Shown here: positions 1 through 64,000 of the stretch, one piece after another
Numbering within the stretch: position 1 is the stretch's first letter
Layout of the letters: every line of letters begins with the position of its first letter
From: Gammaproteobacteria bacterium
GTDB lineage: Bacteria > Pseudomonadota > Gammaproteobacteria > CAJXQU01
Direction: 5' to 3'
Length of the DNA stretch: 64,000 nucleotides
NCBI GenBank assembly: GCA_965238175.1
Contig: CBDEGZ010000003.1
Span: forward strand, 416,001-480,000
Notes under the pieces: generated by a model
What the model saw: the letters and a program-made list of their open reading frames with translations, nothing else
Told to the model about the DNA's origin: nothing
Database searches by the model: none
Program-made: the position numbers and the translations under genes

Positions 1-1
1 A

Positions 2-364
2 CAAATCCCATCCGAAAAAGACCAAGTCAAGCTAGTTAATGAATCTATGCATCTATTTGCTGTTTCTGTAAAAGAAAAAAACATGTCTAAGATGTTTGAT
101 CATGTTTCAAACCTTTGGCAAAAGCAAATCAGCGTTATCGAATTTGATGAAATATTCGGCTCATTTTATCAATTTGGTGATGCACTAATGATACTGGATC
201 AACACTCACCACAATTTTCAGAAAAAGGCTCAATCAATGAAGAAGGGGTTTTATTGCTAAAAGGTTTATACCCCACCAAACCAAGTCAATTATATTTTGA
301 ACAAAAATACATCTATGAGGGTTTAGGTTGGAAGTTAATAGGACTCAATGTCAATATTAAATAG
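2..364 (+). CDS. Hypothetical protein, probable integron gene cassette (5' end off-window)
   Basis: Frame is open from position 2 to TAG 362-364; an attC-like site starts 3 nt after the stop. Confidence 0.6.
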   Translation, partial: QIPSEKDQVKLVNESMHLFAVSVKEKNMSKMFDHVSNLWQKQISVIEFDEIFGSFYQFGDALMILDQHSPQFSEKGSINEEGVLLLKGLYPTKPSQLYFEQKYIYEGLGWKLIGLNVNIK

Positions 365-367
365 AAA

Positions 368-454
368 GACTAACAAAAACATTAAGTCGTTTTCTGCACT
401 CACTGGGGTGTTCCGCTCGCATCTCGCTACGCCCCCTTTATGTTGGCGTTACAT
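368..454 (+). mobile_element. attC-like integron recombination site
   Basis: R''-like GACTAAC (368-374) and R'-like GTTACAT (448-454); inner boxes AACATTAAG / CTTTATGTT; GC-rich imperfect palindromic centre; lies between two co-oriented ORFs. Confidence 0.75.
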
Positions 455-482
455 TAATGTTACATTGAATTTAGGTGAAAGA

Positions 483-1256
483 ATGAGCAAATACATGCTA
501 GTTATTTTTGCGCTTACGTTTTCCTGCTTTGCTTTTTCTCAAGGTGAGCAAAGCTCTGCTAAATATGTGACATATGGAGAGCTAATTAACTCTTTAGAAG
601 AAATCGCAAAAAATAGCTTTGAAGATTCTGAAGTTCTTAGACGTGAATTTGTTAAATTACAAAAGTCTCATGATGTGTCAAGTAGTGAGAATATTTATCG
701 TAAATTCGTGCGAGTGCGAATGGCTTTCGAGGCCACAAGAGATTCAGGATTATGGCAATTACGCTGGGCTGTAACGAACAAAGAACCAAATTCCAGTTCA
801 ATTTGGAGTCAATGGAATCATCTTTCAAATCCGAAGTATATTGAAGAAAATGATGCGGAGCCCACTGCTGTGGCGGAATGTGATGAGCTTTCGGCGTTAT
901 TTGCCTTCATTTCCAGAGGGTTAGGTGTGAAGAACGTCGGCCTCTTCTGGCCAACTTGGAACCATACTGTGGCCGTGTGGACGACGGAAAACAAGAACGG
1001 TAATCTTGTGCGTATTGTTATCCCTACATCTCAAATATTCATTAGCGAAAATGCAACATTGGGCACTAAAGAGTTTGATCCTTATAAACAGAAAAATATT
1101 TATGAATATAGCCGTAAGGATATACAGAAAGATCATAAGATCTCAGCGGGGTTGGCGGAAATGATGATCCGGCAGGTTAAAGAATACGGCGCTAAGCCAT
1201 CCTCTTATTTGCAAGACCGTAGAAATCGGCTATCTCAACTGTTTGGTGGATCATAA
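483..1256 (+). CDS. Secreted protein, possible transglutaminase-like Cys-His protein (cassette)
   Basis: ATG 483 with AGGTG SD; signal peptide MSKYMLVIFALTFSCFAFS; AECDELS and NHTVAVW motifs. Confidence 0.6.
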   Translation: MSKYMLVIFALTFSCFAFSQGEQSSAKYVTYGELINSLEEIAKNSFEDSEVLRREFVKLQKSHDVSSSENIYRKFVRVRMAFEATRDSGLWQLRWAVTNKEPNSSSIWSQWNHLSNPKYIEENDAEPTAVAECDELSALFAFISRGLGVKNVGLFWPTWNHTVAVWTTENKNGNLVRIVIPTSQIFISENATLGTKEFDPYKQKNIYEYSRKDIQKDHKISAGLAEMMIRQVKEYGAKPSSYLQDRRNRLSQLFGGS

Positions 1257-1303
1257 ACTTTAAGTCAGCAGGACGCCGCTCGCGGTGCCTCTTGTCGTCA
1301 CCC
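1252..1303 (+). mobile_element. Degenerate attC-like site
   Basis: Overlaps the stop codon (CATAAAC); AAGTCAGCAGGACGCCGC-TC-GCGGTGCCTCT hairpin; R' degraded to GTCA. Confidence 0.45.
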
Positions 1304-1443
1304 ATGCAATAAGCGATATAGCATTTCAAATAAAACTTTCACACAAGCCTAGTGAAAAAGATATTCTGGAAAATTTAGTGTCTGTTGGAAAGAAATTTTA
1401 TTCAAACATTCAGTTTATGGAAAGTAGGCTTAAATAACTTAGG

Positions 1444-1506
1444 TATAAACAAGAACAATTAAGAAGGACAAACCTCCGTAGCTTGCCCTCATTGCAGGCA
1501 TTATGT
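1444..1506 (+). mobile_element. Degenerate attC-like site
   Basis: TATAAAC...CAATTAAG...CTCATTG...GGCATTATGT (R' GTT changed to ATT); immediately followed by SD and GTG of the next ORF remnant. Confidence 0.5.
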
Positions 1507-1522
1507 GTATTGAGGATAATTA

Positions 1523-1783
1523 GTGACTTTAGAAAATCTAAATGATAACGAAATTAGTATTGTTGGCGAGTACCTAGATAATGCTGCAAATGGGCCATTT
1601 TTCCCAACTGGGAGTTTGAAACATTGTTTGGAGTTAGTAGAAAAGAAATCAAAAATGTCGCAAATAACTTCCCCAATGTTGTGACAGTCCAGAAGAAAAA
1701 AATAATGATAGTTCGCTCATTATTAACAACACACTTGTTAGTTTAGTTGGTTACCCGCATCAATTCGATGGCAAATTGAAATG
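1523..1783 (+). pseudogene. Frameshifted small hypothetical cassette gene
   Basis: GAGGA SD plus GTG; the segments LENLNDNEISIVGEYLDNAANGPFFP / WEFETLFGVSRKEI / IINNTLVSLVGYPH require frame changes to join. Confidence 0.5.
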
Positions 1784-1930
1784 ATTTAAAACTTTTAAAG
1801 GCCTTGGCTTCTTTGGCAATTCTGACCAGAATCAATAGTTCATCCAACAGCTCTCGTAAAACGAAAAGATGAGGTCATTTATCTCTTGCAGCATTGGCCT
1901 TCATAATCTGGGAAACTACTTCGCGACTTT

Positions 1931-2962
<1,032 letters not shown>

Positions 2963-3020
2963 TTATTGCCCCAATCGTACAATCATTAAGTGTCGTCGAA
3001 AGCGTGCTATTATACGAAGC

Positions 3021-4328
3021 ATGGTGCAATCCTCCAATGATATTATCCCTTTCCCATCAAAACCACGTATTTATAAACGATCAGAGCACAATATTTCACG
3101 CGACGCCATCTCGGAACAAGCATTAAAAGTACTCTATCGACTCCAACAAGCAGGTTACCAGGCGCATCTTGTTGGAGGTGGTGTACGTGATATTTTACTC
3201 GGCGTGGCTCCCAAAGATTTTGATATCGCGACCGATGCCAAGCCCGAACAGGTTCGTGAACTATTTCGAAATTGCAGATTAATCGGTCGTCGTTTTCGGC
3301 TTGCACACGTCCATTTTGGTCGTGAGATTATCGAAGTTGCAACGTTTCGGGCCAATCATGAAACAGGCGGTGATCGATTAATCGAAGACGGTATGATCCT
3401 GCGTGACAATGTTTATGGTGATATTGATGATGATGTCTGGCGACGCGACTTTACTGTCAATGCGCTTTACTACAATATCGCCGATTTTTCGATCGTTGAT
3501 TATGTCGGTGGCGTCGAAGATGTAAAAGCAGGGCTGATTAAATTCATCGGCGATCCGGAAGAACGTTACCGTGAAGATCCTGTGCGAATGCTACGCGCGA
3601 TCAGATTCGCGGCTAAACTCGATTTCACAATCGATCGAGCTACAGAAAAGTCGATCTCGGAACTCACCTATCTGCTCGGCGACATTCCAACCGCGCGCTT
3701 ATTTGAGGAAGTAAACAAACTCTTCCTCAGCGGTTATGCTCTAAAAACCTTTACGCAACTCCGTCATTACGGATTATTTGATCAATTATTTCCACAAGTT
3801 GAAAAGAGCCTGCAAGAAGAAAAAAATAGCTTTACAGAAAAAATATTGATCCAGGCGCTAAAAAATACCGATGAACGAATTGCGATCGGCAAACCAATTA
3901 ACCCTGCTTTTCTATACTCGGTAATGTTGTGGCAACCAATGCAAGAACATCTCAACCACTTCCTTAGCAATGGTGCCCACCCCGTAGAAGCTCAGCGCTT
4001 GGCCGCGGATACGGTCATCTCAAAACAAATCGCGAAAGTGGCTGTTCCGCGACGATTTACTCATATGGTACGTGAGATCTGGGAACTGCAGCACCGCTTA
4101 CAAAATCGACGTGGTAAGAAACCTTATAACCTACTACACAACAAACGTTTCCGGGCAGCGTATGACTTTTTGCTACTGCGGTCAGAAGTCGATGAAACCC
4201 AAAAAGAACTAGCTGATTGGTGGACTGAGTTTCAGGATGTTGATGAAGATCGTCAGCGTGAAATGCAAACCGGTTTACCTGCGGATAAATCAAAACGTCG
4301 TCGTTCAAGAAAACGCAAAAAGTCTTAA
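3021..4328 (+). CDS. pcnB: Poly(A) polymerase I
   Basis: LVGGGVRD, PKDFDIAT, LIGRRFRLAHV signature, RRDFTVNAL; upstream of folK; start uncertain. Confidence 0.95.
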   Translation: MVQSSNDIIPFPSKPRIYKRSEHNISRDAISEQALKVLYRLQQAGYQAHLVGGGVRDILLGVAPKDFDIATDAKPEQVRELFRNCRLIGRRFRLAHVHFGREIIEVATFRANHETGGDRLIEDGMILRDNVYGDIDDDVWRRDFTVNALYYNIADFSIVDYVGGVEDVKAGLIKFIGDPEERYREDPVRMLRAIRFAAKLDFTIDRATEKSISELTYLLGDIPTARLFEEVNKLFLSGYALKTFTQLRHYGLFDQLFPQVEKSLQEEKNSFTEKILIQALKNTDERIAIGKPINPAFLYSVMLWQPMQEHLNHFLSNGAHPVEAQRLAADTVISKQIAKVAVPRRFTHMVREIWELQHRLQNRRGKKPYNLLHNKRFRAAYDFLLLRSEVDETQKELADWWTEFQDVDEDRQREMQTGLPADKSKRRRSRKRKKS

Positions 4329-4393
4329 TTTTAAAGCTTTAAATCACCGAAAACGGCACTGAATCTGTCCGAACATTTCAGTACAATAATCAA

Positions 4394-4891
4394 ATGTCAG
4401 AATTCAACGCCTATATTGGTCTCGGAAGTAATCTCGAAGATCCTATCAAACAAGTTCGTACCGCGCTCCAAGAGTTAGATCAAATTAAATCAAGCAAATT
4501 GATCAAACATTCATCGCTTTATAAAAGTGATCCTGTTGGGCCTGCTGGTCAGCCGGATTACATTAATGCCGTTGCTGAGATCAAAACGCGACTCAAGCCA
4601 ATAACTTTATTACAAGCTTTGCAGGCAATAGAACAGGATCATCAACGCGTTCGTTTAAAACGTTGGGGTCCTCGAACGTTGGATCTTGATCTCTTGATTT
4701 ATGCGGATCAAAAAATTGATGAGCCGGATTTAATCGTCCCACATATTATGATCGCAGAACGTTCATTTGTACTTTACCCTCTGGCAGAAATTGCATCTGA
4801 TATCCAAATTCCAGGGTTAGCATCAATGCCAGAGTTGCTTAAAAACGTGTCCAGAAAAGGACTTTCTAAATTATCAAACGAGACCTTTTAG
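4394..4891 (+). CDS. folK: HPPK (2-amino-4-hydroxy-6-hydroxymethyldihydropteridine diphosphokinase)
   Basis: YIGLGSNL, RWGPRTLDLDLL. Confidence 0.96.
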   Translation: MSEFNAYIGLGSNLEDPIKQVRTALQELDQIKSSKLIKHSSLYKSDPVGPAGQPDYINAVAEIKTRLKPITLLQALQAIEQDHQRVRLKRWGPRTLDLDLLIYADQKIDEPDLIVPHIMIAERSFVLYPLAEIASDIQIPGLASMPELLKNVSRKGLSKLSNETF

Positions 4892-4926
4892 TTTGGTTTG
4901 TGTAGTTAGTTTAAGAGTAGCAAGGA

Positions 4927-5568
4927 ATGAATAATCCTCTCAAATATATTGTGGTTGAAGGTTCGATTGGGGTTGGAAAAACAACACTGGCGAAACGCTT
5001 AGCAAAGCATTTTGGATCGGATCTTATCCTCGAAGGCGCAGCCGAAAATCCTTTCTTACCCTCATTTTATGAGAATCCAGCGGGTGCGGCACTCGCCGCT
5101 CAGCTTTTCTTCTTATTTCAGCGCATTGAACAGATCAAATCGATGATTCAGGACGACATGTTTAATCCAGTGCGCGTTGCTGATTTTATGCTCGAAAAAG
5201 ATCGCTTGTTTGCGGAACTGACATTGACAGAAGAGGAACTGAAGTTATACGACCAGGTCTACGCTGAAATGGCTGTTGATGCACCAACCCCCGATCTGGT
5301 GATCTATTTGCAAGCACCCATAGAAATTTTGTTAGCGCGGATAAAAAAACGCGGAATTGATCATGAACAGGGAATGGATGCAGATTATCTTCAACGATTA
5401 AGTGAAGCCTATGTGCGATTTTTCTATCACTACAAAAAAGCGCCTTTGCTGATCATAAACACAACCGAGGTAAATTTTGCCGAAGGTGAAGAAGATTTTG
5501 CTATGCTACTCTCTCACATCAGAGAATTACCCAGAGGCGTAACCTACTTTAATCAAATGACGAATTAA
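4927..5568 (+). CDS. Deoxynucleoside kinase family protein
   Basis: VEGSIGVGKTT P-loop, ENPFL, PDLVIYLQA; usual folK-dNK-panB context. Confidence 0.9.
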   Translation: MNNPLKYIVVEGSIGVGKTTLAKRLAKHFGSDLILEGAAENPFLPSFYENPAGAALAAQLFFLFQRIEQIKSMIQDDMFNPVRVADFMLEKDRLFAELTLTEEELKLYDQVYAEMAVDAPTPDLVIYLQAPIEILLARIKKRGIDHEQGMDADYLQRLSEAYVRFFYHYKKAPLLIINTTEVNFAEGEEDFAMLLSHIRELPRGVTYFNQMTN

Positions 5569-5570
5569 AC

Positions 5571-6389
5571 ATGAAAAAAGTATCTCCAAAAAAATCCCAA
5601 AAAATATCAGTCACCCGACTACGTCAAATGAAAAAAGAGGGCGAAAAAATCGCCATTTTAACGTCTTATGACGCGACCTTTTCCGCATTATTAGATGAAG
5701 CAGGTGTCGATGTACAACTTGTGGGGGATTCGCTTGGCATGGTCATCCACGGTCAAGATTCCACCGTCTCCGTGACTATCGAAGATATGATCTACCATTC
5801 TTCCATAGTCAGTCAGGCAAACAAGCGTAGTTTGATCATCACTGATATGCCGTTTATGAGCTATGCAACACCAGAACAAGCCATGACAAACGCTGCGAGA
5901 TTAATGAGTGAAGGCGGGGCAGAAGTGATCAAAATGGAAGGTGGTGCATGGTTAGAAGAGACCATCTCTCTACTTAGTTCACGGGGAATTCCTGTCTGTG
6001 CTCATTTAGGTTTATTACCACAATCGGTTCATAAATTAGGTGGTTATCGAGTTCATGGTCGTGATAAGACTAGTGCAAAACAGATCCTGAAAGATGCAAA
6101 AAATCTGGAAAAAGCCGGCGCTGAAATAATGGTTATTGAGCTTGTGACCAGAAAGCTTGCTGCAGAGATCTGCGAGGCTGTTTCAATTCCCGTTATTGGA
6201 ATTGGGGCGGGTTCAGATTGCGACGGCCAAGTGTTGGTTTTACATGACATGCTTGGAATTGGTGGGCGTTACATGAAAATGTGTAAAAACTTTATGGCCG
6301 AAAGTGACAGCATTCAAAACGCGATCAAAAACTATGTGGAAGAAGTCAAAACCGGCTCTTTCCCTGCTAATGAGCACGGTTTCGACTAA
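5571..6389 (+). CDS. panB: 3-methyl-2-oxobutanoate hydroxymethyltransferase
   Basis: LVGDSLGMV, KMEGG, IGIGAG..CDGQVLV. Confidence 0.96.
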   Translation: MKKVSPKKSQKISVTRLRQMKKEGEKIAILTSYDATFSALLDEAGVDVQLVGDSLGMVIHGQDSTVSVTIEDMIYHSSIVSQANKRSLIITDMPFMSYATPEQAMTNAARLMSEGGAEVIKMEGGAWLEETISLLSSRGIPVCAHLGLLPQSVHKLGGYRVHGRDKTSAKQILKDAKNLEKAGAEIMVIELVTRKLAAEICEAVSIPVIGIGAGSDCDGQVLVLHDMLGIGGRYMKMCKNFMAESDSIQNAIKNYVEEVKTGSFPANEHGFD

Positions 6390-7246
6390 TGAATACCATT
6401 ATCCACGTTGCCGAACTAAGAAGTCAGGTGAAAAAATGGCGCATGGCAGGCGAAAGTATTTGCTTAGTTCCGACGATGGGAAATCTGCATGAAGGTCATC
6501 TTGCATTGGTCGACCGGGCTAAACAGTTATCTGATCATGTCATCGCGTCGATTTTTGTTAATCCGATGCAATTTATTCAGGGCGAAGATTTTGCAACCTA
6601 TCCACGAACAATGGAGCAGGATAGCCTCGCTTTATTTGAACGGGGTGTGAACACTCTATTCTCGCCCGAAGTTGATGAAGTTTATCCCGCTGGTTTAGAA
6701 AACCACACCGAAGTTTCAGTTCCGGCATTGGATGGTTTTCTCTGCGGCGCTTCAAGACCAGGACATTTCAGCGGTGTTGCTACGGTCGTTTCAAAATTAT
6801 TCAATCTAGTACAACCTGACACGGCCATCTTTGGTCAAAAAGATTATCAGCAACTGCTAGTGATCAAACACATGGTCAACGATTTATGCATGCCTATCGA
6901 CATACAATCTTTACCAACCGTCAGAGAAGAAGATGGGCTCGCACTCAGCTCACGTAATGGTTATTTAACTGAAAAAGATCGAAAAACAGCGCCAGCGATA
7001 TATCAACAGCTGACCGAAATAACTGAGCAGATCAAAAATGGAAATATAAACTTTTCTGATCTGGAAAAAACCGGTAAAGAAAGTTTAAAACAACTGGGTT
7101 TTGAACCTGAATATTTAAGTATTCGTCGTCAAGATGATCTCAATATCGCAGATCAAAAACGCGATCAAAAACTCATTATTCTTGTCGCCGCACGACTAGG
7201 CACAACTCGTCTTATCGACAATATATTGGTATCTCGATCATTATGA
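6389..7246 (+). CDS. panC: Pantoate-beta-alanine ligase
   Basis: VPTMGNLHEGH, SRPGHF, FGQKDYQQ, RLIDN. Confidence 0.96.
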   Translation: MNTIIHVAELRSQVKKWRMAGESICLVPTMGNLHEGHLALVDRAKQLSDHVIASIFVNPMQFIQGEDFATYPRTMEQDSLALFERGVNTLFSPEVDEVYPAGLENHTEVSVPALDGFLCGASRPGHFSGVATVVSKLFNLVQPDTAIFGQKDYQQLLVIKHMVNDLCMPIDIQSLPTVREEDGLALSSRNGYLTEKDRKTAPAIYQQLTEITEQIKNGNINFSDLEKTGKESLKQLGFEPEYLSIRRQDDLNIADQKRDQKLIILVAARLGTTRLIDNILVSRSL

Positions 7247-8004
7247 CTATTGAAAAAGAAACCGCGAACAGGGCAAATACAGCAGCCGTTATTATCATCG
7301 GAAACGAAATTCTTTCTGGTCGCACACAGGATATTAACCTTTCTTATCTGGGAAAACGTTTTGATCAATTAGGTATTAGTTTGGTCGAAGCGCGCATTGT
7401 TCGCGATGTTCCGGAAGAAATCATTGATGCGGTTAATCATCTAAGAAACGAGTATGAGTATGTATTCACTACTGGTGGAATCGGTCCTACACATGACGAT
7501 ATAACTACCGACTGTATCGCTCAAGCTTTTGGCGTTAACATTGAAATTAACCCTGAAGCAGTAAAATACGTTGCCCATGGTGATAAGCCAGATCAAATTT
7601 CGGACGCTCGAATGAAAATGGCAAAAATCCCAGTCGGTGCAACACTGGTGGATAATCCTGTCAGCGGTGCACCAGGCTATCGACTTGAAAATGTCTATGT
7701 CTTCGCCGGCGTACCCAACATTATGCAAGCAATGTTTGAAGGAATGGCACATGAACTTGTTGGTGGCGATCCTGTTTTGACCAAAACCGTCAGCACACAC
7801 ATGCGCGAAAGCCAGATAGCTGAAGGATTAGAAAAACTACAAAATGAATATCCAGATATCAATATTGGAAGCTACCCGTTTTATAAAGAGCAACGCTTTG
7901 GTGTGAACATTGTCACTCGTGGCACAGATCAAAAGGAACTTGAAACGCTTGATCAAAAATTACGTGATTTGATTATTAAACTTGGACATCAACCAATCAA
8001 ATAA
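7243..8004 (+). CDS. CinA-like molybdopterin-binding domain protein
   Basis: IIIGNEILSGRTQD, TTGGIGPTHDDIT. Confidence 0.88.
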   Translation: MTIEKETANRANTAAVIIIGNEILSGRTQDINLSYLGKRFDQLGISLVEARIVRDVPEEIIDAVNHLRNEYEYVFTTGGIGPTHDDITTDCIAQAFGVNIEINPEAVKYVAHGDKPDQISDARMKMAKIPVGATLVDNPVSGAPGYRLENVYVFAGVPNIMQAMFEGMAHELVGGDPVLTKTVSTHMRESQIAEGLEKLQNEYPDINIGSYPFYKEQRFGVNIVTRGTDQKELETLDQKLRDLIIKLGHQPIK

Positions 8005-8031
8005 TGGTAAAGAAGGCAAAAATGAGCTGGC

Positions 8032-9618
8032 TTATAAATCCTTAAATTTCAGATTATATTTATTTAAGTAAACTCTTATTCGCTGTGAATCATTATTAGT
8101 TTCCTTTTTTGAACTACTTCGATTAAAAAGTTGCCTACCTGCATCAGCCATACTTTTGCTTTCTTTGCAGAGACGAATAACATGTGTAAGTTGTGCCTGT
8201 TCAAACAAATCTAGATTTTCATAAGCTCCACTTGTGAGCGTATTTTTAAGCAGCTCATCATCACTATTGCTTTTAGAATCTTTGTAACCATTCCAATCCA
8301 TCTGTAATCGCTGTATTTCATGATCAACAATACTCTCCGTAATTCGGCCACCCGTCGCTAAGGTTGCCATTCGGGTGATACTCGAATTCAGATCACGAAA
8401 GTTTGCTTTCCATTCAGCGAAAGAACTTAACGAGAACGCAAGGTATTTTGATTTTGCCGAGCTGTTAAAACCAATTTTATGATTCATATCCTGTGCATAG
8501 CGTTGAAGTTCATATTCTATATTTGGTTCAATATCTTCATAACGTTCTTTGAGTGAAGGCAGCTGGTAGTTCCACAAGTTGATTCTGGCTAGTAGATCTT
8601 CTCTGAATTTACCTTCTTCAACGAGTTGATAGAGATTGCGATTTGTTCCTGCGATGAGCTGAAAATCGCTGCTGACTTTTTGATCGGAACCAAACGGAGT
8701 AAACACTTTTTCTTCAATCGCTCGTAGTAACATGGCTTGTTCGTCTAAACCGAGCTCACCGATTTCATCCAAAAAAAGTAACCCGTGATTTGCTTCTAAT
8801 AATAATCCATTTCGATTATTCACAGCTCCTGTATAGGCGCCCTTTATATGCCCAAACAGCGTAGACATGGCATTATCACCACGCAATGTTGCGCAATTAA
8901 CTTCGACTAATTGCCCTTTAAGCTGTGTGCGCTGCTGTTTTAATTCGTATATTTTTTTGGCTAAATGTGACTTGCCAACACCAGTTGGTCCCATCAATAA
9001 AATAGGCGCTTTTGATCGAATAGCAACTTGCTCAATTTCATCAATAAGTTGGTTATATCGTTTATTGCGGGTTTCGATTCCATCTTTAAGATAACTAATG
9101 TCTTGTTGGGCATCGCGGTTAAATCGAGAGGCAATTTGATCATAACGAGAAAGATCCAGATCAATAGTAAATAACTCACCATGCGCACCTTCTTTACTCG
9201 GTGCAGTCTGAATCAGTTTACCCGGGAAATAATTCGCTTCAGTCAGCAGATAAATACAGATCTGTGCGACGTGCGTTCCTGTCGTGATATGAAAATGGTA
9301 GTTGTTATTTTCAGGATCAAAATTGTAAGCATGTGAAAAGTCGTGCAGTTGACTATAGACCTGCTCAAAATCCCAGGGATCATCATAGTCTACAAGGTAA
9401 ATAGAAATCTCAATATCCAGGCAAAGAGTGCTGATGTCTTTTAAAGTGAGGTCTAATAATGCCTGATCTTGTTTGTGATAGATCAGGATCAATTCATCAA
9501 CTGGAAACTCATGGTGCATCAACAATGACATGGTTGGACGCCAGCGTAACCAGCGCTTACTTCCAAGGCCTACATTATCAAGACGAGAGCCTAAAATCCC
9601 AATAACTATATTATTCAT
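8032..9618 (-). CDS. rtcR: RNA-repair sigma54-dependent activator RtcR
   Basis: N-terminal RWRPT, DPWDFEQVY, HITTGTHVAQIC (RtcR sensor domain); AAA+ GPTGVGKS, GAYTGA, LFLDEIGEL; divergent from rtcB. Confidence 0.95.
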   Translation of the reverse strand: MNNIVIGILGSRLDNVGLGSKRWLRWRPTMSLLMHHEFPVDELILIYHKQDQALLDLTLKDISTLCLDIEISIYLVDYDDPWDFEQVYSQLHDFSHAYNFDPENNNYHFHITTGTHVAQICIYLLTEANYFPGKLIQTAPSKEGAHGELFTIDLDLSRYDQIASRFNRDAQQDISYLKDGIETRNKRYNQLIDEIEQVAIRSKAPILLMGPTGVGKSHLAKKIYELKQQRTQLKGQLVEVNCATLRGDNAMSTLFGHIKGAYTGAVNNRNGLLLEANHGLLFLDEIGELGLDEQAMLLRAIEEKVFTPFGSDQKVSSDFQLIAGTNRNLYQLVEEGKFREDLLARINLWNYQLPSLKERYEDIEPNIEYELQRYAQDMNHKIGFNSSAKSKYLAFSLSSFAEWKANFRDLNSSITRMATLATGGRITESIVDHEIQRLQMDWNGYKDSKSNSDDELLKNTLTSGAYENLDLFEQAQLTHVIRLCKESKSMADAGRQLFNRSSSKKETNNDSQRIRVYLNKYNLKFKDL

Positions 9619-9641
9619 AAATATATAATTATATATTTATA

Positions 9642-9667
9642 GATAGATTTCAAGAATATTATCTATC
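9642..9667. promoter_or_regulatory. Candidate RtcR upstream activator site
   Basis: Inverted repeat GATAGAT-N12-ATCTATC about 100 bp upstream of the sigma54 promoter; IHF-like TTTCAATAACTTA at 9716-9728 lies between. Confidence 0.45.
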
Positions 9668-9757
9668 ATCATATTTCTACTAAAACACATCATAAAAAAA
9701 ATATTAATTTATATATTTCAATAACTTAAATATAAATTTCCAAGCTTGCAAAAAAGC

Positions 9758-9773
9758 TGGCAGGCCCATTGCA
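9758..9773 (+). promoter_or_regulatory. Sigma54 (-24/-12) promoter of rtcB operon
   Basis: TGGCAGGCCCATTGCA with exact GG-N10-GC spacing. Confidence 0.88.
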
Positions 9774-9840
9774 ATAATCTCTATCGAAAACAATTGAAAC
9801 GAATACTAAATTACTAAACAAGAATAGAAGGAAGATCAAA

Positions 9841-11094
9841 ATGGACCAGCAAAACAACATTAAAAACTCAAGCAACTATGACGTGTTATACGCAAATATT
9901 TCGAGAGTACCGGTTAAGTCATGGACCAAAGGTGTGCCGTTTGATCAGAATTCAAAGGATCAATTATTGAGCCTTTCGCAAATGCCTTTTATCCATAAAT
10001 GGATTGCGGCAATGCCTGATGTTCATGTTGGGAAAGGGGCCACGATAGGAAGCGTCATCCCAACATTTGGTGCGGTTATTCCTGCTGCCGTCGGTGTGGA
10101 TTTAGGTTGCGGAATGATGGCAGCAAAAACGACTCTGACGGCCAATGACCTGCCTGACGATTTAGCTGATATGCGTAGCGCAATTGAAAGTTTGGTTCCA
10201 CATGGTCGCTCTGCTCGACGTCGTGGTGGTCGTGATAAAGGTAGCTGGGGAAATATACCAGATGATGTGGCTGAAGCATGGTCGCCACTAGCTGATGGAT
10301 TTGATCGCCTGGTTGAAAAGCATCCGTTTTTGAAGAATACCAATAACGTCGCGCATTTAGGAACATTGGGAACAGGTAATCACTTTGTAGAGATCTGCCT
10401 GGACGAAAATGAGGATGTCTGGGTGATGTTACATAGCGGATCTCGTGGTGTGGGTAATGCGATTGGAAGACATTTTATCGAAAAAGCACAACGAGATATG
10501 GAACGCTGGTTTATTCATTTGCCTGATCGAGATCTGGCTTATATACCAGAGGGCAGCGAGCAGTTTGGTCACTATATTTCTGCAGTGTCATGGGCACAAG
10601 ATTTTGCCCGCATTAATCGTGAAATAATGATGCAGCGAACATTGCAAGCCATGACTGATGTTTTACCAATAGCATTTACGGCTGATGTAGAAGCGGTGAA
10701 TTGTCACCATAACTACATCCGTAAAGAGAACCACTACGACGAAAACGTGTGGGTCACTCGAAAAGGTGCGGTGAGTGCTCGCAAAGGCGAAATGGGCATT
10801 ATCCCAGGAAGTATGGGTGCGAAATCATTCATCGTTCGAGGGCTTGGAAATGAAGAAAGCTTTTGTAGTTGTAGCCATGGAGCAGGACGTGTGATGTCAC
10901 GTACTCAAGCAAAAAAAGTAGTTTCATTAGCAGAACACGTTCAAGCCACGAAAGGTGTGGAATGCCGTAAAGATGCGAGTGTAATTGATGAAACTCCAGC
11001 AGCGTATAAACCGATTGAACAAGTCATGGAAGCACAAAATGATCTTGTGGAAATAGTACATACCTTAAAGCAGGTCGTGTGCGTAAAAGGATAA
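9841..11094 (+). CDS. rtcB: RNA ligase RtcB (3'-phosphate/5'-OH)
   Basis: MPDVH, GVDLGCG, GTLGTGNHF, HSGSRG, CHHNY, SHGAGR, C-terminal VKG. Confidence 0.97.
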   Translation: MDQQNNIKNSSNYDVLYANISRVPVKSWTKGVPFDQNSKDQLLSLSQMPFIHKWIAAMPDVHVGKGATIGSVIPTFGAVIPAAVGVDLGCGMMAAKTTLTANDLPDDLADMRSAIESLVPHGRSARRRGGRDKGSWGNIPDDVAEAWSPLADGFDRLVEKHPFLKNTNNVAHLGTLGTGNHFVEICLDENEDVWVMLHSGSRGVGNAIGRHFIEKAQRDMERWFIHLPDRDLAYIPEGSEQFGHYISAVSWAQDFARINREIMMQRTLQAMTDVLPIAFTADVEAVNCHHNYIRKENHYDENVWVTRKGAVSARKGEMGIIPGSMGAKSFIVRGLGNEESFCSCSHGAGRVMSRTQAKKVVSLAEHVQATKGVECRKDASVIDETPAAYKPIEQVMEAQNDLVEIVHTLKQVVCVKG

Positions 11095-11203
11095 GCGCGG
11101 AAAGCAGATGCTGGAATGGGCCAGCACCTTTTAGGAAAGAAGAATTCTGTATATTTCTGTTAAAAAAGTAGTTAGGAAAATACAACAAAGAATCTCAATC
11201 TTT

Positions 11204-11278
11204 ACAAACTTGCGGAGCTGGTTTTAACCAGCCTGACACCAGGTTCTTTGAGCCAATGTGTATCGGTTTGTGCGGGTT
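11204..11278 (+). ncRNA. Putative branched structured RNA element
   Basis: AACTTGC/GCGGGTT closing helix (11207-13/11272-78) encloses GCTGG-TTTTAA-CCAGC and GGTTC-TTT-GAGCC hairpins. Confidence 0.4.
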
Positions 11279-11286
11279 AGATAACT

Positions 11287-11352
11287 ATCGTTATAGCTAA
11301 ATGGTAAAGCGCTGGAAACAGTCATGTGATGGTTCGACTCCATCTAACGATG
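11287..11352 (+). ncRNA. tRNA-like RNA lacking an anticodon (arm replaced by CTG-GAAA-CAG)
   Basis: 7-bp acceptor ATCGTTA/TAACGAT; TAGCT..TGGTA..AGC D arm; T arm GATGG-TTCGACT-CCATC; no encoded CCA. Confidence 0.85.
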
Positions 11353-11354
11353 CT

Positions 11355-11428
11355 ATCACTATAGCTCATATGGTTAGAGCAGTTGACTCAAAATCAATTT
11401 GTAGCCGGTTCGAATCCGGCTAGTGAAC
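11355..11428 (+). tRNA. Atypical tRNA or tRNA-like RNA, anticodon CAA, short variable loop
   Basis: Acceptor TCACTA/TAGTGA with A1:A72 mismatch; D arm GCTC/GAGC; GTTGA-CTCAAAA-TCAAT; T arm GCCGG-TTCGAAT-CCGGC; no encoded CCA. Confidence 0.85.
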
Positions 11429-11484
11429 CGCCGAAAGGCACCAACTTACACATTAAAGTGTATTGAAATAATGTCTGAAAGGAC

Positions 11485-11761
11485 AATGTAAAACGCTCCA
11501 GACAGCAGATCATTTATGAAAAATATTCTAGTTGTTGAAGATTTCACCTTCTTCGGAAGAGGCAGTTCAGAGATAACAAGAGTGGCCTGAATAGGTCTGA
11601 ATAGACTTGAAGCGTCAACATGCAAACGACCTTTGTGGTGGGTTTGTAACTTGCGAATTTATGAGACTTTTCAATAGAGATAATTCTGTTGTCATCGCCA
11701 TAATCATCCCAGGATACATAAACCAACGAGCTAGTTTGTATGTGGAGCGTTTACATTTTTT
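11485..11761 (+). ncRNA. Putative ~275-nt structured ncRNA upstream of the SPFH gene
   Basis: 15-bp end helix 11485-11500/11743-11757 with one bulged A, then a T run; nested 9-bp helix 11501-09/11685-93; C(UUCG)G hairpin at 11548-59. Confidence 0.6.
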
Positions 11762-11774
11762 AAGGAGAATTAGT

Positions 11775-12938
11775 ATGTTTTTTATGAAAAAAATTATCGT
11801 TCCTGAAACGCATCATGCTTTGTTATTCAAAGACGAGCCGTTCAGTAATGTACTTATGCCAGGTGTTTATAATTTGCTCGACTTAAGAAATCGAATTAGA
11901 TTTTCTCTAGTTGATATTTCTAACACCTTAGAAAATGGTGTAAATGATCAGGCGATGAAAGTTTTAAAACTACATCCTGAAAAAATGAACGCACACGTAC
12001 AAATCTGGGAAACCGGAGAACATGAAGTAGGACTTGCTTATCAAGACAATATCTTGAAAGAAATTAAAGCACCTGCCGAACGTGGCGCTTATTGGACAGG
12101 TTTTGGTGAAGTAACGATCAAAAAAATCGATATTTCTGAAATCTTCAAGCTGGATAAAACACTCGCAAGAATGGTGTTAGCCGCTAAAGACTCCTTGCTT
12201 AAAAACTCAGCAATTAGCGCAGTGACTACGGCTACTATTCCAGAACGTCATTTTGGTTTTTTGGAAGTTGGTGGTGAACAGCACTCTAAGTTAGACGCAG
12301 GTATCCATGTTTGGTGGAAATTCAATCGTAACCTAAAGGTTAAACAGATTGATTTAAGGCTACAAAACATGGAAGTTAATGGACAAGAAATTTTGACCAA
12401 AGACCGTGTTGGTTTGCGTGTTAATTTATCTGCTACCTGGCAAGTCAGTGATGCAAAACGTGTGTCTGCAGAATTAGCAGATCATACTGATTATTTGTAC
12501 CGTGAATTGCAGTTAGCATTGCGTACGATTGTTTCCACTCAAACATTGGATGAGTTGCTTGTCGATAAAAATAAACTGAATCAAAAAATTCAAGAGATTG
12601 TTGTCAGTAAAGCCTCTCAATACGGCATTGAGTTAAAAACGGTTGGTGCAAGAGATATTGTTTTACCCGGTGAAATGAAAACGATTTTGAGCCAAGTTGT
12701 TGAAGCCGAAAAAATGGCTGAAGCAAATTTGATCAAACGTAGAGAAGAAACCCAGGCGACAAGATCATTGCACAACACTGCAAAAGTGATGGAAGGAAAC
12801 CCAACCCTTTTACGTTTGAAAGAACTGGAAGTGCTAGAAAAAATCACATCACAGATCAGTACGCTAAATGTTTATGGTGGCTTGGATGGCGTTATGAACG
12901 ACATGGTTCGTATCCCATCGACAGCTGCTAAGACATGA
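11775..12938 (+). CDS. SPFH/Band-7 (slipin-family) protein
   Basis: AAGGAG SD plus ATG 11775; QEILTKDRVGLRVNL, DIVLPGEMK, RREETQATRSLHNTAKVMEGNPTLLRLKELE; no obvious TM helix. Confidence 0.9.
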   Translation: MFFMKKIIVPETHHALLFKDEPFSNVLMPGVYNLLDLRNRIRFSLVDISNTLENGVNDQAMKVLKLHPEKMNAHVQIWETGEHEVGLAYQDNILKEIKAPAERGAYWTGFGEVTIKKIDISEIFKLDKTLARMVLAAKDSLLKNSAISAVTTATIPERHFGFLEVGGEQHSKLDAGIHVWWKFNRNLKVKQIDLRLQNMEVNGQEILTKDRVGLRVNLSATWQVSDAKRVSAELADHTDYLYRELQLALRTIVSTQTLDELLVDKNKLNQKIQEIVVSKASQYGIELKTVGARDIVLPGEMKTILSQVVEAEKMAEANLIKRREETQATRSLHNTAKVMEGNPTLLRLKELEVLEKITSQISTLNVYGGLDGVMNDMVRIPSTAAKT

Positions 12939-12949
12939 TGTTTTTTTAG

Positions 12950-12980
12950 AATGGAGTTAAGCACAAAACTTAGCTCCATT
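12950..12980. terminator. Hairpin terminator after the SPFH gene
   Basis: AATGGAGTTAAG-CACAAAA-CTTAGCTCCATT followed by pyrimidine-rich sequence. Confidence 0.65.
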
Positions 12981-13034
12981 TCTCAACTCTCTTTTAATCA
13001 AATCTATAGAAACCAAAATTAAGAAGGTTTGAGT

Positions 13035-13460
13035 ATGAAAAGTAGCAAACAAAGAAGATTGGAAATTAAAGAAAAAAGGAGAAAAAAAGCTGCAAAGTTA
13101 AAAATTAGTACTTTTGAGGTTTGTGATCCTCTTCCTAAAGGGGCTGTCTTATCAAGCTCAATGGAACTCCGCCATAATAATATTTATTGTGTTTTACCAC
13201 TTTTTTATGTCGATAAAGCTTATAGTTGTCAGGACTGTGGTTCAAAAGAATTATGGACAGCTAAACAACAAAAATGGTGGTACGAAATTGCAAAAGGTAA
13301 TATTTATTCTAGCGCAGTAAAATGTTTGAAATGCCGAAAAAAAATAAAACCAGAAAAAGAGACTCAAAAAAACACATGGAAAAAATGGCACTTAAAGAAC
13401 CCCATCCAAATGAGGCTTTTTTTAAGAAACGTTAATTATTTCAGGAAAAAATCAAGATAA
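13035..13460 (+). CDS. Zinc-ribbon (zf-trcl-like) protein, possibly frameshifted near the C-terminus
   Basis: YVDKAYSCQDCG...WTAKQQKWWYE...CLKC (two CxxC pairs). Confidence 0.75.
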   Translation: MKSSKQRRLEIKEKRRKKAAKLKISTFEVCDPLPKGAVLSSSMELRHNNIYCVLPLFYVDKAYSCQDCGSKELWTAKQQKWWYEIAKGNIYSSAVKCLKCRKKIKPEKETQKNTWKKWHLKNPIQMRLFLRNVNYFRKKSR

Positions 13461-13517
13461 TATCGGTTGAAAATTACCAGAAGAATATACCGAAACGACT
13501 ATATCATGAAAATTAGT

Positions 13518-14743
13518 TGTAGAAGTTTAGACCCAATCTGACACATCACTAAATCAAGCGGAGCGTAGCGACGCTTGATTTAGTGAGAGTTACCCGCTTT
13601 GATGTAACTGCAACGTAAACATCAAAACACAAAGAGGTAACTCTCATGATTCATACTAATGACAAAGTTATAAAACATAAAGTTGGTCTACTCAATCTCG
13701 CTGAAGAACTCGGCAATGTCTCAAAAGCCTGCAAGATGATGGGTTTGTCCAGAGATACATTTTATCGCTACAAAGAAGCGGCTGATGAAGGCGGTGTAGA
13801 AGCCTTGTTTGATCGTAATCGGCGTACCCCAAATCTTAAAAACAGAATCGACCCGGCTATTGAAACCGTTGTGCTCGAGTATGCACTGGAAGAGCCCGCA
13901 CATGGTCAAACGCGCACCAGTAACGAGCTGCGCAAACGGGGAACATTTGTCTCACCCAGTGGCGTTCGTTGTATCTGGCTTCGTCATGGTCTTGCTTGCT
14001 TTAAAGATCGCCTGAAGGCATTGTCTGATAAGGTAGCTGGTGAAGGCTTGATCCTCACTGAGTCTCAAGTCGCGGCGATGGAACGCAAAAAAGACGACGA
14101 TGAGGCTTGTGGCGAGATAGAAACGGCACACCCTGGTTATCTTGGCTCGCAAGATACTTACTATGTCGGTACTTTCAAAGGCATTGGTCGGGTTTATCAA
14201 CAAACGTTTGTTGATACTTACAGCAAGGTCGCTCACGCGAAACTGTACCCGACTAAAACACCGATTACGGCAGCTGACATGCTCAATGACCGCGTCCTCC
14301 CATTCTACGAACAACAACGTTTGCCTATGTTGCGCATTTTGACAGATAGAGGGACGGAGTATTGTGGGCGAGCTGACCAGCATGATTATCAGCTTTATAT
14401 GGCGTTGAACAATATCGAACACACCAAAACCAAGGTCAAATCACCTCAGACGAATGGTATTTGTGAGCGATTCCATAAGACGATCCTCAATGAGTTTTAT
14501 CAAGTCGCTTTGCGTAAGAAAATTTACCAATCGATTGATGAACTGCAACTCGACCTTGACGAATGGTTGCTCAAATACAATACTCAACGAACTCACCAAG
14601 GCAAAATGTGCTGCGGGAGGACGCCGATGGAAACACTCATCGACGGACAAGCTATCTGGAAGGAAAAGTTTGTGAATTAAACTTAACCTGACAGTCGGTT
14701 ACTGATAATTGGGTAACTGTCAGATCAAATCTGAATTTCTACA
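13518..14743 (+). mobile_element. IS481-family insertion sequence, copy 1 (1226 bp)
   Basis: TGT...ACA ends, imperfect terminal IRs (TGTAGAAGTTTAGA / TGTAGAAATTCAGA); flanked by AATTAGT direct repeat; second copy at 61583-62808. Confidence 0.93.
13646..14680 (+). CDS. IS481-family DDE transposase
   Basis: HTH (GNVSKACKMMGLSRDTFYRY), QDT, LTDRGTEY, PQTNGICERFHKT, YNTQRTHQG. Confidence 0.94.
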   Translation: MIHTNDKVIKHKVGLLNLAEELGNVSKACKMMGLSRDTFYRYKEAADEGGVEALFDRNRRTPNLKNRIDPAIETVVLEYALEEPAHGQTRTSNELRKRGTFVSPSGVRCIWLRHGLACFKDRLKALSDKVAGEGLILTESQVAAMERKKDDDEACGEIETAHPGYLGSQDTYYVGTFKGIGRVYQQTFVDTYSKVAHAKLYPTKTPITAADMLNDRVLPFYEQQRLPMLRILTDRGTEYCGRADQHDYQLYMALNNIEHTKTKVKSPQTNGICERFHKTILNEFYQVALRKKIYQSIDELQLDLDEWLLKYNTQRTHQGKMCCGRTPMETLIDGQAIWKEKFVN

Positions 14744-15028
14744 AATTAGTACCATCAGTACCCACACTCTGTGTATATACCTTGTGAGCTTGGTGCAACA
14801 CCCGAAGCAACCAACGTTGGAGCCAATATCTGCTTCTTGCTCTATGAGCTCGCAAGGCCTGTCTTCTAAACCAGCAAACTTTTTTACCTGTACAAACGTT
14901 TCTTCAGCGATTTCCTCAACAGAATTTATTGCAGCAGGAAAAAACGCTTTGGTGGGCAATACTAAAACTATTTCTTTGAAAAAAGCATCACCACCAAAAT
15001 GTTTCAACTTGAAACTGAAAATCCTCAT
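14744..15028 (-). pseudogene. Probable degraded gene remnant abutting or interrupted by IS481
   Basis: The ORF runs into the IS right end; no family recognised apart from a possible FVQVKK motif. Confidence 0.3.
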
Positions 15029-15114
15029 CCGACAAGATTCGCTTCGATTTAAAAATACCTAACATAAATCCGAATATCTATTCGTGGCACAACTCTTAAA
15101 TTGCAAGTTTTGAA

Positions 15115-15495
15115 TTAATCACCAAGCAATTCAACCATATAACCATCCGGATCTTTTACAAAAGCAATAACCGTTGTTCCACCCTTCATTGGTCCCGCTT
15201 CACGAACAACCTCACCGCCTCGTGCTTTGATTTCTTCTGCGGTTTTATAAACATCATCCACACCTATTGCGATATGGCCATAAGCATTTCCTAAATCATA
15301 ACTTTCTGTTCCCCAATTATGGGTCAATTCTAATACTGTCGACTCCGATTCATCACCATAACCAACAAATGCGAGCGTAAACTCACCTTCGGGGTAATCA
15401 TTTTTACGTAATAATTTCATACCCAGAACACCCGTATAAAACTCCAAAGAGCGATTTAAACTGCCCACTCTTAACATCGTATGTAGCATTCTCAT
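15115..15495 (-). CDS. gloA: Lactoylglutathione lyase (glyoxalase I)
   Basis: [30 protein letters not shown]. Confidence 0.95.
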
Positions 15496-15559
15496 CAGCG
15501 CGATCCTGTTTTTTATTTTTAGCCTCTTTTCTAGAGGCTGTTGTGTTGATCTTTTTTGA

Positions 15560-16576
15560 TCAAATATTTTTCTTTACTTTTTTTACGGTATAAATAAAAA
15601 TCGTCATGCTTAATAATAACAGCGCAGCCACGCCATTATGCGCAACAGCAACATGTAGTGGTAACCCCATCGCGATATTTGCGATACCTAAGGTCACTTG
15701 TAATAACAGGAAAAAACCCATTAATAACGCCGCTTTTTGGATTGAACTGTGCTCATTTCTCATTGCTAGCAGAAACAAAATCGATAGCGTGAAAAAAGTG
15801 GCTATGGCACCTATTCGATGCATCATATGAATTGCAGTTCGTGCATCGGTTTTTAAAACACCGAATTCATAATCGATTCCTAAACCTCTCCAAAGCGTAA
15901 AACCTTCCTTAAAATCCATTGCTGGCCACCAGTAGTTTTGGCATGTTGGAAAATCTGGACAAATCAAAGCTGCGTAATTACTGCTTGTCCAACCGCCTAA
16001 AAAAATTTGTATAAAAAGAACAATAAATCCAAATATAGCTAAGGGTAAAAGTACACCTGTTTTACTTTCCGGTGTTGTAATTATTTTTCTCTCACGTGTT
16101 GCTATAACCACCCACGTCAGCAAAACCATTGTCGTCATCCCGCCAAGCAGATGTCCGGTAACAACTAATGGTTTCAATAGCAGGGTTACTGTCCACATTC
16201 CAAGTAGCCCCTGAAAAATGACAAGACCAACTAACACAATTGGAATAATAACCGGCTGATCAGGATCTCGCCGATTACGCCAGGCTAAAAAAGCCATGAT
16301 CAAAATCAAAAAACCCAATGTGCTAGCCAAATATCGATGGATCATTTCTTTCCAAGCTTTTTCTGGCTCTAACTCTCTATGTAACTCATTACTTTCTTCA
16401 TCTCTAAAACTATCATCTATGTGTTCGCTGGTTTCCGGTACCAGCAGATTTCCATAACAACCTGGCCAATCCGGGCAACCAAGACCGGCATCAGACAATC
16501 GGACATAAGCGCCCAACACTATGACACAAAGCACGAGTATTAAAGTAAGCCGAGCAAGCGAGTTAAACGTTTTCAT
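15560..16576 (-). CDS. ctaA: Heme A synthase (COX15/CtaA family)
   Basis: [33 protein letters not shown]; multiple TM helices. Confidence 0.9.
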
Positions 16577-17283
16577 AAAATTTGATCTTTGGTTTTTTCT
16601 AAAGTATTAGTGATTTTTTCTGGTATGTACTGATCTTGTTTCATTTGTTCAATTATTTTTTGATCTATATGGGGAACAAATTGAACCGGAATGCCTAAGT
16701 GTTTTTCTAATGTATCCAAAGTTTCTTCTAATTTTTCATAATCTGCATCTATTTGATTTGCCACACAAGCAATCAAACCCAGACCTTTTTCTTGTATTGC
16801 CTGGGCAGTTAACAAAGCATGATTTATACAGCCAAGCCGTAAACCAACAACCAGAATCACCGGAAGCCCAAGTACAACAGCTAGATCAGACATATACCGA
16901 TCATCACTGATTGGAACTTGCCAACCACCAACTCCTTCCACCAAAACAAAATCAGTGCTATCCGAGATAACAGAAAATTTTTCAAGAATAGTATCAAGAT
17001 CAATTTTCTGATCAAGATCTTTAGCAGCAAAATGTGGAGATACAGATGGCTGAAACGCATACGGGTTGATCAAACCATAATCTAGCTCAAGATTTGACTG
17101 CTGCATGATCAAATCCGCATCTTCATTTCTCAAACCTTGGCTGGTTTTATAACAACCACTTGCGATAGGTTTCATACCTACAGTATTCAAACCAGAACTG
17201 GACAATAACTTGATCAAACTCGCCGTGATGATTGTTTTACCAACACCCGTATCCGTACCCGTAATAAAATAGCCCTTAGTCAT
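16573..17283 (-). CDS. bioD: Dethiobiotin synthase
   Basis: FITGTDTGVGKT, KPIASG, VEGVGG, LGCINHALLT. Confidence 0.95.
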   Translation of the reverse strand: MTKGYFITGTDTGVGKTIITASLIKLLSSSGLNTVGMKPIASGCYKTSQGLRNEDADLIMQQSNLELDYGLINPYAFQPSVSPHFAAKDLDQKIDLDTILEKFSVISDSTDFVLVEGVGGWQVPISDDRYMSDLAVVLGLPVILVVGLRLGCINHALLTAQAIQEKGLGLIACVANQIDADYEKLEETLDTLEKHLGIPVQFVPHIDQKIIEQMKQDQYIPEKITNTLEKTKDQIL

Positions 17284-17293
17284 ATTTCAAACT

Positions 17294-18154
17294 TCAACTT
17301 CTTCGAGTAATTTCTGAAATAGGAAAGTGAGCGACAGTACTCCCATCTTGAGGGCGCATCGATTCGAGCGGAACCCATGCATGTGCATAAACTATCTCAT
17401 AAGTAAGTGGTAACTTACCTTCAACCCGTTGTCTTTCATAGGCCTCTTCCAACTCGTTAATCGCCTTACGACCTAACAAACCTTTTGCTCGATCAGACGA
17501 AGCATTCGTAGCACCCAGACTTTTAAGATCAAAAAGCAACGATTTCGTATCTGTATAAGTTAATGTATAACGATCAACATCTAACACTGGTGCACCAAAA
17601 CCATTCTTAATCAAAGCGTCACCAATAATATGCATATCTAGAAAATCATGTATATGAACATCCGCCTCAACCTCTTGCCACGCAGCTCGTAATTCTTTCA
17701 AAGTATCTGGGCCCACCGTCGTAAAACTAAGTAAACCACCTGTACGTAAAATTCGACGAAACTCCTTAACCACATTATTTATATCATTGCTCCATTGAAG
17801 CGCTAGATTAGAAAAGATCAAATCAACAGAATCACTTCTTAATGGAAGGTGATCAATATCCGCACAAATCAAATTTGTTCTACTCCTGAAACTGGAGAGC
17901 TTTTTTTGATGCTCTCGCAACATACCCTGAGCAATATCGATCGCATAAACACGGCTTTTTTTATAAAGCTTCTCTAGTTTTAAAGATCCTGTTCCCGTAC
18001 CAGATCCTAAATCAACAATTCGTCTTGGATCAATTTTCGTAACCGATAATCTCTCAAGATGTTCAGCAAGCACCGCTTGTTGAACTATAGCTACATCCTC
18101 ATAGCTGGATGATGCTCGGCTGAAAGATTTTGCAACTTTGTTTTTATCTAACAT
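17294..18154 (-). CDS. bioC: Malonyl-ACP O-methyltransferase
   Basis: DLGSGTG SAM motif, SNLALQW, GPDTLKEL; bio operon. Confidence 0.92.
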   Translation of the reverse strand: MLDKNKVAKSFSRASSSYEDVAIVQQAVLAEHLERLSVTKIDPRRIVDLGSGTGTGSLKLEKLYKKSRVYAIDIAQGMLREHQKKLSSFRSRTNLICADIDHLPLRSDSVDLIFSNLALQWSNDINNVVKEFRRILRTGGLLSFTTVGPDTLKELRAAWQEVEADVHIHDFLDMHIIGDALIKNGFGAPVLDVDRYTLTYTDTKSLLFDLKSLGATNASSDRAKGLLGRKAINELEEAYERQRVEGKLPLTYEIVYAHAWVPLESMRPQDGSTVAHFPISEITRRS

Positions 18155-18906
18155 TTAGCAATATGCTCATGGATAAGCTCTGCAACTTGATCTGTTTCAG
18201 TTACGAAAGGAATATGGCCCGAATTAGATATTATCCTGGTTTTTATTCTTGGGTTTAATAATTTGATCTGCTTTTCAACAGCAACCGGCACAAGTGTATC
18301 TCTTTCTCCAAAGATCATCATCGCTGGTGTCTTTAGATCTTTGAGATTTTCTCTCAAATCGGTATTTAATAAAATCTGCAACCCTTGTTCTAAAACTACA
18401 GGTTCTATTTTTGATTTTGAAAGACTATGTAATTCTCGAATCCACGAACGTGGATTTTTATTTCCTGATGTCACGAGACGACCAAACTTATCACGCGTCA
18501 TCGCTGGCTCTTTATTGTAAGCCAAAATAAAACCTTCTAGGACTTTTTGATCCATCGCCTCTGACCAATTTTCCTTTTTTACAAAACAAGGCGTACTTGC
18601 GATCAATATCAAGCTTTTCACACATTCAGGCTCAGTTTTAGCCAACTCCAACGCAACCAAACCACCCATAGACCAACCAATAAATACAGCAGGCTCAATA
18701 ACTTTGTCCCTAATATAACTTGACATTGACGATAGTGAGTACCCACACAATACCTTTTCACCACCATATCCTGGCAAGTTTATTTTTTGAGTCCGATAGT
18801 TCTTTTCAAAAACTTCATTTATTGCTTCAAACACACCTGAATCAAAACCCCAACCATGGATCATAACAATAAGAGGGAGGTTCCCCTTATTAGATGGCAA
18901 GTACAT
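18148..18906 (-). CDS. bioH: Pimeloyl-ACP methyl ester carboxylesterase
   Basis: IHGWG, GWSMGG nucleophile elbow, GHIPF; between bioF and bioC. Confidence 0.88.
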   Translation of the reverse strand: MYLPSNKGNLPLIVMIHGWGFDSGVFEAINEVFEKNYRTQKINLPGYGGEKVLCGYSLSSMSSYIRDKVIEPAVFIGWSMGGLVALELAKTEPECVKSLILIASTPCFVKKENWSEAMDQKVLEGFILAYNKEPAMTRDKFGRLVTSGNKNPRSWIRELHSLSKSKIEPVVLEQGLQILLNTDLRENLKDLKTPAMMIFGERDTLVPVAVEKQIKLLNPRIKTRIISNSGHIPFVTETDQVAELIHEHIAKC

Positions 18907-20056
18907 CACCCAATGCTGAAATCAATGAATCTATATGCTTTTTTTCATGCGCAGCAGAAAATGTAATGCGTAATCTCGAAGTATTTTCAGGAACGGTTGG
19001 AGGTCGAATTGCTGATATTTTTATGCCTTTTTCTAAAAGCAGCTGACTACTCTTTAACGCTTGATCACTATCTCCGACAATTATTGGTTGAATAGGCCCA
19101 TGCGCATTTTCTGATATCGGAATATTTCGCGCAGAGGCCTGCCCTCGAAAATAACCCACAAGATCAAATAATTTTTCTCGCCTCCAACTTTCCTTTTTTA
19201 CTAGCTCTAAGGATTTAAGAATTGCTGCAGCCATAGCTGGCGGCATTGCCGTTGAATAAATATATGAACGAGCTTTTTGGATCAATGTTTCAATCAACTT
19301 TTCTGATCCGGCCACGAAAGCACCCGAAATACCAAATGCTTTTCCAAAAGTGGCTACCATTACTGGAACGTGTTCCTCGTTCAAACAAGCTTCATTCAAA
19401 CGTCCAGCCCCATTTTCACCATAAATCCCAAAACCATGAGCATCATCGACATAACTATTAACCGCATGTCTATGACAAATATCTGAGAATTTTTTCAGAG
19501 GTGCAAAATCACCATCCATACTAAAAAGACTTTCTGTAACAACCCATGATTGATTTTGATCTACCTTGCTTAATAATCCTTCTAAATTAGTCATGTCCAA
19601 ATGATGGTAACGTCGTAATTTTGCAGCAGATAATTTAGCTCCATCTATCAATGAGGCATGTGCAAACTTATCCATGATCAAATTAGTATTCTTATCAGCT
19701 AATGCGCTTAATATACCGACATTTGCTACAAAACCACTAGAAAAAAGCAAAACTTTACTGCGCTTTGTAAATTCAGCCAAAGCATCTTCTAATTGTTGGT
19801 GGATTTTTGTATGGCCTGTAATTAAGGCAGAAGCGCCACTACCTACACCATAATCTTTTAACCCCTCATGCGCCGCTGAAATAATTTCTGGATGGTTAGC
19901 TAACCCTAAATAATCATTGCTACAAAAATTCAGATACTCCTGGTTATCGATGTGAATGAACGCTGTTTGATGGTTTTGTCGCACAGATCGGAGCCGATAG
20001 AGGTTTTCCTGACGTTGCGTTTGTAGATAATTTTCTAACTGATCATCAAGCGACAT
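18890..20056 (-). CDS. bioF: 8-amino-7-oxononanoate synthase
   Basis: FCSNDYLGLA, VDDAHGFG, TFGKAFG, IRPPTVP. Confidence 0.95.
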   Translation of the reverse strand: MSLDDQLENYLQTQRQENLYRLRSVRQNHQTAFIHIDNQEYLNFCSNDYLGLANHPEIISAAHEGLKDYGVGSGASALITGHTKIHQQLEDALAEFTKRSKVLLFSSGFVANVGILSALADKNTNLIMDKFAHASLIDGAKLSAAKLRRYHHLDMTNLEGLLSKVDQNQSWVVTESLFSMDGDFAPLKKFSDICHRHAVNSYVDDAHGFGIYGENGAGRLNEACLNEEHVPVMVATFGKAFGISGAFVAGSEKLIETLIQKARSYIYSTAMPPAMAAAILKSLELVKKESWRREKLFDLVGYFRGQASARNIPISENAHGPIQPIIVGDSDQALKSSQLLLEKGIKISAIRPPTVPENTSRLRITFSAAHEKKHIDSLISALGDVLAI

Positions 20057-21070
20057 TTAGATCGGTTTCATTCCAACTCGACTTAATAAAACCTGATCAC
20101 GCTTGTGTTGTGGATTATCAGTGGTAAGTAATTTTTCACCATAAAATATGGAATTTGCTCCAGCCATAAAACATAGAACCTGATGTTCATCATTCATTTC
20201 TGTTCTACCTGCTGACAAACGCAACATGGAGGCTGGCATCATTATACGAGCGATAGCAATAATTTTTACAACTTCAAACGGATCAATATCTTGCTCACCT
20301 TCCAATGGAGTACCAACAACTTTTACCAGAACATTTATTGGTACACTTTCCGGATGTTTGGACATATTAGCTAAAGATAGCAACAAATCGACACGATCTT
20401 CTTCACTTTCACCCATACCAACAATACCACCACAACAAACATTAATGTCTGCATCTCTTACATTTTGTAATGTGTCCAAACGTTCCTGATAGGTACGTGT
20501 GCTGATAATATTCTCGTAATAGGATTCCGACGAATCAAGGTTATGGTTGTAATAATCAAGCCCAGCTTCTTTCATAGAAACAGCTTGTTCCGAGGTTATC
20601 ATTCCCAAAGTGACACAGCTTTCTAAACCTAGCGATTTTACTTCTTTGATCATTTCAGTGATTTTATCCAAATCACGATCTTTCAATTCTCGCCAAGCAG
20701 CCCCCATACAAAACCGGCTAGCCCCTTTGTCTTTAGCAGCTTGTGCAGCGACTTTTACCTCTTCCAACTCCATTAATTTTTCGGGTTTTAACCCTGTGTT
20801 GTATTTAATGCTCTGAGGACAATAGGCACAATCTTCACTACAACCACCGGTTTTAATGTTGAGCAAGGTACTAAGTTGCACTTCTGATGCATTGAAAAAT
20901 GATCGATGAAGTGTTTGCGCTTGATACAAAGTCTCGAATAAAGGTTGAACAAACAATTTTTCAACCTCCGTTCGGGTCCAATCATTACGAATTTGATCAG
21001 ATTGTTTTAAGTCGTGTTGTTCAATATTAGCGATTTTTTTTTCAATGTTTACTGTTTGCTGAACTGACAT
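20057..21070 (-). CDS. bioB: Biotin synthase
   Basis: CSEDCAYC radical-SAM motif, YNHNLD, RLSAGR. Confidence 0.97.
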
Positions 21071-21114
21071 GCTGTACCTTACATTTATATTTTATTATTT
21101 AATTCTGCATCTTT

Positions 21115-21900
21115 ATGGATGATATCATGAGATCGCTCCAATCCATCAGACAAGTATATAAACAGTCTCTTTCACACCTGAAAAGTAATTATTTGATCGA
21201 GGCAAAAACATTTTGTATTTTATGTGGGGAGAAATGTAATAAAATAAAAACTTTTGAAAGAACACTTCTATGCACTGCCTGTACAAAAGATCTTCCACTC
21301 ATAGAAAACCCTTGTCATGTTTGTGGTATACCATTGCCTTCTAAAAACAGTACGACGACATGTGGAAGGTGTTTAAACACAGCACCTTATTATCAAAAAA
21401 GCACTATTCCACTTCAATATGAATTCCCTGTAACCATATTAGTTAAACAGTTGAAATATAATGATAAATTATTGTTTTCTGAGCTACTTTCACAATTATT
21501 AATCGAAAATATTCAACAAAACTCTAACCCTGTTCCTGAAGTTATTATCCCAGTACCGCTACACCCATATCGCTTAATAAAACGTGGTTTTAATCAATCT
21601 GAATTAATAGCGAAAAAACTATCTAAAAAGCTAGAGATCCCTGTTGATCTAAAAAGTTGTAAACGGATTAAAAACACCTTACATCAAACCAACTTTACTA
21701 TTAAGGAAAGAAAGAAAAACATCCGTAATGCTTTTTCGATCAACGAGTGTTTTTCTGCAAAACACATAGCGATTGTGGATGATGTTGTAACAACCGGCAG
21801 TACGGCCAACGAATTAGCCAGAATGTTTCAGAAATCTGGCACAGAACAAATCGAGATCTGGGCTTGCGCTCGCACAGTTCCTGATCAACCAACTATCTGA
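21115..21900 (+). CDS. comF: ComF/GntX-family phosphoribosyltransferase-like protein
   Basis: Double zinc ribbon CxxC motifs, RGFNQS, IVDDVVTTGST; divergent from bioB; start uncertain. Confidence 0.88.
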   Translation: MDDIMRSLQSIRQVYKQSLSHLKSNYLIEAKTFCILCGEKCNKIKTFERTLLCTACTKDLPLIENPCHVCGIPLPSKNSTTTCGRCLNTAPYYQKSTIPLQYEFPVTILVKQLKYNDKLLFSELLSQLLIENIQQNSNPVPEVIIPVPLHPYRLIKRGFNQSELIAKKLSKKLEIPVDLKSCKRIKNTLHQTNFTIKERKKNIRNAFSINECFSAKHIAIVDDVVTTGSTANELARMFQKSGTEQIEIWACARTVPDQPTI

Positions 21901-21926
21901 GTATGCATCAAAACCCTAAACATCTA

Positions 21927-24332
<2,406 letters not shown>

Positions 24333-24351
24333 CTAGTGTTTAGTGCGAGCA

Positions 24352-25422
24352 TTATAGCACTTCTTGAAAGTTCCCATGTTCCACGTGAAACAGTTTAGCT
24401 TTTTGTATGAAACCTGCTGGAATTAAGTTTTTTTCTGTAGCAGTAATAAATTGCTGTGTTTGTATAGAAGATAACATTTCTATCATGCTTTCTTTTCTTT
24501 CTGAATCTAATTCAGCTGGCAAATCGTCAACAAGCAGTATCGCTTTTTTAGCGACTAGCTGTTTGAGTAATAAAATTTTTGTTATTTCTAAAGCTGTTGC
24601 GAGAAGTTTAGTTTGTCCTCTAGATAAGACTTGAGCAGCAAACTGTTTATTAGTTTTTATCAATAGATCAGACCTGTGCGGACCTCTTCTTGTATAACCT
24701 GCTACAAAATCTTTTTCTCGACACGTTTCTATCGTTTCTCTAAATTCACCCTCACCCCAACCATTTTCATACATTAATGTGACTGGAAACTCACAGTATT
24801 TAGTCAACTCTCGTTGAAAGGTACTATCAAATTGATCAATAACTTTCTTCCGCTGTTGATCTATTACTTCTGCGGATTGAATTAATTTCTCATCCCAACC
24901 CAATAATTCGTTTATAGACCTTCTTTTTCTTAAAAGAACATTTCGTTGTTTGAGTATTTTGTAATAGGTTTGCCAATGTTGATAATAATCTTGTTTCACG
25001 TGGAACAATAGCCAATCTATCAACTTTCTTCTTTTTATTGGACCCCCAAGAATTAATTGATGGTTTTCAGGTGTTAATAAAACAATCGGCTGGATAGTAG
25101 CAAGCTTTGCAGCACTGTTTATCTTTTCACCCGCATATTTTATTAAAGTATTTCTTTTATCTCTCTCTATCCCTAAGGTTCTAATATTTTCTGCTTGTTT
25201 TATTTTTGAGACTATTTGTAGCTTTAATTTGCCATTTTTTATTATGTGCTCTGCTCTTGAGCTGCGAAACGATCTTGATAAAAAAAGTAGATGTATAGCC
25301 TCTAATAGACTGCTTTTGCCGCTAGCATTTTTCCCTGTTATCACATTCAAATAACCTGACGGCTTTAGTATTGCAATCTCAATATTGCGTAGATCTTTTA
25401 TCTGTAGTGATTCTATTGTCAC
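24352..25422 (-). CDS. recF: DNA replication/repair protein RecF
   Basis: GKNASGKSSLLEAI, GPHRSD, LSRGQ, DDLPAELD; dnaN-recF-gyrB order. Confidence 0.95.
   Translation of the reverse strand: MTIESLQIKDLRNIEIAILKPSGYLNVITGKNASGKSSLLEAIHLLFLSRSFRSSRAEHIIKNGKLKLQIVSKIKQAENIRTLGIERDKRNTLIKYAGEKINSAAKLATIQPIVLLTPENHQLILGGPIKRRKLIDWLLFHVKQDYYQHWQTYYKILKQRNVLLRKRRSINELLGWDEKLIQSAEVIDQQRKKVIDQFDSTFQRELTKYCEFPVTLMYENGWGEGEFRETIETCREKDFVAGYTRRGPHRSDLLIKTNKQFAAQVLSRGQTKLLATALEITKILLLKQLVAKKAILLVDDLPAELDSERKESMIEMLSSIQTQQFITATEKNLIPAGFIQKAKLFHVEHGNFQEVL
24377..24392. other. parS centromere site (inside recF)
   Basis: TGTTCCACGTGAAACA matches the canonical parS palindrome. Confidence 0.9.
24992..25007. 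other. parS centromere site (inside recF)
   Basis: TGTTTCACGTGGAACA matches the canonical parS palindrome. Confidence 0.9.
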
Positions 25423-25439
25423 TGTAAGTTGAATAATTC

Positions 25440-26540
25440 TTATAAACGCATAGGCATAATTACATAACGACTTTCACTATCTTCAGACGATGTTATCAAA
25501 CAACTACTATCAGAATCTTTTAACTCAAGGATAACTTGATCAGATTTTATAATATTAAGTACGTCCAAAAGGTATGAAACATTGAATCCAATCTCCATAC
25601 TCTCTCCAGAATAAATAACTTCTATTTCTTCTTCTGCTGTTTCTTGTTCCGGATTATTTGCTGAGGAGATAATTTTTCCTTCTTCTAAAACCATTCGGAT
25701 CCCTCTGAATTTTTCATTCGAAAGTATTGATGTTCTTGCCATACCACTACGTAATTTCTCCCTGTCAGCAAAAACCTTTTTATTACTGCCTTGGGGAATT
25801 ACACGATCATAATCTGGGAATTTTCCATCAATGAGTTTTGTCGTTAAAGATTGGTTCTCTGTGATAACGCGTAAGTGACTAGAACTTATTACTATTTCTA
25901 CGTTTTTGTCATTACCTGCTAACAAACGGTTTATTTCAAGAACCCCTTTTCTTGGCACAATAATTTGTAATAACTTGTCAAGCCCTGTTGAAAAGCGAGT
26001 TTCTGATAATGCAAGTCTGTGTCCATCTGTCGCTACCGCTCGTATGTTTTCTCCATCTAATTCAATTAATAAACCATTTAGATAGTACCTAACATCCTGA
26101 TGAGCCATTGCAAATTGAGTATTTTCTAATAATTTTTTTATGGTTGTTTCTGGTAAATTAAGTGTGCTTTTTTGATCTAAATTTTCAATTGCTGGGAAAT
26201 GATCAGCAGACATAGTACTTAGTGTGAATTTACTTTTGCCGCTGTGTATTTTTATTTTTTCTTCTTCAACGATTAATTCTACATTTGATCCATCTGGTAA
26301 AGCTTTAATAATATCTAAAAACTTTCTGGCAGGAATTGTTGTTTTACCAATACCTTCTGAAACATGTGGAATAACAAAACAAGATTCAACTTCCATATCT
26401 GTTGCTGTTAGTTTTAACGTTTCCTTCTCAACTTGTAAAAGAACATTTGAAAGGATCGGTAAACTTTGTCTTCTTTCTACAACACCTGAAATGGCTAAAA
26501 GAGGTTCCAGGAGTTCTTGTTTATTAATTAATATATTCAT
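25440..26540 (-). CDS. dnaN: DNA polymerase III beta clamp
   Basis: QDVRYYLNG, VATDGHRL, C-terminal VIMPMRL. Confidence 0.97.
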   Translation of the reverse strand: MNILINKQELLEPLLAISGVVERRQSLPILSNVLLQVEKETLKLTATDMEVESCFVIPHVSEGIGKTTIPARKFLDIIKALPDGSNVELIVEEEKIKIHSGKSKFTLSTMSADHFPAIENLDQKSTLNLPETTIKKLLENTQFAMAHQDVRYYLNGLLIELDGENIRAVATDGHRLALSETRFSTGLDKLLQIIVPRKGVLEINRLLAGNDKNVEIVISSSHLRVITENQSLTTKLIDGKFPDYDRVIPQGSNKKVFADREKLRSGMARTSILSNEKFRGIRMVLEEGKIISSANNPEQETAEEEIEVIYSGESMEIGFNVSYLLDVLNIIKSDQVILELKDSDSSCLITSSEDSESRYVIMPMRL

Positions 26541-26759
26541 ATTTAAACCTTATTATTGTTATAATTAAGGAACTCTAATTCTGTTAGTAACTAATTAAAA
26601 ACCTTTATTATCAAATAATTAACTTGTTTGTATCTTTTCTTATAAACCTAGTTGAAAGCTGCATTTATCCTGTGGATTAAATCTGAATAACTTACTTAGT
26701 AAAAGCATACATTTTTACTCCACAAGCTTACCAACAAATTTATCAACAGTCAGGTTCGT
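26541..26759. other. Probable oriC (dnaA-dnaN intergenic)
   Basis: AT-rich tract next to dnaN; IHF consensus TATCAAATAATTA at 26609-21; DnaA-box-like 9-mers at 26671 (reverse), 26682 (reverse), 26716, 26728, 26740; parS nearby. Confidence 0.7.
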
Positions 26760-28124
26760 TTAAGTTGTTAGTATTCTATACAAGTTTGTATAGTCCTCAT
26801 TTATTCTTGGTTCTGCTTTACAAAGCTCATCTATTTTTCTACAGGCGTGTAGAACAGTTGTGTGATCTCGGCCACCAAAAGCATCACCTATTTCAGGAAG
26901 GCTATGGTTTGTAAGGCTTTTTGAAAGCGCCATGGCAATTTGCCTGGGTCTGGCGATGGATCTATTTCTTCTTTTCGAGTTCATGTCAATTACTCGTAGT
27001 TTGAAATATTCAGCAACTATTTTTTTTATGCTCTCAATGGTGACCAGCTTATCCTGTACAGCTAGTAGATCATTAAGTGCCTCTTTAGCAAAATCGAGCG
27101 TCACAGGATGGCCGGTAAATTTTGTATAAGCGATTATCCGTCGTAAGGCGCCTTCCAAATCTCGCACATTAGATTTGAAACGTTCACCCACCAAAAAAGC
27201 CACATCATCGGGTAAATCTATGTTCTCGATAACTGCCTTACTTTTCAGAATTGCAACACGTGTTTCGAGCTCTGGCGGATCAATTGCAACAGTTAAACCC
27301 CAACCAAAACGGGATTTTAATCTTTCTTCTACACCAGAGACCTCTTTTGGATAACGATCACAGGTTAATACGATCTGATGCTCACCTTCTTGTAATGCAT
27401 TGAAAGTATGGAAAAATTCTTCTTGAGATCGTTCCTTCCCGGCAAAAAACTGTATGTCGTCTATTAACAAAACGTCCACGGATCGGTAAAAACGTTTAAA
27501 CTCGTTAATGGTGTTATGTTGAAGCGCCTTAACCATATCAGCGACAAAACGCTCAGAATGTAGATAGACAACATTTGCGCTTGGGTTTAACTCCAGAATT
27601 TTGTTTCCTATTGCATGCATACAATGCGTTTTCCCAAGTCCAACACCACCACAGATAAACAAAGGGTTATATGCAGTGCCTGGGTTTTCAACAACTTGTA
27701 AAGCCGCGGCCTTAGCTAATTGATTAGATTTACCTTCAACTAAATTTTCAAAGGTATAATCTTTTTTAAGGCGGGTTGACGCTTTATATTTACTTTTTGT
27801 TGAGCTTACAGAGTTTGTCTGTGTCTTAATGGCATTAATTTTATTAGAATTAACCGAAGTAATAGGGGCCACTGTGCTCTTGGAGGTACCAATACTTAAT
27901 TCCAGTGAAAATGTTTCATTATTGGAAAGTTTTGTCAGTATTGTATTGATATTTTTAATATATTTGTCTTCAACCCAATCAAGAACAAAGCGGTTTGGTG
28001 CAAGAAGTTTGATTGAATTGTTTTCCTCAATGGCATGCAGAGGGCGGATCCAAGTGCTGAACTGATCTTGGGGGATTTCTGTTTCTAGTTTTTCTAGACA
28101 GCGGTTCCAAAGTGGGTTACTCAC
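26760..28124 (-). CDS. dnaA: Replication initiator DnaA
   Basis: [36 protein letters not shown]. Confidence 0.98.
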
Positions 28125-28194
28125 GAGGACTTATGAAACTCCCTATTAGTTGTTATAGTAATTAAACAGTAAATGATATACCCCTTAATAAAAG

Positions 28195-28203
28195 TTATCC
28201 ACA
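28195..28203 (+). promoter_or_regulatory. Perfect DnaA box upstream of dnaA (autoregulation)
   Basis: TTATCCACA. Confidence 0.8.
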
Positions 28204-28348
28204 GGTAAGTTGATAGTGTTAGGCTGGATTATGAGAACTTAGATTAGAGGCTGAATTTAAGAATACTGAAGATATAATTGACATTAAATTCAGAGAAGAA
28301 GTATGATCGCGTCCCTTTTGCTACAGATCTATAGAGAATAGAAATCTC

Positions 28349-28483
28349 ATGAAAAGAACATTTCAACCAAGTAATCTCAAGAGAAAACGTCGTCACGGTT
28401 TTAGAAAAAGAATGAAAACACGTGCAGGCCGTGCCATCCTGAAGGCAAGAAGAGCTAAAGGTCGTCATAAGTTATCTGCTTGA
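28349..28483 (+). CDS. rpmH: 50S ribosomal protein L34 (below the ORF-track cutoff)
   Basis: [44 protein letters not shown]. Confidence 0.97.
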
Positions 28484-28519
28484 TTCTAGAACAGTTGTAC
28501 GAAGTTCAGAGAAAAAAGG

Positions 28520-28849
28520 GTGCGCCAAAGTTACAATCTTAGAGAATCTGCTGATTATCAACAGGTTTTTAAAAAAAATGAAAGTTTGCGCGATAAAAAC
28601 TGGTTAATTTTGTACCGTTCAAATACATTAGAATTTGCGCGATTAGGTTTGGCTGTTTCAAAAAAGAACGTTAAAAAAGCGACTCAAAGGAATCGTATAA
28701 AAAGAATTATCAGAGAAACATTTCGAAAAAAAAAAGCAATGATAGTACCTACGGATATTATAGTTCTTGTGCGTCATGGTATTTCTGAAAAGAGCAACCG
28801 GGAGTTGATAAATTCCATAAATAGTCTCTGGTACAAATTGGAGAGCTAA
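28520..28849 (+). CDS. rnpA: RNase P protein component
   Basis: RLGLAVSKK...RNRIKRIIRE motif; follows rpmH. Confidence 0.93.
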   Translation: MRQSYNLRESADYQQVFKKNESLRDKNWLILYRSNTLEFARLGLAVSKKNVKKATQRNRIKRIIRETFRKKKAMIVPTDIIVLVRHGISEKSNRELINSINSLWYKLES

Positions 28850-28887
28850 TGAAGTTCTAGTTAAATGGCTTAAACGGTTCTAGTGAT

Positions 28888-29139
28888 ATGAAGAAACTTC
28901 TTGTGATGTTAATACGAGGTTACCAGATTTTAATAAGTCCTTGGCTTGGCCATCGCTGTCGTTTCTTTCCCTCTTGTTCAAATTATGCAACCGAAGCGAT
29001 CACTTCTTTTGGTGCTTTAAAAGGTAGTTACCTTTCGGTAAAACGGGTTTGTCGATGTCATCCCTTTCACCCAGGTGGTTTTGATCCTGTTCCCCTAAAA
29101 GCGGATCAAAATACAAAACATCAATCCTCAGGAATATAA
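28888..29139 (+). CDS. yidD: Membrane protein insertion efficiency factor
   Basis: [24 protein letters not shown]. Confidence 0.93.
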
Positions 29140-29162
29140 ATAATTAAAACAGGAAATTTTTA

Positions 29163-30806
29163 ATGGACAATATGAGATTGATGTTGTTTGCAGCACTTGG
29201 ATTTGTCATGTTGTCCTTGTGGCAAGCATGGCAGCAAGATTATGGTGAGCGGCCTGAGCCACTAACGTTAGAACAGCAAGAAAATATAGACTCAGCACCA
29301 ACATCTATACAAACAAACATGGATGATATTCCAGTTGCTGTTATTAGTGATGATCAACCTGTACTTGAGAACCTTGTTGAGCCACTAACAAAATCCGGTA
29401 AGCGAATTGTAGTAGAAACGGATGTTTTTAAAGCTGTAATAAATACACAAGGTGGCGATATTCGTGGGACGGCGTTAAAAGAATTTCCGGTGACATCTGA
29501 TCGGCCAGATATTCCTTTTGTACTTTTTAACGATAACGAAAGTACATTTTATGCCAGCCAAGGGGGCATCCTTAGTAAACAAGCTGCTGCAAATCATCAT
29601 AGTGTTTTTACTTCCACTTCTGAAAACTATGTTTTAGCTAACGGGCAAGATTCATTAGATGTCGTTTTAACCTGGTCTGAGGGTGAAATAGATATTGAGA
29701 AAATAATAACCTTTCATCGTGGTGAATATCTGATCGACGTTACCTACCGAGTAAAAAATAATTCTTCGGAAAACTGGAGTGGTCGTTTTTATGAACAGCT
29801 AAATCGTAAACACGCTAATGAGGGTCGTAGAATGTTGCCAACGTTCACGGGTGCTGCGATTTCCAGCCCCGAAAAACGTTACGAAAAAATGAATTTCGAC
29901 GATTTAGCAGACGAACCAATTTCAAGAGATGGAACTGAAGGTTGGGTCGCGATGATTGAGCATTATTTTGTTAGCGCGTTAATCCCCAAAAGTGTTGATA
30001 GCTATCATTACTATAGCAAAGTACTTGATAATGGACGTTATGTAATCGGACTCTATGGGCCACAACAAAACATTGCACCAGGTGAAGTAAAAGAAGCAAC
30101 AGTGAAAGTATATTCTGGTCCGAAAACCCAGAAAGTATTAGAGAAAATTGCACCAGGACTCGAATTAACGGTTGATTATGGTGTGTTATGGTTTATTGCT
30201 AAACCAATTTTCTGGTTATTAGATACCATACACTCTGTCGTTGGAAACTGGGGTTGGGCGATTATCCTTGTCACAGTTGTGATCAAAGCTATTTTTTATC
30301 CTCTCTCAGCGATGGGCTACAAATCGATGGCTAGAATGCGAAAAGTAACCCCACGCATGACGGTAATTCGTGAAAGATATAGTAAAGATAAGGCCAGAAT
30401 GAATCAGGCAATGATGGAGCTCTATAAAGAAGAAAAAATAAATCCACTCGGAGGGTGCTTTCCAATTTTGATTCAGATCCCGGTATTTCTTGCTTTGTAT
30501 TGGGTGTTGCTAGAAAGCGTCGAAATGCGACAAGCACCGTTTATGCTTTGGATTCAGGATCTTTCGATTAAAGATCCGTTTTTTGTTCTACCGCTTATTA
30601 TGGGTATCAGTATGTTTATTCAACAAAAGTTGAATCCGCCACCACCCGATCCTTTACAGGCAAAAGTGATGCAATTTTTACCGGTTGTTTTCACCATATT
30701 CTTTGCCTTTTTCCCAGCAGGATTGGTGTTGTATTGGGTAACAAATAATATCCTTTCAATTGCTCAACAATGGACGATTACCAAGCGTATCGAAGCGGCA
30801 GCATAA
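29163..30806 (+). CDS. yidC: Membrane protein insertase YidC
   Basis: VDYG, GNWGWAII, NPLGGCFP, AGLVLYW. Confidence 0.97.
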   Translation: MDNMRLMLFAALGFVMLSLWQAWQQDYGERPEPLTLEQQENIDSAPTSIQTNMDDIPVAVISDDQPVLENLVEPLTKSGKRIVVETDVFKAVINTQGGDIRGTALKEFPVTSDRPDIPFVLFNDNESTFYASQGGILSKQAAANHHSVFTSTSENYVLANGQDSLDVVLTWSEGEIDIEKIITFHRGEYLIDVTYRVKNNSSENWSGRFYEQLNRKHANEGRRMLPTFTGAAISSPEKRYEKMNFDDLADEPISRDGTEGWVAMIEHYFVSALIPKSVDSYHYYSKVLDNGRYVIGLYGPQQNIAPGEVKEATVKVYSGPKTQKVLEKIAPGLELTVDYGVLWFIAKPIFWLLDTIHSVVGNWGWAIILVTVVIKAIFYPLSAMGYKSMARMRKVTPRMTVIRERYSKDKARMNQAMMELYKEEKINPLGGCFPILIQIPVFLALYWVLLESVEMRQAPFMLWIQDLSIKDPFFVLPLIMGISMFIQQKLNPPPPDPLQAKVMQFLPVVFTIFFAFFPAGLVLYWVTNNILSIAQQWTITKRIEAAA

Positions 30807-30847
30807 GCTGTTGGTGTAAATGTGTTTTGAACAGATAATAATCGGCA

Positions 30848-32185
30848 ATGTCTGAACAACAAGACACGATTGCAGCAATTGCAACCCCACCAGGTTCTGG
30901 CGGGGTTGGAGTAATCCGGATCTCTGGCCCACAAGTCACAACAATAACCGTTTCCATTGTTGGTGATTTACCTCAATCCAGAACAGCAATCTATCGATCT
31001 TTTCGATCATCAAACGATCAAATACTTGATCAAGGTCTTGCGTTATTTTTCCCAGGTCCCGATTCATTTACGGGTGAAGATGTTTTAGAGCTCCATGGAC
31101 ACGGTGGTTCTGTCGTTATGAATCGACTCCTAAAACGAGTTCTTGAATTGGGTGCAAGGCAAGCAAATCCTGGAGAGTTTTCTGAACGTGCTTTCTTGAA
31201 TGGAAAGGTAGATTTAATCCAAGCCGAAGCCGTCGCAGATTTGATTAATAGCGCAAGTGAACAAGCAGCAATCAGCGCAATTCGATCACTTTCGGGTGAA
31301 TTTTCAAAGTTAGTTACACGACTAAAAGATCAGATCATTTCCATGCGTATGTTAATCGAAGCGCATATGGATTTTACTGATGAAGAATTAGATATTCCGG
31401 TTGCTACTTTCCAGCAATCTATTCAAGCTGCGATTGATCAAAATCAGAATATTTTAGATAAAGCGCGGCAAGGTGCGGTACTAAACGAAGGCCTAAGGAT
31501 TGCGATTATTGGTGAACCTAATGTTGGGAAATCAAGTTTACTAAACAGCTTACTACAACAAGATCGTGCCATTGTGACAGATATTCCCGGAACGACGCGT
31601 GACACATTGACGGAAAAATTTTTAATAGACGGTGTACCTTTTGTGATTACAGATACAGCGGGTTTACGAACCACAAATGATCCTGTCGAATTAGAAGGAA
31701 TAAACCGAACGAACTTGTCGATGGAAACGGCAGATCTGGTTTTGATCATGTCTGAGTATCCAAAAATAGCAGAACAAATATCAACAGAGATCAAAAGCAA
31801 GATCTATGTAGTAAACAAAATTGATCAAGCGCAAGATGTTAAAGCCAAGATCAAAATGGCTGTAGCTCTCTCCCCTGCTGAAATCCAACTTTCAGCAAAA
31901 ACCGGAGAAGGTTTGGATTTGTTAAAGAAAGAATTATTAAAATTTGCTGGAGTCGATACAGGTGCAGAAGGAATTTTCACAGCTAGGCAACGGCACATCG
32001 AGGCACTCGAAAACACACGAGAGTTTTTAAATATTGCAGAACCTTGTCTAACAAGTAGTGAAACTTTTGATCTGGCGGCTGAAAACCTACGCTTAGCATT
32101 ACATTCCTTAGGTGAAATTACCGGCGAATTTACTACCGAAGATTTACTCGGTGAAATTTTTTCAGGTTTTTGTATCGGAAAATAA
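30848..32185 (+). CDS. mnmE: tRNA modification GTPase MnmE
   Basis: DTIAAIAT, GEPNVGKSS, GTTRD, DTAG, C-terminal FCIGK. Confidence 0.97.
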   Translation: MSEQQDTIAAIATPPGSGGVGVIRISGPQVTTITVSIVGDLPQSRTAIYRSFRSSNDQILDQGLALFFPGPDSFTGEDVLELHGHGGSVVMNRLLKRVLELGARQANPGEFSERAFLNGKVDLIQAEAVADLINSASEQAAISAIRSLSGEFSKLVTRLKDQIISMRMLIEAHMDFTDEELDIPVATFQQSIQAAIDQNQNILDKARQGAVLNEGLRIAIIGEPNVGKSSLLNSLLQQDRAIVTDIPGTTRDTLTEKFLIDGVPFVITDTAGLRTTNDPVELEGINRTNLSMETADLVLIMSEYPKIAEQISTEIKSKIYVVNKIDQAQDVKAKIKMAVALSPAEIQLSAKTGEGLDLLKKELLKFAGVDTGAEGIFTARQRHIEALENTREFLNIAEPCLTSSETFDLAAENLRLALHSLGEITGEFTTEDLLGEIFSGFCIGK

Positions 32186-32192
32186 ATTGAAA

Positions 32193-32618
32193 ATGGATCA
32201 GAAAAACTGTACTTTTTTACGCAGAATGGGCGCGATATTTTACGACAGCCTGTTACTATTTTCTGTTCTTTTATTTGCAACGATACCAGCTTTGGTTATA
32301 AGCAGTGGTGAAGCAATTGACTCGCAAAATATTTATTTCCAGATTTACTTAATTTTCGTCGCAGCACTCTATTTTATCCTGCCATGGAAAATTCGTGGGC
32401 AAACGCTCGGTATGCAAAGCTGGAAAATAAAACTGGTTTCAGACAATGGTGATCGAATAAATTATCAACAAGCGATTAAACGGATCTTGTTTTCATGTTT
32501 GTCCTGGGCTCCGGCAGGACTGGGTTTTATCTGGAGTATTTTTGATCAAGAAAACCTTGCCTGGAATGATCGATTATCGAAAACAAAATTGATTCATATT
32601 CTTGAAAAAAATAATTGA
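32193..32618 (+). CDS. RDD family membrane protein
   Basis: RRMGAIFYD, GQTLGMQSWKIK, WNDRLSKT. Confidence 0.85.
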   Translation: MDQKNCTFLRRMGAIFYDSLLLFSVLLFATIPALVISSGEAIDSQNIYFQIYLIFVAALYFILPWKIRGQTLGMQSWKIKLVSDNGDRINYQQAIKRILFSCLSWAPAGLGFIWSIFDQENLAWNDRLSKTKLIHILEKNN

Positions 32619-32706
32619 TTTTAAGCTCCAGGCGGTTTCCAGTCAGGTCGAGTATTTGCGAAAACAGCAGATCACAATACTGACTGTATAATACTTTTAG
32701 TTGTTG

Positions 32707-33318
32707 TCATAACATTCCTTCTTTGATTATAAACTCAACAATATCCTGTAATCCTTGACCTGCTTTTAGGTTAGTAAAAACATACGGCTTATCAACACGC
32801 ATTCGCTGTGTATCACTATCCATCACATCAAGGGAGGCGCCAACATAAGGCGCAAGATCAATTTTATTGATGACTAATAGATCGGATCTCGTAATACCGG
32901 GACCACCTTTTCTCGGTATCTTTTCGCCTTCAGCGACATCGATGACATAAATCGTAATATCGGCTAATTCTGGGCTGAAAGTGGCAGAAAGGTTATCGCC
33001 ACCACTTTCGATGAAGATGAGATCTAAATCAGTAAACTGATTACTTAAATCTTCAACAGCGGCTAAATTCATCGATGCATCTTCCCGGATCGCTGTATGA
33101 GGACAACCACCAGTTTCAACACCCACAATTCGATCTGCTGAAAGTGCTTCACTTTTTGTTAGGAATTGTGCATCTTCTTTGGTGTAAATATCATTAGTGA
33201 CGACGGCTAATTGATAATCATCGCGCATGGTTTTGCATAAAGCATCTAGCAAAGCAGTTTTTCCTGAGCCGACTGGACCGCCGACACCAATGCGTAAAGG
33301 GGCTTTTTGTGTATTCAT
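32707..33318 (-). CDS. ureG: Urease accessory GTPase UreG
   Basis: [26 protein letters not shown]. Confidence 0.96.
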
Positions 33319-33337
33319 AGTGTGCTCTCAAATTTTT

Positions 33338-34018
33338 TTATGATCTAAATAAACGTGTGTATTGTGTTTCATGTTTTGTGCTTGCATAGGCTAACGCGGG
33401 TGACGAGCTGCCGATATTTTCATCAGTTATTTTCAAACCTTGTTCGACCGCCGTGGCAAGTGGTTGAGCCAGATCACGTAAAATTCGCTGTCCGGCCATT
33501 TGGCCTAATGGAATTAGTTTTACCCCAGAAATCACAAGGTTTTCCAGCCAGGACCATGCAAATCCCTGTGCGCCAATTGATAAAGGAATTTGCCATCGAT
33601 TCAGGGCGACAGCAAAACCTGCTGTCTGGGATTTTGATAAAACGGGTTTCCATTCTAATTCCAGATCTATTTCTAGATCTTCTAATAATCGTACCATTGC
33701 TCTACCGCGATTTATTTCCTCAAGTCTAAGCTCACGGGTTTCCCGGTGAGCAAGTAAGATATCAACCCAATGTGTTAAATCGACAGCATCTGAATTACGG
33801 CTTGCCTGTGTCATTCTGACTAACACTGGGATTTCCAGATAATGAACATTCGTGCTAATCAAGTCTGCTAACCAATCCTGTAATTCAACTTCATTGCACA
33901 CCCACCCGCACTCAACTGCCCACTCCAAACCTTGAGAATAAGTAAACCCGCCAACGGGCAACGCGCTACTTGATAACTGCATCAAGTGAATAAGGCTGGT
34001 ATTTGAAATCGGGTTCAT
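33338..34018 (-). CDS. ureF: Urease accessory protein UreF
   Basis: SSALPVGGFTYSQGLE, C-terminal HETQYTRLFRS. Confidence 0.94.
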   Translation of the reverse strand: MNPISNTSLIHLMQLSSSALPVGGFTYSQGLEWAVECGWVCNEVELQDWLADLISTNVHYLEIPVLVRMTQASRNSDAVDLTHWVDILLAHRETRELRLEEINRGRAMVRLLEDLEIDLELEWKPVLSKSQTAGFAVALNRWQIPLSIGAQGFAWSWLENLVISGVKLIPLGQMAGQRILRDLAQPLATAVEQGLKITDENIGSSSPALAYASTKHETQYTRLFRS

Positions 34019-34029
34019 ATAATTACAAA

Positions 34030-34212
34030 TTAAGATCGAACATAGATCCATCTAATCAGTACAATCAAAAAAGCTGCAAGAGCAACAGGCCAGACATGTT
34101 CAGGATTGGTAAAAACATGTCGTATATTTTCTAGTAAAGTTACACCATGTTGTTGGTGAGCATGTACTAATACTGGGAAGAAGCTGATAAGTACGAAAAG
34201 TATTTTATTCAT
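34030..34212 (-). CDS. Small His-containing membrane peptide resembling the HupE/UreJ N-terminus
   Basis: AAGGA SD; signal-like N-terminus ending VHA-HQQHG, then RHVFTNPEH and one TM helix; occupies the ureE-ureF gap. Confidence 0.6.
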   Translation of the reverse strand: MNKILFVLISFFPVLVHAHQQHGVTLLENIRHVFTNPEHVWPVALAAFLIVLIRWIYVRS

Positions 34213-34230
34213 GAGTTTTCCTTTCATTAT

Positions 34231-34677
34231 TTAATGTTCATGGTGATGTGAACCACCAGTACGATAAGCACCAGCTTCGGGTTCGAACGGTGCTTGTACA
34301 ACAGTCACATCCAGACCCAATCCAGCTAACATCTGATCTAAAACATGATCATGTAGATATTGAATACTGTCGGGTTTAATTTGAAGTGCCACATGTCGAT
34401 TGCCTAAGTGATAGCAAGCTCTTGCTAACAACCAGGTATCTTTGCAATGCACGGACGATAATGTTTCCTCCGCAGCGACAACCTTAACGATAGTGCCCTC
34501 ATCACTTGTTAATAAATCACCATTTTGGAGTATTTGTCCTCGTTCTAAGTACAAACCAACTTCTCGTCCATCGTCTAATACAGCTCGCAAACGACACTTG
34601 ACCCTACTGGACAATGGCAATGTAAGCGTGGCGTGTTCTTTGGTTTTTTCAGTGAGTTTTTGGATTAAATTAATCAT
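34231..34677 (-). CDS. ureE: Urease nickel chaperone UreE
   Basis: ACYHLGNRH, FEPEAGAY, His tail. Confidence 0.94.
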   Translation of the reverse strand: MINLIQKLTEKTKEHATLTLPLSSRVKCRLRAVLDDGREVGLYLERGQILQNGDLLTSDEGTIVKVVAAEETLSSVHCKDTWLLARACYHLGNRHVALQIKPDSIQYLHDHVLDQMLAGLGLDVTVVQAPFEPEAGAYRTGGSHHHEH

Positions 34678-34678
34678 A

Positions 34679-36379
34679 TCAAAACAGGAAATAGCGTTGG
34701 GCAAGTGGTAATTCAGCTGCTGGCTCACAGGTTAATAATTCGCCATCTGCAAAGACCTGATATGTTTGAGAGTCAACTTCAATTTCAGGTTGGTAGTCAT
34801 TCAGTACCATATCGGTTTTGGTGATATTTCGACAATTTTTTACCACACCCACCATGCTCTTTAATCCAAGTTGTCCTGCGAGATCATCTTGTTGCGCCGC
34901 CTGTGAAACAAAGGTCATTTTTGTTGCATAGCGGGCGCCACCAAACGTTGCAAACATAGGCCGATAATGTACGGGTTGAGGTGTTGGAATAGAGGCATTT
35001 GGATCACCCATGGGTGCTGCGGCAATCATACCGCCCTTGATAATCAAATTTGGCTTTGTTGCAAAAAAGGCAGGATCCCATAACACAAGATCAGCCAACT
35101 TACCGACCTCAACGGATCCCACCTCATGAGATATGCCATGTGTTATTGCCGGATTTATAGTGTATTTAGCGATATAGCGTTTAGCTCTAAAATTATCAGC
35201 TTCGCGATCATTATCTAAAGCGCCGCGTTGCACTTTCATTTTATGGGCGGTTTGCCATGTTCGAGTGATCACTTCACCAACGCGGCCCATAGCTTGTGAG
35301 TCCGATGCAATCATCGAAAAGGCGCCTAAATCATGCAAAATATCCTCAGCAGCAATGGTTTCTCGTCGGATCCGAGACTCTGCAAACGCCACATCTTCAG
35401 CAATATTGGGATCAAGGTGATGGCAGACCATCAACATATCTAGATGTTCGTCAACGGTATTAATAGTGTAAGGCCTGGTTGGGTTAGTCGACGACGGTAA
35501 AACAAAAGGCTCACCACAGGCTTTGATAATATCGGGGGCGTGGCCGCCGCCAGCACCTTCGGTATGATAGGTGTGAATTGTTCTCCCTTTCATAGCTGCT
35601 AAAGTATGCTCAACAAAACCAGATTCGTTTAAGGTGTCAGTATGAATTGCGACTTGCACATCCATTTTGTCTGCCACAGATAAACAAGTATCGATCGATG
35701 CCGGCGTTGTGCCCCAATCTTCATGTAATTTCAGGCCGATGGCACCTGCACGCACCTGTTCTTCAAGTGGTGCCCGGTTGCTGGCATTACCTTTAGCCAG
35801 ATAACCAATATTGATCGGTAAATCTTCCGCCGCCTGTAGCATGCGATGCATATTCCAAATGCCTGGTGTACAAGTTGTGGCATTGGTGCCGGTTGCGGGT
35901 CCTGTGCCGCCGCCCAACATTGTTGTCACACCGGACATTAAAGCTTCTTCAATCTGTTGAGGACAAATAAAATGAATATGTGAATCGATTCCACCAGCCG
36001 TTAAAATCTGACCTTCGCCAGCAATAACTTCGGTTCCAGGTCCAACTAAGATAGTCACGCCCGGCTGGATATCAGGGTTGCCTGCCTTACCAATACCGAC
36101 AATACGACCATGCTTAATACCGATATCGGCTTTAATAATACCCCAGTGATCCAGTATCAATGCATTTGTGATAACGAGATCAACAACGTCAGCATCATTA
36201 CCTTGGCATTGTCCCATACCATCCCGAATTACTTTGCCGCCACCAAATTTGACTTCATCACCATAGACAGTGTGATCCTTTTCGATTTCTATCCAGAGCT
36301 CAGTATCACCCAAACGAACACGGTCACCGGTGGTTGGGCCATACATTTCCATATAGGCTTGTCTGTTAATGGCCGTCAT
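34679..36379 (-). CDS. ureC: Urease subunit alpha
   Basis: [38 protein letters not shown]. Confidence 0.98.
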
Positions 36380-36693
36380 GATTTATGCTCCAGGGCACCC
36401 ATAACTTCAGCGTTAAAACCATAAACATGACGTCTACCTACATAAGTGACCAATTCGACTTCACGTGTCTGGCCAGGTTCGAATCGTACCGCAGTACCTG
36501 CTGCTATATTCAGTCTGAAACCGTAAGCCTTTTTACGATCGAATATCAAAGCGGGATTGATTTCAAAAAAGTGATAATGAGAGCCAACTTGTATCGGCCG
36601 ATCACCTGTATTGGCGACATCAACACTGACCGTTTCTCGGCCTGTATTTAGTGTAATATCGCCTTCTGCAACAATGACTTCACCTGGAATCAT
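36376..36693 (-). CDS. ureB: Urease subunit beta
   Basis: [27 protein letters not shown]. Confidence 0.97.
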
Positions 36694-36716
36694 GAGTTAT
36701 TCTCCTGTGTTGAATT

Positions 36717-37019
36717 TCATACAATAGGGTCATGGACAGTGACCAGTTTGGTCCCATCTGGAAATGTGGCTTCAACTTGTACATCATGAATCATTTCGGC
36801 TACTCCAGGCATGACATCATCACGACCCAATAACGTACGGCCGTAATTCATTAGTTCTGCCACACTCATGCCATCACGCGCACCTTCTAAAATGGCTGCG
36901 CTGATATAAGCGATCGCTTCTGGATGATTGAGTTTTAAACCACGTGCTTTACGGCGTTCGGCCAATAGTCCAGCGGTAAATAACAATAGTTTGTCTTTTT
37001 CTCTTGGAGTTAAATTCAT
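36717..37019 (-). CDS. ureA: Urease subunit gamma
   Basis: [26 protein letters not shown]. Confidence 0.97.
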
Positions 37020-37034
37020 TGTAATAATCCTGAT

Positions 37035-37877
37035 TTAAGTAGCCCATATTCGTGGAGGACAAGCTGTTTTTTTCAAAATAGCGGGTCTTAATACTGACCA
37101 TATCGAAGTAAATAACTTGCGACATTCAGCCGTTGAATGACCCAGGTATCTGATCAATAAACAATCTTCTAGCATTGTTGCAGCAACAAGAGGTGAATGA
37201 TTGTCTGGTAAAGTGTCACGAACAGCGTCTAATAGCTGTTCATCTGTTGGACAGGCAATAAGGTTTGCCATAACAGGGTTACCGCGTAAGCCAGCTGGAG
37301 CAGCTAATCTGTCTGCCATGATCTGTATGCATTCCATCACTACAGGCCGACCCTCTTTGTACAAAGAAAAATCCAAATCTAAGCGACCGGATGAAAAGTG
37401 TTCTTGATTAGTCGGTAAACCAAGGCAATGTGTTTCCCAGCCTAAAAAATGAGTATTTGCGGCTAAATCTATCCGTGTATGCATCTGTACTTGTGCGCCC
37501 GGGAAATAGATGTTTTCTTGTGGCAACCATTCCAGAATTCCGAGTTCATCGACATGCAAATTTTGTTGTTGATGAGCAGTGTCACCTTGGCTACGATAAA
37601 ACTTCGTTGCTCCAGGGGTGGTTAATAATGTGTGAGCTTGTTTTTGAACATCAGCATTAATTGTTAGAGTATCTCCGCCGACAACCCCACCGGGGGGATG
37701 AAGCAGGTACAAATGACAGACGTCACCTTCTGGATAAAAAGCACGTTGAACACTCAATGGCCCACGTTGTTGACGCTGTGACAACACTGTTTTTTGATCC
37801 CGACGACAAAACTGTAAATCGAGCTGCGCTTGCCAACCTGTCGATTCTGCGATGTCGGTGTCCATGACTTGCTTCAT
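37035..37877 (-). CDS. ureD: Urease accessory protein UreD
   Basis: GPLSVQRAFYPEG, HPPGGVVGGD, TTPGATKFY, PRIWAT. Confidence 0.94.
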   Translation of the reverse strand: MKQVMDTDIAESTGWQAQLDLQFCRRDQKTVLSQRQQRGPLSVQRAFYPEGDVCHLYLLHPPGGVVGGDTLTINADVQKQAHTLLTTPGATKFYRSQGDTAHQQQNLHVDELGILEWLPQENIYFPGAQVQMHTRIDLAANTHFLGWETHCLGLPTNQEHFSSGRLDLDFSLYKEGRPVVMECIQIMADRLAAPAGLRGNPVMANLIACPTDEQLLDAVRDTLPDNHSPLVAATMLEDCLLIRYLGHSTAECRKLFTSIWSVLRPAILKKTACPPRIWAT

Positions 37878-38569
37878 ACAGTTAGATATTCCTTAACAAG
37901 ATCGTCATTGAGATCAGCGATATTACCGCTTGCTACCGCTCTACCACGCTCCATAATCACAAAGTGATCAGCGACTTTTCTGGTGATCGGTAATTTTTGT
38001 TCAACCAATAAAACAGTTAAACCTATTTCTTTATTGAGGCGATTAATAATGTCTCCAATTTCTTGTACGATATTGGGTTGGATCCCTTCCGTTGGTTCAT
38101 CCAGAATCAACATTTTTGGATCGAGTACCAAGGCACGTCCAATTGCTAATTGCTGTTGTTGTCCACCAGAAAGATCACCACCGCGGCGGCCTAACATTTC
38201 CTTTAAAACTGGAAACATTTCGTAGATAAAATCAGGAATCGTTCGACTTTTATCTCTGCGAGCTGACAAGCCGATTTTGAGGTTTTCTTCTACCGTTAAC
38301 AAAGGGAATATTTGTCGCCCTTGTGGTACATAACCTATGCCTAGTCCAGCTCGTTGTTCGGCAGAAAAGGTGGTTAAATCGTGATTTTCAAAGATCATGC
38401 TGCCAGATTGAATAGGTAAGACACCCATCACACTTTGTACTAATGTTGTTTTACCAACACCATTTCGACCCATAATACAGGTACATTTTCCTTTAGCGAT
38501 ATCGAGTTCCAAATCCCATAAAGTATGGCTTTCACCATAAAACTGATTGAGTTTTTTGATTTTTAACAC
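37874..38569 (-). CDS. urtE: Urea ABC transporter ATPase UrtE
   Basis: YGESHTL, GRNGVGKT, LSGGQQQQL, DEPTEGIQP. Confidence 0.93.
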   Translation of the reverse strand: MLKIKKLNQFYGESHTLWDLELDIAKGKCTCIMGRNGVGKTTLVQSVMGVLPIQSGSMIFENHDLTTFSAEQRAGLGIGYVPQGRQIFPLLTVEENLKIGLSARRDKSRTIPDFIYEMFPVLKEMLGRRGGDLSGGQQQQLAIGRALVLDPKMLILDEPTEGIQPNIVQEIGDIINRLNKEIGLTVLLVEQKLPITRKVADHFVIMERGRAVASGNIADLNDDLVKEYLTV

Positions 38570-38571
38570 TT

Positions 38572-39402
38572 TTAACTCCCTAGATATACTTCAATAACGC
38601 GAGGATCATTTTGCACCTCATCCATACTGCCTTCAGCCAATACGGAGCCCTGGTGCAATACCGTCACTGTTTTAGCAATAGAACGGACAAAATCCATATC
38701 ATGCTCAACCACCACAACTGAATGCTCACCTGCTAATGAAGTTAATAATTCACCAGTCTTATCCATTTCCTGGTGTGTCATACCCGCAACAGGCTCATCA
38801 ACCAATAATAGCCGTGGTCGTTGCATCAGCAACATGCCGATTTCCAGCCATTGCTTTTGACCATGAGACAGTACGCCTGCACGTTGCATAGCATGTTCTT
38901 GTAGGCCAATTTTGACTAAAACAAGGTCGATATCATCACGTTGTTCACCTGTTAATCGTGCAAATAAGGTTGTCCAAACACCTTTATTGCCGTGCATTGC
39001 TAATGCTAAATTTTCAAACACGGTATGATTTTCAAACACGGTCGGTTTTTGAAATTTACGTCCGATACCTGCGTTAGCAATGTCCGGTTCGCTCATATTC
39101 AATAAATTCATCGTCTGACCGAAATAAACCGTACCAGTGTCAGGCCGTGTTTTGCCGGTAATAATATCCATCATTGTCGTTTTACCTGCACCATTAGGGC
39201 CGATAATGCAGCGCAACTCACCATCATTGATATAAAGGTTAAGGTCGTTTATGGCTTTAAAACCATCGAAGCTTACGGACACGTCTTCCATATAGAGGAT
39301 GATGTTTTTCTTAACATCAAGGTTGGGGTTGATTTCGGGCATCAAAAAATCAAAGACTTGATCGCGACGCATCAATTTTCGAACATCTTCTAAAGCACTC
39401 AT
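38572..39402 (-). CDS. urtD: Urea ABC transporter ATPase UrtD
   Basis: VSFDGFKA, GPNGAGKT, LSHGQKQWLEIGM. Confidence 0.93.
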   Translation of the reverse strand: MSALEDVRKLMRRDQVFDFLMPEINPNLDVKKNIILYMEDVSVSFDGFKAINDLNLYINDGELRCIIGPNGAGKTTMMDIITGKTRPDTGTVYFGQTMNLLNMSEPDIANAGIGRKFQKPTVFENHTVFENLALAMHGNKGVWTTLFARLTGEQRDDIDLVLVKIGLQEHAMQRAGVLSHGQKQWLEIGMLLMQRPRLLLVDEPVAGMTHQEMDKTGELLTSLAGEHSVVVVEHDMDFVRSIAKTVTVLHQGSVLAEGSMDEVQNDPRVIEVYLGS

Positions 39403-40487
39403 GCGTGCGCCTCCTTATGGCGATTGAATAAACCGGCCACGCCACGAGGTAAATACATAGTGGCGAAGATAAATAAGCCTCCTAAAGCATAGAGCCAAAC
39501 TTCCGGTAGTGCTCCTGTAAAGTAGGTCTTAGATAAGTTCACTAAAATAGCGCCAACAACGGCACCATAGAGTGTAGAACGACCACCAATGGCAACCCAG
39601 ATAACAACCTCTATTGAAAATAAGGGTGAAAATTCACCAGGATTAATAATCGCCACTTGAGAGACATATAATGCACCGGCGATACCCGCTAAAATTGCCG
39701 AAAACGTGAAGATCCATAACTTTACGTTTTCAACGCGGTAGCCAAGAAAACGTAATCTATCTTCGCTATCTCTGACAGCAATGGCGACACGCCCTAATTT
39801 AGATTGCACGATAGCGCGACAGGCGATATAGCCACCTGCAAGTGCGATGGCAGAAGCGAGGAATAAACTAATTCGGGTGGTATCACTTTGTAATGAAAAC
39901 CCAAGAATATCTTTAAAGTCGGTTAGGCCGTTATTACCACCAAACCCCATTTCGTTACGGAAAAAGGCCAGCATTAATGCGTAGGTCAATGCCTGTGTGA
40001 TAATCGATAAATATACACCCGTGACGCGAGAACGAAAGGTCAGCCAACCAAATAAAAAGGCCATCACACCGGGTACAAAAATAATCATTAAGGCAGCAAA
40101 CCAGAAATGATCAAACCCGAGCCAGAACCACGGCAATTCTTTCCAATCAAGAAAGACCATAAAGTCCGGTAAAATTGGATCACCATAGACACCTCGATCA
40201 CCAATTTGACGCATCAAATACATGCCCATGGCGTAACCACCCAAGGCAAAAAAAGCACCATGGCCCAAGGTTAAAATACCCAAAATGCCCCAGACTAAAT
40301 CGACGGCTATCGCTAATAAGGCATAGGTTAAATATTTACCGAGCAAGGTGACCGTGTAAGTGCTTATATGAAACACATTGCCTTCAGGTACAAACAAGTT
40401 AAGTAGTGGCACAATCATGCTAACTGTCAACAGCACTATTAAGAAAATTTGACCACCACGATCATTTTTTAGAATATTCATCAACAT
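39399..40487 (-). CDS. urtC: Urea ABC transporter permease UrtC
   Basis: LPDFMVFL, GVYLSIITQAL, GGNNGLTDFK. Confidence 0.92.
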   Translation of the reverse strand: MLMNILKNDRGGQIFLIVLLTVSMIVPLLNLFVPEGNVFHISTYTVTLLGKYLTYALLAIAVDLVWGILGILTLGHGAFFALGGYAMGMYLMRQIGDRGVYGDPILPDFMVFLDWKELPWFWLGFDHFWFAALMIIFVPGVMAFLFGWLTFRSRVTGVYLSIITQALTYALMLAFFRNEMGFGGNNGLTDFKDILGFSLQSDTTRISLFLASAIALAGGYIACRAIVQSKLGRVAIAVRDSEDRLRFLGYRVENVKLWIFTFSAILAGIAGALYVSQVAIINPGEFSPLFSIEVVIWVAIGGRSTLYGAVVGAILVNLSKTYFTGALPEVWLYALGGLFIFATMYLPRGVAGLFNRHKEAHA

Positions 40488-40534
40488 AATCTCTCTCCAT
40501 CACACTTATATTTATTCACAGGTTTAATCTTGTT

Positions 40535-42142
40535 TTAAGCCGAACGGCCCTTTTGTGGAAACAGCCCTTTCGGTCGTTTCTGAATAAATAAAATAATGAA
40601 TATTAAAACCAATATTTTTGCTAATACGGCACCAGACCAAGGTTCTAGTAATTTATTGGTGACGCCTAAACCTAAGCCCGCGATTAAAGTGCCCCACAAA
40701 TTACCGACTCCCCCAAACACCACGACCATGAAGGAATCGATGATATAAGCTTGGCCCAGATTAGGGCCAACATTGGTGAGTTGGCTTAATGCGACGCCCG
40801 CGACACCGGCTATCCCTGAACCCAAGCCAAAAGTTATTGCATCAACCCAATTTGCTTTAACACCCATCGACCGCGCCATAGATCGGTTTTGTGATACTGC
40901 GCGAACCTGTAAACCCAGGCGGGTTTTGTTGAGAATGGCAAATAAAGCAGCAAACACGATCAGGCTGAAGATGATGATATAAAGTCGGTTCCATGTCAGT
41001 GCTAATACGTCATTGATCTGCCAGACACCACTCATCCATGACGGTGCTTCGACGGCCATATTGAGGGGGCCAAATAGTGATCGAACAAGTTGCTGAAGAA
41101 CTAAGCTAACCCCAAAAGTGGCCAATAATGTTTCTAGTGGCCGGCCATATAAAAAGCGAATAATGCCGCGTTCAATTAGAATTCCGACAATACCTGAAAC
41201 AATAAATGCTAATGGGATAGCAATAAGAACAGAATATTCGATCAGATTAGGTAACCAGGCTTGCACGAGATAAGTGGTATAAGCACCTAGCATAATAAGT
41301 TCGCCGTGAGCCATATTAATAACGCCCATAACGCCGAAAGTGATTGCGAGTCCTATCGCGGCTAATACCAAAACCGAGCCAAGGCTTAAGCCAAAGAACA
41401 GCGTCTCTATTTTGTTGTAACGTTGCACTCTGATATCGATTTTTTTTAATACGTTTCGAGCGGCTCTTTTGATTTTGGGATCAACATCACTGGAGATAAG
41501 ATCAGCTAGTACCTGTTGAACACTGGGGTGGACACTGTCTTTAAGTTGTGAAATTAGTGCTAATGTGTCGCCCTGGCCGGATTTAAGTTTCAATGTGGCA
41601 ATGGCAACGTTAAGTAATGTTTTAACGTCGTCATTTTGCTCGATCGCGAGGCGGGTTTCTAAAGCGGTTATTTGTTCAATATCAATTTGGCTTAATGCTT
41701 GTTGTATAGCATGAATGCGGATATTTGCAGCGTCATCATTAAGCTCGATCATCGCCAGGGTATCACGCAATTTTGTCCGAATTTTGTTATTGATAATAAT
41801 TTTTTTCCATGCTTTACCCGGTTCACCGGCTATGGTTTCGCCAGTCAACACATTTGTTATTTTTGCAGCTCCTTTCTTCTTGATAATCGCCACAACTTTA
41901 TCTGACTTTCTGTAGTACAACTCACTACTCAAGAGTGCGTTGATGACACCCGGTAGCCGATCATCGCCTGTTGTTGTAATGGTATTGATCGCCTGAGTAC
42001 GTACTTTTATTTTGGAAGCAGTGAGCTTATTTAAAGCAGATGAGAAATTGGACGGTATTGATTCAACAGTCGCGGATAGGGCTGAAATAATTGGTAAGAT
42101 TGTAAAAATCAGAACCAATAAAAATTTAGTTATGTGCGTCAT
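40535..42142 (-). CDS. urtB: Urea ABC transporter permease UrtB (with N-terminal periplasmic domain)
   Basis: GLAITFGVMGVINMAHGE, RPLETLLATFG, QKRPKGLF. Confidence 0.92.
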   Translation of the reverse strand: MTHITKFLLVLIFTILPIISALSATVESIPSNFSSALNKLTASKIKVRTQAINTITTTGDDRLPGVINALLSSELYYRKSDKVVAIIKKKGAAKITNVLTGETIAGEPGKAWKKIIINNKIRTKLRDTLAMIELNDDAANIRIHAIQQALSQIDIEQITALETRLAIEQNDDVKTLLNVAIATLKLKSGQGDTLALISQLKDSVHPSVQQVLADLISSDVDPKIKRAARNVLKKIDIRVQRYNKIETLFFGLSLGSVLVLAAIGLAITFGVMGVINMAHGELIMLGAYTTYLVQAWLPNLIEYSVLIAIPLAFIVSGIVGILIERGIIRFLYGRPLETLLATFGVSLVLQQLVRSLFGPLNMAVEAPSWMSGVWQINDVLALTWNRLYIIIFSLIVFAALFAILNKTRLGLQVRAVSQNRSMARSMGVKANWVDAITFGLGSGIAGVAGVALSQLTNVGPNLGQAYIIDSFMVVVFGGVGNLWGTLIAGLGLGVTNKLLEPWSGAVLAKILVLIFIILFIQKRPKGLFPQKGRSA

Positions 42143-42221
42143 TGCATTAACTCTTTAAATTGAAATCGATGTATTCAAAAATAGATCAATAGGAAATTTG
42201 TTTATAATTTGGGATTTAATA

Positions 42222-42256
42222 AGAAAAGTGCGTAACCAGAGGTTACGCACTTTTCT
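42222..42256. terminator. Strong hairpin downstream of urtA
   Basis: AGAAAAGTGCGTAACC-AGA-GGTTACGCACTTTTCT perfect inverted repeat. Confidence 0.75.
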
Positions 42257-42271
42257 CTTTAACAGATTTAC

Positions 42272-43579
42272 TTAAAAATTTTGACCAGAACATTTAAATG
42301 TTTTGACGTTGTAGTTACCGCAAGCAAGCGGTGCACGCCAATCTGAAATAATGTCTTTAGATCCTTCTAAGTAGTCGGACCAGGCATCGCCGACAACTAA
42401 ACCAGATGTTTCCCATACCGTACCAAACTGGCCATCATCTTGAATCTCACCAATAAGCACCGGTTTTGTTATATGATGGTTTGGCATCATCGCTGAGTAA
42501 CCACCTGTCAGGTTAGGTACAGAAACACCAATAATCGCCTCCTGCACGGCAGTGGGATCTGTTGTGCCTGCTTTTTCGACTGCTTTAACCCACATATTGA
42601 AACCTATGTAATGGGCTTCCATCGGGTCATTGGTGACACGATTTTCATCTTTAGTGTAATTATGCCAGGCAGAAATAAATTCAGAATTACTGTCCGCTTC
42701 TACACTCATAAAATAGTTCCAGGCAGCAAGGTGACCGACCAGAGGTTTGGTATCCATGCCTGACAACTCTTCCTCACCAACCGAGAAAGCAACAACAGGA
42801 ATGTCTTCAGCAGAAATACCTTGATTCGCTAATTCTTTATAGAAAGGAACGTTAGCATCACCATTGATGGTTGAAATGACCGCTGTTTTTTTGCCTGCAG
42901 AACCAAACTTTTTAACATCCGACACAATGGACTGCCAATCAGAATGACCAAACGGTGTGTAATTGATCATAATATCTTCAGCTGCGATGCCTTTTGATTT
43001 CAAATAAGCTTCAAGAATTTTATTGGTTGTGCGAGGGTATACATAGTCTGTCCCTGCCAACACCCAGCGTTCCACCTCAAGGTCATCCATCAAATAATCA
43101 ACAGCTGGTATCGCTTGTTGATTTGGTGCAGCACCCGTGTAGAAGACATTTTTAGAGGATTCTTCACCTTCATATTGCACAGGGTAAAATAGGAGACTGT
43201 TAGCTTCTTCAAAGACAGGCAATACTGATTTACGTGATACCGATGTCCAGCAACCAAAGACCGCTGACACCTTCTTTTTATCGACTAACTCTTTCGCCTT
43301 TTCAGCAAATAATGGCCAGTTTGAAGCCGGATCAACGACAACCGCCTCAAGTTGTTGACCCAACACGCCGCCTTTTTTATTTTGCTCTTCGATCAGCATC
43401 AACATTGTATCTTTTAATGTTGTCTCACTGATCGCCATCGTGCCTGATAACGAATGTAATACACCGACTTTTATTGTGTCATCAGCGGCATAGAGTGAGC
43501 CAGACATAGTGCTTATTAGTAGACTGCCTGATACGAGTGACGTGACTAAACTACGTTTAAAATTTTGTTTATTACTCAT
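42272..43579 (-). CDS. urtA: Urea ABC transporter substrate-binding protein UrtA
   Basis: IKVGVLHSLSGTMAISE, GCWTSVSRK, YPVQYEG, GTDYVYPRT. Confidence 0.95.
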   Translation of the reverse strand: MSNKQNFKRSLVTSLVSGSLLISTMSGSLYAADDTIKVGVLHSLSGTMAISETTLKDTMLMLIEEQNKKGGVLGQQLEAVVVDPASNWPLFAEKAKELVDKKKVSAVFGCWTSVSRKSVLPVFEEANSLLFYPVQYEGEESSKNVFYTGAAPNQQAIPAVDYLMDDLEVERWVLAGTDYVYPRTTNKILEAYLKSKGIAAEDIMINYTPFGHSDWQSIVSDVKKFGSAGKKTAVISTINGDANVPFYKELANQGISAEDIPVVAFSVGEEELSGMDTKPLVGHLAAWNYFMSVEADSNSEFISAWHNYTKDENRVTNDPMEAHYIGFNMWVKAVEKAGTTDPTAVQEAIIGVSVPNLTGGYSAMMPNHHITKPVLIGEIQDDGQFGTVWETSGLVVGDAWSDYLEGSKDIISDWRAPLACGNYNVKTFKCSGQNF

Positions 43580-43615
43580 GGTTCATTTCTCCAGAATGTT
43601 TAAAGGTTGGGGATA

Positions 43616-44764
43616 TTAGTATTGGTACTGAAGCCCGACTTTGAAGGTATCAAGGTCTTTACCACCGCTTGATGCTATGTCACCAGTTTGGTACATGACG
43701 GAGATCCGTGCGTTGTGGCCGTCGATGATGTAGTTAAAGCCAATATCGAGCTCATCACTGTCTGCCCCCGCATCTGGGCTTATATCAGTAAAGCGAACAT
43801 AAGGCTGAAATTTACCGATACCGACTTCAATTGGGATTAAGTAGAGTGCCGTAGCTGTCCAGGCATCGCCTTCAAACAGACCAATTCCGCCGGCCTTGCT
43901 ATCAGTATCAAAATTTTTATATTCCGCTTCGACTGTTACAACACCCTCATTTTCAAGTACGGTTTCGTACAAAGCATCAATGCTATAACCTTTAAAATCA
44001 CCCGGATCCACAGCTGTGCCGGTACCATCTTCTTGATATTGCATTGCTAAACCGACAGTAAAAATGTCGCTTTCATTACCGTAATAAGTACTACTGGTGT
44101 AATACCCTGGGTTCTTTTCAACGTTTAAGAAGTTGTAACTTAAACGAGCACCATATAAAAAGTTGTCATCTTCATTCGATATACCTTCCAAACCTTCGAA
44201 AACGCCTAGCGCGTAAGTGAATTTGCCCTTGCTTCCCAAAGCACCCCAGACGGTGATGCCATCATCACGACCATATACACCCGCACCACCATCATTGTGG
44301 GTTACACTTTGATCTGACGGGTAAAAGGGTGTTTTATTGAAGTCGTAAGTATTCGCGAAAAACGGACCACTCATTTCAGCGCGATCTGATGGTACTAACA
44401 TTCGCCCGGCCCAGACATTGAACGTTGGGCCAAATTCAAATTTGGCTATTGCATCTAGTACATCATAATCTTCTAAATCACTATTACCGCAAAATACACA
44501 TTCGGTGTTTAGTTCGAACTTAATGTTTTTGTGAATTTGGCCATTGAGATAAATACGCGCGCTATCCAAGTTGAAGTCTTTTGATCGACTGTCGCCACTA
44601 GGTGCTGCATCTTCAATGCTGGAGTAACTAGCCCTGACACCAACACCGATGCTCAACCATTTTGTTTCGTCGAATTCTATTTTTGCACCTGCTAGGGCAG
44701 AATTCGCTACTAACTGTGCGACGATCAACCCTGTCATACGCGCCCCCATTCCTAGATGTTTCAT
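43616..44764 (-). CDS. Outer-membrane porin (short-chain amide/urea porin-like)
   Basis: GAGGAG SD plus ATG 44764; signal peptide; beta-barrel C-terminus VGLQYQY; first gene of the urea operon. Confidence 0.75.
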   Translation of the reverse strand: MKHLGMGARMTGLIVAQLVANSALAGAKIEFDETKWLSIGVGVRASYSSIEDAAPSGDSRSKDFNLDSARIYLNGQIHKNIKFELNTECVFCGNSDLEDYDVLDAIAKFEFGPTFNVWAGRMLVPSDRAEMSGPFFANTYDFNKTPFYPSDQSVTHNDGGAGVYGRDDGITVWGALGSKGKFTYALGVFEGLEGISNEDDNFLYGARLSYNFLNVEKNPGYYTSSTYYGNESDIFTVGLAMQYQEDGTGTAVDPGDFKGYSIDALYETVLENEGVVTVEAEYKNFDTDSKAGGIGLFEGDAWTATALYLIPIEVGIGKFQPYVRFTDISPDAGADSDELDIGFNYIIDGHNARISVMYQTGDIASSGGKDLDTFKVGLQYQY

Positions 44765-44817
44765 AATGTGCTCCTCATTATTTATAAGCAGTTCATAAGT
44801 GAACTTGAACCACATAG

Positions 44818-44833
44818 AGCAACAGCCGTGCCA
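44818..44833 (-). promoter_or_regulatory. Sigma54 promoter of the urea operon
   Basis: Minus strand TGGCACGGCTGTTGCT, GG-N10-GC. Confidence 0.88.
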
Positions 44834-44883
44834 CTTTGTAAGCAATTGATATATAAATAAATATGTATATTTGATTTTTTAAA

Positions 44884-44932
44884 TGCACGTTTGTAGTGCG
44901 TGGCATGGGGTTTTTTGCACCTGAAAAGAGCA
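44884..44932. promoter_or_regulatory. Tandem NtrC-type enhancer sites
   Basis: TGCAC-N7-GTGCG (44884-900) and TGCAC-N7-GAGCA (44916-932), 32 bp apart. Confidence 0.75.
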
Positions 44933-45164
44933 ACAATAAACCTGCAAAAGTTAAGTTAAATGTTATAAAAAAGTATCAAAACCCTGTAAATCTAGTTTGC
45001 TGAAGAAAATGAATTTTGGTTTGTTAACTGAGTGGTTGCATAAAGGCTAGTTGCGAAAAGAGAGGGAGCGATCCATGCTTGGATAATGTACGTCTATGCC
45101 TAAGAGCCGTTGTCTCGCTATCAGATTAACTGAAGTCAAAAAGGGATATGTAGAGGTTAAACGG

Positions 45165-46235
45165 TTAGCTTCTGATCAACCGTCTCATTAGAAAAAAACC
45201 AATAAACAAGGTAATAAAAGCCGGTGTTGCAACAGCCAACAGCGGTGGGAGTTTATAGACAATTCCAACGTTGCCCATGCCTTGATTGATGATATGAAAA
45301 ACCAGGCCAATCACAACACCAATAAAAATGCGTTGTCCGATATTTTGACTTTGTGAAGCGCCGAGTACGATAGGTATAGCGAGAAAGATCATCACACCTG
45401 TTGATAGCGGATAAATGATTTTGCTCCAGAAGGCTTGTCGATAGGTTTGTGAGTTACGGTTATTTTCTTTTAAGTAACTCGTATAATTAATCAGATCAAA
45501 CACCGATAAATTTTCTGGTTTAATTGAAACTAGGCTGATCAATTCTGGTCGTAAAAGTGAATTCCAGTTTGCATCCACTTCTGTATCTCGAGTGACTAGA
45601 CTTTCAGAAATATGAGTTTGGGTAACATTTTTTAGCTGCCACTTGTCGTTTTGATAGACGGCAGTTTCAGCATGACTGCTTGTGATTAGGCGATTATCCT
45701 CATCAAAATTATAAATATAAATATCTTTGATGATATTGCCGGATAGGATCGTTCTTACATTAAGGTAGCTTTTTCCTTCTCGTATCCAAAGACCGTTGCG
45801 TGTTTTTAAACTGATCTGATCATTGATGGCGACGGAACGAATGTAATTTGCGTATTGCTCAGTCACCGGTACGATAAATTCGCCGAGGATCATCGCGATG
45901 ATGATAATTACGGCACCGGCTTTCATAACCGACAAAACAATACGTTGAAATGAAATACCTGCATTTCGCATTATCACGATTTCATTTTGCGACATTAATG
46001 TGCCGAGGCCGACCAGACTACCAATCAAACCAGCGAGTGGAAATAAGGTATACGTCAGTGACGGAATTTTTAATAAGACAAATTTTATCGCATCGAATAA
46101 GCGATAACTGCCCTGACCTAATTCACTTAGTTCGTCTACGAATTCAAAAAAGGCGAACAAGCCAATTAACACGACTAACACGATAAAGATGCTACCCAGC
46201 AAGGTTTGTCTAATATGTCTATCCAGAATTTTCAT
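45165..46235 (-). CDS. lptG: LPS export permease LptG
   Basis: MKILDRHI, NEIVIMRNAGIS, FWSKIIYP; paired with lptF. Confidence 0.92.
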   Translation of the reverse strand: MKILDRHIRQTLLGSIFIVLVVLIGLFAFFEFVDELSELGQGSYRLFDAIKFVLLKIPSLTYTLFPLAGLIGSLVGLGTLMSQNEIVIMRNAGISFQRIVLSVMKAGAVIIIIAMILGEFIVPVTEQYANYIRSVAINDQISLKTRNGLWIREGKSYLNVRTILSGNIIKDIYIYNFDEDNRLITSSHAETAVYQNDKWQLKNVTQTHISESLVTRDTEVDANWNSLLRPELISLVSIKPENLSVFDLINYTSYLKENNRNSQTYRQAFWSKIIYPLSTGVMIFLAIPIVLGASQSQNIGQRIFIGVVIGLVFHIINQGMGNVGIVYKLPPLLAVATPAFITLFIGFFLMRRLIRS

Positions 46236-47344
46236 TCAGAATTAACCGGCAAATTTTTGATCTTGCGGCGACGGGAATAATTGGGAAAATAGACAATTAA
46301 AAAAATGCAGATCAGCATTAAAAAATGTGGCCACCATAAACCCGGAAACGCTGGGAACAAGTCGCGTTTAACCATGTCGTGAGAAATATTAAGAAGATTG
46401 TTGTAAATAAAAAAGATCAAAATAGCGAAAAAGAATAGAAAAGAGTTTTTGATATCTTTTGAAGAACGGACTGCGATAACTGCAAAAGCAGATAAAAGCA
46501 TTAAGAAAATAGGTGTTGCAAGACGCCATTGTAATTCGTTTTGTGGCATTTTATTTTCTGGGGAGCTGCGCATAATCTGTAAAAGTTCTTTACTTGAAAA
46601 ACGCGATGCAGGTCTTGCTGTGGTGTTGTAACCAGACTGTTCCATTTTTACAGAATATCGTTGGAATTTAGTAATTGAATAATCCAGCTGATCAGGTGTT
46701 CCGATATAGCGCTTACCATCATGAAAAATTACAGAACGCTCACCATTTTTTTCGTTGGTATGAATACTTGCAGAGTCAGAAGTCAGGACGCCGGTTTTAC
46801 CCCTTTCTTTTACCTGTAGAAATACGTTTGCCATATCACTCGTTTTTTCATCAAAACCTTCTGCGTATAAAACGCGATCACCACTGCTGAACTCCTTAAA
46901 ACTACCAGCCGTAATCCCAGTGATATCTGATTCGCGATTGGCTTTTTGTTTGAGCACATCAATATTTTGCTCTGCCCAGGGCATTACTAGTAAGGTCAGC
47001 AAAAGTAACAACAAAGAAAACACAGCAGATAGTTTTAAAATAGTGGAAAAATAAAATCGATTGCCAAGGCCGGTTGAGGCGATTGATGTCAACTCGTTAT
47101 CTCGTTGAAAACGACCTAGCGCCATAAATAAGGAAAGATAAAGACAAAGAGGAATTATTAATGTCATGGATGTGATCAATTTCAAAACCAATATCTGATA
47201 AATTATCTCTGCTGTCATTTTTCCTGCGGCAACATCGCCGAGATAACGTACAAAACGAAGGCTGAATACGATCAAAACTAGCACCAGAAAAATCGCGAAA
47301 AAATTCTGTAAGATTTCTTTATGAAGGTAACGTTTTAAAATCAA
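46232..47344 (-). CDS. lptF: LPS export permease LptF
   Basis: ILKRYL, GRFQRDNEL, ELQWRL; divergent from pepA. Confidence 0.92.
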   Translation of the reverse strand: MILKRYLHKEILQNFFAIFLVLVLIVFSLRFVRYLGDVAAGKMTAEIIYQILVLKLITSMTLIIPLCLYLSLFMALGRFQRDNELTSIASTGLGNRFYFSTILKLSAVFSLLLLLLTLLVMPWAEQNIDVLKQKANRESDITGITAGSFKEFSSGDRVLYAEGFDEKTSDMANVFLQVKERGKTGVLTSDSASIHTNEKNGERSVIFHDGKRYIGTPDQLDYSITKFQRYSVKMEQSGYNTTARPASRFSSKELLQIMRSSPENKMPQNELQWRLATPIFLMLLSAFAVIAVRSSKDIKNSFLFFFAILIFFIYNNLLNISHDMVKRDLFPAFPGLWWPHFLMLICIFLIVYFPNYSRRRKIKNLPVNSE

Positions 47345-47505
47345 AATAAATTATTTGCCGCATTCTGCACAAAAACAGATCAAAACCGACGATAAAGATT
47401 AGCAAGACCGCTGGTCAGTCCATCGTTAAACTAATAAAATCACCGCAGTAACTAATCATAACTACCATGACAATCGTGCTAGTGTAAACGAACTGGGGAA
47501 CACAT

Positions 47506-48999
47506 ATGAAATTTGACGTAAAAAGACTCAATCCAAAAACATTTAGCACAGCATGTATTATCGCAGGGGTGCATACCGATGGCCATTTATCATCCACTGC
47601 AAAACTTATTGATCAAGTAAGTGGTGGTGCAATTTCTGAGATACTCAAATCGGGTGATCTTACTGGTAAGATAGGACAAATCCTGATTCAGCATAAAATT
47701 ACAGGTCTCAAGGCAGAGCGCGTTTTATTGGTTGGTTGTGGTGAACAAGGCAAATTAGACACTGCCGGATTTTTTAAAGTTCTTAATGGTGCATACGCAG
47801 CACTGAAAAAAACCAAATCAAAATCAGTTGCTTGCTGCTTATCTGAGGTTTCAGTAGAAGATCGTGATTATGCATGGCGAGTACGTCAATCTGTCAGGCT
47901 GATTGGAGAACAATTTTATAAATGTGATCAGCTCAAAAGTGGTAAAAAAACAAAACCATTGCTAACAAGTATAACCATTGCTGCTGGCATTCGATCAGAA
48001 GTGACGGCAGGTACGCAAGCCGCCAAACAAGGTAAAGCAATTATAAACGGCATGCAGATCAGTCGTGATCTAGCTAACCTGCCGGGTAATTACTGCACAC
48101 CGACTTATATTGCAGAACAAGGTAAGGCCTTGTCGAAAAAGCATAAATCTATCAAAGCGACGGTTCTTACCGAGAAGCAGATGGAAAAACTCGGTATGGG
48201 TTCATTATTGTCGGTTTCACACGGCAGTGCGGAGCCGGCTAAATTGTTGGTGTTGAAATACGAAGGTTTAGCAAAATCGGTAAAAAATCAAAAACCGTAC
48301 GTATTGGTTGGAAAAGGTGTCACCTTTGATACCGGTGGTATTTCGCTCAAACCGGGTGGCGGCATGGATGAAATGAAGTATGACATGTGTGGCGCTGCGA
48401 GTGTGATCGGGACGATTGCTGCGGTTGCTGAAATGCAATTACCCATTAACCTGAATGTGATTGTGCCGACAGTCGAAAATATGCCAGGCAGTAAAGCGAC
48501 AAAACCGGGCGATATTGTCACTAGTATGTCTGGTCAGACCATTGAAGTACTTAATACGGATGCTGAGGGAAGACTAATTTTGTGTGATGCACTAACCTAC
48601 GCAGAACGATTTAAACCTGCAGCGGTTATTGATGTTGCCACTTTAACCGGTGCTTGTCTTGTTGCACTTGGAAAAGTGCCTGCCGGGTTGATGAGTAATA
48701 ATGATGGGTTGGCCAATGATATAATAGAAGCTGGGAAAACCAGTTATGATCGTGCTTGGAGAATGCCGCTTTGGGATGATTACCAATCTTTATTGGACAG
48801 TAACTTTGCCGACATCGCAAATATCGGTGGACGGGATGGCGGCATGATAACTGCCGGTTGCTTCCTTTCACGATTTACAAAAAAGTATGCTTGGGCACAT
48901 CTTGATATTGCCGGGGTCGCCTGGCATTCAGGAAAAAACAAGGGCGCGACTGGCCGACCAGTCTCACTACTTGTGCAGTATTTAATGGACAAGTGCTAG
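47506..48999 (+). CDS. pepA: Leucyl aminopeptidase
   Basis: VGKGVTFDTGGISLK, MKYDMCG, NTDAEGRL. Confidence 0.97.
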   Translation: MKFDVKRLNPKTFSTACIIAGVHTDGHLSSTAKLIDQVSGGAISEILKSGDLTGKIGQILIQHKITGLKAERVLLVGCGEQGKLDTAGFFKVLNGAYAALKKTKSKSVACCLSEVSVEDRDYAWRVRQSVRLIGEQFYKCDQLKSGKKTKPLLTSITIAAGIRSEVTAGTQAAKQGKAIINGMQISRDLANLPGNYCTPTYIAEQGKALSKKHKSIKATVLTEKQMEKLGMGSLLSVSHGSAEPAKLLVLKYEGLAKSVKNQKPYVLVGKGVTFDTGGISLKPGGGMDEMKYDMCGAASVIGTIAAVAEMQLPINLNVIVPTVENMPGSKATKPGDIVTSMSGQTIEVLNTDAEGRLILCDALTYAERFKPAAVIDVATLTGACLVALGKVPAGLMSNNDGLANDIIEAGKTSYDRAWRMPLWDDYQSLLDSNFADIANIGGRDGGMITAGCFLSRFTKKYAWAHLDIAGVAWHSGKNKGATGRPVSLLVQYLMDKC

Positions 49000-49161
49000 G
49001 AGATCTCTGATGTATTATGAACGGTCTTGTGAGTCTAAAATATATAATTTCAGTGTTACGAAATTGAACAATAGAGCCACTATTGTTTGCGTTTCGTGCC
49101 TTGATATTGAATATTTTGAATCCCAACTCACCTCGTCCAAAATTAATCAGGGGTTCCCTAG

Positions 49162-49593
49162 GTGACGCGGGTTGATTTTTATATTCTATCCGAGCAAGCG
49201 AATAGAACAGCTGATCAAATTTTGTGTTCTATAGCAGGTAAAGCCTGGAAGCAAGGTAGCGGTGTTTATATTCATACGGATTCTGCTGATCATTCGAGCC
49301 GGATAGATAATTTTTTGTGGACGTTCAAAGATACGAGTTTTTTACCACATGGGTTAATTGATCAAACCAATAGTGAAAAAACACCGATTTTGATCGGTCA
49401 TCAGGATCCACCAAAAGATCTGCATGATGTTATTATTAATGTGACGCAGGATGTTCCTCTATTTTTTGGCCGGTTTGATCGTTTGATTGAAATTGTTGAT
49501 CAGAATTCAGAAGGCCGTAATCAAGCAAGAGAAAGATACCGATTTTATCAGGAACGTGGTTATACACTAAACACCCATAACTTGGACTCATAG
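49162..49593 (+). CDS. holC: DNA polymerase III subunit chi
   Basis: [28 protein letters not shown]. Confidence 0.93.
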
Positions 49594-49594
49594 C

Positions 49595-52500
49595 GTGGCT
49601 GGAGACAATAACAATAATAATAATGCTTCTTTGGGAAATGCGATTAAAACGCTAGAGGATCTGCTCGGCAAAAACCGGGAATTGCTCGACCGAATTGAGA
49701 CCGGAAAAAGTAATGATCCATCACTCAATGACGAGCGAACACCAGAAGAGGTTTTACGTGATCTTCCAACGCTTATCGATGTTGTTGAACCAAAACCATC
49801 AGATGTACTGTCAGATACTCAGCCTTCGATTTTGCACTTAGATGAAAAGTTATCGCAAGGTATAGATGATATTCTTTCACCAAACTTGGAAGATTTGATC
49901 TATACCGAGATCCATAAGGCAACAAGCAATGTTCAAAATGCCATTCTTAAAGAAGTTAACACCCAGCTTGAATTAACCCTGCAAACTTTGAATCAAGTAC
50001 AGGGTTTGAAACCTAGGGATAATGAAGACAAACAAGAGCAGGAACAAGCTCTGGATGCAACAGAAGAGAAAACACAAGAAGAAATAACAGAACCTCTAGT
50101 GGATTTAATGGCAGAAACTTTACCAGAAGAGATGCCAGAACAAGACTTTTCTGAAGAGTCACATCATGAATCAAAAGTACAATCACCACTTGATCCCGAA
50201 CCACAAGATGAAATACAACCAGAACAAATAGAAGAAAACGGGGATCAATCTAAGCTTGATCAAGATCTGCTTCCAGAAGAAAACCAGAAAAAATTTATTT
50301 ATACAGAAAGAAAAGAAGCCGTTGCTGCGATGCTCAGTGCAATGTCGACCAGCTCATCAGTTAATGAAAACATCAATCAGGCCCAACAGGAACAACAACA
50401 AGAAATGTCGCTTACAGAACCAAAAAACGATCCAGAAATGAAAAGCCCAGAATCGACAGAACCAGAAAGCGGAATGGAAAAAACCTACGATCCACATGCG
50501 ATTGAACAACGGTGGTACAACCAATGGGAAGAAAAAGACTACTTTAAACCGACAGGTGAAGGTGAGCCCTACTCCATCATGCTGCCACCGCCAAATGTGA
50601 CGGGCAGTTTGCATATGGGGCATGCGTTTCAAGATACCTTGATGGATATTTTGATCCGCTATCATCGGATGAAGGGTGATAATACCTTGTGGCAATGCGG
50701 AACCGATCACGCAGGTATTGCGACACAAATGGTAGTTGAAAGACAGTTGGCCGAAAAAGATCAGAGTCGTCACGATTTAGGCCGAGACACCTTTGTCGAT
50801 AAAATTTGGGATTGGAAAAAAGAATCCGGTGGTAATATTACTCGTCAATTACGACGCATGGGTACTTCCATGGATTGGAGTCGTGAACGTTTTACGATGG
50901 ATGAAGGATTATCCAAAGCGGTCGGTGAAGTTTTTATTAGTCTCTATGAAGAAGGGTTGATCTATCGAGGTAAAAGATTAGTCAATTGGGATCCAGTTTT
51001 ACATACGGCAATTTCTGATCTAGAAGTTGTTTCCGAAGAGGAAAATGGTCATCTCTGGCATATCAAATATCCATTGGTGCAAAAGATTGGTGAGGATGCT
51101 GAACAAGAGTTTATGGTTGTCGCCACCACCCGTCCGGAAACCATGTTGGGCGATGCAGCGGTAGCGGTTAATCCTGAAGATGAGCGATACAAACATTTGG
51201 TTGGCTCACGGATCAAATTGCCACTCACTAATAGAACCATCCCGGTGATTGCTGATGATTATGTCGATCCAGAATTTGGTTCTGGTTGCGTCAAGATCAC
51301 TCCAGCACATGATTTCAATGATTACGAAGTGGGTAAACGCCACGATCTTCCTGAGATGAATGTCTTTACCGATGATGCGGCCTTAAATGACGAATGCCCA
51401 ATGGCATATCAGGGAATGGATCGCTATGAAGCGCGTAAAAAAATCGTTGAAGATTTAAAAGCACAAGGCCTGATCGAAAAGATAGAAGATCATAAACATA
51501 TGGTTCCACGAGGCGATCGATCTCAGGCGGTAGTTGAGCCTTATCTGACCGATCAGTGGTATGTCAAAGTTGAACCTCTGGCTAAACCTGCCATCGAAGC
51601 GGTCGAAAATGGCGATATCAATTTTGTTCCAGAAAACTGGTCAAAGACCTATTTTGAATGGATGCGCAATATTGAAGATTGGTGTATTTCGCGACAATTA
51701 TGGTGGGGTCACCGGATCCCTGCCTGGCATGATCAAAACACCGGTGATATTTATGTTGGTATTACGGAAGAAGAAGTACGCGAAAAACATAATCTCGGCA
51801 TCGATGTTATTTTGAGACAAGATCCCGACGTATTAGATACCTGGTTTTCGTCCGCATTGTGGCCCTTTTCAACCTTAGGCTGGCCGGAACAAACTGAAGA
51901 GCTAAAAACATTTTATCCAACCAGTGTTTTAGTGACGGGTTTCGATATTATCTTTTTCTGGGTCGCCAGAATGATCATGATGGGTTTGAAATTTACCGGA
52001 GAAGTGCCGTTTAAAGAAATTTATATTCATGGTTTGGTGCGTGACTCTGATGGTCAGAAAATGTCCAAGTCAAAAGGCAATGTCTTAGATCCGATCGATT
52101 TGATCGATGGAATTGATCTGGAATCGCTTGTGGCCAAACGAACTACCGGCTTGATGAAACCGCAAGATGCGCCAAAGATCGAAAAATCGACTCGAAAACA
52201 TTTTCCTGATGGCATATCGAGTTATGGAACAGATGCACTGAGATTCACTTTTGCATCACAAGCAACTCTCGGACGTGATATTCGTTTCGATCTTGGCCGC
52301 ATAGATGGGTATCGAAATTTCTGCAATAAAATTTGGAATGCCACTCGGTATGTGATGATGACCCTTGAAGATCATAAAATTGATCAGACAGCTAAGACCG
52401 AATTTGGTGTTGCAGAACGCTGGATCAATTCTCGTTTTCAGCAAACGATAGATGAAGTCAGCCAATATGTAGAAGTTTATCGTTTTGATCTGGCGGCAAA

Positions 52501-53257
52501 AGCGGTTTATGAATTTACCTGGGATGAATACTGTGACTGGTATTTAGAGCTGTCAAAAGCAACCTTAAATTCTCCACGCGCCAGGGAAGAAGCAAAAAAT
52601 GGAACTCGCCAGACATTAATAGGTATTCTTGAACAGTTATTGCGTTTAGCGCATCCATTTATGCCTTTCATAACCGAAGAATTATGGCAGCGCGTTTCTG
52701 GAAAAGAAGGTGATGAAGCTTCAATAATGACGCAGTCTTATCCGAAATTTGATCAAGAATTGATCGATGAAGATGTCCTAAAAGAAGTTAGCTGGTTAAA
52801 AGAGTTTGTATTGGGTGTGCGTCGAGTTCGTGCAGAAATGGATATTTCACCCGGCAAAAAACTACGTGTGGTTGTTGATGGCGGTGACGAAAACGAGCAA
52901 GAGTGGCTCCGTCAAAATGTGCGTTACCTGGTTGCCATGGCAAAGCTCGAATCTGTTGGCGTTTTGCGTAGTGGAGTTGCACCGGAGTCGGCGACGGCGT
53001 TGGCTGGCAACATGACGATGTTGATTCCTTTGGAAGATATTATTGATCCGGTGGCTGAACAAGAACGACTAACAAAGGAACTGGATAAACTCGATAAAGA
53101 AAGTGAGATTGCTGCTAAAAAATTGGATAATCCTCAGTTCGTTGAGCGCGCGCCAGCTGAAGTGGTTCAAAAGGCTCAAGAACGCCTGGATGAAATACAG
53201 GCAGCTAGAGTCAAACTAGGTGAGCAATTAGCACGAATTGAAGGAATGAGTAGATAA
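49595..53257 (+). CDS. valS: Valine-tRNA ligase with in-frame 293-aa acidic N-terminal extension
   Basis: [18 protein letters not shown]; the canonical N-terminus MEKTYDP begins only at 50474. Confidence 0.93.
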
Positions 53258-53997
53258 TGTTTGACCATTTTCGAGAAGATATTGCCTGTGTTTTCGATCG
53301 AGATCCGGCAGCAAAGAGTACTTTTGAGGTGATCACAACCTATCCGGGTTTGCATGCCGTAATGGTGCATCGGTTAAGCCATAAGTTGTGGCAAAAAAAA
53401 CTTTACTGGTTAGCTCGAATGGTGTCACATATTGCTCGTTGGCTTACCGGAATTGAAATTCATCCGGGAGCGATTATTGGCCGACGATTTTTTATTGATC
53501 ACGGCATGGGTGTCGTGATCGGCGAAACCGCAGATATTGGTGATGATTGCACCCTTTACCACGGAGTGACCTTAGGTGGTACAACCTGGAATAAAGGTAA
53601 GCGACATCCAACGTTAAAAAATGGTGTTGTTATTGGTGCTGGTGCAAAAGTGTTAGGGCCAATCACCTTACATGAAGATTCTAGAATTGGTTCAAACTCA
53701 GTTGTCGTAAGGGATGTGCCAGAAGGTGCCACGGTCGTTGGAGTTCCGGGGCAACTGGTGGTGCCGAAAGAACAACAAGAACAACGTGAAGAATTGGCCG
53801 AAAAAATTGGTTTTGATGCTTATGGCTCCCCTCAAGATATGCCGGATCCCGTTGCAAATGCATTAGGAGGTATGTTGGATCATATTCAAAACCTGGAAAA
53901 AGAAATCAAAGACATGCGTGATAATCTCCATAATGAAGGAAGTGCAGATGCCTGGCAGGTGGGGAAATCGCGCGATCAAAAAAGGAACCAGTCATAA
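53257..53997 (+). CDS. cysE: Serine O-acetyltransferase
   Basis: [32 protein letters not shown]. Confidence 0.95.
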
Positions 53998-54003
53998 GCG
54001 TAT

Positions 54004-54060
54004 ATACTTGAGTATTTTACTCGGGTATGAGATAGTTACTTGACTATTTTACTGGGTTAA
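54004..54060. promoter_or_regulatory. Two IscR type-1 operators
   Basis: ATACTTGAGTATTTTACTCGGGTAT (54004-28) and TTACTTGACTATTTTACTGGGTTAA (54036-60). Confidence 0.8.
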
Positions 54061-54064
54061 CTGC

Positions 54065-54538
54065 GTGAAACTGACAACCAAAGGCCGATATGCCGTAACG
54101 GCGATGCTCGATCTTGCTATCCATGACAGCAAAGGTCCAGTCTCATTAGCTGAAATTTCATTACGGCAAGGAATATCCCTCTCCTATCTTGAACAGTTAT
54201 TCTCTCGGTTACGAAAGCAAGAGCTTGTGATTAGTTCAAGGGGTCCAGGTGGTGGTTATCAGTTAGGTTCGGCGGCTTATGATATTTCAGTAGCTGCAGT
54301 GATTGCTGCAGTTAATGAAAGTGTTGATGCAACAAAGTGTGGTGGTGAGAAAAATTGTCAGGGCGAAGAGCGTTGTTTAACGCATGAATTATGGGATGAC
54401 CTTAGCGATCATATTTATGTTTTCTTAAATGAAATTTCGCTAGGAGATCTCGTGAAAAAGAAAAATGTAAGGGAAGTTTCAAATAGACAAGATGGCTGTG
54501 TGATAGACACAGAATTACTCGGAAGAGAGGCGGGCTAA
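54065..54538 (+). CDS. iscR: Fe-S cluster regulator IscR (Rrf2)
   Basis: [25 protein letters not shown]5-C-X5-C-X2-H ligands. Confidence 0.93.
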
Positions 54539-54856
54539 ATGACATTAACCGACAGAGCAGCAGAACATGTTAAAAAATTTCTGCAAGCACAAAGTGCGGA
54601 AGGATTACGTGTTAGCGTTAAGCCAACGGGTTGTTCAGGTTATTCCTATGTTGTTGATACAGCAGATAAGATTACTGGGAGTGATCAAATCTTTGAGTCT
54701 AGAGGGATCAAGATTGTTGTTGGAGAAACCAGCATCGATTATCTAAAAGGAACGGAGTTAGATTATGTCCGTGAAGGGTTGAATGAAGGTTTTAAATTCA
54801 ATAATCCCAATGTTGCGGAAACTTGTGGCTGTGGTGAAAGCTTCACGATTGACTAA
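54539..54856 (+). CDS. sufA: A-type Fe-S carrier (SufA/IscA)
   Basis: TGCSGYSY, CGCGESF. Confidence 0.88.
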   Translation: MTLTDRAAEHVKKFLQAQSAEGLRVSVKPTGCSGYSYVVDTADKITGSDQIFESRGIKIVVGETSIDYLKGTELDYVREGLNEGFKFNNPNVAETCGCGESFTID

Positions 54857-54871
54857 CAGGACAGTAATTAA

Positions 54872-56320
54872 ATGAGCACAAAACCACAAGAAGTTGAGTC
54901 CTTCGTTGGTAAAGAATATGAAGCAGGCTTTGTTACCGACGTTGAAACAGATACGGTTCCGCCTGGATTGAACGAAGATGTTATCCGACTAATTTCTGCT
55001 AAAAAAGAAGAGCCTGAATGGTTGCTACAATGGAGATTGAAAGCCTATCGTCACTGGCTAACGATGACCGAGCCTAATTGGCAAAATGTTCATTACCCAC
55101 CGATCGATTATCAAGCGAGTTCTTATTACTCAGCGCCCAAATCTAAAGATGACGCTCCGAAGAGTTTAGACGAAGTTGATCCTGAATTACTGGAAACTTA
55201 CGAAAAATTAGGTATTCCCTTGCGCGAACAAGAAATGCTCGCGGGTGTTGCCGTTGATGCTGTTTTTGACAGCGTCTCTGTTGCCACCACATTTAAAGCA
55301 AAGTTAGCAGAAGCCGGTGTCATTTTTGGATCTTTTTCTGAAGCGGTAAAAGAACATCCTGAACTGGTTAAACAATATTTAGGAACGGTTGTTCCAACAT
55401 CAGACAATTTTTATGCGGCTTTAAATTCAGCGGTTTTTACTGATGGGTCATTTTGTTACATCCCGAAAGGTGTGCGTTGCCCGATGGAACTATCTACCTA
55501 CTTTCGCATTAATGCATCAAATACCGGTCAGTTTGAACGAACCTTGATCATTGCCGATGAAGGCAGTCATGTGAGTTACCTGGAAGGTTGTACTGCACCG
55601 ATGCGTGATGAAAATCAACTGCATGCAGCAGTTGTAGAATTGGTTGTTTTGGATGATGCTGAGATCAAATATTCAACAGTACAAAATTGGTATCCAGGCG
55701 ACGAAAATGGTGTTGGTGGAATTTATAATTTTGTTACCAAACGCGCAGATTGCCGAGGCAAGAACTCAAAGGTTTCATGGACGCAAGTTGAAACGGGATC
55801 AGCCATTACCTGGAAATATCCTAGCTGTATTTTACAAGGTGAAAATTCCGTCGGTGAGTTTTATTCAGTCGCACTGACCAATAATATGCAACAAGCAGAC
55901 ACCGGAACAAAAATGATCCATATGGGTAAAAATACACGTAGCACGATCATCTCCAAAGGTATTTCTGCTGGACGTGCTCAAAATGCTTATCGAGGACTGG
56001 TTAAAATAACCAAAGGAGCCGAAGATGCACGTAATTTTACTCAGTGTGATTCATTATTGATTGGTGATCGTTGTGGCGCGCATACCTTCCCCTATATCGA
56101 AGTTAAAAACCAAACAGCCCAGGTTGAGCACGAAGCCTCGACATCTAAAATTGACGAAGATCAACTTTTCTATTGTATGCAGCGCGGTATTTCAGAAGAA
56201 GATGCCGTCAATATGATCGTTAATGGATTTTGTAAAGAAGTCTTTAAAGAATTACCGATGGAATTTGCTGTCGAAGCGCAAAAACTTTTAGCCGTCAGCC
56301 TTGAAGGCGCAGTCGGTTAA
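54872..56320 (+). CDS. sufB: Fe-S assembly protein SufB
   Basis: [33 protein letters not shown]. Confidence 0.97.
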
Positions 56321-56344
56321 TTGGAGAATAATCAGGAAAAACGA

Positions 56345-57094
56345 ATGCTAAATATTTCAGATCTACATGTCAATGTTGAAAGTAAAGAAATCCTCAAAGG
56401 CTTGAATTTGGAAGTCAAAGCGGGAGAAGTCCACGCGATTATGGGTCCAAACGGATCGGGTAAAAGCACCCTCGCCCACGTTTTGAGTGGACGCGATGGT
56501 TATCAGGTCACCAAAGGATCTGTCGAATTTGATGGGAAAGATTTACTCGAATTATCTCCTGAAGAACGTGCGCGTGAAGGTGTTTTTCTTGCGTTTCAAT
56601 ATCCAGTAGAAATCCCTGGCGTCAATAATGCCTATATGCTTAAAGCTGCTCTAAATGCAATTCGTACACACCGCGGCGAGAATGAATTGGATGCCATGGA
56701 CTTTATGGCATTTGTGAAAGACAAAGTAAAGTTAGTGCAATTGAAAGAAGACTTGTTACAAAGATCAGTGAATGAAGGTTTTTCTGGTGGTGAAAAGAAA
56801 CGTAATGAAATCTTCCAAATGGCGGTGCTGGAACCTAAGCTCGCTATTTTAGATGAAACAGATTCAGGTCTTGATATCGACGCACTGAAAATTGTTGCCG
56901 AAGGTGTAAATGCATTACGTACACCTGATCGAAGTATGATTATGATCACACATTACCAACGTTTGCTGAATTATATTGAGCCTGATTTCGTGCATGTTTT
57001 GGCCGATGGCCAGATCATAAAATCAGGTGGTAAAGAACTCGCACTAGAACTTGAAAAACGCGGTTACGACTGGGTACGTGAAGAGGCTGCGTAA
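56345..57094 (+). CDS. sufC: Fe-S assembly ATPase SufC
   Basis: GPNGSGKST, FSGGEKKRNE, LDETDSGLD. Confidence 0.96.
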   Translation: MLNISDLHVNVESKEILKGLNLEVKAGEVHAIMGPNGSGKSTLAHVLSGRDGYQVTKGSVEFDGKDLLELSPEERAREGVFLAFQYPVEIPGVNNAYMLKAALNAIRTHRGENELDAMDFMAFVKDKVKLVQLKEDLLQRSVNEGFSGGEKKRNEIFQMAVLEPKLAILDETDSGLDIDALKIVAEGVNALRTPDRSMIMITHYQRLLNYIEPDFVHVLADGQIIKSGGKELALELEKRGYDWVREEAA

Positions 57095-58413
57095 TGGGAA
57101 CCCGGTTATCACAACAATTTACTGAGCGTAAAGATTCTTTTGTGGGCGCTTCCGTTCCATGGTTAAACGCTGCACGTGAACAAGGAATTGATCATTTCTC
57201 TGAAGTTGGCTTCCCTACCGTACGAGATGAGGCGTGGAAATATACCAATATTTCCCCGATCGAAAAACATGATTTTCAATTGACGGATAATGAAGATATA
57301 TTTCTTGTAAAAGAAGATATTAATGAATTTCGTTTTAATCAACTAAACACCAACGAACTCGTTTTTGTTAATGGAAAATTCGCATCTCACTTAAGCCAAT
57401 TTGATCAAAACGATGGCGCTGTTTTAGAAAACATGTCGGATTGGTTGGTTAATAAAGCCGATCAAGATTTAAGTATTAAAACCAATGATAATGTTTTTGC
57501 TTCGCTAAACAATGCCTTCATGACCGATGGTGCCGTACTGCACATCGAAAAAAATATCTCCTTAGAAAAACCAATTCATTTAATCTTCATTTCTACGCAA
57601 ACAGATGAAAAGATAATGTCTTATCCAAGAATTGATATTCGTCTCGACGCAAATGCCGAAGCGACGGTAATCGAAAGTTATGTTTGCTTAACAGATGAAG
57701 ATACTTCTGTAAAAAATTTAACAAATACATTAACAAATATTGTTGCTGGGCCAAATAGCCAGTTAGAACATTATCGAATTCAACAAGAAAGTCTTGCTGC
57801 CTATCATATTGGAAATATTCTTATTGATCAGCAAAAAGACAGTCGCGTAACATCACATTCGATTTCATTAGGTGCTTCTATTGCACGTGTTGATATTAAA
57901 GTAAAACTTTCCGAAGCTGGATCAGAAAATATTTTAAACGGTTTGTTTATGGGCAAGGGTCGTCAGCATACGGATCATCATATCCTCGTTGATCATCTTA
58001 ATCCGCACACACGAAGTGAAGAATATTTCAAAGGCATTATGGATGATGGTAGCCGTGGTGTTTTTAATGGCAAAGTTATTGTCCATAAAGATGCACAGAA
58101 AATTGAAGCGATCCAGTCGAATAAAAATTTATTGCTTTCGCCAAGTGCCGAAGTTGATACAAAACCCGAATTAGAAATTTATGCAGATGATGTGAAATGT
58201 GCGCATGGTGCAACTATTGGTCGGCTTAATGATGCAGAGTTATTTTATCTACAATCCCGTGGTATTAGTGCAGAAAAAGCAACCGCGTTACTGACTTATG
58301 CGTTTGCAGATGATGTTATCAGTCGAATGAATATTGCGCCCGTACGAGAATATCTGGAACAGAAAATAGTCGGGCAACTTTCATCACTTGAGAATCTTAA
58401 GGATCTAGTGTGA
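57094..58413 (+). CDS. sufD: Fe-S assembly protein SufD
   Basis: EAWKYT, KPELEIYADDVKCAHGAT. Confidence 0.95.
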   Translation: MGTRLSQQFTERKDSFVGASVPWLNAAREQGIDHFSEVGFPTVRDEAWKYTNISPIEKHDFQLTDNEDIFLVKEDINEFRFNQLNTNELVFVNGKFASHLSQFDQNDGAVLENMSDWLVNKADQDLSIKTNDNVFASLNNAFMTDGAVLHIEKNISLEKPIHLIFISTQTDEKIMSYPRIDIRLDANAEATVIESYVCLTDEDTSVKNLTNTLTNIVAGPNSQLEHYRIQQESLAAYHIGNILIDQQKDSRVTSHSISLGASIARVDIKVKLSEAGSENILNGLFMGKGRQHTDHHILVDHLNPHTRSEEYFKGIMDDGSRGVFNGKVIVHKDAQKIEAIQSNKNLLLSPSAEVDTKPELEIYADDVKCAHGATIGRLNDAELFYLQSRGISAEKATALLTYAFADDVISRMNIAPVREYLEQKIVGQLSSLENLKDLV

Positions 58414-59669
58414 ACGTGGTTAGCAAGAATATTAAAAGCGAGATCGAAAACGAGATCGTCGAAAACTGGCGCAAAGATTTTCCTATTCTTGATCAAAAAG
58501 TAAGCGGAAAAAATCTTGTTTATTTAGACAACGCAGCAACTACGCAAAAACCGAACTCTGTCATCGAAATAATCAACCGTTACTATTCTAAAATCAATTC
58601 CAATATACATCGCGGTGTTCATACGCTCAGTCAATTAGCCACAGATGAATATGAAGACACGCGTGAAAAAGTTCGGCAGTTTTTAAATGCGAAAAGTCTA
58701 GCGGAAATTATTTTTACGCGGGGTACGACAGAAGCGATCAACTTGATTGCAGAATCGTGGGGTGGATCAGAACTACAAACTGGGGATGAAGTGATCATTT
58801 CTGCTATGGAACATCATGCGAACATTGTTCCTTGGCAAATTATTTGTGAAAAAACCAGTGCGAAATTAAACGTCATTCCAATGAATGATAATGGCGAATT
58901 ATTGATCGATGAGTATAAAAAATTGATCAATGAAAAAACTAAAATTGTTGCCCTTGTCCATATCTCCAATGCGTTAGGAACAATTAATCCAGTAAAAGAA
59001 ATAATTGATATTGCGCGTGCGCATGATGCACTTGTTTTACTTGATGGTGCACAAGCTGTTGCTCATATGGGAATAGATGTACAGGCATTGGATTGTGATT
59101 TTTATGTTTTTTCAGGACATAAACTTTATGGGCCAACGGGTATTGGCGTTCTCTACGGTAAAGAAAAACTGTTAGAAAAAATGCCGCCCTACCAAAGTGG
59201 TGGCGACATGATCCGCACGGTTACCTTCGAAAAAACTGAGTACAACGATCTACCGTATAAATTTGAAGCAGGAACACCGAATATTGCAGGTACTATCGGA
59301 CTTGGCTCAGCAATAGACTATGTTTTAGAAATTGGTTTTGATGCGATTGCTACTCATGAAAATGCGCTGCTCGAATATGCCACTGAAGAATTACAATCAC
59401 TTCCTGGTTTTCGAGCAATTGGAACGGCAAAACAAAAAGCCAGCGTACTTTCGTTTGTTATTAAAGGCGTACATCCACATGACTTAGGTACGATTCTAGA
59501 TACAGAAGGGATCGCGACTCGAACCGGACATCACTGTGCAATGCCAGTGATGACATACTTTGGAGTGCCGGCAACTGCGAGAGCGTCATTTGCGTTATAC
59601 AACACAAAATCCGAAGTTGATGTATTGAAAAATGGATTGATCAAAACAATGGAGATAATGGGTGTTTGA
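58410..59669 (+). CDS. sufS: Cysteine desulfurase SufS
   Basis: YLDNAATTQKP, SGHKLYGP, RTGHHCA. Confidence 0.95.
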   Translation: MNVVSKNIKSEIENEIVENWRKDFPILDQKVSGKNLVYLDNAATTQKPNSVIEIINRYYSKINSNIHRGVHTLSQLATDEYEDTREKVRQFLNAKSLAEIIFTRGTTEAINLIAESWGGSELQTGDEVIISAMEHHANIVPWQIICEKTSAKLNVIPMNDNGELLIDEYKKLINEKTKIVALVHISNALGTINPVKEIIDIARAHDALVLLDGAQAVAHMGIDVQALDCDFYVFSGHKLYGPTGIGVLYGKEKLLEKMPPYQSGGDMIRTVTFEKTEYNDLPYKFEAGTPNIAGTIGLGSAIDYVLEIGFDAIATHENALLEYATEELQSLPGFRAIGTAKQKASVLSFVIKGVHPHDLGTILDTEGIATRTGHHCAMPVMTYFGVPATARASFALYNTKSEVDVLKNGLIKTMEIMGV

Positions 59670-60123
59670 TCTAAAAGATTTATATCAGGAAATAATTGTT
59701 GATCATAATCGGTCACCACGGAATTATCGTGAGATCGAAAATCCTGATCTGACCGCTGTTGGCCACAATCCACTTTGTGGAGATAAACTGGTTGTTTATG
59801 TGAAACTTGAAGCAAATGTGATCAGTGATGTTAGTTTTCAAGGAGAAGGTTGTGCAATCTCGGTTGCCTCTGCTTCATTAATGACAGATCAACTTATCGG
59901 AAAAACTGAACAAGAAGCTGAAAAAATATTTACTACATTTCATCAGTTAGTGACCGATAGAGATTCAGAAATTGATCTGGAAAAAGTTGGTAAACTTGGC
60001 GCACTTGCAGGTGTAAGAGAATTTCCTGCTCGTGTAAAATGTGCCACCTTATGTTGGCATACGCTCAACACTGCGCTAGAAGATAAAGATAACAAAGACA
60101 ATGAGACCATATCTACAGAATAG
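59662..60123 (+). CDS. sufU: SufU-type scaffold/sulfur-transfer protein
   Basis: LYQEIIVDH, NPLCGD, GCAIS, RVKCATL. Confidence 0.92.
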   Translation: MFDLKDLYQEIIVDHNRSPRNYREIENPDLTAVGHNPLCGDKLVVYVKLEANVISDVSFQGEGCAISVASASLMTDQLIGKTEQEAEKIFTTFHQLVTDRDSEIDLEKVGKLGALAGVREFPARVKCATLCWHTLNTALEDKDNKDNETISTE

Positions 60124-60688
60124 TGACATCAACATGGATGAGGCGATCACCATAGAGCGTGATTGCGAAGCGATTTTGATCCCGCAAGGAACGCCGATCA
60201 GTTTATATGCCGGTTCGATTGTTTTTATCACGCAAGCACTAGGCACTAGCTGCACGGTTAACATTAACGGTAATCTTGCGAGAGTAGAAGGAAAAGATCT
60301 GGACGCGCTTGGGTTTGAACCTTTCGAAACAAAAAAAGAAACAGAAATTGTCGGTGATGGTCGTGTTGAAGAAGGACTACTTTGGGAGCAAATGAATTCT
60401 TGTTACGATCCGGAAATTCCCGTTAGTATCGTTGAACTTGGTTTGATTTACGACTGCAAAGTTGCACCTGTCGAAGTCGATGGCAAACAAACTGGCAATA
60501 AAGTTAATGTCACCATGACGTTGACAGCCGCGGGTTGCGGCATGGGCGATATCCTCGTCCAAGATGTGAAAACAAAATTAGAAACTGTTCCAAATGTTAC
60601 CGAAGTTCATGTAGAAATGGTTTTTGATCCGCCGTGGAATCAAACCATGATGACTGAAGCAGCCAGGTTACAAATGGGATTATTCTAG
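60101..60688 (+). CDS. sufT: Fe-S assembly protein SufT (DUF59)
   Basis: ITQALG, YDPEIPVSIVELGL, TLTAAGCGMG, FDPPW. Confidence 0.9.
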   Translation: MRPYLQNSDINMDEAITIERDCEAILIPQGTPISLYAGSIVFITQALGTSCTVNINGNLARVEGKDLDALGFEPFETKKETEIVGDGRVEEGLLWEQMNSCYDPEIPVSIVELGLIYDCKVAPVEVDGKQTGNKVNVTMTLTAAGCGMGDILVQDVKTKLETVPNVTEVHVEMVFDPPWNQTMMTEAARLQMGLF

Positions 60689-60744
60689 ATGTATTTTAGG
60701 GATCGTTTTAAAATTGTTTAAAAGTATTCTAAGGGTTAGAAAAA

Positions 60745-61068
60745 ATGACAGATTGGGTAGATGTTGCTGCGGAAAATTCATTCGTTCAAGGTGAGAAAGT
60801 AAAAATTGATCTTGATGATGTAACACAAGTGGTCGTCGTAAAATTAGGCGACGGTTTTTATGCAATAGAAAATATGTGTTCACATGACCAACTACCATTA
60901 GGAGAAGGTGACATTGAAGGTGATGAAATCATCTGCCCTTTTCATAATGCCCGTTTCTGTCTAAAAACGGGTGAATTGAGAGCACCTCCTGCTTACGAAA
61001 ACATAGCGAGTTTTCCGACTCGTGTTGAAAATGGTCAAGTCCAAGTTCGTGATGATCGTTGGGATTGA
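60745..61068 (+). CDS. Rieske-type ferredoxin
   Basis: CSH...CPFH Rieske motif. Confidence 0.9.
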   Translation: MTDWVDVAAENSFVQGEKVKIDLDDVTQVVVVKLGDGFYAIENMCSHDQLPLGEGDIEGDEIICPFHNARFCLKTGELRAPPAYENIASFPTRVENGQVQVRDDRWD

Positions 61069-61582
61069 GACTATAAACGGATAGATTGTTGGTACATTTA
61101 GTTTTTCTAAAGAGTAAGTTTGGATTCAACTGATCGTTTTAAATTTCATCTATTGTGTAAGGATGTACCCCCCTTGAATTCGGATGAGACTAAAAATACT
61201 TCTAGGTTTCGAGTCTAGTCTCTGTGTAATATCACTATATCCATAACCCTGTCGCCAGAGTGACACAACAGTGTTGTTGTTCATTTTTTGTAGGCTTTCT
61301 TCTCTTTCTTTTTGTCATAACACACCCCATTAATCCGTGATGTTGGGTATTTAAAACATTTTCGGGCCCATTATGGTAACAATGAGTTTCAAGAGATAGG
61401 CAATGTCATAGCAGTGGAACCGAATCCTTTTGGAGCTATACGAAACGTCGCTAAGCAAATTCAATGGCATTAAGATGAATTTTGAGTTGCATCTAAAGGA
61501 ATCTGAATGGCGATGAAAACGGGAACTAGATGAATTGGCCAGAGAGCTTGGGAAGTTACTCAATAATACTAATAACTTTAGT

Positions 61583-62808
61583 TGTAGAAGTTTAGACCCA
61601 ATCTGACACATCACTAAATCAAGCGGAGCGTAGCGACGCTTGATTTAGTGAGAGTTACCCGCTTTGATGTAACTGCAACGTAAACATCAAAACACAAAGA
61701 GGTAACTCTCATGATTCATACTAATGACAAAGTTATAAAACATAAAGTTGGTCTACTCAATCTCGCTGAAGAACTCGGCAATGTCTCAAAAGCCTGCAAG
61801 ATGATGGGTTTGTCCAGAGATACATTTTATCGCTACAAAGAAGCGGCTGATGAAGGCGGTGTAGAAGCCTTGTTTGATCGTAATCGGCGTACCCCAAATC
61901 TTAAAAACAGAATCGACCCGGCTATTGAAACCGTTGTGCTCGAGTATGCACTGGAAGAGCCCGCACATGGTCAAACGCGCACCAGTAACGAGCTGCGCAA
62001 ACGGGGAACATTTGTCTCACCCAGTGGCGTTCGTTGTATCTGGCTTCGTCATGGTCTTGCTTGCTTTAAAGATCGCCTGAAGGCATTGTCTGATAAGGTA
62101 GCTGGTGAAGGCTTGATCCTCACTGAGTCTCAAGTCGCGGCGATGGAACGCAAGAAAGACGACGATGAGGCTTGTGGCGAGATAGAGACGGCACACCCTG
62201 GTTATCTTGGCTCGCAAGATACTTACTATGTCGGTACTTTCAAAGGCATTGGTCGGGTTTATCAACAAACGTTTGTTGATACTTACAGCAAGGTCGCTCA
62301 CGCGAAACTGTACCCGACTAAAACACCGATTACGGCAGCTGACATGCTCAATGACCGCGTCCTCCCATTCTACGAAGAACAACGTTTGCCTATGTTGCGC
62401 ATTTTGACAGATAGAGGGACGGAGTATTGTGGGCGAGCTGACCAGCATGATTATCAGCTTTATATGGCGTTGAACAATATCGAACACACCAAAACCAAGG
62501 TCAAATCACCTCAGACGAATGGTATTTGTGAGCGATTCCATAAGACGATCCTCAATGAGTTTTATCAAGTCGCTTTGCGTAAGAAAATTTACCAATCGAT
62601 TGATGAACTGCAACTCGACCTTGACGAATGGTTGCTCAAATACAATACTCAACGAACTCACCAAGGCAAAATGTGCTGCGGGAGGACGCCGATGGAAACA
62701 CTCATCGACGGACAAGCTATCTGGAAGGAAAAGTTTGTGAACTAAACTTAACCTGACAGTCAGTTACAGAAAAAGGGGTAACTGTCAGATCAAGTCTGAA
62801 TTTCTACA
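61583..62808 (+). mobile_element. IS481-family insertion sequence, copy 2 (1226 bp)
   Basis: Near-identical to 13518-14743; flanked by CTTTAGT direct repeat (61576-82 / 62809-15). Confidence 0.93.
61711..62745 (+). CDS. IS481-family DDE transposase
   Basis: 344 aa; one aa difference seen versus copy 1 (YEQQ vs YEEQ). Confidence 0.94.
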   Translation: MIHTNDKVIKHKVGLLNLAEELGNVSKACKMMGLSRDTFYRYKEAADEGGVEALFDRNRRTPNLKNRIDPAIETVVLEYALEEPAHGQTRTSNELRKRGTFVSPSGVRCIWLRHGLACFKDRLKALSDKVAGEGLILTESQVAAMERKKDDDEACGEIETAHPGYLGSQDTYYVGTFKGIGRVYQQTFVDTYSKVAHAKLYPTKTPITAADMLNDRVLPFYEEQRLPMLRILTDRGTEYCGRADQHDYQLYMALNNIEHTKTKVKSPQTNGICERFHKTILNEFYQVALRKKIYQSIDELQLDLDEWLLKYNTQRTHQGKMCCGRTPMETLIDGQAIWKEKFVN

Positions 62809-62810
62809 CT

Positions 62811-63719
62811 TTAGTCTAGAGCCTGACCAATTGTCATGAGCTTTTTTTGTTCATTTTTTATTACTTGAGTAAAAAAATCAGATACAGCTTTAACACGAGC
62901 CAATGGCCTCAGATCTTCATGAACGACCATCCAGTATTCACGAACAGCGAATATTTCGTGGGGTAAAATAGCTTTCATATGTTGATTTTCTGCGACGAGA
63001 AAGCAATGTAATAATGCCAGGCCAACATTATCAACCACGGCTTGATATTGGGCTTGTAAACTACTACTTCGAAATACGACATTCGCTCCGCTGAGCAGAT
63101 CTTGTAGGTATTTTAGTTGCGGAAATTCGATTTGATCATTTATATAGCTGATAAAATTGTGCCGATTTAGATCCTCGACAGATTTAATTTTGCCATGAGT
63201 TTGTAGATAATCATGATTAGCATAAAGTGCGAGCTTATATTCGCCCAGTTTCCAGGCGACTAATCTACCTGTCGTTGGTCGAGCCAGTGTTATCGCAATA
63301 TCGGCCTCTCGCTGTGACAGGCTTCGTGCTCTTGTATCAGCCAATAATTCCAATTTAATTCCCGGATGTAGTTTACGAAATTTACCAATATGTTTCGAAA
63401 TTATTCCGACGCCTAGTCCTTCGGGTACTGCCATTCTTACCGTACCGGTTAATTCAGTATTTTTTCCAGAAATTGATTGCTGAATTGAATTAACAGTTGT
63501 TTCTATCAGCTCTGCATCAGTCAGTAATTTGTGACCTGCTTGATTAAGTGAATAACCCTTTGGTGAGCGATCAAATAAATGAACTTCAAGATCATGTTCT
63601 AGCCGTGTTATTCGCCTGCCGACTGTCGTTGGTTCCACATTCAATTTTTTTGCAGCTTGTGTCAGTTTTCCACTACGGGCTAACTCTAGAAAAAAGTGAA
63701 GATCATTCCAATCGAACAT
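62811..63719 (-). CDS. LysR-family transcriptional regulator
   Basis: DWNDLHFFLELARSGKLTQAAKKL HTH, LFDRS, READIAI. Confidence 0.93.
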   Translation of the reverse strand: MFDWNDLHFFLELARSGKLTQAAKKLNVEPTTVGRRITRLEHDLEVHLFDRSPKGYSLNQAGHKLLTDAELIETTVNSIQQSISGKNTELTGTVRMAVPEGLGVGIISKHIGKFRKLHPGIKLELLADTRARSLSQREADIAITLARPTTGRLVAWKLGEYKLALYANHDYLQTHGKIKSVEDLNRHNFISYINDQIEFPQLKYLQDLLSGANVVFRSSSLQAQYQAVVDNVGLALLHCFLVAENQHMKAILPHEIFAVREYWMVVHEDLRPLARVKAVSDFFTQVIKNEQKKLMTIGQALD

Positions 63720-63879
63720 AACGCAGCGCCCTAAGTTCATTAATCAAGTTAAAATGCATAAATGCATTATGAATGTTAATTATTCAGTATTGTACTGCAA
63801 ATATAACAGCTATATTCTCTTGTTCAAGAGTTAAGAATCATATTTTCAAAATCAATAGATCATTTAAGAGAAGTTTAAT

Positions 63880-64000
63880 ATGTCAACTACACAGCAGAAA
63901 AAAACAGGTACAACCATGAAAAAGATCGGACATTTCATTAATGGCGAAATCCATTATGGTACTGGTTCAACTCAGGCGGTATACAACCCAGCAACGGGTG
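63880..64000 (+). CDS. Aldehyde dehydrogenase, probably methylmalonate-semialdehyde dehydrogenase (partial, runs off-window)
   Basis: IGHFING...VYNPATG N-terminal ALDH motif; divergent from LysR. Confidence 0.7.
   Translation, partial: MSTTQQKKTGTTMKKIGHFINGEIHYGTGSTQAVYNPATG

Follow-up and report, generated by a model that had tools for sequence, protein, structure and literature searches.

The locus described here, in a 64,000-nucleotide (nt) stretch of gammaproteobacterial DNA (contig CBDEGZ010000003.1, positions 416,001 to 480,000; hereafter the window), carries a composite structured RNA, made up of the parts U, T1, T2, and D, immediately upstream of a gene for a predicted soluble SPFH/Band-7 protein, and to judge by the sequences it is this pair, not rtcB, that forms the conserved core. 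The comparative data strongly support both the RNA/SPFH-gene architecture and its tight linkage, and the finding is carried by the anatomy of the locus, its conservation, the covariation of its base pairs, its linkage to the Band-7 gene, and the placement of its promoters. The whole is probably an RNA-repair operon of the RtcB/Band-7/b7a-tRNA type under RtcR/sigma-54 control, whose structured RNA and SPFH protein would act as a ribonucleoprotein (RNP) working with RtcB.

RESULTS

Layout of the locus

The first-pass annotation had placed a divergent rtcR gene opposite a sigma-54 promoter that drives rtcB, and both features were found again (Table 1), rtcR by its Pfam domains and the promoter by its −24/−12 motif (TGGCAGgcccaTTGCA). 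The same motif stands upstream of rtcB in 16 other loci. The rtcB and Band-7 genes lie on one strand and are separated by 680 non-coding bases. The genome, which is 97.7% complete, has no match to RtcA (PF01137) or to TROVE/Ro60 (PF05731), in agreement with the earlier statement that rtcA and rsr are missing. A terminator had also been annotated after the SPFH gene; a 9-bp hairpin does stand there, but it has no U tract, and a consensus terminator scan made no call. Hairpins like the small one that follows rtcB, with altered stems, occur in loci L009, L010, L013, and L014 (alignment A2). An IS transposase gene lies 700 nt downstream within the window. A zf_Tbcl gene 3' of the SPFH gene was not counted as part of the system, because it is absent from the downstream open reading frames of 18 sampled loci.

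Table 1. Features of the locus, with positions numbered from the first base of the window
Feature	Position	Strand	Basis and remarks
rtcR (CARF-type RtcR domain and sigma-54 activator AAA+)	8032-9618	-	Pfam RtcR, 9.6e-70; Sigma54_activat, 3.1e-48
Sigma-54 promoter (-24/-12), TGGCAG-N5-TTGCA	9758-9773	+	Read by eye; regex match
rtcB, RNA ligase	9841-11094	+	Pfam RtcB, 1.2e-127, full length
Small hairpin GCUGG/CCAGC, then ACCUUUU	11110-11125	+	Sequence
U, three-way-junction RNA	11183-11287	+	Alignment A3, covariance model R1
T1, degenerate tRNA-like unit	11287-11352	+	Rfam tRNA, 48.4 bits
T2, well-formed tRNA-like unit	11355-11428	+	Rfam tRNA, 57.9 bits; ARAGORN
Two to three small hairpins, including GCC-GAAA-GGC (11430-11439) and GUCU-GAAA-GGAC (11473-11484)	11430-11484	+	Sequence
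D, rod-like domain	11486-11756	+	Closing helix 11486-11499/11744-11756; rod 11610-11763
SPFH/Band-7 ("slipin") gene, soluble protein of 387 residues	11775-12938	+	Pfam Band_7, 6.8e-27
9-bp hairpin 3' of the SPFH gene, no U tract	12953-12977	+	Sequence

The spacer consists of four conserved RNA parts

The spacer had been described as densely structured, and it folds better than each of 20 shuffled sequences (z = −3.56); the part 3' of the tRNA-like units folds better than all of 100 shuffles (z = −3.79). It is composed of four conserved structured parts, U, T1, T2, and D, of about 590 nt together, each of which carries compensatory base changes across the relatives. The "two further folded elements" that had been noticed beside the tRNA-like genes proved to be real and conserved, with compensatory changes in 21 pairs of U and in 22 pairs of the D rod. 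Three covariance models were built, R1 for U, R2 for the tRNA-like pair, and R3 for the 3' rod of D, not the whole D region. In U (alignment A3), which has 25 pairs, 87.5% of cells are paired, versus 28 to 40% when slid; in the tRNA-like pair (34 pairs, 26 compensatory), 97.3%; and in the rod (27 pairs), 95.4%, versus 33 to 50% when slid. Over the three models, the slid values range from 26 to 50%. The structures recur at other loci, with R1 matching 71, R2 79, and R3 35 of the 81 Band-7 sources.

U has a near-invariant GGUU in one hairpin loop and the motifs CUGAC and GUGUAUC; it is present as a single copy in the genome, and every R1 match is on the + strand. Rfam 15 holds no family for U or for D. 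Whole-genome R1 searches with strict filters were positive in 2 of 151 genomes of the class and in none of five chosen genomes. In distant loci, direct cmsearch found one U match that was strong and three that were weak, and it detected tRNA-like units in five of seven, so the whole-genome blanks reflect the filters and divergence; in more distant relatives U is weak or undetected.

T1 and T2 abut in tandem as cloverleaves, and the two tandem tRNA-like genes seen in the first pass are borne out by their Rfam matches. T1 retains three arms (acceptor, D, and T) alongside a broken or replaced anticodon stem, and its 3' end is GCUA, not CCA; a CCA end of T1 at the T2 junction was counted by eye in 21 of 36 aligned loci. 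Since T1 is degenerate in the window, models that need a CCA-ended T1 are inapplicable here. T2 is the only one of the pair that ARAGORN calls, as "Leu-CAA", and it has no long variable arm and no CCA. The block of small hairpins that follows T2 includes a GNRA hairpin block in which 99.1% of cells are paired and three of four pairs are compensatory (alignment A5).

The traits of a decoding tRNA, namely, a conserved anticodon, identity elements, and a CCA end, were not found in T1 and T2, and on their sequences neither these units nor those of the relatives are decoding tRNAs. They might, alternatively, be normal tRNA genes or ones that decayed not long ago, as would be left, for example, by an integration site or a tRNA island, in an otherwise neutral spacer, and several observations fit this: both units exceed the Rfam tRNA threshold, true-looking tRNA arrays lie beside the module in loci L066, L068, L069, L071, L079, and L087, and the IS transposase gene is close by. 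Such an origin is nevertheless extremely unlikely. The ARAGORN "anticodons" vary by locus without constraint (cat, gtt, att, tgg, aaa, cca, and tta, the last a stop anticodon); of the genome's 39 ARAGORN calls, all but T2 end in CCA; the "Leu" unit has no long arm despite the presence of a real, long-armed tRNA-Leu(CAA) elsewhere in the genome; the placement relative to the Band-7 gene is kept down to about 41% protein identity; and the flanks covary strongly.

The core of the D closing helix, 5 bp formed by 11495-11499 with 11744-11748, is 97.3% paired in 30 sequences, with three of the five pairs compensatory, and the closing helix recurs in the minimum free energy (MFE) fold. Two candidates for this region were given up. 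A pseudoknot helix (A5 columns 419-424 with 452-457) was dropped at only 63.3% paired, and its 3' bases instead lengthen the closing helix in the window, in L017, in L023, and in the MFE fold; local hairpins in the 11615-11657 block gave way to the nested rod, the fold favored by covariation. A sequence-only nhmmer search found D blocks in only 25 to 28 of 81 regions, and an RNAduplex test of the closing helix over all loci did not discriminate (median z = −0.89; 14 of 72 below −2).

The RNA array is linked to the Band-7 gene and not to rtcB

In all 71 sources positive for U, it lies on the strand of the Band-7 gene and just upstream of it. In 80 related loci, rtcB is upstream in 49, downstream in 7, and absent from the stretch examined in 24, and the link between RNA array and Band-7 gene holds in each of these arrangements. 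The array was never found beside rtcB alone but always directly upstream of a Band-7 gene on the same strand, and its position, strand, and spacing are kept down to about 41% protein identity. Eight loci with no rtcB close upstream (L015, L016, L018, L021, L030, L031, L035, and L041) have a canonical sigma-54 promoter directly before U, and L085 and L086 have a near-consensus one; the array would therefore head an RtcR-type transcript there. Neighbors of other loci include enzymes that act on RNA ends: RtcA (in L083 and L085), Tpt1/KptA, and a PolyA_pol-family nucleotidyltransferase.

This constant position raises the question of whether U-T1-T2-D is a cis-acting 5' leader that tunes translation or stability of the SPFH mRNA and yields no separate stable RNA; it could, for example, sense tRNA-processing or -cleaving activities, with the D helix by the ribosome-binding site opening or closing as the tRNA-like units are cut or repaired. 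Besides the same-strand placement ahead of the Band-7 gene, never by rtcB alone, two features speak for such a leader. The promoter directly before U in the stand-alone loci would put U at the very start of the SPFH transcript, and D reaches close to the start of translation: the 3' strand of its closing helix ends 5 nt ahead of the Shine-Dalgarno (SD) sequence (AAGGAG, 11762-11767), and in most loci some 15 nt separate the end of the R3 match from the start codon. On the other side, known leaders manage with far less than about 590 nt of covarying RNA and two full tRNA shapes, and L008, L010, L013, L014, L037, and L043 have 100 to 220 nt extra between D and the start codon, so D does not always adjoin the SD sequence. 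The available part of Wang et al. (2018) describes b7a-tRNA and YrlA as trading places at the Band-7 and Rsr genes, which likewise favors a partner that acts in trans. We regard a leader without a separate RNA as somewhat unlikely, and a leader role and a trans-acting RNP are not mutually exclusive.

The SPFH protein has a predicted soluble, triplicated N-terminal architecture

The start of the Band-7 gene at 11775 was set by alignment with 12 homologues. Its product is laid out as three tandem beta-modules (approximately residues 6-52, 77-124, and 153-190), the SPFH core, and long coiled-coil helices, the SPFH domain with coiled coil being a trait of the slipin family. The beta-modules are internal repeats (hhalign probability, 96 to 97%). 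AlphaFold2 (AF2) modeled the protein with a pLDDT of 83 overall and 92 for residues 1-190, residues 1-150 (about 92) being modeled as beta-strands and short helices. The fold matches stomatin, HflK, prohibitin, and the major vault protein (MVP), with a PDB profile E value of 9.7e-28 against PH stomatin, VIA Z values of 16 to 18 against stomatin SPFH domains, and a Foldseek E value of 4e-15 among the membrane SPFH cages. Pfam, at E values up to 10, gave Band_7, Band_7_1, and a weak Stirrup match (E = 0.037) for the whole protein and no family for residues 1-190; a PDB profile search with the N-terminal 190 residues gave chance-level matches only (E = 0.08 and 0.21), and an Atlas search with the homologue P0048 gave nothing but fragments of the same family.

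All characterized SPFH relatives that we found (stomatin, HflK/C, prohibitin, flotillin, and QmcA) are membrane scaffolds, and the protein might likewise be a conventional scaffold of membrane microdomains, functionally unrelated to the RNAs and RtcB and merely sharing their stress promoter. Three points make this very unlikely. Kyte-Doolittle means over 19 residues peak at 0.85, which predicts no membrane segment at the N terminus or elsewhere, in keeping with the earlier description of the gene product as soluble looking; the N terminus, in place of an anchor, is modeled as an extra pair of beta-modules (pLDDT, 92); and the link of the SPFH gene to the RNA array persists where rtcB is absent.

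More than 6,000 protein clusters match the SPFH protein at E values up to 1e-5, the N-terminal extension not being confirmed in all of them. Of 151 genomes sampled in the class, 9 have the form with this N terminus, and a reduced form was found in 1,629 of 5,426 complete Escherichia coli genomes; for the E. coli version, searches with R1, R2, and the Rfam families were all negative. The SPFH protein was unmatched in a phage collection.

Comparison with known systems

[quoted passage not shown] The passage of Wang et al. (2018) that treats this prediction presents the system as an analogue of Rsr/Y RNA and reports that b7a-tRNA and YrlA exchange partners across Band-7 and Rsr loci; the earlier remark that the co-occurrence of RtcB, Band-7, and tRNA-like genes had been noted in comparative genomics is therefore right, as far as that passage goes. 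The idea that an SPFH protein replaces Ro60, with tRNA mimics as its partners, is the already published hypothesis of Burroughs and Aravind. Our locus resembles theirs in having RtcB beside a Band-7 protein (680 nt apart) and tRNA-like non-coding sequence between them, with two Rfam tRNA matches adjoining the Band-7 gene. It differs from b7a-tRNA as described in the Wang et al. passage in the tandem pair, the covarying U and D, the promoter before the RNA, and the triplicated N-terminal module. Judged against that description and Rfam 15, U and D, the sigma-54 promoter before U in stand-alone loci, and the triplicated beta-module with its vault-like layout may be new.

The Salmonella operon rsr-yrlB-yrlA-rtcB-rtcA is, in the available part of Hughes et al. 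(2020; PMC7790460), under the control of RtcR and damaged tRNAs. It shares with our locus RtcR/sigma-54 control, RtcB, and a non-coding RNA with a tRNA-like module beside a putative RNA-binding scaffold. In contrast, it has TROVE and RtcA proteins, both missing from this genome (the canonical rtcBA operon differs in RtcA as well), and its scaffold is a Ro ring, whereas here the scaffold would be the SPFH protein, with the RNA preceding its gene. The YrlA model (RF02553) reaches 22.6 bits here, spanning the T1/T2 junction, against a gathering score of 69.

The eukaryotic vault consists of the major vault protein, vault RNA, and the TROVE protein TEP1. The modeled layout of the SPFH protein may resemble that of MVP, with tandem beta-modules, an SPFH-like shoulder, a long cap helix, no membrane anchor, and a candidate small RNA partner; MVP is, however, about 860 residues long, as opposed to 387. 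MVP chains align to the model at Z values of 11 to 12.6, to which the N-terminal part adds nothing over the SPFH domain alone, and two MVP rows pair model residues 5/6-339 with MVP residues 272/323-688. No Pfam vault family was matched by the whole SPFH protein at E values up to 10. The membrane SPFH cages of stomatin, HflK/C, QmcA, prohibitin, and flotillin have the same SPFH core and coiled-coil helices; the protein studied here differs from them in having no membrane segment and two extra N-terminal copies of the beta-module. No NfeD-type partner was seen beside the SPFH gene in the window.

DISCUSSION

In the RNA-repair operon that we favor, damaged tRNA ends, which have been shown elsewhere to activate RtcR, would switch on a sigma-54 transcript carrying rtcB, the RNA array, and the SPFH mRNA. 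tRNA-processing enzymes would recognize the tRNA-like units, RNase P cutting at the T1/T2 junction to yield, in most relatives, a CCA-ended T1, and processing would release stable, non-decoding RNAs. These RNAs may assemble with an oligomeric, membrane-free SPFH shell; stomatin-type SPFH domains with coiled coils build cages in solved relatives. The resulting RNP could take the role that Ro60 and Y RNA have in Salmonella-type operons and present cleaved tRNAs to RtcB or sequester them; alternatively, it could be a tRNA mimic that competes with anticodon nucleases.

In favor of this explanation, the available part of one study (PMC7652931) reports that, in Acinetobacter baumannii exposed to tigecycline, rtcB and a downstream hypothetical gene, which may be the Band-7 homologue, are up 252-fold. 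Deletion of PaFlo8, a member of this locus type in Pseudomonas aeruginosa, gave no phenotype in general growth, motility, biofilm formation, virulence factors, or oxidative stress in the available part of another (PMC13086221), RNA damage not being among the conditions it lists. We count these null phenotypes against the favored explanation, together with the 5'-leader position of the array and the D helix near the SD sequence, which fit a cis-regulatory leader equally well, and with the limited reach of the D rod (35 of 81) and of U, which is weak or undetected in more distant relatives, and the negative R1, R2, and Rfam searches of the E. coli version.

A bolder and rather unlikely form of the proposal is a closed, vault-like cytosolic SPFH shell built on or filled with the RNA of about 590 nt. 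Its two extra beta-module copies would stand where the relatives have their membrane anchor, and it would be a bacterial equivalent of the Ro and vault ribonucleoproteins, induced through RtcR upon tRNA cleavage. Its job might be to capture broken tRNAs on behalf of RtcB or to protect them against anticodon nucleases; U and D would be new RNA classes that provide the handles for protein binding.

What bacterial RtcB operons and the non-coding RNAs that accompany them do is a standing question, and the RtcB/Band-7 RNA module is common, to judge by the more than 6,000 matching clusters. Through the present analysis, what was loosely called a "tRNA-like gene" becomes an RNA with exact boundaries and three covariance models, together with predictions of where transcription would start and of where, at the T1/T2 junction, the RNA would be processed. 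By its gene content this is a real RNA-repair locus, in which the joint function of RNA, SPFH protein, and RtcB is inferred. A soluble SPFH shell, if the modeled architecture holds true, would put to unusual use a fold that has otherwise been met only in the vault and in membrane scaffolds.

Layout of the locus

The host genome is 3.35 Mb in size with 40% G+C, and the locus has its closest named relatives in records of uncultured Cocleimonas and Thiotrichaceae. The first-pass annotation had described an rtcR gene, a sigma-54 promoter, rtcB, a noncoding spacer and an SPFH (Band_7, slipin) gene, and all of these were recovered by Pfam searches, by reading of the promoter and by homologue alignment. 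The start codon of the SPFH gene was set by alignment with 12 homologues, every one of which starts at that point, and this leaves 680 noncoding bases 3′ of rtcB. RtcA and TROVE, both claimed to be absent, indeed gave no match in the host genome, which is 97.7% complete. A second RtcB paralogue (387 aa; G000:C3:709411-710523, locus L001) is encoded elsewhere in the same genome, where its neighbors are insertion sequence (IS) genes (rve, HTH_38) and a 317-residue open reading frame (ORF) without a Pfam match; neither rtcR nor the RNA array nor the SPFH gene is found beside it.

Features of the window locus and of related loci (coordinates are those of the window unless a locus or accession is named)
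Feature	Coordinates	Strand	Description or basis
rtcR	8032-9618	-	CARF-type RtcR domain and sigma-54 activator; Pfam
Promoter	9758-9773		sigma-54, -24/-12, TGGCAGgcccaTTGCA
rtcB	9841-11094	+	RtcB; Pfam
U	11183-11287		three-way junction, 25 pairs; 34-sequence alignment
T1	11287-11352		Rfam tRNA model, 48.4 bits
T2	11355-11428		Rfam tRNA model, 57.9 bits
D rod	11610-11763		within the long-range helix; three stacked helices, conserved internal loops, 27 pairs
SPFH gene	11775-12938	+	Band_7/SPFH protein; Pfam
Recurring neighbor enzymes	L021:5210-5755; L015:5652-6188; L059:2829-3407; L079:2859-3416; L068:5331-5906; L085:7593-8861		
Canonical promoter before U			L015, L016, L018, L021, L030, L031, L035, L041
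E. coli example (L097)	CP061233.1, 607811-616932		RNA region 3690-4000

Several further features were seen at or near the locus. A hairpin (GCUGG/CCAGC, then ACCUUUU) lies at 11110-11125, 15 nt past the rtcB stop codon, and four close relatives carry comparable hairpins whose stems differ; it may serve in attenuation or as a processing site. Directly 3′ of the SPFH gene is a gene for a 141-residue zf_Tbcl (treble-clef) protein (13035-13460, +), followed by an IS transposase gene (HTH_29 and rve; 13646-14680, +). No such treble-clef gene was seen again when ORFs downstream of the module were sampled in 18 related loci. Farther along the window, the Rfam family 5_ureB_sRNA matches at full length (35944-36229, +; 95.4 bits, gathering score of 40), which implies that the other strand encodes a urease gene, ureB.

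The spacer encodes a tandem tRNA-like pair flanked by two structured elements

The spacer was compared across 80 loci encoding SPFH relatives of 41 to 80% identity, giving 81 regions with the window. Within it, the two tandem tRNA-like genes of the first-pass annotation, T1 and T2, both match the Rfam tRNA model. ARAGORN called T2 (as Leu-CAA) but not T1, in which the acceptor, D, and T arms are kept and the anticodon stem is replaced. T2 is without the long variable arm that the host's real tRNA-Leu(CAA) carries, and of the 39 ARAGORN calls made in the genome, all but T2 end in CCA; judged from these features, T2 is not a decoding tRNA. A same-strand tRNA-like call lies 180 to 480 nt 5′ of the SPFH gene in 67 of the 81 regions (window counted), with "anticodons" that vary among loci (cat, gtt, att, tgg, aaa, cca, and the stop anticodon tta). 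R2, a covariance model of the pair built on 36 loci as a double cloverleaf, has 97.3% of its cells paired, compared with 26 to 42% in slid controls, and shows compensatory change at 26 of 34 pairs. According to the match table, 79 of 81 sources have an R2 match 5′ of the Band-7 gene, and 41 matches reach 105 bits or more; the two sources without one are L021 and the truncated L076. Counted by eye, 21 of 36 aligned loci have a T1 whose last bases, CCA, directly adjoin the start of T2 (GCUA in the window). An RNase P cut there, freeing the T2 5′ terminus, would thus yield a CCA-ended T1; such processing at the junction is suggested by the sequences. Tandem arrays of up to a dozen tRNA-like or true tRNA genes adjoin the Band-7 module in some loci (L066, L068, L069, L071, L079, L087, and L059, from Kangiellaceae, Cellvibrionaceae, Sulfurifustis, and others).

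The two further folded elements that had been noticed were likewise borne out, as U and as a rod in the downstream domain D. Conserved blocks along the whole spacer were already visible across eight close relatives, and a profile made from these located the upstream block in 34 regions. In the resulting alignment of U, compensatory change is seen at 21 of 25 pairs, the paired cells amount to 87.5% (28 to 40% in slid controls), and the covariation score is 0.64 (at most 0.14 in slid controls). A near-invariant GGUU opens one of the hairpin loops, which we take to resemble a T-loop. The U model, R1, has matches in 71 of 81 sources, at 72 places that are all on the SPFH strand; apart from a second place in L037, each adjoins the tRNA-like pair. 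R1 matches once in the host genome, and Rfam gave no match in the U region. In two close relatives, L013 (∼3080-3190) and L014, an extra conserved segment lies 5′ of U in the rtcB-U spacer; the segment, whose end in L013 is ...GGGTTCGAATCCCGTCATCTCCACCA, has the look of a CCA-bearing 3′ half of tRNA or tmRNA type.

Small hairpins follow T2, two of them of GNRA type (11430-11439, and 11473-11484, whose column block is 99.1% paired). A long-range helix pairs 11486-11499 with 11744-11756. Folding the window's D by itself to minimum energy recovers this helix, and in 30 sequences the 5-bp core of the helix is 97.3% paired, three of the five pairs showing compensatory change. The enclosed rod is 95.4% paired (33 to 50% in slid controls), with compensatory change at 22 of 27 pairs. 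Its model, R3, matches in 35 of 81 sources, throughout on the + strand, and in most of these the match ends ∼15 nt 5′ of the start codon. No R3 match was obtained in Cellvibrionaceae, Kangiellaceae, or Alteromonas-type loci, where a spacer of 230 to 440 nt is still present, suggesting that D is either lineage limited or diverged past the reach of R3. 

The RNA array and the SPFH gene form the invariant unit

Placement of rtcB varies among the 80 loci: rtcR-rtcB lies 5′ of the array in 49, rtcB lies 3′ of the SPFH gene in 7 (followed by rtcA in L083 and L085), and 24 have no rtcB within the retrieved stretch, some of them on short contigs. In Thiothrix and Thiolinea, the array and the SPFH gene are embedded among housekeeping genes unrelated to them, and in some cases Tpt1/KptA follows. 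Together, these arrangements indicate that the invariant unit is the RNA array plus the SPFH gene. Enzymes acting on RNA ends or nucleic acids recur beside it, namely, Tpt1/KptA 2′-phosphotransferase, HNH endonucleases, and a PolyA_pol-family nucleotidyltransferase (the last carried by L085). In eight loci where rtcB is not close upstream, a canonical TGGCAC-N5-(T/C)TGC promoter lies immediately 5′ of U, and L085 and L086, with rtcB downstream, have a near-consensus TGGCAC-N5-TTG promoter at the same place. With the promoter adjoining U, the predicted start of transcription falls on the U 5′ terminus, and the module is linked to a sigma-54 activator.

Among 151 sampled genomes of the class, 9 encode the N-terminal form of the SPFH protein. 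At seven retrieved loci, tRNA-like matches lie upstream in five, and U is strong in one and weak in three; a same-genus genome, searched in all but 8000 bases, shows neither this N-terminal form nor U. The IS and this patchy distribution suggest an accessory region at the window locus.

A reduced relative occurs in 1,629 of 5,426 complete E. coli genomes (∼30%; at least 80% of the stretch covered), where the DUF3811 gene and lysC are separated by an insertion carrying a slipin gene and a nucleotidyltransferase gene. In the example L097, a sigma-54-like promoter (TGGCACgcttcTCGCA) and a lone T-arm-like hairpin (GGGTTCGATTCCC) lie 5′ of the slipin gene, and neither R1 nor R2 nor any Rfam family matches the RNA region.

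The SPFH protein is predicted to be soluble and may have a vault-like layout

The 19-residue Kyte-Doolittle means of the SPFH protein never rise above 0.85, which predicts a protein free of membrane segments, in line with its description as soluble looking. The AlphaFold model has a pLDDT of 83 overall and 92 for residues 1 to 190. Residues ∼150 to 365 match stomatin, HflK/C, prohibitin, erlin, and flotillin (Foldseek E value of 4e-15; VIA Z of 14 to 18; profile E value of 1e-27 for Pyrococcus horikoshii stomatin). Such parts form oligomeric cages in solved structures. Residues 1 to 150 have no Pfam or PDB sequence match; by profile-profile comparison, residues 6 to 52, 77 to 124, and 153 to 190 are three copies of one beta-module (probability of 96 to 97%), the third being the customary start of the SPFH domain. 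Chains of the major vault protein match the model with Z of 11.1 to 12.6, and two of the alignments cover model residues 5/6 to 339. In tandem beta-modules, an SPFH shoulder, a long helix, the lack of an anchor, and an associated RNA, the modeled layout resembles that of the vault, a likeness that falls short of demonstrating membership.

Relation to earlier work and proposed function

A passage in Wang et al. 2018 (bioRxiv 10.1101/312249), summarizing Burroughs and Aravind 2016, states that some bacteria encode RtcB beside a Band-7 protein and a predicted "band 7-associated tRNA," which at times swaps places with YrlA beside Rsr and whose existence was still unvalidated as of 2018. This is the co-occurrence that, according to the first-pass annotation, had been noted in comparative genomics, and its interpretation is the hypothesis of Burroughs and Aravind as summarized there; its observations stand in almost all details. 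An excerpt of PMC13086221 places PA14_60630 (PaFlo8) within the Pseudomonas aeruginosa rtc locus and reports no phenotype of its deletion in general assays, and one of PMC7652931 reports 252-fold induction of rtcB and a downstream hypothetical gene by tigecycline in Acinetobacter baumannii. Our search of the literature on RtcB with SPFH, stomatin, slipin, or Band-7, on b7a-tRNA, and on vault turned up no experiments on either the RNA or the complex, as had been stated. The U and D elements, the tandem layout of the pair, and the repeat architecture may already have been published.

The window locus belongs to a predicted, uncharacterized RtcB/Band-7/tRNA-like kind. Linkage, covariation, promoter placement, and fold lead us to infer a ribonucleoprotein in which tRNA mimics and a soluble SPFH shell would aid or regulate RtcB-type repair; the main alternative is that the RNA array is a cis-regulatory leader. 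With its exact anatomy and three RNA models, the system becomes directly testable.

Follow-up and report, generated by a model that had tools for sequence, protein, structure and literature searches.

A conserved, stem-closed structured RNA directly upstream of a soluble Band-7/SPFH gene in a gammaproteobacterial RtcB RNA-repair operon

Judging from its fold and its covariation, the segment at positions 11485-11757 of the 64,000-nucleotide stretch of gammaproteobacterial DNA analysed here (the window) encodes a real, strand-specific and evolutionarily conserved RNA. The locus is an RNA-repair operon, in which rtcR, a sigma-54-like promoter, rtcB, a 5' three-way-junction element, two tRNA-like genes, the structured RNA, a gene of a soluble Band-7/SPFH protein and a zinc-finger ORF are found. 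We give a probability of about 50% to the reading, drawn by analogy, that the structured RNA is the 3' domain of a composite non-coding RNA locus and the cognate scaffold RNA of an SPFH oligomer in RtcB RNA repair. The features of the locus are as follows.

8032..9618, - strand: rtcR, sigma-54-dependent activator with an RtcR (CARF-like) N-terminal domain (Pfam RtcR 9.6e-70, Sigma54_activat 3.1e-48), divergent from the operon
9758..9773, + strand: sigma-54 promoter-like site TGGCAGGCCCATTGCA (TGGCAC-N5-TTGCW with 1 mismatch), 68 nt upstream of rtcB
9841..11094, + strand: rtcB RNA ligase gene (Pfam RtcB 1.2e-127)
11203..11272, + strand: 5' three-way-junction element (regex motif, RNAalifold)
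11287..11352, + strand: tRNA-like module 1, 66 nt, with a degenerate anticodon arm (Rfam tRNA 48.4 bits; missed by ARAGORN)
11355..11429, + strand: tRNA-like module 2, 75 nt (Rfam tRNA 57.9 bits; called Leu-CAA by ARAGORN although only 75 nt long)
11473..11484, + strand: small conserved GNRA-type hairpin GTCT-GAAA-GGAC, immediately 5' of the closing stem (helix 1 of the core-group consensus)
11485..11757, + strand: stem-closed structured RNA (fold, shuffle test, covariation; covariance model R1)
11762..11767, + strand: Shine-Dalgarno sequence AAGGAG of the SPFH gene, read from the sequence, 7 nt before the ATG
11775..12938, + strand: soluble Band-7/SPFH (slipin-type) protein gene, 387 aa (Pfam Band_7 6.8e-27, 95 bits)
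13029..13460, + strand: treble-clef zinc-finger ORF, 143 aa (Pfam zf_Tbcl 6e-13)

The motif TGGCAC-N5-TTGCW, which we take to be the sigma-54 promoter consensus, had two matches across the window when one mismatch was allowed, which is not above chance expectation, so that it is the position of the candidate promoter that speaks for it. The zf_Tbcl ORF was rejected as a constant partner in the cassette, being present in 3/80 other loci (tblastn, 3-kb flanks). An IS-type transposase gene lies 1.9 kb downstream.

The + strand at 11485-11762 had a minimum free energy of -78.5 kcal/mol, compared with -59.8 +/- 4.25 for shuffled sequences (z -4.40, 0/200 shuffles as good); for the - strand, z was -1.68, and 11/200 shuffles were as good. 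The original prediction, made from the letters of this DNA, had closed the RNA by the pairing of AATGTAAAACGCTCCA (11485-11500) with TGGAGCGTTTACATT (11743-11757), followed by a T run and AAGGAG, and all of this is in place: the stem has 15 bp with A11490 bulged, T6 occupies 11756-11761, and AAGGAG follows at 11762-11767. The inner complementary segments that it listed (GACAGCAGA/TCTGTTGTC, TGCAAAC/GTTTGTA, a CTTC-TTCG-GAAG hairpin, TTGTTG/TAACAA and tandem CTGAATAG) are likewise present as letters, but the two of these helices that were tested proved not to be conserved. Thus, GACAGCAGA/TCTGTTGTC had letters in only 89 cells, 56% of these being paired, and TGCAAAC/GTTTGTA was paired in 52.6% of cells versus 49.2% after shuffling; both were rejected as conserved features, and both have other partners in the fold that covariation supports. 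The UUCG hairpin, TTGTTG/TAACAA and the CTGAATAG repeats all fall inside a lineage-variable insert (11504-11613). Most of the internal fold first proposed was therefore abandoned, and only the closing stem was kept from it. In the covariation-supported fold, P1, P3, P4 and P5 form an irregular rod from which P2 branches off as a variable side arm. The conserved part of P1 is 11488-11499/11744-11755, P2 (11501-03/11614-16) closes the variable insert, and the rod continues through P3 (11618-23/11738-43), P4 (11627-39/11722-34) and P5 (11645-57/11706-18).

Homologous RNAs, with compensatory changes, were found to precede the same SPFH gene in other genomes. For a core group of 46 spacers, 41 consensus pairs were paired in 84.4% of cells, as compared with 63.3% in shuffled alignments and 36-41% with slid partners; none of 500 shuffles reached the observed value, although shuffle counts overstate significance because the sequences within one alignment are related. 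Both sides had changed at 38/41 of these pairs, and the covariation score was 0.564 against 0.09-0.13 for slid partners. Many G-U cells at pairs 345/569, 360/553, 390/537 and 392/535 of the core group fit the + strand only. A second, distant group (18 loci, SPFH proteins 42-51% identical) gave a similar picture: 37 pairs, paired in 86.6% of cells versus 62.8% (shuffled) and 36-44% (slid), with compensatory changes at 34/37. Eight of the 46 core rows fit poorly, keeping 14-27 of the 41 pairs. The covariance model and the two alignments take in 64/80 loci, and it is to these, with the other 16 excluded, that the structure results apply. The alignments contain insertions and deletions of irregular length.

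Conservation was not uniform along the closing stem. Its inner part (11495-11499/11744-11748, helix 2 in the 46 spacers) had standard pairs in 93% of cells, the next five pairs were less regularly kept, and the outermost AAT/ATT was not conserved (31-32% paired). The full 15-bp stem, taken column by column, was paired in 62% of cells versus 55% after shuffling, a low value because the register of the bulge varies between lineages. When the outer part of P1 was scored with anchoring, cognate ends reached 4.39 and non-cognate ends 2.58, a difference dampened by lineages in which a 2x2 internal loop interrupts the stem. An alignment-free comparison of the first 95 nt of each spacer with its own and others' 3' parts did not discriminate between them (mean 29.2 cognate versus 25.2 non-cognate), and the cognate end scored above all 10 controls in only 15/79 loci.

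The covariance model R1 comprises 125 positions of the 3' domain and, being built on this domain, does not score the 5' strand of P1 or P2. It matched the window at 11611-11753 (86 bits) and 36/81 sources, once in each, always on the + strand and just 5' of the SPFH gene. Among 150 other genomes sampled from the class, it matched one, and this match ends 25 nt before a 60%-identical SPFH gene. A DNA similarity search of 6 genomes of the same genus and 54 of the same class returned only three matches of 25-32 nt (E 0.003-0.01), which we read as chance. The structured RNA is present in a single copy in its own genome. Across loci, the stem-closed domain measures about 175-305 nt, and the tRNA-like modules number one to three.

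The elements 5' of the closing stem are conserved as well. The three-way-junction element has an outer stem (11203-10/11265-72), a T-arm-like hairpin (11217-22/11227-32) and another hairpin (11236-39/11258-61), with CUGAC and GUAUC invariant; its regex motif was present in 42/81 entries, and RNAalifold of 32 sequences gave 19 consensus pairs, 15 of them with a compensatory change. A T-arm motif occurred 193-613 nt upstream of the SPFH start in 79/79 other loci examined. The GNRA-type hairpin at 11473..11484 was 87.7% paired, with compensatory changes at 4/4 pairs in the core group. The genes at 11287-11429 form tRNA-like cloverleaves beside a Band-7 gene in an RtcB context, and this is what characterizes b7a-tRNA, the band-7-associated tRNA-like RNA predicted by Burroughs and Aravind in 2016 as a cognate non-coding RNA for Band-7 in RtcB operons, as a citing passage of bioRxiv 10.1101/312249 describes it. 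The stem-closed RNA falls outside this definition, since 11485-11757 had no tRNA match in Rfam.

The protein encoded next to the RNA consists of an N-terminal beta domain, an SPFH domain and a long helix, and the Band_7 domain together with the long oligomerisation helix places it in the SPFH/Band-7 superfamily. No membrane segment was found in it, as no hydrophobic 19-mer exceeded 0.85. The AF2 model (pLDDT 80) aligned with the SPFH domain of stomatin at Z 18.1 (rmsd 1.0 over 104 residues) and with full stomatin and prohibitin protomers at Z 16. Residues about 457-715 of the major vault protein (MVP) aligned at Z 11-12.5, and one entry, over model residues 7-368, at Z 10.7. Stomatin, prohibitin and HflK/C (Z 15-18) were thus closer to it than the vault shoulder (Z about 12). 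By these analyses, the protein is predicted to be soluble, with a fold resembling those of ring- and cage-forming SPFH proteins and of the vault shoulder and cap helix. The database lists it as 425 aa long, an in-frame TTG at 11607 extending the frame. Most listed SPFH homologues have 382-392 aa, and M1 is common to 20/20 aligned sequences; the 425-aa call appears over-long, with an implied start that falls inside the RNA.

Wherever the RNA was detected, the SPFH gene followed it immediately, independent of whether rtcB was upstream (7/14 annotated loci) or downstream (3/14), with RtcA, RtcR, RlaP or Tpt1 nearby. This synteny was kept in named records from Thiotrichaceae, Methylococcales, Cellvibrionaceae, Kangiellaceae and others, as the original prediction of a tie to the SPFH gene would have it. 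Its further statement that the RNA abuts the ribosome-binding site holds here and in most relatives, except that the ATG is at 11775 and not 11776 and that 7/36 model matches have 90-190 extra bases. Such a location does not by itself favour a cognate RNA, as it would equally be expected of a 5' UTR element.

Indeed, the RNA could be a cis-acting leader of the SPFH mRNA, that is, a folded 5' UTR controlling the translation or stability of the Band-7 message. Such a leader might respond to a signal of RNA damage or, in autoregulation, to the SPFH protein, or it might shield the 5' end once the transcript has been cleaved at the tRNA-like units. We regard this as somewhat unlikely, though to be taken seriously. 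The SPFH ORF always follows the RNA immediately and on the same strand, 29/36 R1 matches end about 24-40 nt from the start codon with a Shine-Dalgarno sequence between, and no terminator-like site was found on the + strand between RNA and gene. Additionally, a TGGCAC-N5-TTGCA promoter immediately precedes the RNA cluster in Thiothrix-type loci, which would make the cluster the 5' end of the transcript. However, the spacing between RNA and start codon ranges from about 24 to about 190 nt. The inserts of 90-190 nt between P1 and the Shine-Dalgarno sequence in 7/36 matches, palindromic repeats among them, leave no fixed geometry with the ribosome-binding site, and the fact that they are tolerated argues against a spacing-dependent riboregulator. 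Neither a conserved pairing of the Shine-Dalgarno sequence with the RNA nor an alternative terminator/antiterminator was noticed, and no riboswitch family of Rfam matched. Moreover, a stabilising hairpin would not need several conserved helices over 175-305 nt or invariant residues in the loops.

It is distinctly unlikely, in our view, that the RNA acts as a sentinel, decoy or substrate that invading ribotoxins or stress nucleases cut along with the tRNA-like units, its fragments then activating RtcR or being re-joined by RtcB, possibly into circles, since P1 brings both ends together. RtcB does not join the ends produced when tRNA-like units undergo RNase P/Z-type processing, which speaks against such a course. 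The RNA is, nevertheless, encoded in an RtcR/RtcB cassette beside tRNA mimics, and its paired ends have a geometry that favours end-joining. The 5' strand of P1 often reads ACCUCC in the core group, like the 16S 3' end, but in place of this ACCUCC/GGAGG motif the window has GCUCC and the distant group GGGCUUC, and no rRNA family matched at E<=10. As for ribozymes, the self-cleaving families known to Rfam 15 (hammerhead, twister, pistol, hatchet, HDV-like and others) had no match at E<=10, nor at gathering score in 20 related loci, in a search that a new class would escape. RtcR itself senses cyclic-phosphate tRNA fragments, and its activation by damaged tRNAs is published (PMC7790460), which would suit the sentinel role.

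That the region holds no functional RNA, but a fold arisen by chance, the end of a mobile element or coding sequence read wrongly, is strongly disfavoured: the start implied by the in-frame TTG and the 425-aa database protein and the IS-type transposase nearby would fit it, but the compensatory changes in both groups, the irregular lengths of the indels, the shorter homologues sharing M1, the synteny with SPFH across families and the single copy in the genome all speak against it.

No Rfam 15 family matched the structured RNA, either in the window or, at gathering score, in 20 related loci. The closed-end architecture had suggested Y RNA or vault RNA, and membership in these families was not borne out: YrlA (RF02553) reached 22.6 bits where 69 are required, at 11301-11411, within the tRNA-like genes, with nothing in 11485-11757; vault RNA had no Rfam match at E<=10 in 11200-11900; and the Ro60/Rsr TROVE domain (PF05731), which 2/14 control genomes have, was not found in this genome (97.7% complete). 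As in YrlA, the putative 5' and 3' ends form a stem, here present and covarying, and there is an association with tRNA mimicry. The rsr-yrlBA-rtcBA arrangement also resembles the present one in placing a non-coding RNA in an RtcR-controlled RtcB operon beside the gene of a putative ring-shaped scaffold protein. In contrast to YrlA, the stem does not enclose the tRNA-like units, which are found 56 nt upstream of the stem-closed domain, and the partner gene encodes SPFH and not Ro60. Vault RNA, too, is small and structured, has paired ends and goes with a protein, the major vault protein, that forms a cage through its SPFH-like shoulder and cap helix. Vault RNA genes are eukaryotic Pol III genes, whereas the present system is a bacterial operon, and for its SPFH protein a cage and RNA binding are putative. 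ROOL and GOLLD are large, ornate bacterial non-coding RNAs of unknown function and patchy distribution, often found beside tRNA genes. The structured RNA is likewise long, highly structured and patchy and adjoins tRNA-like genes, but it is shorter than they are, fixed to a single protein gene and without an Rfam 15 match. The b7a-tRNA cassette has RtcB, a Band-7 protein and an adjacent non-coding RNA, to which the tRNA-like genes of the window correspond, whereas the structured RNA, longer by a factor of 3-4, is not tRNA-like and has a fold of its own, a rod with an arm; the citing passage names only a tRNA-like molecule. Our full-text literature search returned no structured RNA beside Band-7/RtcB except the tRNA-like one, but the domain may already figure in Burroughs and Aravind 2016.

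As a way of working, the analogy with Y RNA and vaults is plausible because the SPFH protein is predicted to be soluble and its fold resembles those of cage-forming SPFH proteins and the vault shoulder. Under the scaffold reading that we prefer, the 5' three-way-junction element, one to three tRNA-like modules and the stem-closed domain would constitute a composite locus preceding the soluble Band-7/SPFH gene. The RNA would be co-transcribed with the operon from the candidate sigma-54 promoter, and processing at the flanking tRNA-like units may release it or leave it as a stable 5' module. It would then serve the SPFH oligomer as its cognate RNA and help to scaffold or load an RNP acting alongside RtcB on broken tRNA or rRNA, much as Y RNA/YrlA does with Ro60. 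A bolder version, which we hold to be rather doubtful, is that a soluble SPFH ring or cage carries the RNA, perhaps still joined to the tRNA-like units, as a stoichiometric component, captures broken tRNA or rRNA and presents its ends to RtcB.

RtcB/RtcR operons are widespread, while how they find their substrates and what their accessory genes do are largely unknown. So far, the only accessory RNAs described have been Y RNAs, which go with Ro60, and a predicted RNA resembling tRNA, which was unvalidated as of 2018 according to a passage of bioRxiv 10.1101/312249. What is new here is a large covariation-supported fold that travels with a membrane-less SPFH protein, and it is a candidate for a new Rfam family. 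If the cage version is true, the SPFH particle would correspond, in bacteria, to the vault or Ro-Y RNA particles and represent a new class of SPFH-scaffold ribonucleoprotein, in which the variable arm and the conserved loops of the RNA would set specificity. The locus thus offers a concrete, testable handle on two questions, namely which ligands soluble SPFH proteins have, and whether RNPs like the vault or Ro particles are made by bacteria to repair RNA.

A conserved, strand-specific, multi-helix RNA is fixed 5' of the gene for a soluble SPFH protein in RtcB cassettes. In the window, its closing stem pairs AATGTAAAACGCTCCA (11485-11500) with TGGAGCGTTTACATT (11743-11757), forming 15 bp and leaving A11490 bulged, letter for letter as predicted originally, and the T run and AAGGAG expected 3' of it are present (T6 followed by AAGGAG). 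The SPFH gene starts at 11775, in the frame of the long ORF. The folding energy of the + strand of 11485-11762 was -78.5 kcal/mol, as compared with -59.8 +/- 4.25 for 200 dinucleotide shuffles (z -4.40; 0/200 as good), while the reverse strand gave a z of -1.68, with 11/200 shuffles as good.

The original prediction recognised no known family, and indeed no Rfam 15 model matched the element at the gathering score; the whole window contained two tRNA matches and one 5_ureB_sRNA match elsewhere, and nothing more. When 11200-11900 was searched at E<=10, the single match inside the element was a snoRNA (12.3 bits, E 4.8). At the gathering score, all 65 of the 65 matches in 20 of the 80 related loci were to tRNA. 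Membership in YrlA was rejected: the model scored 22.6 bits against a cut-off of 69, and its match fell on the tRNA-like genes. Opposite the 5_ureB_sRNA match (35944-36229, + strand; 95.4 bits as against a gathering score of 40) is a 566-aa ORF (34679-36379, - strand), and the match may simply reflect conserved urease coding sequence.

Judged by sequence, the neighbours of the element and its RNA cluster (a 5' element, the tRNA-like genes and the element itself) are those of an RNA-repair operon:

8032-9618, divergent: rtcR, with RtcR and sigma-54 AAA domains
68 nt 5' of rtcB: sigma-54-like site, TGGCAC-N5-TTGCW with 1 mismatch
9841-11094, upstream of the RNA cluster: rtcB
11775-12938, downstream of the RNA cluster: Band_7/SPFH protein, 387 aa
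13029-13460, after the Band_7 gene: zf_Tbcl ORF
downstream of the zf_Tbcl ORF: IS-type transposase

Only its position speaks for the sigma-54-like site, because the TGGCAC-N5-TTGCW pattern was no commoner in the window than expected by chance. In the interval from rtcB to the SPFH gene, a simple scan of the + strand revealed nothing resembling a terminator, and the organism's own genome (97.7% complete) yielded no TROVE/Ro60 gene. An IS element is probably present twice in the window, once just 3' of the repair cassette: ORFs of 344 aa occur both at 13646-14680 and at 61711-62745, and within each of them a 156-aa ORF runs on the other strand. The ORF at 13646-14680 encodes HTH and rve integrase domains.

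Rfam 15 tRNA matches at 11287-11352 and 11355-11428 reached the gathering score, and ARAGORN accepted the second gene only, as Leu-CAA despite its length of just 75 nt. The genes at 11287-11429 fit the b7a-tRNA (band-7-associated tRNA-like RNA), a prediction of 2016, as far as it is described in the discussion of bioRxiv 10.1101/312249; the element separates them from the SPFH gene. A further conserved structured element, a three-way junction, lies 5' of the tRNA-like genes (11203-11272). Its CUGAC and GUAUC are invariant and one of its hairpins resembles a T-arm; it was found by a regular expression in 42/81 entries (one of them, L074, doubtful), and had no Rfam match. In 32 aligned sequences, 15 of its 19 predicted pairs showed compensatory change.

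Species-representative genomes were scanned for the SPFH gene, and the best 80 of 146 confirmed encoding stretches were used as related loci (L005-L084). We aligned 46 spacers, each bounded by the last T-arm and the SPFH start, as a core group (the window and L005-L049; L050, which contains N, was left out). The RNAalifold consensus has 41 pairs in 7 helices, including the following:

11473-84, + strand: small hairpin
11495-99/11744-48, + strand: P1, with an outward extension to 11488/11755
11501-03/11614-16, + strand: P2, which closes a variable insert (11504-11613)
11618-23/11738-43, + strand: P3
11627-39/11722-34, + strand: P4
11645-57/11706-18, + strand: P5

The predicted overall shape is a rod with a single side arm. 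Standard pairs filled 84.4% of cells, as compared with 63.3% in shuffled (0/500 as high) and 36-41% in slid alignments; the shuffle figure overstates significance, because the rows are related, a weakness from which the slid control is free. Changes on both sides were observed in 38/41 pairs (shuffled mean 28.8; slid 22-30), and the covariation score was 0.564 (0.206 shuffled; 0.09-0.13 slid). The frequent G-U cells are compatible with the + strand only. In 31/46 rows, 35 or more of the 41 pairs were retained, and in these the P1-to-P1 length was 174-305 nt (266 nt in the window); eight rows fitted poorly, with 14-27 pairs (L014, L033, L036, L042, L043, L047, L048 and L049).

Across the family, the inner five pairs of the closing stem were standard in 93% of cells, and the next five were kept with lineage-specific bulges or 2x2 loops, owing to which their column counts drop to 56-73%; the outermost AAT/ATT pairs, 31-32% paired, are particular to the window. 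An anchored per-sequence score was 4.39 for cognate and 2.58 for non-cognate ends. An alignment-free test for closing stems did not discriminate, the cognate end scoring above all 10 controls in 15/79 loci. The inner helices predicted originally fared differently: the TGCAAAC/GTTTGTA hairpin, counted together with ACC/GGT inside it (52.6% paired, 49.2% shuffled), is not conserved, the GACAGCAGA/TCTGTTGTC helix had letters in just 89 cells, 56% of them paired, and both are incompatible with P2-P5. The variable insert holds the UUCG hairpin, TTGTTG/TAACAA and the CTGAATAG repeats.

Eighteen distant loci (SPFH 42-51% identical) were aligned apart from the core group; the two alignments and the covariance model together covered 64 of the 80 loci. 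The distant group has its own fold with recognisably similar core motifs, e.g., UGGGUURGAU...RCGAA. With a closing stem added by eye (GGGCUUCUG/CAGGAAGCCC and variants; 37 pairs in total), 86.6% of cells were paired, as compared with 62.8% shuffled and 36-44% slid, with compensatory change in 34 pairs. Arrays of 5 to >20 tRNA genes adjoin the SPFH/RtcB cassette at some distant loci (L061 4995-7152; L070 1637-2504 and 4503-7117; L054 843-1680), recalling the Anabaena stress-induced tRNA operon, which belongs to one regulon with rtcB and a slipin gene, according to PMC10272220. An SPFH gene also occurs in the rtc locus of P. aeruginosa, according to PMC13086221.

SPFH homologues are numerous (at least 6032 proteins at E<=0.001 of 8000 candidates scored; most of those listed have 382-392 aa), and the 80 loci come from Thiotrichaceae, Methylococcales, Cellvibrionaceae, Kangiellaceae, Alteromonadales and others. 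All 79 loci with enough upstream sequence have a T-arm motif 193-613 nt 5' of the SPFH start (L072, with 68 nt upstream only, was left out). Among 14 annotated loci, RtcB preceded the unit of RNA and SPFH gene in seven (in one with RtcA next) and followed it in three (in two with RtcA next and RtcR divergent upstream); RlaP or Tpt1 was 3' of the SPFH gene in two further loci, and four loci, including that with Tpt1, had no RtcB within 3-kb flanks. In Thiothrix-type loci a promoter, TGGCAC-N5-TTGCA, is immediately 5' of the RNA cluster. The RNA is therefore tied to the SPFH gene and not to rtcB or the promoter. In Thiothrix/Thiolinea loci (L012, L013, L030, L025) the sigma-54-type promoter is ~60-100 nt 5' of the 5' element, and the SPFH transcript begins with the RNAs, rtcB not lying upstream.

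A covariance model of the 3' domain (125 positions), for which three near-duplicates had been removed from the 31 well-fitting rows to leave 28, matched 36/81 sources, once each, on the + strand just 5' of the SPFH gene, and nowhere else in the 587 kb searched. In a one-per-genus sample of 150 further genomes of the class, it matched a single one, G106, ending 25 nt 5' of the SPFH gene; nine encoded the protein at E<=1e-50, and the G106 copy was the closest (60% identity). Neither RNA nor SPFH gene was found in the same-genus genome of that sample, G005, and a DNA search found nothing in 6/6 same-genus genomes; thus, the cassette is patchily distributed.

Besides an N-terminal region made up entirely of beta structure (residues 1-125), the AF2 model of the SPFH protein (pLDDT 80) has an SPFH domain and one long helix. 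No membrane anchor was seen, as no 19-residue window exceeded a hydropathy of 0.85. The model matched the stomatin SPFH domain (Z 18.1; rmsd 1.0 over 104 residues), whole protomers of stomatin, prohibitin and HflK/C cages (Z 15-16.6), and the vault shoulder and cap helix (Z 11-12.5; for one vault entry, Z 10.7 with 259 residues aligned over model residues 7-368), and Foldseek agreed. Such likeness of a predicted structure to cage-forming proteins is no proof of function. The database copy of the protein has 425 aa, implying a start within the RNA, and no stop codon interrupts the frame as far back as a TTG at 11607 (11607-11774). M1 is common to 20/20 aligned homologues, and the longer call, which overlaps the RNA, is probably too long.

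The repair system and its tRNA-like RNA were already predicted in 2016, as that work is cited; our full-text searches turned up no description of the stem-closed domain or the 5' element, and priority over the 2016 description, known via citations, is uncertain.

The RNA was predicted to abut the ribosome-binding site, and 29/36 model matches do stop ~24-40 nt short of the start codon; the other seven (L005, L006, L007, L009, L029, L037, L046) have inserts of 90-190 nt, some of them palindromic repeats. The inserts of L037 and L046, palindromic, repeat-like and ~115-120 nt long, lie between closing stem and ribosome-binding site. A cis-acting leader of the SPFH gene, consistent with the position of the RNA, is our second-ranked and rather unlikely reading, and neither the varying distance to the gene nor a fold this large fits it. 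A candidate role as bait, RtcR signal or RtcB substrate, circles included, ranks third and is less likely still, and an artefact is very unlikely. The reading that we prefer, at a probability of about one half, is that the RNA would be co-transcribed with the operon, would be released at the tRNA-like units or persist from there as a stable module, and would bind a putative SPFH oligomer, forming an RNP that may assist RtcB much as Y RNA or YrlA acts with Ro60.
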